From the NCBI GenBank assembly GCA_964106645.2, contig OZ067050.1: a stretch of DNA of 64,000 nt; one strand, given 5' to 3'. Source of the stretch: Podarcis pityusensis (taxonomy: Eukaryota). The translations under genes and the position numbers were made by a program. Positions 1 to 64,000 of this stretch are shown in pieces. Every line of letters starts with the position of its first letter. The stretch's first letter is position 1. The notes below the pieces were generated by a model. The model was given only the letters and a program-made list of their open reading frames with translations, did not search any database and was not told the DNA's origin.

Positions 1-92
1 AGGTATGCAGATCCATGAGGCCTTCTCTCACGTATATGATATTACATGCTCTTCTTAAATCATCCCCTCATTACAGTTCTCCCCCTTGTTAG

Positions 93-190
93 GGTTTGTG
101 GAAAAGGAGATTAAGAAGGCCAACATTCCCATCACAGACACCGGCGAGAATCCAGAGGTGCCATTCCCCCGAGACATGATTGATTTGGAG
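93..190 (+). CDS. ATP6V0A1: ATP6V0A1 exon 4 (98 nt): [32 protein letters not shown]
   Basis: ttgttAG acceptor at 91-92, GTaaat donor at 191; translation matches a1. Confidence 0.97.
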
Positions 191-3100
191 GTAAATAACA
201 CTGTGTCTTGTAAAATCATAGCACCTTGGGGTTTTGCAAGGCTTATTTCTCTTGATACAGGGCTGTGAAAAGTGAATATTGAGTGGGAAAGTCAGATTGC
301 AGAAGAAATAGCTAGAACTGGATGCTGAATAGAGTTTTACAGAAAAGTCTGGGGGAATACCCTGACATATTTTCCTGGTTTGTTAACCATGGTTCAGCCA
401 GAGTTCCTTAGTCCAGACATTAACAAAGAGCACTGGTTTAATACTAGTCACTGTCTTTGTTCTGTAGGTGGTGCACAATAGGGGATGAGGGAATAAAGTG
501 TTTTGCTCCAGCACTTGTTTATGACTTCATAAGCAATCATCCAAACAGCCTTGATGGGAGCCCAGCTTTTATAGGTCTCTAGTTTTCCAATAAAGGGAAT
601 CATAAATGCATCAGCCAATGACAGTTTAGTTACTGATTTATATAATTTGTTCAAGGGCATCTCTGGCTGTAAAAGGTAAAAATAATAGTTCTTTAATGCA
701 GTAGATTATCTCCATTATAGCATAGAATTTGAATTTGGCTATAGAGAGATTAAAGGAACTGACAGTTTATACATCAGGAAAAGATGCGTCTACTACAGCA
801 TGTTGACAGCTAATAATCAACTCACTTTCTCTTTACTTCTCTTTTTTCTGCAGGCAAACTTTGAGAAGATTGAAAATGAGCTCAAAGAGATTAATACCAA
901 CCAGGAAGCCCTGAAAAGGAACTTCCTGGAGCTGACGGAATTAAAATTTATACTGCGCAAAACTCAGCAGTTTTTTGATGAGGTCAGAATATCGGATGTT
1001 TTTGCTTCTTATGCAGCTGGGCCAGCTCATCACAACCTTCCACTTTTCTTCTTGAGAATGCTTGTTTAAGTTGCAGTTTTGGGCAGCAGTGCCTCCCCTT
1101 GATTTCAAGAAACTTCTACAAGTTGTTTTCCATCATTCATGCAAACATACGAGCTAGCCACCCCATGGCTTACATTATGTGCAATTGCTAAGTGTTCATG
1201 TCTAGGTAAAATATTCCTCTGACACCTGTCGGAATGGTGTATAAACCTTTGATCATGTAGAACCCCCAAAAGATTCCTGGGGGCATGATGGAAAAGGGCT
1301 TGGAAAGCAGACCACCTATCCAGATTCCCAGTTGCTAGGATCAAAGTTTCAGTAATAAGGAAAACTGGATGCTAGGATACTTCCAGCCTCATTTCTGCTA
1401 GCTAGACAAGAAAGAAAAGAATGGATGCACAGTGATCTGTCTCCCTCTTTTGAATAGCACAATGTTAGAGCAGGTCACCAAGAGCTTTCCACAACCTGAG
1501 CTGTGCCTAGGTATCCGGCTGGGAGTCCTTGATGTGTTTCAGACTTGCTGCTCATGCCCTTCAGATTTCTAGGCACCTGGGCAGCCAGTTGGCTTGGATT
1601 TTTCTAGTCCTGTTAGTCATTTAGGAAGGGTAGTAGAGAAGGTGGCAGAAGTTAAAAAATCTGGATCAGCAACTATTTTTGACACATCATTAAAAGAATG
1701 TCACTAGCAAATCCAAACAAATGCTTTTAAAAAGTCTGTGCTTCCAGGTGGTGATATGATGGCACTGAACATGTTTAGATTTACCGTATTTTTTGCTCTA
1801 TAACACGCACCAGACCATAACACGCACGTAGTTTTTAGAGGAGGAAAACAAGAAAAAAAATATTCTAAATGAAACAGTGGATGTATGATTTTTGTGGTTC
1901 ATGCTGTGGCCACAGACATGTGATCTGGCAGTGAGTTTGGAGTAGCTCAATGCAAAAATCCTGAGGATCCATGTGGATCCATGCTTTGTAACCACGTTTT
2001 TGCACCACTGCGGCCCCAGGCAACAGTGGGTGCGTGATTTTTTTTGGTGCAAGATGTAGCCATGGACATGCTATGTGATCTGATGGTGAATTTGGGGTGA
2101 CCCAGTGCAAAAATCCTGAGGATCCATGTGGATCCGTGCTTTGTAACCACGTTTTAAGTGGGGAAGGAAGGAAAAGCACTCAAGGGACAAGGAGCACGCA
2201 TGGGGTGTGTGGAGAAGGATGCTGCTAATAATGCAGGAGAGGTGTTTAAGGGGAGAAGAAGCACGCGTGGGGTGTGTGGAGAAGGATGCTGCTAATAATG
2301 AAGAAGAGGGGTATAAGGGGAGAAGGCTCCTCTCCTCTCCCACTTTGCTCCTTTAAAGCAAGCAGGCTTTCTGTCCCTCCTCCCCACTCAACGGCTCTTC
2401 TCCCGCTTTGCTGTTTCAAAGCGAGCCACGGAGGAGGGAAGGAAGGGGAACCATGGATCCTCTGCTCACGACTGCAGCAGATCCCCCCCCCCGCCACCCA
2501 TAGGCTTTCACTCCATAACACGCACAGACATTTCCCCTTACTTTCTAGGAGGAAAAAAGTGAGTGTTATGGTGCAAAAAATACGGTATGTTCCCAAGATG
2601 GTAGAGTTATTGACTCAATTAAGAGGCTTTTTGCAACAGATCATGATATGTCATGTTCAACTTGGATAGTTGGAGCCCTGGTAGAGGCCTGAAACCTGTG
2701 GTCCAGTAGTGCTACCCTCCCTCTAATTCAACACTCAGAGAAAAATGGATTTGTTAGGTAAACAAAATGGGATCTTGCTTTCCTTCTTTGAAAAACAACG
2801 ACAAGTTTTTTGCTGCCTCTGCTCTTGCTTTGTGGGTGATAATGTGGGTGCTTGGGGAATATGATCAATAATGGGTCTAAGCTCCTTGTCTTCAAATGTT
2901 GAAAAACAGTTTGTAAGCTGTGGTCGCTTGGGGTGGTGCCTCCTGGACACATACACACACATGAGTTGTGCTTTGGGTTTTGCAGCTGCCATCTAAGTGT
3001 GGAATTTGGTATTGGATGTGACATTCAGCATCCTGAGAATCTTGGCTTGTGTATATTTTAAACTGAGTGCCTGTTAAGGGTGCCAAGGTAGGATTGAAAG

Positions 3101-4951
3101 CAGTGTCCGGTGAAATCTCAGAATGTTGAGAGTAAATTGCACAGGATAAGCAAATATATAAGCAAAAATTTGCTTTTTTCTCAGGAGCATCGATGGCCAT
3201 AACCTAGCTTAATTACAAATGTGGCCCCTGGTAAAAATTAATTGCTGACCATGGTGATAGGGCCTTTCTAACGTTTCTGATATGATCCTTTGCTATTAAC
3301 CATCTACCTAGCACTAAGGCAGGGGGCTGCATGGACAGCTTGTTCCATATGAGGTGCAGTGCTCAAATGGTCCTCAAGAAATACTTGAAGCAGCTGGAGC
3401 ACTTAGAAATGTGACAGCTAGGATTAAGTGGATATGTGCTCAACTTCCGCCTTTGAAATAAAAATGAAGTTCCTGACCCTTCACAGTTGTGGAAAAACAC
3501 TTGAACATGTAGTGTTTGGGGAAGCATCCAATCTTTGCGCAACAAGTGCTGGTTAATTTTACTTTGGCTCGGCAACCTGCATCTATGTGTGTAAATGCTG
3601 AGCTTTGTGTTGTTGTATGGCCAACTTAAGTATCATGCCTGCTGAAGAGCAACCTTATGTTGGACTGCACAACACCAGCTACCTAACATTGAGTTTAGGT
3701 CAGTTACGTGATGATTTTGATTTTTGCCATTTACCACAGCTGAACTTTTGTTTGCAGTACATTATCCAGCAAATGTTTTTTCCAAATTTTCCTACATGGG
3801 CATTGCTGGAGTTGCAGTTCTTCCAAGTGCTTACTTGCACTAAATACGAAGCGTAAATGAGAACATTTACAGCAGGATCACATGATGGTGTGCTTCTTCA
3901 TATAAAAGAACAATCCCTTCTAAGCAGCACGCCTATTTTCTACATACAGGATATTTTGTGTGGTGGAACATCCCATCTCTGGAACTCCACCTGTGGTCTG
4001 AAGTGGTACATTCCAGACACAGGTTTGGCCACGTCTTCTGCTGCTTAAGAGAGCTAGGCCTTCACTGCTTTCCAGCTTCAAAATCTAAACAGAGTATAAT
4101 GAATAGTAGTGCTTGCTGAATGGTGCAGTTGCCTCTACAAAGTCTCTTTTTAATGTTTTTAGGATTGGGGACCCATATGAGCAACTGTTTAGACTAAGCA
4201 GGCCACGGTGAATAGTATGTACTGTGTAACTTTCCACTGAAATGTAGTTTCCTCAGAGTCATGAGTTGCTTCATGTTTGTTCTTTGAAAGAGCTTCACAT
4301 AAATAGATGATGGTCCTGTCAGTGATTCAAATTTAGGGAGCGGTTTTTAAGGTGGCACAACAGAGCTGTTGCTCAATCATCTTTTTTCCCCTAAACCACT
4401 GAGAAGCTTGCTGCTGCAGTTCAACATTTGAAGACTTTGTAAAACTTTGGGGGAGTTTGTGAAATATTCATAACTTGACAGCAAGAAATGGTTTGCAAGG
4501 CAAGTCTTTGATCTGTGGACCCTGAATTCAGTTGTGGGAGCTGCAGGAGGGAAGATGGGGCCCGACAATTAACGAATGGGACCACAATGCCAGCGAAGCC
4601 ATTTCTTGCCTATGAAAAAGGACACAATGGTTTTGATTCTGCTAAAATGGTGATTCTTTTCTCGGTCTTCATATTTTTGCTTTGTGAAGAACAGTAAGAA
4701 CTGGATAAATATCTCTGGATCTATTAACCATAAGTGCCCCAGAGTAGACTGGAAGAAGACTGGAAAAGTAATGGTTAATGGCATGCAGTTTCCATCTCTT
4801 TCCTCTGGATTCTTTCTTTTCTGTCATCATCTTCAGTCCTTAGTTCTCATTCTCCATCTGTCATCTGTTCCTCCTTTTGGTGGTCCCTGCTGCAGTTGTT
4901 GCGGACTGTGAAAACTGTATCTGTGTTTACTCTTGTCATTCGCTCAAGGGC

Positions 4952-4999
<48 letters not shown>

Positions 5000-7900
5000 T
5001 GTTTTGTATATCCATTGCAGGAAGACCTTGAGCTGCACACCATGGACAACAGCTAAAGTATTTATAGAGTGCCTCTCATATTAAAGAAAATTCTAAGGTG
5101 GTGTAAAAGTAATATGCAAGTACAATAAAACATAAAATGCCATAAAAAGATTCTCTTGTAGGAAAGCTTTCTGATTGTGCCTTTCTTCAAGTTGTGGGAT
5201 GGTTGCCGCTTGTTGGTATAAGAGATGCTGATACATTTCAATCCTCTTTAGCAGGAACTATCACTGGGCCTGAGCTTGGCCCTCCCAAAAAGCAAACGAA
5301 AGCTAAGACATTGTCATTGAGTTGATGGCAGAAGTGGCACAAGGTTTGAAGCAAGTCTCTACCTCCCTGCCCCTTGCTGACTTCCATTTTCCCTCCTTCG
5401 CACAGGGAGGCTCCCTGTAACATAATTTGAGGACTTGTACAATAGAAATAAACATTTTTGTACTTTCAAATGCAGTTCAAGATCTTTCGCTTTAAAAAAC
5501 CCCCAGCCATTTGTGTTCTCCATGTACGTATGTTGGAGGAGCTGTGTTTTATAGAGTATGCTGGCATTTTATTTCCTGCTTTCTTTGTTGCATTCCTTGA
5601 ACAGTCAGGCAGGGGACTTCAGCATGGTGGTAGGCACAACGAGGGGAGATTTAGGAGGGAGCAAAGAGGCCTTGAAAGCAAATTATCTTTTGTGAAACGG
5701 TATCATGAATAGGAGAGATGAAAATGGAAGAATTAAGGCTGGTTCGCATGATACTTCTTTCTGCCAGGATATCATGTGAATCCTACCTATGCATTTCTTA
5801 CATGGGACTTACCTACACATCTGTTTTGCTACATGTAAAATGAAATAGATAGGGGAAGATATCACCCTAGTCTCTCACTCTAGACTCTTAATGGGCAGAG
5901 CCAAGGTGGATAGTACTTCCTCAGGCTGCCCACAGCTGTGACCCATTCAGCTGTCCTCTCCACAACCCAGTTCCAGGTGCATCAAGTTTGTTGAGTTTCC
6001 CAGGAGGTCCAGAGGATGGGGAACAGGGGGCCCCTCCACTCACTGCTCTTTCTTCACTCTCTGTCCTCTCCTCCTTGAAGTATTGTAACTGTGGATTGGA
6101 TGGGGAACCTGTGGCCCTTCAGATGCTGTTGGACTCTCATCAGCCCAAGTCAGCATGGTCAATGGGCATGGATGATGAGAGTTGTCATCCAGTATCATCG
6201 GGAGAGGTCACAAGTTCAACATCCCTGCTATAGATCAGAGAAGGAATTGGAAGACCAGGGGAGCATATTTCAGCACGCTCCCACCTTATTACCCTGTTGC
6301 CGAAAGCTTGTGCTTTTTACAATTTCAGGGATATTCTAGGAGCCCCTTTGTATTCTGAATAGCAAATCAGTCTGCCTGTGCTGCTGGACTGTGGTCTGTT
6401 CTCATGGCCAGTTGCTTGGTCTGATATGTGTGTCTTCGGATTCTCATGCCCCTCATTTGCAGGAGCCCCTTGCATGCATGTTGAAAGGTGATGTCTTATT
6501 TTAAAGCTACATCTGCTTCTTTTCTCCGAGTGTTTTCTTTACCGTATGGGCTGTGTCAAGGTGGAAATGATTTTGACTGCTTTGTCATGTTAATGCTGCC
6601 TCTGAGGGCGTAGCATCAACATCCTTCCTGAGCTATATCATGAGCGCTTGCGCAAGTTAAGTTTCCATTAAGTCTTAGCCAGCAAGTTACAGGGGGAAGT
6701 GATTAAGTCGTGAATTCCGGCTAAAAAGATGAAGAGCTAAAAAGATGTTTTAGAGGAAACAATTCATAAAAGAAATTAAATAATAAACAAATGTCTACAA
6801 ATGTTCTAAGTCATGCATGCTTTGTTTGAAATAAAGCATGCTGGGGGAAAAGGGTGTCAAAAGTCCCTTTTGTGGGGTTCACCCAAGGTGCAGAAGAAGC
6901 AAGCTATTTGCATTTGGCGGATATAAAATTATCTTGTTCCTCTTCAGATCTTTCTGCAAGGTCAATCTGGTCAAATAAATTGGGGCTGTGTATGTTCTGT
7001 ACAAGCACAGAACTTGGTATAAGACAAGATTATGCTGTAACTTCAGAACCGGGCTTCTTTAACATATTGAAATAAAAAGAAATAATAAAAGCCCTTTTCT
7101 AGCCATAATGGCAGAGTATTCTTGGAAGTGTGTGGGCGAACCCTGCTGAAATCTCGGAAGCCAGTGAGGGTTGCTAATGAGATTTCTATTATTTGTCGCT
7201 GGGTCCTTCATGTTCTTCGCCACGTACAGCTAGCAAAAGCAGAATAAATTGGACAGAGCAATCACATTTCATAATAAATCATTCATAATAGAATATTATG
7301 ATGATTTGCCTAGGTTCTGATTCAGCTTGCAGAATTCTGGTTCAAATTTTTAGGGCCTGGTGTTGGGTATAAGCACCCTAAAATCCACATATTTCTTAAA
7401 GCAATCTTAAATCTTTTTTATTACTTTAAACTTTTGTATGTTTTAAAGTAGGGTTTAAATTTTTCTTGACTTTACTGTTTCATCTTTCGCAAACCACTTT
7501 GAGGTTTCTTTTTCCAATCAAGCAGTGTATACATTTTAGAAAGTAAGTAAGTAAGTAAGTAAGTAAGTCAAGCAAAGGTTTAGACCCCTCTGGTCGTGAA
7601 ACTAGGCAGGAAAAATACATAGGAAATACCTGCTGAAATCACAGAAAATGGAATAGAGGCTGGGAGGCTTCCCAGGACTGAGCTTCAGTGCCCTACATAA
7701 CTCCTGCTATTCCCTGTTAGTAACAGAAGCAGAATAAATTACAAGTAGGTAGGCACTTTAGTTTGCTTAATCATAACCAATGACACCTAACTTTGTTTAG
7801 TGTAGAATATGGTTTAATTTATGGCAGAATTTTGATATTTTGTTATCTTCTCCCTAAGGTTCACAGTATACATAGCCCTGTGTATATAGCAGTGTTTCCC

Positions 7901-10900
7901 AAACTTGAGTCTCCAGTTGGACTACAACTCCCATCATCCACGACCACTGGTCCTGCTAGCTAGGGTGATGGGAACTGTAGTCCAACAAGAGCTGGAAACC
8001 CAAGTTTGAGGAAGCTGGTATATATTATCCAGTTCTTGGCCAGACAATCTCTTGCCTTTCTTCCAACTTCTATGTACATGTTTGCTTCTCTCTATTGAGC
8101 CTGGAGCATCTTTGCTGAGGCTGATAGCATACACTAGAGTACAGAGCAGCTGCATAGTGGTTGCATGGTGGCATTTAAAGGGGGGGGGACTCCTTTTTCA
8201 AAAGTCTGTAGAGGCTTGAATGAGGGATTGCCCGTTTCCCACCATATTTCTTTGGAGCTTAACTTGCAGTTTTTATGTCCAGCTTGGAAGGTCTGTGTTT
8301 CGCAAGCATCATGTCGCTCTCCCTCTGTTGGCTTTGTGGAGATGCCTTGCTCACCTTTTCTTCACATCCTCCTAGAGCCTTCTCTTCTTTCATTTTTTCC
8401 TCCTTTGGTATTTCTTTGCTTCTCTCCATCCATCTCCTGGTTCCTCATCCCCCTGCATGCCACTAACTAGTTTCATTAGATGTTAATTGATTTGTGAATT
8501 CAGGCTGAATTGCATCATCAGCAGATGGCGGATCCCGACCTGTTGGAGGAGTCTTCGTCTCTGCTGGAGCCGAGTGAACTGGGAAGAGGAACCCCGCTAC
8601 GATTAGGGTACGTGCAACTTTCACTTTTCAGCAGCGTCGGTTGTGTTCTATAGGATCTCTTCTGCACGTCAGGCATGATTGGTTAAGGCCGTAGGACTTG
8701 GGTTTGCATTCTTCCGTACTATTCTTGATTCCTTGGAGGAGAGCAAGCTATTTCTTGGTGTTAATATTATTTAGCTGAATCTGAATTAAGTTGCTCAGTA
8801 CTAGATCTGATTGAACAGGATGCATCTCGTGCCAGATTGTTGACAGAAAAGCAGTTAACTGACAGCAGTTCCACTTTTGTGTTTTTGGAAATGTAAAGAA
8901 CTGAATAAATATTGGCCCCAGGCTGTGCAGATAATATAGAATTTCTGTAGCTTATCAGTTTTCACTCTTCACTCTATCTCCTTGTAGTGCTGCTTTGATA
9001 TTTAGATAGCCTTGACAGCTGCTATGGATGCCTTTTATGTGCACCAACAATTGATAAGCAGAGTTCTAGATTTACACAGTAGTGGATTTTGTTCAGATTC
9101 TGAAAGGCTGACATGGAAATATTTTCAGTTAAAGATCTACTGAATTTGTCCTTATATTAGCATACAAAATTCAGGCAAAATGACAATCCTGTGTGTTTTT
9201 CTGTCTGCATGAATTTTGTTCAGCTTCCATTCTCATGTTTGATTTCATGTAGTATTGTCCTTGATATTCACTTGCTTTATTTTCTGTGGTGCAGCTTAGT
9301 TTTTTTTTATATAATTGCTGAAGAACGAATTGTGTTATATGGACCATTTTAACAAATAGTGTCCTGCAGCAAATTTCCAGCCCCTTGAGAATGTAGCTTC
9401 TTTAGGTCTTATTTCTATAACATTTGCTAATTTTTGCCTCAGCTCAGATGTTAATGCCAATCACGCTTTGAACTAACTATCTAGAACCCATAATGGTTTG
9501 AGGTTCCGAACATACAGCAGGTATACTATGTGGTGTGTAGAGTGCTTGGCTGCTTTTGTTTTTCCTTTGTCTCAACACTCAGTGCCATAAGATTATGCCT
9601 CTCTCCTTGGTGTAGCAGTCTTTGGGAGTAGACTGTAACCTATAGCTGGTCAATTCAGACACCACACCGCAAACCATGATTCGCAAATCCACCTCAAAGC
9701 ACTGTTCCCCATCCTGCTTTGCTGGTTAATTGTGAAACAAGGGTTACCAGTTTATATGTCATGCCAAACCATAGTTCTGCTTCCTTAGCCACAGTGTGTC
9801 AAGCCTTTCTATAGGCACAGCACAAAAGAGCTAAAGTGGCTTCATCATCATCATCATCATCATGCTCCCAACAGAATATTAAAAATAGAATCAAGCATTA
9901 AAAAATTCCCTAAACAGGGCTGCCTTCAGATGTTTTCTAAAAGTCAGGTAGTTTTTAATGCTGGAAGAAACAGAGTTTGAATCCTACCACCTTCTTTTTT
10001 TTACTAAAATTGCATAGACAGTGGCTTGTTTCCATTTCACATTCACCAAACCGTTCATGTTGGGTCCCTCTCTTGCTTTCTGTTGCCTTTACAATATCTG
10101 TCTGTGTTTCTTCCAGGCCCTGCAGTGAACAGAACATTGTTGAATGCGTACTAATTTCTTTTATTTTTGTGTGACTTCCATTGTGTTCAGATTTGTGGCT
10201 GGTGTGATCAATCGTGAGCGGATCCCTACCTTTGAGCGGATGCTGTGGAGGGTGTGTCGTGGAAATGTCTTCTTGCGTCAGGCTGAAATTGAAAATCCGC
10301 TGGAGGACCCTGTGACGGTATAAGGACTGCTTTTGCAGCTGTGGGCTGTCGAGATGAAAGCTTGCAGCCTAACTTCTTACAGTGTGTTCTTCTTAACAAA
10401 AGCTTGACTTCTGTTGTGGATCAGGGAGAAGTCATATTTTAATTGGATCTGAAATATAACTGCCTGCTTGCTTTGAAGCCATTTGATAATGCCCTCATTA
10501 TGTGGAGGTGTAAGATTGTGAAATTTTAAAAGTGGTCTTTTCTTTTGACAGCTTAACAATTCACTTATAGAAGTTACCTTTTATCTCAGTACCCTCAAAT
10601 ACATCCTCAAAAGAGTTTTAAGTCAATATCCTTAAAAAGATATTCTCAGTAGAAGTTTTGGCTATGTATGGTTTTAGTCTACTAAAGAAGAACATTAAGC
10701 TAGATGAATGAGCTCAAAAACCAAATGCTCTCTAAATATTGGATAGACTTGATTTAAGTACATGTTTGCATATTCTAATGTAGGTGTGCTGTAATAATTA
10801 AATTTGTCACATGTTTTAAAATGTAATCAAAACGGATCCTGAAACGCACCGTTAAATGACACACATGGACCTGTTTTTGTTAACTTAAACAACTAACGGT

Positions 10901-10963
10901 ATCAACAGGGTTAGTAGTGAGGACAAATAATGGTACCCAGCCAGATGGGCAGGGTAGAAATAA

Positions 10964-10995
<32 letters not shown>

Positions 10996-13900
10996 GAGAT
11001 AGTAAGTAGTATGGAGCTTGAATAATGCCAGCTACTCTAGAGTTTGGGCTCAGGGGTTACCCTAAATCTTGGTAAATGCTTCCAGGCAGGCTTGACTCTT
11101 GGGTGTCTTGTTTGAGAAACCAAACACCAGTTACAATGAAGGTGAAATTAGGATTTGTGAAAAGTTCAGATGGGTGTGTGAGAGGCAGAAAAGAGGTCTC
11201 TCATCCCCCTACAACACAGTTTGAAGCCCCTAGTCAATGTTTATTTTGTTCCCACCACCTGTCTACTAATGTCCAAGATAAGCAGATCTTTTTATTTTTC
11301 CTTCATTTGCATGTCTGTATATGCTGCAGAAACCAGCTGTTTGTGGGGTGGGATATATATTTTTAAAGCACAGTCCCAGTTTAGGATTCAGAATGTCTTT
11401 GTCTTAGAGAAGGCAGTCGGAATCACAGCAATCAGAGGAAAGTGTAACGGACAACAAGGTTGCACCCACCCAATGCCCCTATTCTCATCAAGGCTGCACA
11501 AAGTTTCCTAATGGAGGTAGCCCGGTGTCTTGTTCTTGAACAAATGCAGGAAGGGGGGGAAGTCGCTATCTGAGCCCAGCCAGCTGCCTGAAGAATGCAC
11601 TTCTGGCCTCCCCGGAGAGTTCAAGAGTTTGGACTCTAAAGTCCACCGCATACATCAGTTCCTTTCCATTCACTCCTTTTCCTTCTGCTTGTTTACTGCA
11701 GATCACGTCCTTGTTCAGCTGCTAGGCTTATCTGCCTGGGTTCTCTGGTTACATTGCAATTCCTCTTTATACCGGCCAAACTTAATTAGATAGGGTTATT
11801 AATCTCTGCTTCTCCTCCCCTGCCCCCCTCAATTATTCTGCAAAAGCACAATGAGTTTAGTTTCAGTAGCCTCTCCCTGGAACACGTATGAGAGCCTTGC
11901 AGGGTCTGAGGTGGAACTGGATACATTTTGAAAGGCTCCCTAATGCTACAGATGTTGGCAGGCCTCTGGGTGTGTGCGTGTGTAGTTGAGACCCAGGAAA
12001 TGGCTCCATATTAGTGTTAAAGGTTTTGAAGGCCTAACCCCAGAAGCTTATTCCGCTGTTTTTTGAAGGCTTCTCTCTGCATTGGTTTCCCCCCCCCTCT
12101 CTTCTAGGGGGACTATGTGCACAAGTCGGTGTTCATTATTTTCTTCCAAGGTGACCAGCTGAAAAACCGAGTCAAGAAGATCTGTGAAGGGTAAGCAAGT
12201 TGGAAATATGGGAGGGTCTTGGAGTTCAAGCAGCTCATTCCAAATTCATGTAGAGCTGGCTTTCAAGTGGTGAGCACTCCATCATATTAGCTGTGTTGTC
12301 ACTTTGTCACTGAGCAGACTGTGTGCCTTTCAGATTCCGGGCGTCTCTCTACCCCTGTCCAGAAACACCACAGGAAAGGAAGGAAATGGCTGCTGGAGTC
12401 AACACCAGGATTGATGACCTTCAGATGGTATGAATGATGTGGGGGTGGGGAACGATCAGGTTTTTCCCCTTGGTGCTCCTCCTGAGCTCTGAATTGTTAT
12501 CTTTTGTGGTTTGCTATCCTCAGGGAAGTTTATCTTCAATTGTATACTCTAATAGGGGTGTGTGGTGTTCATTGATCTAAGCGGACAGATAATTTGGCTG
12601 TGAAAGCTAACTGCCAGGTGTCCCTAGAATCAGGTGTGGCTTTAAGCACCCTCCTGTTGCGCCTGTTTTCCAGTGTCTTTTTAGGCTGCAGCTGCTGTCA
12701 ATGCACATTTCTTTACTGGACAAGAGGGGTAAACTGTCCCTCCTGTCAGCAAGCTTCTGTGCTGCACTTGTGAAGTTCAGATGCTCAAGTAGCATCGCAG
12801 GAATTATATGCGAGCGTTGGGCATCAAGCAAAACAAAGAACACACACCATTCCTTCTTCCCAGTAACGGTCCAGTTAAGCAACCATTCCCTACTTTTGAC
12901 ATGTTGGCTCTGGTCCAAAAAAAACCCCTAAGGCTATAACTATTTCCTTAATGAAGTGTTTTTAGGCCATATCTCAGGGTAGATACCCTCACAAGGCTGC
13001 TTACAATGGTAAACAATAATAAAAATAGGTAAAATAAAAACATCTATTTAAGGAGCTCCAGGTATACATGATTCAAAATAATTTCAATTTCAGCACTGTA
13101 ATACCACCAACAGGAAAAAAGCAAGGTGATATAGATGGTTTTTAAAAATCCTGCATAAAAACGTTAATACCGATCTTAGTGAGTAAAGAATGCATAAAGG
13201 TGGGGTCACTGAAAATGCTATTGTGTGCCTGCCCAACCTACTTGATCTCAATACACAGGCAAGATCATATGGCTGAAGAAGGTCCTTTCGGTAACCTGGT
13301 CCCAATACTTTTCCAGTGTTCCTTGTGACACCTGACTAAGCTTCCCTGAATGAGACATCCTTTACTAAGTCATTTCAATCTGCTTCCCTGGCTGGGTATG
13401 CAACTTTGGTAGCCTTTGTAGACTATCTTCTCCTGGGAATTGGCAGGGCAAATTTCTACTTGCTGATTCTCTTAGACCTTGGAGGTTTTTGGCACTGTAA
13501 GGCACCACATCTCATTACTTGATTTGGAGCTTCTAGCGGGCGTTCAATGCCAGCCTTGAGTTGCTTTTGGTTTCTCTGGATGATTTCAGAAAGTAACCTT
13601 TGAAGAATGCCAAGCCATCTGCTTACTGGCTATTTTGCATTCAGGGGTTGCATTTGTCTCTAGCCATTAACTCTACTGGCTAGCTTCTTGGCCCAATTCA
13701 GGGAGTTAACTTAACCTGAGATACCCTGGTCTTGCAGAGCCCCTCTTCTGCCTCAACATATTTTTCTTTAGCAAAGGCCCTACTGAAGATCCTTTCCGTG
13801 AAAAAAAAAAAAAAAGGTAGAATTTGTCACAGTACATTGGGCTCAGCCATTGCCCTGAGGCAGTGGGCTGCATTTCTTGTGGAGGTAACAAATGCAGCTC

Positions 13901-16900
13901 TGTTTAGCCCCCTGTAAAGCGCTATTTGTGGTCATTTGTTGGTTTTTGGGTACTGTCAGAAGCTGGTCTTGCTATAGCTTCCAGAGTGGTTATATTGTTT
14001 TAGTCTTTTTAATAGACTTATTCTGTGCATATGGTCATTTTTCACATGTAAAGTTTTGAAGCAATCTGGTCTTTTTCACAAGAAGTTGAGAAACTCCCCA
14101 CGCAGTCTCTCCCCACCCCCCACCCCATGCTGCATTTTTCCTACCAAATGCCAGCAGAGGTAGGGCAGGGGTGAACATTCTCTTACTGGGAATGCAAGCA
14201 ATTTGTTCTTTTGGCGTACTCGGCAGGGATGCTGTGGAATATGTAGCATATGTAACTGCAACAACACGGTTGGAACTGCAGAGCTCGTGAGCAGGGGTGG
14301 TCCTGTTCACCCCCGTTTTTCAGTCCTCCTCACCACTGCGTAGTTATCATTCCCTCCCTCTGCCTTCAGCTAAACATCTTGTTGTTCTTGGGCTGGAAGG
14401 GATTTGTGGGATTGTACCATGGAGGCATGGACATGGTTGTCTGCTGCACAACAAAAAACATCTGGGGGAGGTGGGGGGAGGGAAGATATAAAGTCTGTAG
14501 CCTGTATGGCTGCAAAAATAGGATCTGAAAATATGTGAAGTCTCAAGCTAGAGTGGGCTAAGTAAAATTTCCATAAATGATAGGGTAGATAATGATAAAC
14601 GCCCCATTTGAGTCTCATCTTTCCTTGGTTAATGCAAAGCAGAATAAACATTGCACATTAAGACTATGGGTAATTGCATTTATTTCAATTGGAGCACGTA
14701 ATTCCCTGTTTTCTGGATGCAAAATCTGTACTATCCACAACCACAGTCTTTGTTCCAGGCTTCCTGTATCTTCTGTTACAGCAGAACTCTCAGAATTAGA
14801 CTGTGTTGGAATGCAGTTCAGCATCTCTTGAGCCTGGCCTTATGTGACACGGTCCCTCTTTCCCTTCAGGTGCTGAACCAAACTGAAGATCACCGACAGA
14901 GGGTCCTGCAGGCTGCTGCCAAGAACGTCCGTGTCTGGTTCATAAAGGTGCGCAAGATGAAGGCTATCTACCACACCCTGAACCTCTGCAACATTGATGT
15001 GACCCAGAAATGTCTCATTGCCGAAGTCTGGTGTCCCGTTGCTGACCTTGACTCCATCCAGTTTGCCCTCAGGCGGGGCACAGTAAGTACAATTCATACC
15101 ACTCTGGCTCTACTGCTATACCCTGAAAACACTGCTGGTGCACACTTCCAGTGAAAGCATCTTTATAGGCAAAACATGGGGGGAATCTCATTGGTCTTGG
15201 AAGCAAAATCTGCTGCTTTTCCCAAAAGACTCTTAGTTTTTGGATACAGGTGTCTTGAGTCTAAACAGGACTGCATAATAGCCGTGGCTAGTTTCGTGTA
15301 CTGCTCTGGCCTTGACAAACATGCTTCTTCTCCAACCCTGATATTTGTGTGGATATTTCAGTGGCAATCTATTTCTTCCCCTTTTTGTCTCCACCCTCTA
15401 AACGGGAGAAGAGCACAGTGCACTCATTTGAAATCTGTCTGACTTTGAAAACAAACACGGCCTTTGGCCCAGATTCCTCACTTCTTTCTGAAGGGAAGAG
15501 ACTCGCCTAGAATTTTTAGCCTATAAGAAAGATACACCCACAGCTTGGATCCCCTTTCTGACTCCATAGTGTTAGGACAACTGAATTCTTCTAGTTCTGG
15601 ACTCGTTTGGATGGTGACGAGTAGATCTTTTCCACTGGGTTTTAAAAGCTCGTCTGACGCACTGTTTGTTTTCACATAATGCACAGGACATTTTAATACA
15701 CGCACACCTTCCTGCCTTAAGGCACTTGACTGGGAGAGGGACTGGAATACATTAATTGATTTGCTGTTAGAGGCTCAGAAGCTAATCCAGTCCAATCTCT
15801 CTTGCCTTTGGAAACATGCCTGATCATGTAATTTGCATCCGTCGGAAACAAAATGCAGCTGTGCAGGGAGCCTGCAGAGTGGCAACCTACAAGAGCTTTC
15901 TAAACGATTAGGAATAGTGTTGATAAGTTGATCTTGGTTTCTGCTCCACAACAAGCTAATCTCTCTAACCTCCAGTGTGTTTGTGTGTAACAGGAGCACA
16001 GCGGATCCACTGTCCCCTCCATCCTGAATAGGATGCAGACCAACCAGACGCCACCCACATACAACAAGACAAACAAGTTCACCGCTGGGTTTCAGAACAT
16101 CGTAGATGCCTATGGCATTGGAACCTATCGTGAGATCAATCCAGGTAATGGTGTCTGGCCTACTAAAAGCAGCCTTTCCTTCTAGCACCTGATAAATTGT
16201 TGAAGAAGCTTGATCTGTTTGTTCTCTCTGGCTTGTGCATCTGCATAACCCTATGTGGAGAGGAACTGATGTTGCTTGGGGTGGGGGAGGGTTGACTCTT
16301 AGCAAATATGACTGCAGCATAGATCTCTTCACCACCACCACCACCACCACCCTCAGAAACTAAACAGATTTATGAACATAGTGAACCAAATCCATATAGA
16401 ACTAAGGAAGCCAAGGAGGCATGCGTCTGGATGGGAGGCCGCCTCGAACCCCATGTAAACTGCTTCTCAGCTTCCTTCAGAGGGAGAATGGGAAGTATAA
16501 TGAATAATAAAAAAGACACAAAACTTTACGGCATTTTAAGGTATGCTTGTCAGTCTTCTTGAGGCATGTGTAGAATGTGATTAATAAATTAATAAATAAA
16601 ATAGCAAGGGAGGTATCAGCAGGCTCATGGGAAAGTCGAGATTTGTAAAAGTAGGAAAAATATTTAGGGGATCCCCCTACCCCACAAAAAACATCCCACA
16701 GTTAATTAAGGGCTGAGCATGCACAATAGGTACATAATGCTGGCTGGCAGGGTAGAACTGAGAATTGGAAAAGGATGTGGATGGCTGGAACCCTGAATAG
16801 GAACACTTCACACTGCAGTATTTTGTTGTAGCTCTCACTTGCCATGTCTAACATTCATTGTTAAATGACATCTCCATGAATTTAGTAAATCCTTTCTTGG

Positions 16901-19900
16901 GGAAATAGGCAGTTGTGCTAGTTCATACAGGATACATTAGCATTTGAAAAATAATTAGGTTTGAAATACATTGTCTTATCCCAAGCTAGTTAATTTCCCT
17001 TACCTCAGAAGCAGAATTGCTCCTTTGCTAGCTTAACGCAGCGTCTCCTTCATGAAAACTAAGCAACTTCTGTAGAGCAGAAGGACAAGGGTTGGGGGGG
17101 GGTTTCGGTCAGAGAGAAAGAAGGCTCTGTTAGAGAGGGATCTGAGCACCGAGAAGGGGAAATGAGTGAGCTGATATGTCGGCTTACTTTTTAATCCAAT
17201 TTAAATGAGTGTGAAGCTCATTTCCTTACACAAGGACTTCTGTGAAATATTGTAAAGCTGGATGTGGTGGCTTTTTTCTTCAGGGCAGCATAGGCTTGTG
17301 AAAGAGAGAACGTCTAGTCTTCTGAGTCAGTTGTGCAGAGTTCAGCAGAATGGCCAAGTAGCATCCTACAGCCCTGAGTGGTATGAAAAGAAGACGTAGT
17401 AGTAGCCTGAGCAGAACAACTTTATTAAGGCTATTTAGTTAGGTGCGTTTAGCAGTCTACTACACAGTATAATATCCACTTTGATATATCTAAAGATATG
17501 GCTGATATTTGCCCAGATTTCAAGTATTCATTGCATTTACCGCCTAAACAAATTGCCAGTGAGACAGTGGATTTTCAGAATGCACTAAGCCAGCTCATAT
17601 AAGGAGTCCATAGGGCTAGCGGTCCAGAACTGGTCCTGGGACGGCTGCCTCTCCCAAGAGATGGGCTGCGTTGTCCATCATGCACTTACCTTCACTTGCA
17701 TCCCCCCCAGCTCCATACACTATCATCACCTTCCCGTTCCTGTTTGCTGTGATGTTTGGGGATGTCGGCCACGGAATTCTCATGACGCTGTTTGGTGTGT
17801 GGATGGTGATCCGGGAGAGCCGTATCCTGTCACAGAAGAGTGACAACGAGGTATTGATGGCAAACACACACACACACACACCCCAATTTGGGCAGGGTGT
17901 GGGGTTGGGAATGAAAGTGAAAGTGGAAGATCAGTCTCCGGCTCCTTGCGAAGTATTTGATTCCATCTTCAATATGAAGAATTCATTGTAATCTAGAGAA
18001 TAGCAAGAATTAGCGAGTTCCTTTCCTGGCAGAGTTGCGACTTTTGCAGCCTTTAATAAGCGTCCAGAGAAAAGCTTCGCATGCTGCCATAAGGCTAGTA
18101 AGCTTTGAGAGGTCCTAGAATTTGGTCTGGAGAATGGCAGGGGTGCAAATAAGCTTCACTTAATTTAGTCACATCTACTGGGAACTTGTTTGGCATTCAA
18201 ATTTGAAGAAGGAAGCTTTGCACTTTCTGGTGTTTTTCTGCCTTCTTTCCCTGGGCAGAGCAGACAGGCGTTTTCAGTATGTTCTCTGTCCTTCTGGATC
18301 AGGCCTGTGGCCTCTCAAGCCCCGGAATAAGGTGGACAGAGATTTCCCTTCTCTTTGGTCGCAGTGTCCTTCTCCGAGGGGTAACAGTGGTGGGGAGACA
18401 AGAATGTCTTGATTACGCAACTCATATTTTTTTTATCTCTCTCTCTCTCCCCCCCCGCCTCCACCCCCAAATTCTCTTGCTCTTAACTTGTTTACTGGCC
18501 AGATGTTCAGCACCATTTTCTGCGGCCGCTACATCATTCTCCTGATGGGTTCTTTCTCCATTTATACCGGCCTGATCTATAATGACTGCTTCTCGAAGTC
18601 TCTCAATATGTTTGGCTCATCCTGGAGCGTCCGGCCAATGTTCTTGAAATCCAACTGGACGTAAGTTGATGAGATGCTCACAAAGGCACAAGGAAGGCCT
18701 GTGAAGTGCTCACTCTGAGCAGTGTGCTACTGCGGGAGGGCTGGGTGGGAAGAGGACATGGCAGGGATGCAGCAGCACCTCCTGTGTGACTAGCGCATTC
18801 TCTGTGTGGAACTAAAGAACCTGAGCTGTTTCCCGCCCTGCCTCCCCTGCCCCCCCCCCAGCTGTGCCAAAGATGCACTCCACTATAGTGCCTGTGTTGT
18901 ACTCCTCCAGTCATTCTTTGTTTATAGCTTTCTGCTCTCTTGCCCACAGAGAAGATCTTCTCAAGGAATATCCTAGCCTTCAGCTAAATCCTGCCATTGA
19001 GGGTGTCTTCGGCGGGGCATACCCCTTTGGCATAGATCCGGTAAGAGCACCTCCTTGCAGCTACTGTTCACGAGTGGAGCTGTTTGTTTCTTGAACAGCA
19101 AGTGTTGATCAGGGTAGTAGAGTTCTGAACTGTGCCACTTCCTCTTAAGTCTCTCTTTGGGAAACCACCGTGTAAAGAACTCCCTGCATATAGTAAGCTT
19201 AGTAAAGCAGAGAGGAGGCTGTGCTGAGCTGTTCCCCTTCTGATGTTGCTTTATGAAGGGAGCTCTTTACGTAGGAGAGTATTTTTTTAAAAGACTGAAG
19301 GACTACAGTCCTGAATTACTCTAGTACCTCTTTCTATAGAACATCTCTGTCTCACAAATTAAGTACATAGGAAGCTGCCTCATGCAGAGTCAGACCATTG
19401 GTCGGTCTATCTTAGTACTGCCTACACTGACTGGCAGCAGCTCTCCAGGGTTTCAGGCAGGAATTTCTCCTAGCCCTACCTAGAGAAGCTGCAGGTTGAG
19501 AGCATGGGACCTTCTGCATGAAAGGCAGATTTGCTAAGAGTCAAATGTGGCATTGCCGTAGAACGGAAGTGCCCTTGAAGTTACTCACCCCTAAAGTGCA
19601 AATTGTGTAGTCTGACATCAGGGTATATTAGTGGGCAGTAAGGTTGAGACCAAAGTTCCCAGTGGGGACAGGCAGGCCTTCAATTATGTGGAGAACACAG
19701 GGGAGGGAGATCCACCCAGGTCCTTGGAGTATCCTTTTCACTCAAAGCCTTTCACAGAAACTGTCTTAAAGTTGTTCCTGTAGCCATGAACACATGGCTA
19801 ACATTTTTAAAAATAAAAGACGCACCACGCCATGCTTGGTCTCGAGGATGCTTTATAAAGTAAAAGGAATGTTTCTACGGAGAACAGATTATTTTGGGTG

Positions 19901-22900
19901 TTACTGAGGATATTATGGGTCTGGGTGTACTTAGTTAGCTGTTTCACTGTTTGTCCTCTTCCTTGGTTCTGAACACCCTTGGGTCTTTGCACTTTGCACT
20001 AGATCTGGAATATCGCCACCAACAAGCTGACCTTCCTCAACTCCTTCAAGATGAAGATGTCTGTCATTCTGGGCATCATCCACATGCTCTTTGGCGTCTC
20101 TCTCAGTCTGCTCAATCACATGTGAGTGTGCTCATTTTAGTTTAGTAGTCAGTAGACAGGCTGAGAAGATGCAGGACCATAGAAAGCTGCCTTATACTGA
20201 GCCCAGACCTTTGGTGTGCCTAGCACTGTACGGTCTGCACTGACTGGCAGCAGCTCTCCAGGGTTGGAGACATATCTCTTGTATCCGTTGATTGAAGGCA
20301 GGGTCTTAAATTTCTTCTTTGCATATCCTCTAGCTACTTTAAGAAACCTCTGAACATCTACCTCGGGTTTATCCCTGAAATAGTCTTCATGACATCGCTG
20401 TTTGGCTATCTGGTCATCCTCATTTTCTATAAGTGGACAGCCTACGATGCTAATAACTCCATGGATGCACCAAGTCTTCTCATCCACTTCATCAACATGT
20501 TTCTCTTCTCCTATGATCCCAAAGAAAAGATGCTTTATAAGGGACAGGTAGGTGGTTTGGTGAGGGCAAGAGCTGTTTTGCAGAAAGCAGCGCCTTCCTG
20601 GCTTTAAGTGTGGAGGGGAATCTACTGCTGAGCTGGGAGGGAAAAGAATCATAGAATTGGAAAGGATCCTGAGGATCCCCCTTCAGTGCAGAAATATGCA
20701 GCTGTCCCGTATGGGGATCGAACCTGCAACCTTGGCATTTCAGCAAGAACTACTCCTTTGCAAACCACATGAAAACATGCAGAAGCTCCCATTTGTTGTG
20801 AAGTTTGTGCAGGAGCACACACATCTGTATCTGCTAGCATTTATGCAATTATTTAGAATATGAGTTTTGATTTAAGAGCAAGTTTCTAGACCCTGTGGCA
20901 ACAGGGAAGTGTGGGCAAGTTCTCCTGAAAGAATCTGAAAGGGTTCTTCACTCAAACACAGGCAGGAGGGCTTAAGGAACTGGATGTGCTTGCCTGTTGG
21001 TGATAATCTCACTCCCTCATCTCTGTTCCCCACAGAAAGGGCTCCAGTGCTTCCTGGTTGTGGTAGCATTGCTGTGTGTGCCGTGGATGCTGGTTGCCAA
21101 ACCTCTGGTCCTTCGCCAGCAGTACTTGCGAAGAAAGCACTTGGTGGGTGAATCTGTTTTTCCCTCTTTCCTTTGTAGGTCTTATTTGCTCAGATACTAG
21201 AGGCTTAGTCTGGATTTCTGCGACGGAGATCTGCATCCAGATGGAGCTCTGTTAGCACTTCAGTCCTAAGCATACTTTCTTAGAATGAAACGTACTGGAA
21301 TCATTGCGACTTACTTTCAGGTTTAGGATTGCAGTTTAAAGCCTGCTTGCAGGCAGAGGCACAGCTGTAATTTAGCAAACAGGCAGCATCTCTCATGACC
21401 ACTGGTCACTTTCTGGATCCATCCGAAATCCTGGTTCATATGCATGCATTTGCCACCCATGGCTGGGATCCACAGAGTTGCTTTAAGTGTGCCCCAACCC
21501 ACTGGGATTTTTTAAAAAAACCTTTTCTTTTGACCATCCGGCCCCTATTTCACAATAGGGGTTTCAGAAGAGATTTCACAATAGGGGTTTCAGAAGAGCC
21601 CATGTAGAGTGAGACGTTGCTGCTCAAGGCAGCATGAACTCAAGCAGCCACTTGGGAGTGTGGAACTGGTGTGGTTCTGCTGGAGGAAAATAGCCTTCCA
21701 TCAGCAGAGACATTCAGAATGGTTTAGTCCTGAAACCCGTCGTGCAGCTGGTGACGTTAAGCTTTTAAGGACACCAACCTGCTGCTGTGATTCTCCAGAG
21801 ACATGGCGGCTGTGGTGTTCTTGTGGCAAGCTGTTAAAGATGCAACAGCCCTTCAAATTGCAGCACGGTTAAAGACGCTCCCTCTTCCTTCTCTGACCAT
21901 CTCATCTCCCCATGACCCCTCCATTCGTCTCCCTTCTTTTCTCTTTGTTTTTCTCCTCCTTTTCCCCTTTTCTTTCCTTCCATTTGCTATCAGGAAGGGC
22001 AGCCCGTGGAACCCCCTGTCAGCCCAGCCCAGAGTCCGCAGGCAGTAGAGGCAGCGGCGGCTGCAACAGTGAGTGGATTAAAAGATGCCAAAAGGATGCA
22101 CATGGCGAGAACGGGAGGTGCCCAGGGGCCTTGGAAAGTATCTGCCCCGAGGAGGAGGAACGGCACAGCGGCCCTTTCCTCGGAAAGATACGTTCCAAGA
22201 AATCTCATTCTTTCCAAACCCTACACTCACGCGCTCAGGGGACACAATGCAACCATATAATGTGGTTGGATTTCAAACTTTGGTGCGTATGCCAAGGGTC
22301 TCCTGCAGTTGTGCTTGGCAGAGGACTCTAGGCAGTGCTCAAGGGTGTGCTGCCCTCATTTCCTTGGAGTGCTGTCCAGGTTTGTTGGGGCCAGCCGCCG
22401 TTCTTCATAAACTGAGTTGTATGTGCTCATGTCTTGGGATGCGCCCAACTCTCCTCTGTGGATGCACACTGCAGGGGAAATTGGCAAGGATAGACAACGC
22501 TGCCTTATGGGCAGCTTCCCTGTCATTATAAATGTTAATTGTGGAACTCCTGCTAAGTGTCTAAGGAACCTCAGTTCCTGGGGCGCGCAGTTTGAAAACC
22601 ACAGTTGCAGCACAAAGAGATTCTTCGCCCGAGCGTGTGTATGTGGGGGGAAGCCCCCTCTTTCCAGATGCCAAGGCCCTTGGCTTTTGCATAGCTGCCA
22701 CTTCTGCGGCTTTCCTCCCCTCCCTTTCTTCACAGTCCTCCCCAGGATTTTTGTCTCTTGAGTACGTATTTAATTTGCATCCCATGTTTTCAGAGTGCCA
22801 TAACTGGTGGTGTCTCCTCAGCAATGCCATCCCTTCTGAGTTCACGTCTCTGGCCTTCACCAGTTTCTTGCTGCCTGCTAGCTAATGGTCGCTTTGGGAA

Positions 22901-24863
22901 TCCTTGTGGCAGTGCACTGAGTTGCTGGCTGCCCACTTCAGTGCTGTTCTTAATTGCGCCCACAACTCTCTGTGCCGTTGTGACAGTTGTAGTCTACCTA
23001 CCGACGATTGCTGTAGAGCAAAACAGCTGTTTGCATTTTGGTATGCTGTTGCACTCCAGAAAGTCTTCTGCAGTCAGTTGAATGGCATGCCAGGTTTTTG
23101 GAACAAAGCACGTGATTAGTGCTGTGAAATTGGGGTGTGGTATTTAGCAGTTAACCCGGCAAAAAAAGGTGTGTTTTCTACAGTCTTGCTGCGAGAACAT
23201 GGAATTTGCTGCTCATGAAAAATCTGGTAACTTCAGAATTTCTTGCTTTCATGTGGGAAATGGTTTTAACCCTCAAGGCTACAAAGGCGGGTTGAAGAAC
23301 ATAGGACCAGAAAGCCCATTAGCCCAGCATTCTTTCCAGATGCCTCTTGGAGCTGGCATGCTTGAACCTGAAGCTGATAACCTTCTCAACATCTGGTGTT
23401 CAGAGGTATACTGCCTCTGAGTGTGGGCGTCCCATTTGACTTTCAAGTAACTATCTGTGAAATCGGAAGCCAATGGGATGGGAATATCGCTAGGGCGAGG
23501 GTTTCTAGTGCAGCCTGCAGATTCCACAGTATGTCCCATTAGACTAATAATAATAATAATAATAATTTTTATTTATACCCCGTCCTCCCCAGCCAAGGCC
23601 GGGCTCAGAGCGGCTTACAAGCAATAATAAAAACAAGTTGAATAATTACAACTTAAAAACAAAATTAAAATACAACATTTAAATGTTGAAACATTAAAAT
23701 ATTAAAATGTAGCCTCATCGCAGGAGGAGATGGAAAGGAAAAAAGAAAGAGAGGGAGGGAATCAAATTGGCTCCAAGCCAAAGGCCAGGCGGAACAACTC
23801 TGTCTTACAGGCCCTGCGGAAAGAAATCAGATCCTGCAGGGCCCTGGTCTCATGAGGCAGAGCATTCCACCAGGCCGGAGCCAGTGTTGAAAAGGCCCTG
23901 GGCTCTGGTTGAAGCTAATCTAACTTCCTTAGGGCCCGGGACCACTAGGGTGTTGCTATTTATGGACCTTGAGGTTCTCTGTGAGGCAGTCCTGTAGGTA
24001 CGAGGGTCCTAGGTCCTAGACTTAGAAACAATATGGGTTTCCTTTTTGCCAATTTTTTATAGAATATATCAAATCTATTTCTGAAAGCAAAGGGTGTACA
24101 CAAAGACAGATCTATGTTCTTTTTTTAAAAAAAATACTGATTAATCTACATACAAAGAATCCCTTATGGACTTATCAAAGCAAGTTGCCTTTAAGAACAA
24201 TCTAGTTATTAATGTATTCCTTCCTAGCATCTGATGAAGGCTGCAGACATTGGTGAGTCTCAAATGGCTGAATGTATGCCCCAAAAAGGAGTGACTTGGC
24301 CTGGCCAGGCCTCCCCATGTAAGGACAGGTCTGGTCTTCCCTGCTTGTGTTGTCGAAGAGCCAGACAGTGTCAACCATACGCAGCAGCAGAGTTCAGGAG
24401 GCTTTGCGTCCATTTCTTCACTTGCTAACAGATTATTTATTTCATAGGCCACGGATTGCATCTTTCTCTAGGGAATATTGTGAGAGTTCTTGCTGATGTT
24501 GCAAACATACAGGCTTTTTTTTTATAAAAAAAGCATTTGAGATTCTTGATTCCTGGCTCTCCTTCTCTCACTTCTCCTCTCTCCCCACCCCTCCAGCCCC
24601 TAACCCCTAGTTTCCCATTTTGAGAGGTCCAGTGTCTGGTAAGCTCTCTACTTTAGACTAATGTTGTTGTGCCAGCTTTTGCTGCCTTTGGATTCGTAGC
24701 AGTGCAATCTTAGGCTGTTCCGAAGAAGGAGGAGCCCTGGAAAACAGACCAAAGCATGCTTTAGTAGCCAAAACACTTTAACAAACTGCTGAGTTCTTGA
24801 TGCTCAAAAGTGCTGGAAACCTATAATTTGTTGTACTGGTACCCATAATTTGTTGCCTGAGGC

Positions 24864-24908
<45 letters not shown>

Positions 24909-27900
24909 TCTCTTTTTCTCTCTCTCTCATATGGTAGGGCCACTTCTGCTAATGGCCCTGCATGCCAATTCCATACTAAAACATGAACCGATTGTGTGTC
25001 TCCTCTTGTTTTCTCCTCTGTTGTCTGCTTTAGGGGACACTCAATTTTGGTGGGATCCGCGTGGGCAATGGCCCAACTGAAGAAGATGCAGAGATAATTC
25101 AGCACGACCAGCTCTCAACCCATTCGGAGGAGGGGGAGGAGGTAAGACCTCCCATTCTTTCTTTGTACAACAAACTTTCATTTGGGAGATGTTACAAGAA
25201 GGGGTGGACCTTTTATGACTCTCCTTACATATATTACCAGATCAGACCAGGCCTGTATCCATTTACCCTCTCTTGTAGCTGACATTTACTCAAACTAGCC
25301 AAAGCAGACTGCTTGGAAACTGTGTTGCCCCAGTAACTGTTTTTCTTAAGACTAGGGAAGCTCAATTTGACACTTGGGAACACTTCCTGTAGTGTCTTTG
25401 CTCTGGCACTTGGAAAAACCTGTGGGCAGCCCCCTTCAAAAGGTGGTTGTAATAAGCTGAGGCTGTGTCTTAAGTTCTCAATAGTTTGTGGTGGACAGGG
25501 GTCCCTTTCAAGGCGGGTAGTAAAGACTTCAGGTCAGATTTGAGGGTCTGTTACAATCTCCTCGCTTCCCCATGGGAAACCTCTGAATGGGCTGCATCAC
25601 TGCTGCCCTTGTCTGCATGGGAGAAGGTCTTCCGATTTTTCCAGGCAGACCACTATGTCTCAGGGTGGTGGGAGGTGCATCTTAGCTGTGCAGGCTCTTG
25701 TTATCCGCTGTTTGAAGAGGGCATCCTTGTACGCTACCTTTGTGTACAAGGCAATCTTACTGAGATGGCTTAGACCCCTGAAACATTAATAAAAACTCAA
25801 GCATACAGGATCTCTGGTTATAGTTGGTGATGTGGCAGTTCAAAATGTAAGCCAGTTGAGCAGTGTAATGGGTCTTGTCCTGTCCTGAGGGCTGCTGTCC
25901 TAACAGAGGTTTTAGCCTTCATATAAAATGAGCATTCTCAGGGTTCCTTGCTGGAAAGCAGTTTTAAGTTCTCAGAATAGGCATTGCCATTGGTGCAAAT
26001 GTATGAACCTGCCATATCTTGAATCAGACTGTTCCACCTAGCCTTAGTGCTGTCTACCTTTGATTGACAGTGTCTCTCCAGAGTGTTAGGAAGTCTTTCC
26101 TAGCTCTACTTCCTGAGATCCTTTGGAGAATCCCTTAGAGATGCCAGGGATTAAATGCGGGTCCTTAATGCATGCAGAGTATGTGCTCTTAACTTTGAGC
26201 TTTGACACACACACCCCTACAATGCACAATGTACACTACAAGCTTTCAGAGTTTTTCACAACTGGTACACAAGAAGCACTGTAAAACTAGACTAATATCC
26301 CTCAAATTGTGATGATAGGGCTGAAACTGAGAGCTGATGGTTTGGCAAATCAGTCTTGGCCTTCTCTCCCTTGGGGAGAAGTCACAGTTGTTACCAATGC
26401 AAAATGAAGTGGAATGCAGCAACAGCAATGATAGAGCACAGTTGCATTTTAGGATATTGCACTGAAAGAGGATATGCTCTTGTGTTATCAAATGATGCAT
26501 GACCAAACCAAATATTCCCTTGTGTTTTCAAGCCTGCCGTGGAGGAGGTGGTAAGCCTGTAGCCAGTTTCTCTGTCTGTCTTTATCCAGATCATTGCTCC
26601 CATCACTGTAAACCATTTTGTAGAATTAGGCATATTTGCATCTGTGACTTGAAATTCTTTCTTCATCTTTTCATAGCATCTCATTTTGTGATGCCTCCTT
26701 CTTGTAATCAGAGGTCAATAATACCCATTTCCATAGAAAACAGCTTCATATTCATTTAAAAACAAAAGACATGTTTGTTTGAACAGCTGCATGTTCTTAA
26801 TGGGGACCCACTGCCTTACCTTTGTGGTGTGGGTTGCATATTCGTCACTGTTATGTGCACAACCTGTGCACCTCAATAATTTGTAGAACAGAATCCCAAA
26901 AGTAGCAGAAGCCTTTGGAATGGGACATGGACATGTTTGTACCTTTATTTTAAAAAGCCAACTTCCTCCATCCCCTGAACTCCAGCGTGCCCCTTAATTG
27001 CCAAATTTCCAATATCCCTGGGGCCTGCTCTTCTGGGTCTTTTTGCTTATTCCCATGGCCGTTTCCTGAAAATTCTGGCAAGACTTTACAACAGGATCAC
27101 TCATTGCACAGTTCATGCAACATCTCACTGAGAGAGCTGACTACAGACACGCTGAGGTTAGTTTTTTTACAGTTGCCGGGAGGGAAAACCCACCCCACCT
27201 GGCATTGACCTATGGTTGAGCTAAGCTGAACCATGGTTAGCACAAACACTTGAGCATGCAGGTTCCAGAAGAGGAGATCACAGTCACTTTGCTTCTGCTC
27301 CCATCCTCTTGTTACTGCAGGTTTGGCCTGAGTGTCATCAGAGTCTGGACTTGTGGTTCGTGCCACTCTAGACAAGCCACAAGCTATCATCAAGGTTTCT
27401 TGGTTTTACAGCTTGTGGTTTTTCTAGAGAAGACAAACCACGAGCCTGGGTTCAGATGACACACTGAGCCAAACTGTGGCTTAGCTCACAGCAGTGCAGA
27501 GAAGGTGCAAAATGACGTTCTCCCCAAGTTGGTTTATTGTTCTGTGCAAATTGAGCCAATCAGTTGATAAACATTCAGATTAGGAGTGACGGATGCCAGT
27601 CTTCAGGTGGGGTGTTAATGTTCACTAGCCACCTACCCAAAGTCAACAGGTCTGAACACAATCCACCAGTAAAAGGGGGAGTTAGTGGATTGGGATTCCA
27701 CAGCATATTTGCTCCTTGCTTTGACTTCTTTATGAATGACCTGTCACTTTATCTAGCTTTTGTGGAGAGCCACCTCCCTGGCAGCCAACGATAGCAAAAG
27801 TTAAAAATAGACATTTTATCTTTGTGCCTCTGCCAAGAGAAAATGCAGCAACCTCCACATCACAGTCAGTTGATAAGAGGCTCTGATCATGGATATCAAT

Positions 27901-30900
27901 GCAGTGATGGGAAATGCTGGATGGGCCCAGAAGGTTCTGCATAGGAAAAGAGCAACGCTTGAATTGTCCCCATTGCCTTTGTACAATAACCATGGAAATG
28001 CTGAGCAGTGCAGTCCTGAGGGGTCTGTTGCCAGGCTGCAAAAGTACGGAAATTAACTTAGTAAGCAGTGCATCGAAAGAACTGGAATATTGCTTATAAT
28101 TTTAATGTTGGTTTATCCATCTTCTGCTGCTGCTGCAGCCATCCTTTCAATCACCTGCCGGCTCTTACAGCATTGTGCTTTGTTGCTTGTCCTTCAAATA
28201 CATGTTGGAGATTGGCAGGGCACAGTGTCCTGCAGTTCTGATGGAGTGCAGAATGAGGCTTTGGGCACAGAATTCAGCCGCCTGAAAAAGTCAGCTTTCA
28301 CTTGCACTCCTCTTCTCCCCCCGCCCCCTAACACATTCCTAGCCCTCTTCACTGTGATGGTATGCCTGAACGTTTATGGGCAAATGCCTACTGAAATGTC
28401 AGAAGCTGGGGTGGGGGGGTGGAATGTAGCTGAACAAACTGCCCTGCTTATTGCAGGTGGGGATTCATTGCCTGCTACCATTTCTTGTTGTCCTGCCCTG
28501 CCTGCCCCCCCCCCCCAGCATGACTAGCAAAAAACCCCAGGATCAGTTATATAATTATAGTGGGGACGGGGGTGGGAACCCATCAGACTCGATTATGCCA
28601 AAAGGAGGCCAAGCAAATTTTGATGTAGAGCATGTGCATCCCTGGAGTCTAGTAATTTCATAGCTTGCTTGGCACACTCTCATCAGGGCAGCTTTTGCTA
28701 AGAATTTTTGTTTCTTGGTTCCAAAGCTTGAGGCCTAAATGTTAACAAGTAGCTTGCCTTCCTCAGTTTGAAATGTTTGCTGTGCTGGATACTGGAGGGG
28801 AATGAGAGAGCGCTCAGTTCACCTTTATCTTGGAACAGTTTTGGAACTTGGCAGCTTTAGCTGGGTGTAGTCCGTTTGATTGCTAGAAGACTCCAGAGAT
28901 TCTGAGATGTGGCAGACAAAAATACTAAGATGGGATTTTTCACAACTTTGATTTTGCAACACTTAATCTCTCTCTGGTCACTTCTCCTCCTCCTAGTTGT
29001 TATTCAAACCTTCGCCACAGTGACTTAAGCAGCATTTCCTAAGAGGATTTGGGGACGGTGGGGGATGACAGGGTGGCAAGCAAGAGGGGACAGCAGGCTT
29101 AACCAAATCTCAGCAGAGGCAAGCAAGGTCCTGTCTGGCACCCAGTTTTGTAATGGAAATGTGAGCCTCGCCTGATTGTATGCCGACATTAGTTGTTCCT
29201 AATTAAGTCCATTTCCCTTGCAGTCTGTCACTTCTGGATTCCAAGGCCACTTGAGTGCCTATTAATGCCAGGCAAATAAGGATTCTGCCATAGACACATG
29301 GATAGAGTGACTCCTGCTGTCTGTGCCTGATCCAGCTACCAAATCTTAGCTTTCAGTTTACCACCAAGAAGGGCAGGGCTGAGGAACATTCAAGTTGAGT
29401 CTTAGATCTGAACAAGCCATTGAACACTTGTACATTTTAATGGCGCTGAGTGTCCTGCAGTTTTGAGTTGTATTGAGCAAGTGATCCTCCCAAGTCTTGG
29501 TGAACAGAGAGGGAAATAGTCCGGCCAGCGTTCTAGCTGTGAGCTTTGAGTGCCCTTGCAATAGAGTTAGTTGCTGTTGCTGCTACTGCTGCTGTTCCTG
29601 CTTTCTAGCTATCTAGTCGTTGCTGCACACTCTGCCCACCGCTCAGACCTGGCTTTATTACTTCCTCTTGCAGTTTGACTTTGGGGACACTGCTGTTCAC
29701 CAGGCCATCCATACCATCGAATACTGCCTGGGCTGCATCTCCAACACAGCGTCATACCTTCGCCTCTGGGCGCTTAGCCTGGCGCATGCACGTGAGTAGC
29801 TTCACCATGGCTGGCTCTTTTGAGTCCAGGGATGAGGAAGGGGAAATCTGAGCTGTGAGAATAGGGGGAAGGTGTCACAAGCCCTTTTTCCTGTGGTAGT
29901 AGCCAATGACTTTTGTGTACTCTCATTCCAGGTCGTGTCATGTAGAGAGGGCTAGAAGACTATGTAGCAGTCTCCTCTCTGCCCAGTATCTTTTTTTGCC
30001 CACCCAAAATTCTTATTGAAATCCTCTGAATTATCTGAAGGGGAGCATTGGGTAGCTTGTGAGAATGAGTTTGAAATGTCCACAGAGTGCAGAATTTGGA
30101 CCCTAAGCAGGAGGAGGTTTTGCTTTTTCTTAAAAGGAAAATTGGTCTGGGGTGTGATTTAGGAGCACAGCTCACTTTGGGAACTCATCCAGCTTCCAAA
30201 ATCTCACTTTTATTAGAGCAGTGGGCACTGCCCTCCAAAGAGGAGCAGATAGAGTGAAGGCAGGCATGCAATCCGCTCTCCTCCAGAGCTGTGGCCCTTG
30301 CTGATTGGTGATCATTGTTCCTGTCTTTCTCATCACAGAACTTTCTGAGGTCCTCTGGTCCATGGTGATGCGTGTGGGGCTCAGCGCAAAGAGCTTGGCT
30401 GGTGGGTTCGGCATGTTCTTCGTATTTGCTGCCTTTGCCACCCTGACAGTGGCCATCTTGCTGATCATGGAGGGCCTCTCTGCTTTCCTGCATGCCCTCC
30501 GCTTGCACTGGTAAGTGTCATCTGGTACAAAAGCACAGTGGGTACAAAGTTTGCATCATGTTTGATCTCTGTCATCTCTACTTAAAGTATCTCAAGAAGC
30601 ATGGCTGGGAAGTGCTCCTGCCTGAACCCTGGGAGAGCTGCTGGCAGTCAGAGTAGACATTGGTGGACAAATGAACTCAGGTTTAGGCTGGAGAGAGGAC
30701 AGCTTTATTTGTTCAGGTCTAGTCAAGCTAATATCCATATTTCTCAGATGCATGGTTATTTGTTCTGATTGTGCTTTTTCCTTGGCCAGCATCAGCTTAC
30801 TTTCTGGGGGCTTTTCTAAGTTCAAAGGGGGTGTCCCTCCTGCATTTTAACTACTTGCAGGATAGACCTGGAAGTCCTCAGACCCGCAATATCTAGTGCA

Positions 30901-33900
30901 TATAGAATGAATGAATGAATTTTATTATTTCGGTCACAGACCAGTTCCAGCCCACATACAATATCAAGGAAGTCATAAAACATGATAGGGATACATTTGA
31001 ATTTGCAAATAGGTATAACAGGGACAATACAGATATAGCAACAGTTTAAAAATATATAAATTAAAACTTAGTCACTAACATATAACCTAAAATTATCATT
31101 TAAAACCTTAATCATTATGATAGCGCAACTTGTTCCCTAAGTTTTATGGCAATCACACAAGTGCATATAGAATAGATTGAGGCTGGGGTTAGCTGTGCTG
31201 CCGACATCATCATCTTAAAGAGTGGTCAATGTGCACTGCGAAGCATGAATGAGTGAGAGAGTTCTTTACCTGCAGATAGGTTCAATTGGGGGTTGAAACT
31301 GGCTGGTCTCAAACCAAATCTGAAGGAGTCCCTTTTTGGTCAACTTACAAGCAAGGCCTTGCATAAACCCAGCCAGCACTTTGGATCCCAGGAGCTGCCC
31401 ATAGAAAACTGCTGTAGTTTGCAAAAAGGATGGCATGCAAAGTCTTCCATGCTGTTCACTAAGATCATAGGCATAGCACTACTGGATCAGAACTAAGATC
31501 CATTTGCAGGCACATGCAAACAGCTAGAATAGTTTTAAGGACAGTACAGTAGACAAAACTGAAGACGGCCGTTCATCTTGTTTTGTTCTTTAAACCCAAG
31601 GCAGATATCTTTACATCCAGCTGGAAAAGCTTGTCAGAACAAAAAAGAACAACTAATGGGTGCCTGGTATATCTCAGCATTATTAAAAAAATATTCACTA
31701 TCCATACACCATGATTTCATAAACTTTTGCCGCCCTGTCCCTTTTTCTAAACTAAAAATTCCCAATTCTTGCAGAAAATGCTTCAGCCTCTAGAATCATT
31801 TTGCTGTAGAAGCAGAATAGTGTAAACTTAAATGAATGGACACATATAGTAAGTTTGTATGCCGTTGATGAATAATTATGATGACCATGTTGTGTCAACA
31901 CTTCCATGTGCAGTAGCAGTTTTCTTACATTTTAGAGCTGTAGGCTGCCTCCAGAATCCAGCTTGATTTTTCCTAACCCAGCTTTAACTCCTGCTCTTGG
32001 TAGGCCTGGCTTGTGACGTTTGTTTTCATGACCCTACTTCAAGTTTCAGTGGCTGGTTTGACTGGGCTCCATTCCTTGTCAGGAAAGCCCATCTTAGCAG
32101 AACAATAGCAGCTGCACCCCAAGCAATCATGACATCAGCCGTTATCTTGATCTTGTGCTAGGGGCCAGGGATTGCTGTCCTGGCCCAGCCTTTTCTTCTC
32201 TGTGCCAAGTTCAAAACAAATAAGCTTCCAGCAGGGGCCAGCTGTGTCTGGAGATAGGAGCGGTTGAGTCATTCTGCTGTAGGGCAGGAGTTGCTGTCAA
32301 TATCTGGGAGTGTACAGGAATCCCCACTGCTGATTTAAGTGACTCTTAACTGAAAACTTTGAGGAGAAAGCCAGAGAGACAACTTTGGAGTTCTTTCAAG
32401 GTGCTGTTTTCTATCAGTACAGAGCAAGTGGCTGGAGTGTGTGTTGGGGTGGGGGTGGGGGTGGGGGGTGGAGGAGAGGTTCCCTGTTGCATCAGTTGAT
32501 CATAATTTGGATAGCCGGTGATGAGCTGCAGCCAAACCATTCTCAGCAAGGTTTTCGCAAAGGGTGAAAAATTGCACATAGGTTATTTAGAGGTGCAAAA
32601 TAATGAACCTTCTGCTCCTCACATATAAATCCCTTTCCAGATTGCAATATCCATTTCCATTGGGGGGTTACGACTCCATTAGAAAATTACTATGAGCTGT
32701 TTTCGATCTGTTGTGCATGTGCGTTTTTTTAAAAAAGGCAGATGGCAAAGTTCTTTAAGGGGGGGGGGAATAAATTAGGGAGTTTGACTGCTAAGGTGCC
32801 TAAATTCAGTGCTAAGATGTGGAACTTGCAGCTCATGCATCTCTTCCCTTTAGCAGTGGAATCTGCAAGGTGGTGACACACACATATGGAAGGTAGAGTG
32901 GAGGGAGGAGACTTTGCAGATTATGTTGGCCTCAGCAAATGGTCTTTATACTGAGTCAGACCATTGGTTCATCCAGCCCAGTTCTTCCACTGGCACCAAC
33001 CCTCCCAAGCTCCCATGTCGAGCTCTGTTAACCTGGAACCCATCTGTTTTGGTGATGCCAAGGATTGCACCTTGAACCATCTGCATGCAAATGATTTGCT
33101 TTACCGCAGAGCCTTGTTGCTTCCTCTTAGAATTCAAAAGCTGAGGTGTGTCACCTTTTGCTGGAGAGGAAGAACAGTGAATCTTCTTTCCTGCTGGAAA
33201 AAATGCTTTCCATCTCTCCTTCCTCAGCCCGGCCACTCCCGGCTGGGATGGGTTTATCTCGTAACTTTTCAGGCAGCAGTACATTCCAAGCAGATGGTTG
33301 CCTTGGCTGAAAAACAAATAGTTTTGCAAAGCGGGGGCTTCCTTATCTCCGCGGCTGTGTGGGAAGCAAGTGTGTATTTCGCTGCCAGTGCCATTGGCTG
33401 ATCATGCTCTACCCCCTTAGCTGCACAAAGGGCCCTTTTGACATTTAGTTTGCAGCCAAAGGCATGTTGGAGTTCATTGTCTTGCCACCTGAGACCTTAG
33501 GAGGGCTGAGATGGAGGGCAGGATGGAGATGTGCTCCGGGGATTGATGCACAGCTGGAATGGGAGTTTCCCTACACCTTGGGCATAAAAAGAGAGCGATG
33601 GCAATGCAGTCCTCTTCTCTCTGCTTTTCAGTGTCTTAATAACTGGCATGCAGTAGAACCCTTCAGCCTTAGGGAACTGAGTTCCAAAAAAGATAACTGA
33701 GGCCAGGAAAGCAGAATGAAAGTTATCCAGTTGGCCGGCGCTGCACGATGCACAGGAGGCGAGACTTGTTCCAGTTGGAGAGGGCGAGATCTTTGGCTAA
33801 AAGCAAGGAACCACCTTAGCTCCAGATGGCTGGGCCAGGAGGTTGGGGGGTGGGGGAAGGAGGCTCAGGTAATTAGGTGCCAGTGGGGAGCTACACATTC

Positions 33901-36900
33901 CATGGCTGGAAGGAGCGGAACATTGGAACATTCCGTTGAGGGAGGATGTTCTGTAGAACTGTGTGTGTCTCCGTGTGTATACACTTAATTTGATACAGGC
34001 CTTAGTAGAATCTGAGCTAAACTCGAAAGGGGAGAGGGATTGTGTTCCTCTGCTCCTGCAGTCTTCAAAGAAGGGAGGGGACCTCCAAGTATGTGTGCTC
34101 TTGTCTAGCAGTAGGATACAATCACCAGCTCCTCTCTTGAAATCATGCAAGGCCTTCTGGGGTTGCAATCTTTTGACTCGGTGCTACCCATCTCCTCCTC
34201 TTGCCCGGGAGGGTGGGAAAGGGGGACTTTTTTGTTCCTGACCACCTGCAATTTCTCCGTCCACCATCTAATCCTGCAAATGGGAGCCCCTTCCAACCGC
34301 TTTCCACGCCTCTACTTGGGGCATGTGGAAGGTAATGTTTCCAGACACAGTGTTCCCTGGACCCAACGGCTGGCAATTCATAAAGTTCCTGGGCTGAATT
34401 GCTGCGTGCCCATTGGAGAACAGTGAAACTGAGACCGAGGAGCTCCCCCACCCCACCCCTTTGGATGTGAACCACAAATTTCTTGCCTGCCTCTTGATCA
34501 CGCAATGCCTGTTGCCAGAGACATGAGTCTTGAAACTCGCTAACTTCTTTTAAAAAAGGCTTGAAATATGGCCGCCCCCCCTCCCGCTAGCCCCGTGTCC
34601 CTGCCAATTGGTGAAACAAGTGGAGAGGAGCAGAGCGCGCAGCTGTTTCCAGTCTGTAAGTGCAGCTGGCACACCCTGGATATGCTGGGAATGCTTGGCG
34701 GTCTGGCAGCGCAACTGGTATTCTCAGTCAGGGGGGAGCTGTTCGCCGTCCAAGCGACGTGGGCATGCTGGCGGGGGCAAAGAGAGCGGAGGTGGTGGTG
34801 TGGGCTGTTGCAATCCTCTGCCCTTTCGCTCTGCAATGGTCTTCCCTTCTTAGCTTATCAGAGGCTGCATTTTGCTTGCGTCTGGGGTATATCGCTTCAG
34901 GCTATGGGTGGGCGGCTCATGTGACTGAGCTCTCCTTCTTAACATGCACAAATCTCTGCATGTAGAAAGGTGGTGTATCAGGAAGAAGAGCTCTAGCATA
35001 ACCTTTGCCCTGATGCACTAGTCTTCTGTGTGCAAGGATTTTGCTCGTGTGGGTTTGGCAGGCGAATTGTGAAATTGGAGATTTTGCAAAGGGAGAGAAG
35101 GCTAGTTCATATTGGTAGCTGACAAATTCCATCTGTGCCTTTTGCCTTTTGGGGGAAGGTGTTGCATTTGCTTGCAAAGGTGTATGAGAGTTTGCTTGAT
35201 CCATTATGCCTTCTCACTGCCCCTGAGTTAAATGAAGTTTCTCTGTGTTCTCTGGTGTATTTGGGTTTGCAAGATGGATGTTAGTCTTTAAAAAGAATCC
35301 TGCACTTGAAACATTCCACCCTAGAGGAGCAGCGGCAGCAAATCAACTCGTACTCCGTTTTTCTCTGTATCTGGCAGATGAAGGGGATGGAAAATGTTTC
35401 TCACCACAGAGCCAAGAGAAGAGCACGGGGTTTGTTTTCTTAATGAATCATGGGGTTTTTCTTTCCATGTTTGGTGCCTGTTTATGATTGGGCAGCCTTC
35501 CAATACCATTCCCTTTACATTTTGAGTTCATTAGTGGAAACGGCAAAACAGCAAAAGAAACAAACCGATCCTGGAATGCAGGCCTCTGTTCCTTTCTCTG
35601 GTGTTTCCCTGTGGCACCCTGAAGTTGGTGATGGAAGAAGAGGGGCTCCAGACTGCTCTAGTTCAAAAGAAAGACGTCTCATTTGCCGTGGCTTAGATGG
35701 GCATTTAGAATAGTTTTTGGAGTGCAGCTGAGGTGAGCTACACAGATCTGAAACGAACTGTGACCTTGCTTTTTGTATGGTATTCCAGTACTGAATCTTT
35801 ACCTTTTTTGCCAAAATGGAAGATTTTCGTTCCACTTTGTGAAATGTATCGAAGCCTAATCAACTTGAATCGTTCCCTTCCCTTTTCTTTTTGAGGGGAA
35901 CATCATAGGTTAGGGAAGACATGATAACAGTGACCCTGACTTGGCTGGGTGAACCTAAGACTTTGGATTGATGTCCAGGTAATGGCCTTCCACAAAATCA
36001 CTACTGGGAGAATGTGGCATACTTGCAAAGTTCCCTGGCATAGATACAACCCCGAAGGCCTTGCAAGAACTGGGAGGGGGGAATCCGGGTACCTATGCCA
36101 TGTTGTGCTACACCCCTGTGGTTTATTTGAAAAAGGCCTTGGGAGACCTCAGTTCAAACCCCTCTCGTCCATGATGCGTTAGGATCAGTGACTATATTTC
36201 AGCCTAGCCTGCCTCACAGTGAATGGCGAGGATAAAATATGATAACCTCCATGTATTGCCCTGAACAATTTGGAGGAAGGTGGAATACAAATACGGTATA
36301 CACCACATGAAGCGCTCTCTCCCTTGCTCTCTCTGTATGTGTGTTAGAATCTTGGCTGGTTCTGAGGTGGGTTTCTAACTGGTCACCCCTGGGAATTTCA
36401 AGAAAATCATCATCTGTGGGAGGATGCAGAATGCTCTTTGGAATTCTGAACCATCAAATCATCCTGACCTCAGAGATGAGGAATAGGATTCTGCATCGCT
36501 GACAGTCCAGAATTCTAAAGAGCCTGTCCTTGCAGGGGTTGTCACTCACGGTTCTTCTGGGGTATATCCATGAAAGCTGCTTCGGTGCCTGGTTTCCTGT
36601 TGTGATGCTAAACCAGATGCAGAGGAGAGAGTCTAAAGTAGTGCTGTGTTGGGCATTCAGTCCAGGTGTGCCCCTTGCCCTGAGCCTCCTAGACACATGG
36701 TTTAGCAGAGATAGACATAACCACAATGATTGTGTTTTTCCTCCATTGTCAGAGGTAGTGTGCCCCCTGAATGCCCACTTCTTGGACTCACGAGTGGGTA
36801 GAGTGCTGTTGCGCCCAGGTCCTGCTTTGGGGCTCCGCATGGGAATGGGGTTAACCACTGTGAGAACAGGGGGCTGGACTAGATGGGCCTTTAGCCGGAT

Positions 36901-37410
36901 CCACTTTAAGGACACATCCCATCCACCCAGAAGTGCTTGAGAGAGGTGTGGAGCAGGGCCAGTGAGAGTCCAGAGGGATGGATAGAGGGGCCTGTATTCA
37001 GCCACCAGACCTGAGGTTCCCCATTCCTACGTTTGGGCATAGAGTGCTGTTATCGCTTGCATGCCTGAGTCCTTGCACTGATACCCACTCACATTTGCTG
37101 CAATTTGAACCTTCTGCAAAGGCAACCGGGAGGGGGGCTGTGGGTTTAAACTTGGACAGGGAATTGGGATATCTGAAACGGCACATTGCAGTAGTAAAAC
37201 ATGAATGCCATAGAAAGGATAAGGTCACTGCCACTTTTGAATCTCGAAATTCTTTGACATGCCTCCTGAGCTGATGGTTGTTTGCTTCTTGTGTTCCTTT
37301 TTTTGTTTCTCACTAGGGTGGAATTTCAGAACAAGTTCTACATGGGCGCCGGGTTCAAGTTCCTCCCTTTCTCATTTGACAACATCCGTGATGGGAGATT
37401 TGATGAATGA
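93..37410 (+). CDS. ATP6V0A1: V-type proton ATPase 116 kDa subunit a1, multi-exon gene span (5' coding exons lie upstream of the window)
   Basis: 18 core exons with GT-AG boundaries and consistent phases splice into a continuous ORF from [32 protein letters not shown] to [30 protein letters not shown]. This closely matches vertebrate a1 as recalled. The essential TM7 Arg in [12 protein letters not shown] is present (CGC 29761-29763). Confidence 0.98.
854..982 (+). CDS. ATP6V0A1: ATP6V0A1 exon 5 (129 nt): [43 protein letters not shown]
   Basis: Polypyrimidine tract plus CAG 851-853; GTcaga donor at 983. Confidence 0.97.
1784..2585. mobile_element. Non-autonomous Tc1/mariner-superfamily (Tc2-like) DNA transposon, 802 bp
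   Basis: 23-bp TIRs CCGTATTTTTTGC(TCT/ACC)ATAACAC, TA target duplication (1782-1783, 2586-2587), no transposase ORF. Confidence 0.9.
4953..4999. repeat. Compound (TG)n(AG)n microsatellite
   Basis: Direct inspection. Confidence 0.95.
7541..7568. repeat. (AAGT)n microsatellite
   Basis: Direct inspection. Confidence 0.95.
7890..8017. mobile_element. hAT-type MITE with the ACTACAACTCCCATCA palindromic core
   Basis: CAG...CTG termini, internal inverted repeat, near-perfect 8-bp TSD gtatatag/gtatatat; related copies near 6090-6230, 41090-41225, 52548-52667, 53335-53403, 57422-57516. Confidence 0.75.
8504..8607 (+). CDS. ATP6V0A1: ATP6V0A1 exon 6, long form 104 nt ([35 protein letters not shown]); short form starts at 8525 (83 nt)
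   Basis: In-frame acceptors CAG 8501-8503 and CAGCAG 8519-8524; GTacgt donor at 8608. Confidence 0.95.
10191..10317 (+). CDS. ATP6V0A1: ATP6V0A1 exon 7 (127 nt): [42 protein letters not shown]
   Basis: ttcAG acceptor, GTataa donor at 10318; translation match. Confidence 0.97.
10965..10995. repeat. (TTA)n microsatellite, probable LINE tail
   Basis: Follows gatgggcagggtagaaataaa. Confidence 0.9.
12108..12190 (+). CDS. ATP6V0A1: ATP6V0A1 exon 8 (83 nt): [28 protein letters not shown]
   Basis: ctAG acceptor, GTaagc donor. Confidence 0.97.
12334..12427 (+). CDS. ATP6V0A1: ATP6V0A1 exon 9 (94 nt): [31 protein letters not shown]
   Basis: tttCAG acceptor, GTatga donor. Confidence 0.97.
14870..15082 (+). 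CDS. ATP6V0A1: ATP6V0A1 exon 10 (213 nt): [71 protein letters not shown]
   Basis: Within ORF 14717..15154; ttCAG acceptor, GTaagt donor. Confidence 0.98.
15994..16144 (+). CDS. ATP6V0A1: ATP6V0A1 exon 11 (151 nt): [50 protein letters not shown]
   Basis: CAG acceptor 15991-15993, GTaatg donor. Confidence 0.97.
17711..17850 (+). CDS. ATP6V0A1: ATP6V0A1 exon 12 (140 nt): [46 protein letters not shown]
   Basis: cccCAG acceptor, GTattg donor; TM1-TM2 signature [11 protein letters not shown]. Confidence 0.97.
18503..18660 (+). CDS. ATP6V0A1: ATP6V0A1 exon 13 (158 nt): [52 protein letters not shown]
   Basis: ccAG acceptor, GTaagt donor; GRY..LLMG and GLIYND motifs. Confidence 0.97.
18950..19040 (+). 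CDS. ATP6V0A1: ATP6V0A1 exon 14 (91 nt): [30 protein letters not shown]
   Basis: cacAG acceptor, GTaaga donor; YPFGIDP motif. Confidence 0.96.
19365..19545 (-). mobile_element. tRNA-derived SINE (Squam3-like), diverged
   Basis: cataggaagctgcct...actgactggcagcagctctccaggg; related copies at ~20178-20275 (-), ~26005-26205 (-), ~30590-30710 (+), ~53408-53600 (+; shows A box and GGTTCAATCC B box). Confidence 0.65.
20003..20121 (+). CDS. ATP6V0A1: ATP6V0A1 exon 15 (119 nt): [39 protein letters not shown]
   Basis: ctAG acceptor, GTgagt donor. Confidence 0.97.
20334..20547 (+). CDS. ATP6V0A1: ATP6V0A1 exon 16 (214 nt): [71 protein letters not shown]
   Basis: ctcTAG acceptor, GTaggt donor. Confidence 0.97.
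20645..20750 (-). mobile_element. Short SINE with tRNA-Ile-like head and CR1-type tail
   Basis: Minus strand reads ...GCCAAGGTTGCAGGTTCGATCCCCATACGGGACA (3' half of a tRNA-Ile-like sequence with B box) and ends in TTCCAATTCTATGATTCT, a CR1-type 3' repeat. Confidence 0.65.
21036..21143 (+). CDS. ATP6V0A1: ATP6V0A1 exon 17 (108 nt): [36 protein letters not shown]
   Basis: cacAG acceptor, GTgggt donor. Confidence 0.97.
21547..21598. repeat. Perfect 26-bp tandem duplication ATTTCACAATAGGGGTTTCAGAAGAG x2
   Basis: Direct inspection. Confidence 0.95.
21994..22068 (+). CDS. ATP6V0A1: Putative alternative cassette exon (75 nt, phase 0/0): [25 protein letters not shown]
   Basis: ~60-nt almost pure pyrimidine tract (21925-21985) plus CAG 21991-21993; ACA|GTGAGT donor at 22069; frame-preserving with no stop. 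Confidence 0.75.
23546..24013 (-). mobile_element. 5'-truncated L2-clade LINE (ORF2 C-terminus, 3' UTR, (ATT)n tail)
   Basis: Minus-strand translation [40 protein letters not shown] fits the L2 ORF2 C-terminal AFS..AP..WN.LP...F...KT.LF pattern; AATAAA followed by a simple-repeat tail. Confidence 0.8.
24867..24928. repeat. (TC)n microsatellite
   Basis: Direct inspection. Confidence 0.95.
25034..25141 (+). CDS. ATP6V0A1: ATP6V0A1 exon 18 (108 nt): [36 protein letters not shown]
   Basis: tttAG acceptor, GTaaga donor. Confidence 0.97.
26533..26550 (+). CDS. ATP6V0A1: ATP6V0A1 18-nt microexon (PAVEEV), orthologous position to the mammalian neuronal PSEDEV insert
   Basis: ttttcaAG|CCTGCCGTGGAGGAGGTG|GTaagc; phase 0/0, lying between the ...EEGEE and FDFGD... 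exons. Confidence 0.9.
29674..29791 (+). CDS. ATP6V0A1: ATP6V0A1 exon 20 (118 nt): [39 protein letters not shown]
   Basis: ttgCAG acceptor, GTgagt donor; proton-translocation Arg motif. Confidence 0.98.
30339..30510 (+). CDS. ATP6V0A1: ATP6V0A1 exon 21 (172 nt): [57 protein letters not shown]
   Basis: cacAG acceptor, GTaagt donor; [15 protein letters not shown] signature. Confidence 0.98.
37317..37410 (+). CDS. ATP6V0A1: ATP6V0A1 last coding exon: [30 protein letters not shown]
   Basis: Polypyrimidine tract plus TAG 37314-37316; TGA stop 37408-37410. Confidence 0.97.
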
Positions 37411-39007
37411 TCCTCTTGAGGCCAGTTGGATGGATGTGTGGCAGTAAACCTTGGCTCCCTCCTGCATGTGTTTGTGTTTACCTGTGTGTGATAAATCTGA
37501 AGTTGTATAGCTCTCCGGTTGTGTAGTCGAGCTGCTAGTGTGACAATATCGTGCTTTTCTCATGAGAACCCCACTCAAAGGAGAAAGGGAGTAATAGGAA
37601 AAACCTAAGAATCATAAGAAAATATTGTTCCTGTAATCACCTTGGCAGGTCCTGGGGTGTGGCAGTGTCCTTCAAGTTGCACAGACAGAGACTACCGTGG
37701 AGGAGCACATCCTAACCACCTGCAGCCTGTTAATAACAAGCATGTTAGCGGCTCAGTTTGGTACCAGAAAGTGAAGTGCAGTTCAAGAACACACAGGACT
37801 AGAAACTTGTATAAGCCATTATTCCTCATTCCAACCACACACACTTATCTCTCCTGACCTCTAGAGCAGCACACTGGACTACTAGCAACAAGTCCCAGAT
37901 TTGCCCTGTGCAAAAGTTGAATTCCAGCTTTATGCCTATCCAGCGATTTGCTGGGGGCAGAGTTTCCTCTTTTACTGGCACTTTTTCTCCCATAACCTCA
38001 GTTAAATTGCCATCATAAAATTGCTTAAAAGGCAACACACATGACAGGCAAGAGAGCTCCCACCCCACCTGCGCCTGCCACACGTCCTAGCTTGAAGCTT
38101 GACCTCTGAGCAGAGCATTGGCTGCTATTCCCTCCCCCTCTCATTGCTCTTGCTCTACTGCTTGTAAGCTACATTTTGTCCCCTCTTCTCTGCCTCGCCC
38201 CTCTGTGTGGGCGTAATCCTCTAGGAAACTCTGACCGAAAGCAAAGGATTCTTTGGGAAAGGTGACCCCCCACATGGCATTACAACTGGATGTTTTTGGA
38301 ACTGTCGTTCCCTGGACAAGCGCAGGCCGGCGAGGGAGGGAGGGAGTTTGCTTGCCTGCCCCATTGCAGAGCCGACTTGTGCCTGGCTCTGCAGGATTAG
38401 TTAATAAGGAAATTTTGACTCACCCTGCCTGCAACTCTGAATGGCTTGTTTTGTTCCAAGGAAACTGAGGGACTTTCACCTCCAGGAAGCTCCTATGTAA
38501 CCCTGACATTACTAGATGGAAAGAAGAAGCAGGGTGGGGAAACCTGCACACCCCGATTACTACTGAGCATTTGTAGAAGCCATCCACAGCAGCCCTTGTG
38601 TATTTTAGGGTGGGCTTCCCTAGGAAAATAGGAATCTCCCAAGGGCAGGCAGCATCTGCCTTCCCTTTGCCATAGGAAAGAGGCTCGGCTTTCTGTGCCT
38701 CTGTATGCTGAGTATTTATATGATTTGTGTGTATTTGTGTGACTTAAGCATGCACTGTTCTAGAATTGTCTCGGTATGAGTCCACCTGTGTCACGCACTA
38801 AAGGCAAGAGCACTGGAACTGGTGTGGCAACTTTATGGGCAGGTGCTAATCCCTTATTTGCTCTTGAGTAGAGACTCTGAAGTATCAGGTGCTGCCATGT
38901 GTATGTGTGAAATAGAGAGCAACCGGTCATTGTGTTTACTGTTACTGTTTTGGACAAGTGAAGTATTCCCTCCCCCCGCTGGTCCTCATCAGTCAATCAC
39001 TGTGTCT

Positions 39008-39108
39008 ATTAAACTAGTTCATCTCATCTCCTGTGTGTCCTGGTCTTCTTCTTCTGGAGTGGGGAGGATTAATGGAAGGTGGTTGGCTGGGCTGTGTCAA
39101 CTAATAAA
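39008..39108 (+). terminator. Candidate polyadenylation signals of ATP6V0A1 (ATTAAA 39008-39013; AATAAA 39103-39108)
   Basis: Hexamers about 1.6-1.7 kb past the stop; the ATTAAA is followed by a GT/T-rich tract (tgtgtgtcctggtcttcttctt). Confidence 0.55.
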
Positions 39109-42100
39109 TATTGCACCCAATGCAGTCTAAAAACTGAATTCTGGGGTTGATATGAATGATGCAGATGGGATTGCCTCTCATAATTTGCAGGGTGTATTCC
39201 ACATTTCTGCCATTTTGCATGCTTCCGGTTGTGTTGCCGATGGGAGAGGCAAAGTCCTGCCTACAGCCAGCGACTGCGTGGGCAAGCTTTTTCAGCCTCC
39301 CCTTTGGTTTGTGGAACTCCCAACAAATATTTGCAGCTACAAGATCTGAAAACTTCCTTTAGAAAAAAGAAGAAGTGGAGGGCAACACCCTCTAATTTCC
39401 AAGGAATCCTAGAATCCACACAGCTGGGCTTGCTGTCTCCTGTGGGTGGTCTTTCAGGTAGGCCTAAAACCACAGGAAAGGCTCTACATCCTGTTTTATA
39501 TCAGAGAAACTCCAGAGCTTGCTGCCTTCTCCGTGATGCAGGTGGAAGATATGCCCTTGCCCTCCCATTGGCATAACTGGGTTGAGGGTAATTCCTCAAC
39601 AGCACAAGCTTCCTTGGAGAAGTGAAGGAAGCAAGTTATTACTTGTCTCACAGCTGCTGCAAAACTTGTGCTGATACTTGAAACGTCCATTACCTTTTAC
39701 ATTGCAGCCAGCGCTATAAACCACCCTTGACAGCTGTGTTGTGTCAGCTTCTTGTGGGGAAGTTTTCCCTTCTGTGTTTTGCAGTGCATGGCTATAGTTG
39801 CTCCAGAATGGCTCACTTCTTCCCTAAAATTGCACACAGCCTGCAAAGGGTTGTATGTTTAGTGTCTTTACAGCACAATCCTAACCATGCTCACTCAGAA
39901 TTCAGGGCAGGGAGCTTCCTGCTGTCAATGGATCCATCCTTATTATGAGAAGAAACATTAAGTGGGCTGGGAGAGGGGTGGAGCAGTGTGTGCTATCCTT
40001 TTTTCTCTGCAAAAGTTCTGCAGTGCTTCACAAATGCCTTCTGGATCTGTTACACAGTGCCTGGGGAGAAGAGCCACATGGGATATGAGAGGAGCGGGTC
40101 GATGGTGTCGGCACAAACCTATGTTCCTTCCAGCAAACAAAACTCCCTTGTGCATTGAAAACTAGCACATCTGGGATAGGTTTTTGCCTAGCCTCTTCCA
40201 AGCGTGCCAAACGTGCACATGATTCTTATTTTTCAGTGCAAATGATGTTGCCGTTCAGTCACAATGGTTCATACTGTTTGTAATAGCTGCAAATGAGCTG
40301 CAGCAAACCTCAGGTTTGCATGCTCCTCCTTCCCTTATGTGACTTCTGCCACCATTAAATTTGCATGTTCTTTTAAGGTACCAGGGGACTCTTTGGCCTC
40401 TGTGAAAAACCATGCACACCGATGGTCCTAAATAAATAAAAGATGAGCAAGATGCTTTGCGGATAAGATCTCAAGTTATACATGTGCATGCCGGGATTTA
40501 AAGAGTGATTGAGAGACACTCCCTTGGGGTGAGGGGAGGTGGAGAAAGGGCATTGGTTGGAAGTCATAGAATGCAAATCCCTTCTAAGGCTGGTGATGAA
40601 CCAGCTTTGTCACTATAAGGAAAGTGAGAGATTAATGCTTGAAAATGCATCACATCAGAACATCTCTGAATGCCTAACCACAGTGAATGTGCACTTCTGC
40701 TTTTTGCAACAGAAAGAGGAAGCAAGGTTTCTGTGAAAGTTTGAACTCTTGGCACTTTTTAGAGAAGAAAGTCACAGCTGGGGGCAGTGGGTATAAATAT
40801 CTGGGTGACAGCTGGCACAATCAGAGTGTAGGAGAGAAGGGATATGAGACATGATGGTTGAGTGCTCTGACATTTTTGGTGAGAGCTGGAAAAGACTGAG
40901 CTAGGCTTTTCTTGGTTTCCCTTTCCTCCCTAGTGGGTTCCACACACTGTCATCCCACCCCCAAATTTATCTGGTGGTCAGACTTGACCCATCCTCTTTT
41001 GGAATAGAGGTACTGTGCAACTTCCTTTGGCCAAAGGCTCTGTGAGTTTGCTGTACACCCCCCCTTTTTTTATGTGTTCCTTTAAGGACAGGATGGTGGA
41101 GCCTGCAGCCCTTCAAATATTCCTGGACTTCAAGTCCCATAATCCCTGACTATTAGCTGTGCTGGCTGGGGCTGATGGGAGTTAGGAGTCCGACAACACC
41201 TGGAGGACCACAAGTTCCTCATTTCTGCTTTTAACATTGAATTGTCATGTCTCTTCACCCTGCCCTCCACTGCTCATGATCCTGGTGCTTCACTGGCTCT
41301 GCTGGTAAGTCAAAGCAACAACACTTGATTTTCTTTATCCCCTGGCAACGTTTGCAGTCAGAGTGAAGAGCACTCCATTACGGGCCAGCAAATTCTGAGA
41401 AGAAATAATTGTATGGTAGCTGCACCTTGATCCTGTGATTGGAGAAACTGCCCGTGGTACTATTCTGATGAAACTGCAGGTGACTGTGGCGTTGCATTTG
41501 AAGTCAGGTACCAGACTGTGGGTTCTGGTCCAAGCAACACTGTACAGACAATTGTGTTGAATAGGCATCTCTGTAATCATTGAAGTTGAATATCACAACA
41601 TATTTGGGGCCTGTGCAAACTTTCATATGCCTTCTTTCCAAACAATGCCTTGCTGGTTATGAGGAATTGCTGTTTCCTTCTACTCTGCATAGGAAATACC
41701 AGCAGGAATAAAGGGACTCTGGGAAATGTTTCAACACTTCTTCTCATTGGCTCCAGCAAATCTGACAGCATCAGGTCACCCTTATAGATATAGAAAAGCT
41801 GGGACTAACAATCTCATGCACGATTTGCAACTTAGCCTACTTCTCTTCTGCCCCTGCCCTGCCCCAAGTTGTTAAGAGGTTTGAAGCCAATATTTTTGAT
41901 ACCACTCTAGCTTGAATTCTGGGCTCTGGTAAAGTGTATCAGTTTCCCCACATGACATTGTAACTGGGTCCAGAATACAATTAAACCCAATAGGCCTGTT
42001 ATTAATTCCGAAGGAAACATGTTGAATCTTGTACCGTAGGATCATGAAGTGATGCTTTTTCTCACCAAGTTTATTATTTTAAAAAAAGTGGTTCCAGCTG

Positions 42101-43417
42101 TGAGCTCTTACAGCGTATCGGCTCAAAGTTTGAATTAAGAATTGGGAAGTTCACTGTTCTAATGTCACCTCTGCCATCAAGTAACTAGGTATCCTTGAGC
42201 AAATAAGTATATTTACATATCATCTTTCCTCCAAGGACCTTGAAAGCGACATACATACCCTTTTCCCTTATCCTTACAACAAGCCTATGAAGTAGATTAG
42301 CCTGCGAGGTAGTGACTGGCCCCAGGTTATCTTGACCTAGTGAGCAACTATTATCTCAGCCTCCCGCTAAGCACCTCCTATACAAATATACTAAAACTGA
42401 CCTGCGTTGCACTGTCTAAATCCCCAGTATTATTCTTACAAATGGGACTTTCGGCAAAAGGTTGGCAGTGTGGATTCAATCAGGATTCAATCAAGCTCAC
42501 TATCCTCCCCCCCCCCAGGATACTCCATTCCATCTCCCTCTTCCCCAGCAATCCATCAACATTTTGTGCCCACAGTCCTCACTGGGTCTGGGGTGCTTTC
42601 CCAGTGTTGCTGTATTATTGCTGAGTAGAAGGGGACTATAGAGCACCAAAAGTGGGTCAAAAAATAAACCAGGAAATTTGTGGTATACAAAAATCACAGG
42701 GTGTCACCAAGGCGTTACAGGGGCATGCACTGCTTTGAAACAAAGCAGTGTGTCAGCTCCAAAAAGGTTTGTCTGTACAAACAGTACTGAAAGTGGGACC
42801 ATGAATAACTTGCCCTGATACCATCATGAGCATGAATAATAATGCACCATGAAAACTGGCCTTTGGCACCTGAGATGTCTGTTTTTAGGGCCTGCCCTAT
42901 TCCTGTGATTGTAATCGGTTTGTACTGTTTGCTATTTTATATTGTTGGAACCTGCCCTGGAACCTGCTAGTGAAGGGTGGGTAATAAATTTGCTGGTGAT
43001 AAAAAGGATATCTGGAGGGGGCCTTGATGGCTCCTCTGCCTTTTCCCTCCAGATCCCTTTCCTTGTCTGTGTGGTCTTTTTTTGTTTGCATGCCTGATGG
43101 CAGGGTCTGTACCTCTCTCTTTTTAACTGATGTGAGCTGTTTCGGTAGGTGATAATTGTCTGAAAAGCTGGATAAAAACACAGTACATTCATAAATAACA
43201 CTGATGGACTGTAAGACTGCCACCTCAAATATTGGGTAGCATTTGCAAAGTAAGAATCACAAATCAAACAATGTTTCTAGCACACCATAAAAGCAAACAG
43301 TGTCTGAACCTGCTAAAGCAGGAGTTCCCAAGCTGTGGTCCATGGAACCCCAGTGGTAATGAACTTCATGCAGGTGATCCGTGGCACATCTGTGGATTTA
43401 TGATTGAATACAGGATA

Positions 43418-43722
43418 GGTAAAGGTAAAGGGACCCCTGACCATTAGGTCCAGTCGTGGCTGACTCTGGGGTTGCAGCGCTCATCTCGCTTTATTGGCCG
43501 AGGGAGCCGGGGTACAGCTTCCGGGTCATGTGGCCAGCATGACTAAGCCGCTTCTGGCGAACCAGAGCAACGTACGGAAACGCTGTTTACCTTCCCGCCG
43601 GAGTGGTACCTATTTATCTACAAAGCAATGGGAGCTCACCCCGTCGTGGGGATTTGAACCGCTGACCTTCTGATCGGCAAGTCCTAGGCTCTGTGCTTTA
43701 ACCCACAGCGCCACCCGCGTCC
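43418..43722 (-). mobile_element. Sauria SINE with internal deletion
   Basis: tRNA-derived head GGACGCGGGTGGCGCTGTGGGTTAAA on the minus strand, (ACCTTT)n tail, perfect 14-bp TSD TTGAATACAGGATA (43404-43417, 43723-43736). Confidence 0.92.
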
Positions 43723-43794
43723 TTGAATACAGGATATACATCACATTAACCTCCAAACCATCCTAAATATCTTCCAGATATGCTCTGGTATCTT

Positions 43795-44228
43795 CCAGAA
43801 AGGATTGCTGCAATGATCTCTATGCGGGGCTGCCCTTGATGACAATTCAGGAACTTCGACTGGTCCAAATTGCAGCAGTCAGATTACTGGCAAGGGTTCT
43901 GTTTGGATCTCACATACCCCCTGTTTTAAAACAGCTGTGCTGGTTGCCATTTTGTTTCTGGGCCCAACTCACAAGTGCTCATCAGGAATGCCAACTTGGC
44001 CCTGTGACCATGGGTGCCAGGGGCTGTGGGTGCTATGCAGTGTGCAAGGCCCTGGCACCAAAATTTGTGGGTGCCCAGCCCCTTCATGTGGAATTTTGGG
44101 GGTGCTTGGGCACCCAGGGAGTTGGCACCTATGGTGCTCATACTAGAGGTATGCCTGTCGCCTTCATTATAACAGCCTATGGAGAATGCTGAAGACGTAC
44201 CTTTTTACCCTGACTTTTGACACTTGAG
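43795..44228 (+). mobile_element. Degenerate L2 LINE ORF2 3' fragment, interrupted by other sequence
   Basis: Translation ELRLVQIAAVRLL...HIPPVLKQLCWLPFCFWAQ resembles L2 LQLVQNAAARLL...HITPVL..LHWLP; a tail-like LKTYLF segment lies near 44188-44205. Confidence 0.7.
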
Positions 44229-44233
44229 CTGTA

Positions 44234-44475
44234 CAGTGGTACCTTGGGTTACATACGCGTCAGGTTACATACGCTTCAGATTACAGACTCCGCTAACCCA
44301 GAAATATTACCTCGGGTTAAGAACTTTGCTTCAGGTTGAGAACAGAAATCGTGCAGTGGTGGCGCAGTGGCAGCAGGAGGCCCCATTAGCTAAAGTGGTG
44401 CTTCAGGTTAAGAACAGTTTCAGGTTAAGAACGGACCTCCGGAAGAAATTAAGTACGTAACCAGAGGTACCACTG
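44234..44475. mobile_element. Tigger/pogo-like MITE, 242 bp
   Basis: 19-bp TIR CAGTGGTACCT(TG/CT)GGTTAC, TA TSD on both sides, internal TTCAGGTTA repeats. Confidence 0.9.
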
Positions 44476-44494
44476 TATATTTATTTATTGAGAA

Positions 44495-44632
44495 CAGTGC
44501 TATTTTTCTAGAAAAAGAGGTGCCAGAACTCACCACGAACACCTCCCTTGTTCTCTTACAATGGCAATGGCGCCCACCTGAGAGGTGCTGGAGCTGAGTT
44601 TTGGCGAATTCCGGCTAAAAGAAAAAGCTCCT
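44495..44632. mobile_element. hAT MITE (~137 bp), copy 1
   Basis: CAGTGCTATTTTT...AAAAAGCTCCT termini; near-perfect 8-bp TSD attgagaa/attgagag; reverse-complement homologue at 62568-62704. Confidence 0.8.
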
Positions 44633-47600
44633 ATTGAGAGAATAACATTCAGAGACCTATGTAAAATTTTGGCTGAATGTCAACTGTGTGTTGGAATATT
44701 ACGAATGCAAGATAAAAACTGGGGAAGATGGCATGGCCTAAATTATTCCCTGGTTGTGGGCACAGCAAACAAGCATTTTTGAGGGCCATTTTGAGGAGCC
44801 CTCCGTTAGTATAGCCCTATGCTCTCTTGCTTCAGGGATTTAAAGGCTGTATTGAAGGGGGGAAAACCTGCCCAATTGAATTCTAACAAGGCTAGTCAAC
44901 TAAATTCCCGCCCCCCCCGTCCTGTAAATTAATACCTTGAGCTTCTTCGTCTCTCAACCACTCAGAGCTTTAAGGCAATGGGACACTTTGTCCACCATTT
45001 CTCCTCCTCCAGCGTAGCAACTGGTCACAACCCAGACTTCATGTTTAAACTAATAAACACAGGCCCCAGACATTTTGCAAAGGCATATGTATCTCCCAAT
45101 TTTAATTCTTTGCCGCCATCTTGTGACCACGTTCTGCAGTAGCAACCCTCCACTCTCCCCCCCCACTTGAAATTCCTATTTATTTCCCCAAGCATAATTC
45201 TTAGTGATGTAAACCAGGCCTGTGAAGGGAGGGCATTTATTGTGTGGGTGTCAGATTGTGGTCACTGGCTCCAGGCTTCCAGAACAAGATATATATTCTT
45301 TCATGTAGCTTCTGAAGTATAATCTCTTCATTACCGTCTGTTTGTTTGTCTGTTTATTCACAGCATTTGTATGCTGACTTCTTGTAAAAAATGCCGAAGG
45401 CGGGATTTTGTGTTACAGTGACAGGCAGAAATTAAAACAATTTATCCCGAAAGGTCCAAGTCAAACTAAAACTGAGGCTCTGGAAGAATTATAAAACATT
45501 TCAGAGCAGTGGCAGCAAATCCCACTTAAAAAAACCTTCTGAAAGAAAGAGGTTTTGACTGCCTTTTGGAATGCAAGCAACAGGTAAATTTCTCTAGTGC
45601 CTCTGAGGAAAAAGGCCTTGCCTCTTGTGCCTCAGATTGCAGGAAGGCCTCAGGCCCCATCTTTGCAATATATTTAAAGCAGAAACATGCTGCTTTAAAC
45701 AGGCATAACATTCCCCAAAGAATCCTGGGAACTGTAGTTTGCTAAGGGTGCTGAGAGTTTTTAGGACTGTTATCCTCGAGTGACAATTCCTAAAGTTTCC
45801 TGGCAAGAGGGATTGATTATTCAGCTACTCTGGGAATTGTGTAGGTGGGTTCAGGCATGACCAAAGACCATAACAGTAGCTGCTACTAGGACCTTGTTAG
45901 GCAGATTATCACACATGTTTCTTTAATTGTATTTTAAGGCTAGTTCCTCATTAAAGTTGAGGAGTCACCTGTTAAGCTGTGTTAACTCATGAGTAGGTAA
46001 TTTCACTGTCATAGAAGGCCTCAGTGTGGGGTTTTTGAAGTGAGTACCGTTTATGCCTTCACTTACGTTGAGGAAAGAAAATGTGCCACAGCTTTAGATT
46101 TCATCTTTGAAGGTAAGCATGTGAGGTGGTGGTGTTTTTTTTGCCGTAATGTAATTTCATACAGTCATGGGGGAAAAGAAAGTGCACCATCTTAGAATTC
46201 TGTGGTTTTACATATGAAGACATGATAACAACCCTCTGTTCTGTAGCAGGTCTTAAAATTAGGTAAATACAATCTCAGGTGAACAATGACGCATGGCATA
46301 TTACACTGCGTTGTGATTTATTTAACGGAAATAAAGCCAAAATGGAAAAGCCATGTGTGAAAAATTAACACTAATTAGTTATGCCCTTTAAGGTACAAAT
46401 GATTGCTATTATGTCCTGATATGTAAAACCACAGAATTCAAATAGGGTGCACTTTCTTTTTCCCATGACTGTATATTCTAATTTTGTATATTGCATTAAT
46501 TCAAAATTACTACTCTGGTGTTTGTATTCAGATGCATTGTAGCACCTAACAGAAATCAACAGGCATCTTTAACTACAGTATATTATGCGTGGTGGTCTTG
46601 CATTATATATTCTACTTCATATAGTGGGTGAAGCTGTTTTCAAAGTTTATAGTATATTGGTGCTCTCCTGAATGAAGAGACAATCTGCAAGAAAACTGAG
46701 ACACCAAGGGGTCTCCAGTTGCTATTCATATGCATTTTCAGTTGATTGAAAAAAAGTATGAAATGCATTTTAGTCCTGGAAAACTTGTCCTATAATCATC
46801 GGAGGATTGATTTGTTGTTTACTTGTATTGTATTGTTTGAATGATTTCAGTTTCTCGTCATTGGTGAATCTTATCAGTTAGCCTACCATATTTGCCTGTT
46901 TTTGTTTCTACTGTTTGCTGATATATTTTTTAATTTGTTCCTGTGACTATATCTCTTTGTTGTTCATTTACATTTGGCTGCCCCACACTGGGCCCAGATT
47001 ACTAATTTTTTATTTTAATTTCAAAAGCTGCTTATCCTCACAAGGTCTGCTATGAGAAAGATACACATTTATTTCCCTCAAAAAAAATATATCTGGTCCT
47101 TGTAGTTTACCTCTTACAGTTACAATTCCCAGCAACCCTTAGCAAACTACGGTGCCCAGAATTATTTGAGGGGTGTGTGTGCTGTACTCAAATGTGCTTT
47201 AAAGGTATAGAGCGTCACAGCCTTGCAATATCTCTTTAAGCAGGCTAGAGTGGTTATTTCCTGTGTGTTATAGATGTCAGGTCTGGGAGGTAGCAGCAGC
47301 CTAGTTGGGATGAGATTTGAACTAGAGACTTGCAGCTCCTAGTCTTAATGTTTGAATTAAGGGAGGTGGAGGTTGCAGGAGGCTTCGTGATTTGGCTAAG
47401 ATTGGAGAGATTGAGGCTTGTGAATTCCATTTCTAGTAAGCCTCTCCGTAACCATTTATTTTCCTTAACATTATGTGAGCACTGTTCTTTTTGAAAAAGC
47501 ATTTTTAACACAAACTATTTTATTAAAGATAATATATAATAATTATGATAATCACATCATATATACAAGTAGTAATGAATAAAGAAATAAAATACTATAA

Positions 47601-48724
47601 GACCAAATATTATCGAGCAAGAATTCAAGCCCTCTACTTTTCTAGGAACAATTTCTGCCAATTAAAGCAACAATAGTGGCATGATTGTTAGGTGTAAGAA
47701 GAAGTGAAGACCATGCTTCCCCAATGCATTAGCCAATGAAGGAGAGGGGGCAGGATTTTCTAGGCCCCCCCTTGCTTTTTTGTTTCATTTGACTTTTCTT
47801 GCATAAACTGAGCCCTAGAAAGCAAGGGTTACTGAATACGGCCAGAAGCAGCACCTATGCAGGCTGTTAGCAGAAGCAATATTGTTGTAATTCCTGGATC
47901 CGGCAAGACTTAAAATCTAATGGAGGATTCAGTTGTTGGAATAGCCAGGCCAGCCTCTTGGTAAGCTAATGGCCCTCTAAGTATTAGTTGTTAGGGTAGC
48001 AAAGGAACACATGGGCATCTCTTGCCAGCGGATTCATTTCTGCTGCCATTCAGGCAAAATGGAGTGGTGGGGAGTGGGAGGGAGCGGAAGAGGAACATTC
48101 AACTGGTCTTCTGCTTGCTGGAGACCAGGTACACACTGACAATGGTAGTTGGTGCATCTGGGTGAATGGGGCACTGCTCCACCATCATCAGCTAGCACCC
48201 ACCTGCCTGCCTTCTTACTAATATCCAGTGCAGGGGGTGGCATTGGTTGTGCCAGCTTCCTCTCGTTTATCTTGTAAAACTCAGCAGGGAAGAGGATGGA
48301 GGCAAAGCTAGAATTAGTTGGCTCTGCCTGTCATTTGCTCTGGTGCCACCTGCTGCTGGGCTCCCTCCCTTCCACCCTATCAGCCCTAACAGGTGCCAGC
48401 CACTACTGGAACACACAGACTTACCTGCTGTGGTGGTAAATCTTGTTCCTCCTGTGCTCACAATAGAATAAAAATAAAAATTGTGGGAATACCAATGGTC
48501 ATACTTTGGCTTCTTGCTCTGAATCTTCTTCCACATCTGGCGCAACCCTGAATATGTTTTGTTTCGGTATGCGTGCATGTAATCATTATAGCCCATGAAA
48601 GGCCTACTACCTGCTCCTCAGATAATCTATTTTTTCACCTCCCCACCCCATGGTGTGTCCTGCTGGTGCTTTTTCAAAATTTAAAGTTGGTATCCTGTGC
48701 ACACTTGGGACTAAGCCAAGAACC

Positions 48725-48782
48725 GATTTCGTTCTGTGAACCGCCCTGAGACATCTGGCTATAGGTCGGTATATAAATTCAA

Positions 48783-48813
<31 letters not shown>
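48725..48813 (+). mobile_element. LINE 3' tail with (TAAA)n
   Basis: gaaccgccctgaga...ggtatataaattc(AATA)n, typical of L2/CR1-group 3' ends. Confidence 0.6.
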
Positions 48814-50849
48814 ACAAGCCACATTCTCTAAGTGAAATTTATTTTCAGGTTGACATGCATAAAAGTGGACTACAAGACATGTAAAATCTGCTCATGTGAC
48901 CCCTTTATACGCTGCTATGAAATTTGTATGTGCATGCTAAAGTGCATGATATAAAATCAGAGAAAAGAAAAGTGCTTGATAAAATACTTCTGCAAGGAAT
49001 TGTAAAAATTGATAAATGTTTTGCGAAACTGAGAGGGTGGAAGGAAAGTTGAAAACAGGTATCAGTATCTGCATCAGATAAGTAACAATGAGTTAAACTG
49101 CCACTGACTGTGGAGGTTGGAAGTAGTTCTTTTGTCCACATAACTAGACATTCATTTAAAATATATTCACTCACCCACATGTGCTTATTCTGCATTTTCA
49201 TAGAGGAGCAAGGCTGCAATCCTAACCCCACTTACCTAGAAACAGGTCCCATTGACCTCAATGAGACTTACTTCCAAGTAGCATGGTTAGGATTGCAGCC
49301 ATGGTGTAGTGAATCAAGTGTTAGGCTTTGAGCGGAAAAGTCCTAGGTTCAAATCCCTGTTCAGCCACAAAGCTCACAGGACTGACCTAGGGCTAGTCAC
49401 CTTCTGTCATCCTAAAACCTACCTCACGTGATTGTTGTGGTTGTAGAAGAACCCCACATATGCTGACTTGAGGTCCTTGGATTAAGTCTGGGGTACAAAT
49501 ATGACAGAAAAGTAAACGTTTGCACATTCCTCTCTTTTTTGCAATATTTCATGAGCACGATCCAGTTAAAGCTAAGCATTTTGACATCTCATTCAGTCCT
49601 GCAGGCAAGGCTTAATTATGTGCCTAAGCCTCCCATTGAAATGAATGGGAATAACAGCACAATCCTATGCACGTTTTCTCAGACGTTAACCCTCACTGTA
49701 TTCAGTGGGACTTGCTCCCTAGTTCATCTGCTTACAGAGAAATCCTCACAATTTCTGCTCAGAAGTACCAATTAATTCAGTGGGACTTACTTGAAGGTAA
49801 GTGCACCAAAGACTGCAGCCCTAAAGTGCTTAACTTTGGCTAAAACAGTGTGTGTACACATATTACAGTGAAGGTTGCCAAATATTGGCATTCATATACG
49901 GATGCTCTCAGTCTCTAATTAATGTGGTAAATTTCTTTCTCCCCCCCCCCCGCACATGCACGCACGAACACACACAAGTGTATACTGATAAACACATTTA
50001 AGACGCTGTTGCCATTTACTTGTCTATCTCTGAGTTTTAAGACACTGACAAAAATGTGGCTAAGCTTTCATTAAATTCTGGACACTTCCTCCTTTTCCCT
50101 GTAACATAGAATTAGCTTTATAAGAAATTAGAATCAATGAGGCTGGCATTGTAACATACCCTGATGATAAACTCTTCTTTCCTGCAGTTTGTCAGCCTGG
50201 GATCAGATGAGGAAGGAGGGAAGTGTGGTGGTTCATGGAGCCGATGGTACCCTGTCAAGACAGATGGCAAACATTAAAGGGCAAAAAAAGAGGCAAACTT
50301 ATTTGCTGCTGCCAGTCTGTTCTCTGGCGAATCCTTCTTGGCAGGCGTCATTGGAGCTCAGCCTTGGCTGTTTTTCCTTCATTGCACCAGCAACTACTGG
50401 GGGTACAGCTGTCAAATCTTTCCCAGATGCTCTGCTGTGACACGAAGGCCTGGTCATGTTCAGCCCTTTGTCCTGCGAGTTTTGTCTGTCGTCCTCTTGG
50501 CTTCATCTCTGAGGAGCTCCCAGACTAAAAGACATGGGTAGGGGACGCAGCCTGAGAAGGGAAGAGAGGAGATGGATGCTGGAATCCAGCAGCCCGGAAA
50601 ATCATCAGCAGGGAGTGGGGGCGGTGGTGGTATTAGTCCTCCCGCTCCTTCAAGAACCTTGCTCTGTTCTGCAGTGTGTTGGCTCCAGAGGCAGGCAGCA
50701 GCATCTTTCCACATAAAACATTAGCTGATAGGTTGCAAGCAGCTCGGACTTATTTAGCGGATGGGTTGCAAGCAGCTTGGACTGCTCCCCTTTAAATGCG
50801 CACACACCACACACACACTCACTCTCACACACTGGTAATCTCATCACTA

Positions 50850-51000
50850 GCTCTGTGTGTGTGTGAGAGAGAGAGAGAGAGAAAGGGAAGGGGGAGGGCT
50901 TTGTTTCCATTGGCTGCTCCTTGCCTTCCCACCCACATCTCTTCCACATCACCTTGGTGTCTCCCTAAATAAAACCAGCCCTCCTTATCGCAGCGAGGAA
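50850..51000 (+). promoter_or_regulatory. Candidate ASIC2a core promoter
   Basis: (TG)n(AG)n tract, inverted CCAAT (ATTGG 50909-50913) and TATA-like TAAATAAAA (~50966-50974), about 280 nt upstream of the start codon; TSS not demonstrable from sequence. Confidence 0.4.
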
Positions 51001-51256
51001 ATCAAGCGGTAGAGTTGCAATGGATTTTAAATAAACATTTTACCCCCCCTCCCCACACACACTGTCCCTGCCAGGCTGCTGGGGAGAGCACGCAGCAAGC
51101 ACCTTCCCCACTGCCACCCAAACACTCACATGCAGCTGCCCTGCTTGCTGGCTGCTTCTGTTGCCTCTTTCACCCCATGAGGGAAAGCTGGAGCGCACGA
51201 GAAACTGGCTGCAGTCAGAGGAGGGAAGTGGCACCTTCATGACCAATCCTTTCTCC

Positions 51257-51820
51257 ATGGATTTAAAGGAGAGCACCAGCGAGGGAAGCCTGGGGAGCCT
51301 CCAGCCCTCCAGTCTCCAGATCTTTGCCAACACCTCAACCCTCCATGGAATCCGCCACATCTTTGTCTATGGACCTATGACTGTGCGGCGGGCCCTGTGG
51401 GCTCTGGTGTTTGTGGCTTCCCTGGGCCTCCTCCTGGTGGAGAGCTCCGAGCGGCTGGTCTACTACTTCTCCTACCAGCATGTCACCAGAGTGGATGAGG
51501 TCGTTGCCCACAGCCTGGTCTTCCCAGCTGTCACCATCTGCAACCTCAACGGGTTCCGCTTCTCCCGCCTCACTACCAATGACCTGTACCATGCTGGTGA
51601 CCTATTGGCCTTGTTGGACGTCAACCTCCAGGTCCTTCACCCTCATCTTGCTGACCCAGCAGTCTTGGCCATCCTGCAAGAGAAGGCCAACTTCCAACAT
51701 CACCGAGCCAAAGTCTTCAGCATGAGTGAGTTCATGGGGCGTGTGGGCCATGACATGAAGGAGATGTTGTTATACTGCAAGTTCCGGGGGCAGGAGTGCG
51801 GCGAGAAGAACTTCACAACT
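51257..51820 (+). CDS. ASIC2: Acid-sensing ion channel 2, ASIC2a-specific first coding exon (188 codons)
   Basis: MDLKESTSEGSLGSLQPSSLQIFANTSTLHGIRHIFVYG...FPAVTICNLNGFRFSRLTTNDLYHAG...CKFRGQECGEKNFTT matches the recalled ASIC2a N-terminus (HG motif, TM1, FPAVTxCNLN). The phase-0 donor ACT|GTGAGT at 51821 is at the expected position. The next exon (VFTKYGKCY) was not found in the window. Confidence 0.96.
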
Positions 51821-51928
51821 GTGAGTACAAACAAGAGTTTTGCCTTCCTTTTGGCATTGGTGGTAACAATGGGGACAACCAAGAAGTGAAAATTGGGTAT
51901 CTCTCTGGGAGACCTGGCTGATATATCT

Positions 51929-52128
51929 NNNNNNNNNNNNNNNNNNNNNNNNNNNNNNNNNNNNNNNNNNNNNNNNNNNNNNNNNNNNNNNNNNNNNNNN
52001 NNNNNNNNNNNNNNNNNNNNNNNNNNNNNNNNNNNNNNNNNNNNNNNNNNNNNNNNNNNNNNNNNNNNNNNNNNNNNNNNNNNNNNNNNNNNNNNNNNNN
52101 NNNNNNNNNNNNNNNNNNNNNNNNNNNN
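51929..52128. other. Assembly gap (200 N)
   Basis: Run of exactly 200 N. Confidence 1.
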
Positions 52129-52803
52129 AGAATCCTGGGATCTGTAATTTGTTAGGGGCTGGGAATTGTAGGTTGCTGAGAGGTGTGAGTTACACTTCCC
52201 AGGATTTTTTTTGGGGGGGGGAGGGTGAGCCATGGGCCTTTAAATGTATAGTGAACACGGCCATAAGCACTTCGTGTACATTATATTGTCTAGAATCCTT
52301 GCAACAATCCTGTATGGTAGGTCAGTTTTATGATCCCCATGTGTAACCATGCAGTACCAGGCAAAAGCATTTTGCTGTTGGAGGTTGACTCCAAATGCCC
52401 ATCTCCCCCGCAGGGGCAGTATTTTACAAAGTCTTGTTGCACTGTTCAGACACAGTTCCAGCCTTCATTTTTCTCTACTCACCCACCCCACCAAGCCACC
52501 TGAAGGAAGTCTCTTCATGCTTCTGTGTGGCAGGGCCATCCCTTTGCTTGTTTCTCAAATTTGGGTCCCCAGCTTTTGTTGGACAACAACTGCCATCATC
52601 CCTAGCTAGCTGTATGATGGGAGTTGTAGTCCAACAGCAGCTAGGGACCTATGCTTGAGAAACACTGGAAGGTCATGTAGTACGATAATGACAGAAGGGC
52701 GGTTCACGCTGGAAACTTCTTGGTCTCTAACTCAGACTTTTAGCTTCTGCACCACACCAGCTCTCAATTGTTATGATGTTTGGGGTGGTGGTGGTACGTA
52801 TGT

Positions 52804-52805
<2 letters not shown>

Positions 52806-52840
<35 letters not shown>
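52806..52840. repeat. (CA)n microsatellite
   Basis: Direct inspection. Confidence 0.95.
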
Positions 52841-52841
<1 letters not shown>

Positions 52842-55800
52842 TCTTTTCATAGAAAAAGAATGTTAAACTTTCCTGATGCCTGGGAATGATAAACCACAGA
52901 TATTGGATGCGTGCTAGGAGCAAACTCCCAGGATTGAAAGTTTGGTCTGATTGACGGGAAACTCACTGAAGGAAACCACTCTAAACCTGATGAAAGAATT
53001 TGTGAGAACCTTGATTGTCATCCAGAAAGGGGGAAGGGTTCAGCATTCATGATGCTCCGATAGAATTCACACATTCTATAGCATTCCTACCCCCCCACCC
53101 CCAAAGCTTGTGTGGAGTGGGTGGTTGCAGGAGCTTTTAAATTTGTGGAGTAGTTGTATAGGGGTGTGTGTGTATTTGAGAGAATTAGCGTACACACTAT
53201 TTTCCCTTTAAGAAGCTGTTGTGGCAAATTTCCAAGAAGCTTTCTGGATCCGTGTGTGTTTCTGTGTTAGGGTTAGCTTGTAAATAGTAAGGTGCCTGCT
53301 TGCCTCTGGTGAGTACAAAACACCAGTAGGCAGGGAAGCTGGCTGGGGCTGATGGGAGTTGTAGTCCAAAGCATCTAGAGGGCATCAGGTTGGGGAAGGC
53401 TGCTTTAGAGAGAGAGAGCCTGTGGTTCAGTGGTTGAGCACATGTTTTGCATGCAGAAAATCCCAGGTTCAATCCTCAGCGTCGCCAATTGAAAGGATCT
53501 TATGCAGCAGGGCTGAGGTCTGAGAAAACAACTGCCATTCGGTGTAGACAATGCTGTTAGATGCACCAACGATCTGACTTAATAATAAGGTAGCTTTGTA
53601 GAAGTTTTCTTTTCCCCTGCTATCAATGATTACGTGTGTAGGCAGTGTAGCTCTCAAATATCTGTAGGCTAGTGACTTTTGTTGGCTTATATGTGAGACT
53701 GCATTAAGTAGGTTCTGGGGGCGAGGGCAGGTTCAGAGACCAAGACTACTTGAAAAGCCCTGCTAGTGATGAAAATAGGCCCCTGACCCCAAAGAGCTTG
53801 CAATCTAACTTTGGATATTGGGAGATACAGTAAGTGGGGATGGAGAGGCCAGCATAACAGAGGAATTGTACAGCACATGCTCAAGCATTATACATACTAG
53901 GAGGAAGCATTATACACGTTCAAGCAGTATACATATACTAGGTGGAAGAGGCTGCTAACCAGCAGATCCACAGGTGCTGTTCAGAACTACTTGATTGCAT
54001 CTCACTACTTTTCCAGTCTTGGATTGCTGCTTGCAGTGAATCTAAGTCTTGCTCCTTAAACTTAGCTTGCTTTCTGTCTGTCTGATCCTGCTTCTCCTGC
54101 CCCTAATCCATTGTTGCTTTCCATAGTATAGGGCTGCTTTCCCTAACACGAGTGCATGCCTGTCCCTCTCTGGGTCTTAGTGGAGGTAAGTGAGATCTTG
54201 CCTCCTGGAAAGAGAAGGGGTAGGTGTGTGTGTGTGTGTGTGTAGGTGTGAACAAATAGTGAAAGGAGGGTAAGCACAAAGCAACCTCTTCAAATATGCA
54301 TATGAAAAATACCAGCATTTTTATTCATGACCCCCAACAGCTGTCCACATTCATGCTGATCTTGAATATGACAGGGTGTTGAAAGGGTGTTGGAAGCACA
54401 AATTTTGCTTCAGCTGTAGCATCTTAAAACAAAGAGCTTCTGAGAGGTGTGCGTGAGTGTGAATACCCCTCTAGAGAGTGAACCAAACGTAGCACACGCA
54501 AAAACAACTTGGTGGAAAGCAGAATGAAATTTTATCATGTTCCCTTGAAGTATGTATACCCAACCTTTGATAACTTTACCCCGATTCTGCCCCCCCCCAT
54601 ATCAGCCCAAACAAACCAAGGTAAATAGACTGATATAAATCAAGGTGATGGTTTTATGTCTCGGGTTTGAATTGTCGTTTTATATCACCAAGCAGAAAGG
54701 CCAGTTTAAACCACAGGTTTCAGTCTGGTCTCCAAACTTTATATCTCATGGATTTCCAGAACAAGCATGTGCATACTAATTGGCTGCTGTAACATATGGA
54801 CAGGATGCAGTGTGATTGCCTGGGAATCAACACTTGCAAGGCTATCCTACGAAAGCTAAATTGCAGGGTATATATGTATGTATGTGGGAGGGATTGTTTT
54901 GAACTGACAGGATAGGGGCAGGGGCTGGGCCTTGGAGGGGAGGAGGATGTTGAGGTTGGTGTGGTGAATGCTCTGCTCTACTTTTCATGGCTGCACATGG
55001 CCTGGGAGCCCTCTTGGAAAGAAACAGAAATTGTGACTGTCCTTCCACTCAAGTGTGCTCTATATCCAATTGATTTTGAGTGGGTGGGTGAGGTTTCTTC
55101 TGCAATCTCTCAGTCCTCTGCGCCAGGAAATTCTCCCATTGAGGTGCTGAGCGTGTTACAAAGAGCTGCAATGGAACTGGTTTAGGAGAGGCACTTATGT
55201 GCACGGCCCTTTCGCCGTTCAATGTGCTGCCGCCCACCATAGCTTTCTGTGCAAATTGGTGTTAATTTGCTGTGGAAGCAACAACAAAAACAGATGGGAA
55301 GCTGCCTTAATAAGCCATCTCAATAAGACTCAACTAATCAGAGAGAGGTTATTTCAGAATAATGGCCTTGCTGGATCAGACTGAGTCCAGCATTCTGCTT
55401 CCAATAGCAACTGCGAAATGCTTGTGGATGCCTGTTATGAAGGGACCTGAAGGTGACGGCTCACCCTGTTTTTCTGCTCATAACACCTTGTACTTGGAGA
55501 TATATTGACTCTGAACATGGAAGTTCCGTTTAGCTGCCATTTCCTCTGTTTCCTGAATTCCCAGGCAAGTGCTGATCCTTCTGCAACCTTGATAGAAGTA
55601 CAAAAAAACTTTACAGGGGAAATCTTAAATGGGAGGTAGGGAGGAATCCAAAACAACCCAATAACAGTGGGCAAGAAATTCTCATTGACTGTTGGGGGAA
55701 CGGGAACTAGAAAACAGAGAGAGAAACAGGGTGGGTCGAATGGAGAATACTGGAAAAGAACATGGCTAGCTGGCTGGAACCCTGAAGAGGAGCACGCCAC

Positions 55801-56094
55801 ACCTCGGCAAAATTGTGTTGCAGGTTACTGTTGTAGTGGCTATTAACCATTGATGGCCCCACATCCCTTCAAAGGTGGGGAAAACTCAAAACTGGGGACC
55901 AAATGCGGTCCTCCGCACTCTTTATCCGGACTTCAAGACCCTTCCCTTCCCCTGCTTCCAGTCCAAACCTTTCCTGGAGCCCTGCTCTGAATTGTCCACA
56001 AGGTGCTTTTGCCTGCCTGTAAATATGATAACATCTCTTAAAAGCCTCTACTGCACCCTGTTCTTCTGCTTTAATCGCTCCCCCATAACACGTA

Positions 56095-56310
56095 GCCCAT
56101 GTGATGTAGTGGTTAGAGTGCTGGACTAGGACTTGGAAGACCAGGGTTCAAATCCCTACTCAGCCATGAAGCCCACTGGGTGACCAGTCACTGTGACTCA
56201 GCCTAACCCGTCTCACAGGGTGGTTGTGGGAATAAAATGGGCGAAGAGTGTGTACCACCTAGAGCTCTTTGGACAAAAGGTGGAATATAAATGTACTACC
56301 AATAAATAAA
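56095..56310 (+). mobile_element. tRNA-derived MIR/CORE-like SINE
   Basis: A box TGATGTAGTGG, B box GGTTCAAATCC, core ctcacagggtggttgtg...ataaaatg, A-rich tail; related copies at ~36130-36295, ~49298-49500, ~58385-58540. Confidence 0.7.
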
Positions 56311-59300
56311 CAATAAGGGAACTATGGGGGGTTGGGAGCTTAGGCCACAGCCAGGCACTTACTGTGTGACTTCCTCATATTGGTGTCACTGTCAGACAGC
56401 TTGCCTGTATTTCTCTGCCGACAGCCGGTGTGAGTAGACCTAGAATGGGGAGATGTGATAGTTAAAGGAAACCTCTCCCAAGCAGGACTCAGAGCTGAGA
56501 AATTTGGAATAAGAGAAGAGTGGATGAGATGGACCATGCTGAGCCACAGCCTATTGGGGTCTGGTCATGCTTTGCATTGCAGTTGTGCTCTTTGTAGGCC
56601 TTCAAACTGAGTCACTGTCTCCCCTCCCCCCCCCCATGCCTTGGGATATATTAGAAGGCCAAAGAAAATCCTAAATGTGAACTCCCAAGATTGCCAACTG
56701 ACTAGGGTGGGGAAATGAATAGGCCTGCTCCTGTGCATTTAATGGCAACTTGATCTTCCAAAAAGATCCGGTAAAGCTTTTCACAGTATAGAGATGAGCA
56801 CCCATCACCTGGTAATTCCTGCATATCAAGTTTCTGTTGGAACACAGGAGCTTAAAAAAAAGTTGGCAACCCAAACTCCAGATACATGCATTTTTTTAAG
56901 GGTGATCACAAAATCAAAGCACCCATGATTCTTTGTGAGCAGGTAGAGATGCAGTGCCTCAAAGAGCTTGTCCAGTTCTTGATGGGGGAAGGAAGTGTCC
57001 TGTGATGTACAAATGAAGCCTTTCGTAGTGTCTGCTAGAAGAGCTTACATGAAAATCGGTACCCTAAGTGGCTATTAACTAACGGCGAATGCTGATGGAG
57101 CGTTTGTGCCATTCCCGTGAATAACAAATGAATTTGTGTCCCGTCAAAACAATGAGGATGAATTGCAACTGAATAAACATGAGCATGCTTTACAATTTGC
57201 CATTCTTCCCAGCCTACTCACGTTGTGGTTTTCCTGCAATTTTGCACAGAGGCCATGCAAAGAAAGCCACTAAGAGTACAGTGCATCTCAGGACGTCATC
57301 CTGCACTAACCATATTTGGGATTAAATGAATGATGGTCTGCACTTGCAGTAGGGCTTGTGCAGGAGAATATCCTGCTGGCTTGTGTTTCCCAGTGTTCAT
57401 TGGATATAAGTGAGTATGGGTCAGGCTTCCTCAACCTCGGCCCGCCAGATGCTTTGAGACTACAATTCCCATCATCCCTGACCACTGGTCCTGCTAGCTA
57501 GGGATCATGGGAGTTGGTATAGGTGGACTGGGGACAGTTTTGCCCTCCAATGCATATAAAAAACAACACTCATATCTACTTAATGGGCACAGTAAATCCT
57601 AAACATGCTTATTATGAAGTAAGTCTTGTGCAAGCAACATCACACTCAAAGCCTAGTGACTTTATTTAATTTAATTGTTTTTATTTATTTTATTTTATTT
57701 TATTATTTAATTTACTGGCTTAACTTGGGGTTGCTTCCAGGCTGTCGCTGTTTTGGGGTGGGATTCAGTTATATCCTGGAAAATACAGGTCTTGCAATTA
57801 AAGCTGATTTGGAACCCTTGTGCAACAAACCTGCTTCCCTAAAAATCAGGCTTTTTGTGATAAGGGAAGTGAGGGGGGAAAGCATTGGAAAGTGTGAGAT
57901 AACACTTGCTTAACACAAGGGCAAATCAGGATGAATGCTCATTCAATATCAGGTTGTCAAACCTCTCAGCAACCAAATCAGGGTGAATGCTCAATTAACA
58001 GGTTGTCTGGAAGAGCAACCTATTTATTTAATTTATATCACACTCTTCTTCTGTGATGGGGCTCAGGGCAACATACATTGGGTCCCTGATGTTGATCAGT
58101 CCTGCTGCCTGATGTGCCTTCAAGGCAATGAATCTTATTTCTTCCACACTCCAAAGAGAAACATATCCTTTGAATGAGCCTCTCCCACTAGGATGTACTC
58201 CAGAGCTAAATTTTGCCTCAACTATAAAATAAGGTATTAAAAGACAAATTACCGGGTCGATATGTTAATAATGTGATAGGCACGTGTCTTTGTTTCTTCT
58301 TTTTGGTAAATAGCAACCTCGGGTGGGTGGGGGTGCTGTTGATCCTCATTACTGTCCACCATGCTTCTGTTTGCTCCAGGAAGGAACTCAGTGTGGTGTA
58401 ATGGTTAGCGTGTCAGATTAGGACCTGGGAGACTAGGGTTTGAATCCCCGCAACCATGGAGCTCACTGGGTCTTGCCACTGGTTTTCAGCCTAGCCTACC
58501 TCACAATGGGAGGATAAAATGAGGAAGGGGGAACCATGTACAGTGTACACTGCAAATGGCACACACATGCGTGACCATGCATGCTTTAAACGCGTGCAAA
58601 ATGAAAGTTGCCTGTATAACAGCTTCAGCAATTGTGGTTTGAAGTTAGCTTGTTTGGACCCAATCATAGTTCAGATTAACCACAGGTCCCAGTCCAGGTG
58701 GTGTGATGTCCTAAGCCTTTTCTTGTGGACTGGAGCTGTCTTCAAAAGAATCTCCTGGAGGTCAGACCTGGCACTGGGTTGAGAAAGTGTGTGTAGTTTA
58801 TCTGCTGAGAGGAAGACAAGGTTGCTGCCTGTGAATCTATTCTGGGTCAATCCTGATTGCTGAAGTTGGCTTGGGAGTGGAGCTGGGCTTTATGAATATT
58901 TGATGGACTCTATTCCTGGCAGCAGCAGCAGCATGTCCTTGAAGGTGTCGAACAGAAAGGCAGGTGCCTTTTGCGTGTGAGCTCCTAGGTAAGGATTGCC
59001 CTCCTCTTGTGGGAGACACGTCAGACCCAGAAAGCCTGTTGTGGGGACAAACCTATTGGTGTTTGGGTTTTTCTAAGGTTGATTTGCATTGACTCTGGAG
59101 ACTTGCATCCAATATAGGTAGCAGAATTACAACTCCCAGCAACTTTTAGCAAACCACAGTGCCCAGAATTCTTTGAAGGAAAGAATGAGCTTTGCATATG
59201 CTTTAAAGGTATGGCGTGTACACAGCCTCATATAACGTAGCCTTGCATATTGTTTTTTCTTTCCCATTCAGGATCTGATGGATCATACATTTGTATGGTG

Positions 59301-59993
59301 TCAGAAAATAGCCTACTACCACCACCCCTGTTCAGATTAGTGACTTTGAATCTGTTTAGTGACGAGTGTCCTCTGTGGCTAGGCTTCCTAGCTGGTGACA
59401 CTGGGGACTGTTTACTTTGCAGACTCTTTCTGTGGGCAGCACACTTTCCTTTCATCTGGCTTGGATTGATTTGCGGGGGCTGTGTCAGTCCCATCTCCTG
59501 TCAAGCTGAAGTAAGGACCAGATAAAGGTCACCTCCACACCATACATTTTAAGTTTGGAGCTGCGCTATAACTCAGCTCTTAGAAGCTAGATCTGCTGCA
59601 GCTCCTCCCATCTAGAATAGGGACGAGGAAGAAATTCATTCAGTTCACATTCTAATGCAAACCTACCTAATTCACATTTCCTGAACCAATCAGCTAGGGC
59701 TGAGGAGCCTTTTCCAGCCTGAAGGCCACATTCCCTTCTGGGGGCCACATGCCAGTGATGATTGGGGCCAGGAGCAAAAAGTGTACGGAAACAGGGCAAA
59801 CTGAACTTAAGGTTGGGAAAATGAGAAATTGAGAAACTGATGGATTTGTCCATCCTTAGGGAGGAGTAGTCGCACTTCTATTTCCTACATAAGCAGCCTC
59901 AGTTCCTGCCAGTCGTTTTTTTTTAGTGGGGTAAAAACAAAGCCTTCTTTGTTTTCAACATGTTCTAAATAGATAGATACTAAATGATAGATA

Positions 59994-60356
59994 GGGACGC
60001 GGGTGGCGCTGTGGGTAAAACCTCAGCGCCTAGGACTTGCCGATCACATGGTCGGTGGTTCGAATCCCCGCGGCGGTGTGTGCTCCCGTCGTTCAGTCCC
60101 AGCGCCTGCCAACCTAGCAGTTTCGAAAGCACCCCCGGGTGCAAGTAGATAAATAGGGACCGCTTACCAGCGGGAAGGTAAACGGCGTTCCGTGTGCTGC
60201 GCTGGTGCTGGCTCGCCAGATGCAGCTTGTCACGCTGGCCACGTGACCCAGAAGTGTCTGCGGACAGCGCTGGCTCCCGGCCTATAGAGTGAGATGAGCG
60301 CACAACCCTAGAGTCTGTCAAGACTGGCCCGTACGGGCAGGGGTACCTTTACCTTT
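59994..60356 (+). mobile_element. Full-length Sauria SINE
   Basis: GGGACGCGGGTGGCGCTGTGGGTAAAACC head, B box GGTTCGAATCC, TACCTTTACCTTT tail, 13-bp TSD TAAATGATAGATA; CpG-rich, so probably young. Confidence 0.93.
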
Positions 60357-60360
60357 AAAT

Positions 60361-60404
<44 letters not shown>
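60361..60404. repeat. (GATA)n microsatellite
   Basis: Direct inspection. Confidence 0.95.
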
Positions 60405-60886
60405 CTAAATAGATACTAAATGATTGTGATCCATGCCCTTTTATTGTGAAGCTTGATCACGTAGTCTTGTGTTGGGTAAGTGAATACTTAGTAGTGAAGA
60501 AAAAAGTACAAGGTAGAAGCAGGATTATTTGCGATCAGTGATGGGGACATTGATTGTAAAGTAATTGCAATGTGGCTTGGAAGATGAGTACCGTACTTTG
60601 TGCCTGGAGAGTACTGGAATACTGTATTCTTGTAGTTCTGTATATTGGATAAAATATGTTAAATAAAAAGTACTTTTCTGTGACACAATTTCAAACCAAA
60701 CGTTTCAATTGAGATTTAGACATGTCAGATCAGACTTCAGGTTGAGGTGGGAGAGGAAGAGATTTTGATGAATGTGACAAGATTCTCAGCAAACTTCAAT
60801 GGTCTCCTTTTAGATATATTGCAGACTAAGTTGCAAAAAAGTGGGAGAAAAAGAAAAGTGTATTTTAAGACTGTTTGTTGTGTGTG

Positions 60887-60892
<6 letters not shown>

Positions 60893-60926
<34 letters not shown>
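60893..60926. repeat. (TA)n microsatellite
   Basis: Direct inspection. Confidence 0.95.
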
Positions 60927-60927
<1 letters not shown>

Positions 60928-62567
60928 TTCATAGTAACTATAGCAATGAAGTCAAGCAGTCACCCTTTCTTTTTAAGTGAAGAGATCTGTGCCTTTCCAG
61001 ATATCAAGCACATGTAACAATAGCCACTCACTGTGTAGAACCGATAACATGGCTTGGAGTATAGGTTCTTCTAAGGAATAAGCACATGGACTGAAACAAG
61101 GGGAGGAATGGTGGATTTAAGATATTTTTGCTCTTTGGTGAATTAAAGTATTACTGTGGAGCTGCATGAAATGCAGTGTGGAAATTTTAAGGCCTCAGGA
61201 TGTTATTTAGCTAACCCCTAGCACACAAAAACAGGAGTATCCATCCACATAACAGCTTATGGAGACCAAAGTGTACCTCAAACGGGGAGAGCAGGTAGTC
61301 TGCAAAGTAAGTGACTCTGGCAAGTGAGCCCAGCTACATGCTACAGGAGAAAGGTGGCATCACCAGCTATGATATATAGTCATGGGGAAAATTACAGCTG
61401 TTGTCTATATCATGATATGCTATTGCCCATCCTTGAGCATGACATCAAATTAAGCACTGGAACGTAACAGATCCAAACCAGCAAAACTGGTCTCTAACGG
61501 CTAGATTTCTTTGAAAATACTTTAGGATTTCATCTTTTGCTGTATTAGAGGGCAGGACTGCAGATCTGCTGCAGTGCATTTAAATGCAGGCTGCAGATAA
61601 TGCCAGCTATGGCGTCAGGCAGGCGGGAGCCCTCCTCAAGGGACGCTTTCTAGCAGGTCCAGAGGATGTTTTCCTTGTCTTATGAACTAGTTCAGCTATT
61701 TATCAGGTAGATTTGCTCCAGGTTGTCAGAGACTCATTGTGCCTATATGCTTGTACTGCACTCTTGCAGTCCAAAACAATCTGTAGCATTTGGGGCTGTT
61801 TGATAAGTAATGCACTGAGAGCATTTGCCACATGCATGCTGATGTTCAGTGTGAAACTCATTAGATGTGAAACTCAGAAAAATGTTGATAAGAGACACAT
61901 AAGTGGACATAGGCCAGGGGGCTGAATGCAATCAGGGCTCCTTGGTGCGTGTCTAGTGCATGTCCCTCTGTGTGTGTCTGCAAACATTTCTAAGTCACAC
62001 TTTATGGTGTTTGCGGCTTCTGACGCCAGTGTACAAACAAAGGTGCATACAGAGCTGCCACTTTGGTATTAAGGAGCAGGGTTTCAGAGGACACTCAGGT
62101 TTTTTGATGTATGTACAGTTCTCACTGTATGTGTGTCTGCTGAACAAAAACCAGGGTGTGTGTGTGCTATGGTACAATGAATACTGGGCTTTATGAAGCT
62201 GCTCAAACGTGCCAACATGTGCAGACTTAGAGGGGTGGGGGAGAGAAATCTGGCTCACAAGATGGGACAGTACAGAAGGTGTTGCAAATTGTTTGTCTAA
62301 ATAACTGTTGCTAAGGGACTCGAAAGCAAGATGTGAGGAGGTCGTTTTTATGCGCTGGAACTACCAGGCATAAAGATCATGCTAGGCTGTGCTGCGTTAT
62401 TGAGTATAGACTGTCAGGGACAGCTAAAGGGTTTTTGTTGCCCTAGGTCAATTAAAATCCTCCCCTCCCCTGTGACTTACTGTAGGCTGAGCAGCATAAC
62501 CATAAAACATCAAATGGGCATGGGATGTTATTTTTGTTTTTAACTTCAATAATTGGACCATCATACC

Positions 62568-62704
62568 CAGGGCTTTTTTTTCAGCCAGAACTCACTGGAA
62601 TTCAGTTCCAGCACCTCTCAGGTGGGCACCATTGCTATTATAAGAGAACAAGGAAGGCGTTCATGGTGAGTTATGGCACCTCTTTTTCTAGAAAAATAGC
62701 ACTG
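62568..62704. mobile_element. hAT MITE (137 bp), copy 2
   Basis: CAGGGCTTTTT...AAAAATAGCACTG termini; perfect 8-bp TSD ATCATACC (62560-62567, 62705-62712). Confidence 0.9.
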
Positions 62705-64000
62705 ATCATACCACTCTACTCCACAGGTTTGGATTAAATTCTAGGCACCATCAGCTAACATACTTTAGACACTTCACTTCACATATAAGCATGCATTAGA
62801 AAACTTGATCAATCTAGTTCTGTCTCCAAGACATTAACATAGCTGAGGCAAGAGCCCCTGGCATTTCTGGTGCCCCAGGCAGTTCCCTGATTTACCTCTA
62901 GGACTGTGTCAGCCCTTCAGACTGTGAGGTGCCAGTGATATCAACTAATACAACTGTGTGAAAACTGGTTAGTGCGAAATATTCAATTTTGAGAAGTATG
63001 TGTGCTTCCACTATTCCATCCTGAAACCACCACCAGCTTCCAAACTAACTGCCTGTCGAGCATTCATTCTGATTGGTTTGCATGACGTTTGTGGGAGGTT
63101 ATACGTATGACATTGGCTGTTTATGGAGCATTCATTGAGATTTGTTTGTGAGGGGGTTATATCTTTCAACAAGCAATTGTTATCCAACACTTTCCAGTGC
63201 ACTTTCCTATCCCTTTCCTTGCTGCAAAAAGTTCAGGTTTTTTGAGCTTGGGGAGGGAAGTGGGTTTGTTGCACAAGAGCTCCAAATCCACTTTTATTGT
63301 GCAACCTGAATTTGCTGGTATGTGATTGAATTCCACCCACAAAATTGTAGTAGCCAGGAAACTCCCTAGTTTGCAACTCACAGCAGGACCAATGCTTGCA
63401 GCATTAGTACTCCTGAAGTCATTAAATTGAGCTGAATGGGATTTGGGGAAAAGAATTTGCTTGAGAATCACATCGCAAAAAGTTTTAATTTATATTTTCT
63501 TAACTAGATAATCTTTTTCAACCTTTCCTTCTATGGATTCTGTTAAGTAACAGATGTAGGACACAAATGTTTTATTTATACTTACCATTGTAGGGGAAGT
63601 GAACAGTTATTAGAGCAAGCTGTTAAATATTGGGGGATGGGGATTGTAGTTTTTGGTTTTCATGGTATCCTCCAGCAGTCTTGAGCACCATGCCAAATGA
63701 CTGTGGCCTTTTGTATTTAAGGAAAGTACACTAGAGTGCTACTTTTCAAATTATTTTCAATAATATCTAAAGGAAAAGAAAGAAATAAGATGTAGAATCA
63801 TTGTAGGGATACTACTGGAAAACATAAATAATCATAGGCAATGCTGTCAAGCATCCGTTTGTCAGAGCTACTTAAATTTCAGAAGCAGAATTTGAAAAAT
63901 GTTCGGAATTCCAAGGAAGTCAAACTTGAAAACTGTGCCTCAGTTATCAAATTTGACTAGCATTATTCTCCAGCTCTGCTTTTGAACAGGAGCCACGATC

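Follow-up and report, generated by a model that had tools for sequence, protein, structure and literature searches.

The window analysed is a 64,000-nt stretch of Podarcis pityusensis DNA (contig OZ067050.1), and the leader considered here precedes a first coding exon of the acid-sensing channel gene ASIC2a. The gene is identified by its coding frame: the frame opening at 51239 gives a Pfam match to the ASC family (E=1.5e-29), and the exon frame has ASIC2 as its best match in a PDB search (E=5.9e-94) and is 92% identical to ASIC2 of the leopard gecko. The exon thus combines the start of a DEG/ENaC (ASC) domain, ASIC2 as best match and an MDLK N-terminus, as expected of an ASIC2a first coding exon. 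All ATGs from 50000 to the main start were listed, and the features on which the analysis turns are the following.

51020..51034, plus strand: mini-uORF MDFK*, 4 codons, in the same frame as ASIC2a, strong Kozak context
51130..51180, plus strand: uORF1, 16 codons, weak context, its TGA lying within an ATGA that overlaps the uORF2 start
51177..51242, plus strand: uORF2, 21 codons, weak context, its TGA lying within an ATGA that overlaps the ATG at -18
51239..51256, plus strand: in-frame upstream start (the -18 ATG), which adds MTNPFS and is present in most squamate ASIC2a models
51257..51820, plus strand: first coding exon of ASIC2a, beginning at the canonical MDLK and bounded by the GT donor at 51821

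The leader is present as a single copy in the genome (G000). A second ASIC2-like first exon (43% match) is located on the plus strand about 234 kb downstream (G000:C13:23907293) and would represent the ASIC2b-type alternative first exon. The first intron contains a 200-base N gap (51929-52128) that begins 108 nt past the exon. The nearest protein cluster includes Zootoca and Podarcis entries with a similar intron read-through in their models. Three snake records named 'proline-rich protein 29' (P0045, P0047 and P0050) begin with ASIC2a sequence and are apparently read-through gene models fusing ASIC2 with a neighbouring gene. In squamates, exon 1 (51257-51820) shares common substitutions that are absent from birds, turtles and mammals, its identity being 85-95% within squamates versus about 79% to birds, turtles and mammals, which suggests that this exon may have changed faster on the squamate stem.

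The first-pass annotation had described the leader as a chain of uORFs joined by stop/start overlaps, and its coordinates are exact throughout: uORF1 (51130-51180) ends in an ATGA whose ATG at 51177 opens uORF2 (51177-51242), which again ends in an ATGA; the ATG of the latter, at 51239, shares the frame of MDLK (51257) and adds MTNPFS, and MDFK* occupies 51020-51034. The contexts of the three chain ATGs (51130, 51177 and 51239) are indeed weak, with a pyrimidine at -3 and a base other than G at +4, the A at +4 of 51177 and 51239 being forced by the ATGA overlap itself. The canonical ATG at 51257 is merely adequate (T at -3, G at +4), and the -18 ATG (T at -3, A at +4) is weaker still. From the MDFK stop it is 95 nt to uORF1 and 222 nt to the canonical ATG; from the uORF1 stop, 58 nt to 51239 and 76 nt to 51257; and from the uORF2 stop, 14 nt to 51257. 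The reported resemblance of MDFK to the true start holds as well (10 of 12 bases, with the first 11 nt 91% like the canonical start), at a chance level of about 0.5% for four upstream ATGs, assessed post hoc. We set this resemblance aside as a meaningful feature, since it was noticed after the fact and no mechanism needs it. A duplication origin of the chain was likewise rejected, uORF1 and uORF2 not being copies of one another. No stop interrupts frame 0 over the 68 codons that separate the MDFK stop from the -18 ATG (51035-51238), a stretch that contains several in-frame CTG, TTG and ACG codons; one as long is open in 13% of shuffles. A protein search with this stop-free frame-0 leader returned three matches, all confined to the MTNPFS/MDLK part, so that no longer extension is on record. 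A simple pattern scan of the leader revealed no splice-acceptor-like motif.

An A/T-rich element about 45-55 nt upstream of the MDFK ATG and an inverted element farther up, both noted by eye, are what we take to be a TATA-like box and a reverse CCAAT box. Together they suggest a transcription start near 51000. The mRNA would then begin above 51020-51130, and the MDFK uORF would presumably be part of it.

The -18 ATG was followed through related species by a comparison on protein records alone, where a model shows an open frame and not its use. Among 168 fetched proteins with an ASIC2-type motif, residues precede MD.K in 21, comprising 17 six-residue squamate extensions and 4 unrelated sequences. 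Of the 16 named squamate genera whose models are informative at the N-terminus, 12 have the extension: as MTKSFS in Eublepharis, MAKSFS in Sphaerodactylus, MTNSFS in Liasis, Vipera, Pantherophis and Notechis, and MTNPFS in Elgaria, Varanus, Anolis, Lacerta, Zootoca and Rhineura. The Pogona, Phrynocephalus, Ahaetulla and Podarcis models lack it, and in three unnamed squamate-like records the protein begins with MDLK (partial records of Python and Crotalus were left out; the main squamate cluster is represented by the 15 of its 39 members that were listed). As Varanus has one model with the extension and one without, these absences may be annotation choices; conversely, since models choose the first in-frame ATG, the extension demonstrates an open frame only. 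No six-residue extension was found in the Sphenodon, turtle, alligator, bird, frog or mammal records. In 11 of the 12 genera with the extension, Thr2 forces an ATGA at -18, and Ala2 of Sphaerodactylus implies ATGG, hence a start that is retained and an overlapping stop that is lost (according to one unreviewed gene model). The NPF of MTNPFS, an EH-domain binding motif, is kept in lacertids, anguimorphs, Anolis and Rhineura; as an endocytic motif of conserved function it was rejected, given NSF in snakes and KSF in geckos.

The available text of PMC7889888 describes a general selection against upstream AUGs and N-terminal extensions, and in this light the lasting presence of the -18 ATG is the most interesting fact of this comparison. 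This ATG is best read as a putative squamate-wide alternative start, although these sequences cannot separate selection on the start from a general conservation of start-near bases. The N-extended channel suggested in the first-pass annotation thus gains support from an in-frame -18 ATG in 12 of 16 genera, as far as an open frame in gene models can provide it.

Whether the double overlap exceeds chance had been left for a shuffling test. Dinucleotide shuffling of the 257-nt leader, repeated 20,000 times, produced a two-link ATGA chain that ends in frame in 0.09% of cases, with the rate varying by leader length (0.005% for 157 nt, 0.16% for 357 nt). Any two-link chain was found in 0.58% of shuffles, any single link in 14.6% and an in-frame upstream ATG in 32.6%. 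When the last 18 nt, shared among squamates, were held fixed, 29.8% of another 20,000 shuffles had a uORF terminating at the ATGA of the -18 start and 1.6% had the complete chain. Within the window, the full chain precedes 13 of 2302 ATGs when 257-nt pseudo-leaders are taken (0.56%; these stretches overlap and are not independent), and 146 of 1659 ORFs have their stop within an ATGA. A genome has on the order of 20,000 genes, so that 0.1-0.6% per gene translates into roughly 20-110 chance cases per genome. The chain is therefore above chance for one leader and not for a genome-wide post hoc look. The pattern is rare per leader, but it is expected genome-wide and was picked after the fact, and the double overlap has probably arisen by coincidence and not as a relay. 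Single ATGA overlaps were also seen within 300 nt upstream of two of seven other ASIC-family first exons of the same genome (L003, C12:638780-642283, and L005, C1:85816380-85819895, both in G000), their starts being guessed.

Another possibility is that the uORFs are mostly outside the mRNA or hardly translated, that the -18 ATG is kept by conservation of start-near bases, and that nothing here is regulatory. The four upstream ATGs of the leader match the shuffle mean of 3.5, three of them are weak, and the models of four genera out of 16 (Pogona, Phrynocephalus, Ahaetulla and Podarcis) are without the extension. Of the 24 listed sequencing runs, 14 contain at least half of the words of the stretch (DNA or unlabelled runs under six organism labels, with shares of 0.80-1.00), and the six RNA runs that contain any share at most 0.04; these figures are not evidence on expression, on the transcription start or on conservation. 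On the other hand, the TATA-like element and reverse CCAAT box point to a start near 51000, and the -18 ATG has kept the same distance from the canonical one in geckos through to snakes despite the general selection against such ATGs described in PMC7889888. On balance we regard a wholly non-regulatory leader as unlikely.

As to how the overlaps might work, the first-pass annotation had proposed a stepwise relay. A ribosome ending uORF1 would restart at the uORF2 ATG, and one ending uORF2 would restart at the -18 ATG to produce an ASIC2a longer by six residues (+6). According to the consulted portions of PMC10275272 and PMC5972666, viral AUGA coupling needs a TURBS element with a UGGGA core. 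The leader resembles the TURBS systems of caliciviruses and influenza B in that stop and restart are no more than about 20 nt apart, at both of its ATGA overlaps, but it differs from what those sources describe in having no UGGGA core, a fold no more stable than that of its shuffles and only short upstream ORFs. Specifically, no TGGGA (TURBS motif 1) is present within 100 nt of either overlap, the leader folds as its shuffles do (z of -0.27, with 71 of 200 shuffles as stable), and the ORFs upstream of the overlaps have 16 and 21 codons where TURBS has a long one. The leader is thus without two defining TURBS features, the UGGGA and the long upstream ORF. In a TURBS, a motif 2/2* stem presents motif 1; the leader contains a 15-nt inverted repeat (51087-51101/51142-51156, 87% complementary) with the uORF1 ATG in its loop, but this repeat has no motif 1 to present.

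By analogy, the ASIC2a leader appears most like that of SAPAP3 (Dlgap3), as far as the latter is described in the available text of PMC3387777. Both belong to vertebrate neuronal mRNAs with several uORFs, and in both a uORF of about 20 codons (uORF2 in either case; 23 codons there, 21 here) ends in a stop that overlaps an in-frame AUG as AUGA. SAPAP3 yields two N-terminal isoforms from one mRNA, to which the predicted +6 form would correspond here. The overlapped AUG of SAPAP3 is, however, the main start, with the second start 276 nt downstream, and its uORF is conserved and experimentally tested, whereas the ASIC2a leader has its overlap on a weak additional ATG, a putative start 18 nt before the canonical ATG, and contains a second overlap farther upstream. 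In the same account, ribosomes leaving the 23-codon SAPAP3 uORF bypass the overlapped main AUG.

Short uORFs that end on a stop overlapping the following start are also described for the SLAMF1 long leader and the GAD embryonic mRNA (PMC5972666, in the part available) and for Borna virus X/P (PMC2766071, likewise), all of them read by mammalian ribosomes. Their overlaps are UGAUG, with the start just after the stop, whereas here the start is 1 nt before the stop; moreover, SLAMF1 and GAD carry TURBS-like motifs, of which the ASIC2a leader has none. Stop/start overlaps are thus on record for vertebrate leaders, in SAPAP3, SLAMF1 and GAD. In more general terms, the sections consulted state that about half of vertebrate transcripts contain uORFs (PMC5972666), that partly overlapping uORF arrays are known (PMC2200052), that reinitiation after a short uORF uses starts downstream of its stop and needs distance, and that translation of an overlapping uORF is mutually exclusive with that of the overlapped ORF (both PMC10275272 and PMC5972666).

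Several observations do agree with a relay operating without TURBS: the exact double ATGA geometry (0.09% of shuffles); the ATGA at -18 in 11 of 12 extension genera, which a conserved second link would give in the same way; the length of both uORFs, below the 30 codons said to be permissive in mammals; and the Borna virus precedent for a coupled restart after a short uORF (PMC2766071, partial text). Against it stand the missing UGGGA and a structure no better than that of shuffles, the SAPAP3 counter-example as far as PMC3387777 describes it (bypass, not restart), the weak contexts of the chain ATGs, and the loss of the overlapping stop in the single unreviewed Sphaerodactylus model, the sole comparative test of the relay. 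The chain also stops short of the canonical ATG by 18 nt. According to a toy flux model, whose parameters were assumed and not measured, even a restart of 20% at each link would take the +6 form only from 7.6% up to 9.7% of the ribosomes loaded, with the canonical form staying at about 14%; at these assumed rates even a working relay would have little effect. These results do not support the stepwise relay as originally proposed. A relay dispensing with TURBS is, in our estimate, very improbable, and equally so the broader proposal that two TURBS-independent AUGA hand-overs set the share of +6 ASIC2a in lizard and snake neurons through a squamate-specific start. If true, it would amount to a chained translational coupling of the bacterial or viral style in a vertebrate brain mRNA, one that could be dissected with a few reporters.

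With the TURBS core absent, a shuffle-like fold, bypass in SAPAP3 and little gain in the toy model, we prefer an ordinary repressive uORF leader, against which the relay is poorly supported and probably not what operates here. Reading by leaky scanning, in which the squamate-wide start would account for a minor +6 ASIC2a, seems reasonably probable. Most ribosomes reaching the channel frame would skip the weak uORF1 and uORF2 starts or, alternatively, reinitiate in the ordinary way once past MDFK or uORF1, which end 58-222 nt upstream. A minority would initiate at the weak -18 ATG and yield the six-residue extension; the sequence features of a leaky-scanning extension are found, namely an in-frame upstream AUG with no intervening stop, a weaker context and retention in relatives (in protein models). 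Ribosomes that translate uORF2 would already be past the -18 ATG and, at 14 nt from the canonical ATG, too close for a good restart, and uORF2 would therefore lower the output of both forms. Some facts count against leaky scanning: one leader taken by itself would seldom contain such a chain (p about 0.001-0.006), and the accessible parts of the literature report coupled restart at UGAUG after the short Borna virus X uORF in mammalian cells (PMC2766071), backward movement of 40S subunits (PMC8593136, PMC9648851) and some human mRNAs that couple without TURBS, at low yield (PMC5972666).

The 5'-most uORF raises another possibility, a delayed reinitiation of the kind understood for ATF4, in which the strong MDFK uORF would capture most ribosomes. 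These would resume scanning and restart either at the inhibitory uORF1 and uORF2 or, under conditions of scarce ternary complex, at the starts of ASIC2a; channel synthesis would then rise under eIF2-alpha stress. MDFK, 4 codons long and with the only upstream ATG in a strong context (G at -3, G at +4), would provide a very short, well-initiated 5' uORF if the mRNA includes it. As in ATF4/GCN4, in the sources consulted, further uORFs follow about 100 nt later (uORF1 begins 95 nt after the MDFK stop, the canonical ATG 222 nt after it), and uORF2 ends too near the ASIC2a starts to be permissive. A two-uORF model is described in the available portion of PMC9648851. The model, however, needs two well-translated uORFs, and those expected to be inhibitory here are weak; the well-translated inhibitory uORF overlapping the main start, typical of ATF4, has no counterpart, as uORF2 overlaps the -18 ATG alone and ends 14 nt before the canonical one. 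It also requires a transcription start above 51020. We therefore consider ATF4-like control decidedly unlikely, and retain leaky scanning through an ordinary repressive leader as the preferred account.

Overall, the sequence pattern is real, but of an ordinary kind. In the open-access papers searched, we found nothing on ASIC2 uORFs or the six-residue extension, and nothing relevant on the ASIC2 promoter or transcription start, or on ASIC2 in lizards. On the likelier reading by leaky scanning the value of the observation is modest: squamate ASIC2a would have a lineage-wide extra start that is annotated inconsistently (521 versus 515 residues). This discrepancy is relevant to the cloning of ASIC2a from reptiles, because gating and trafficking are influenced by the N-terminus of ASIC2a, as reported in the available text of PMC4967927. 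According to the same text, N-terminal GFP fusions of ASIC2a reached the surface, and six extra residues may therefore do little.
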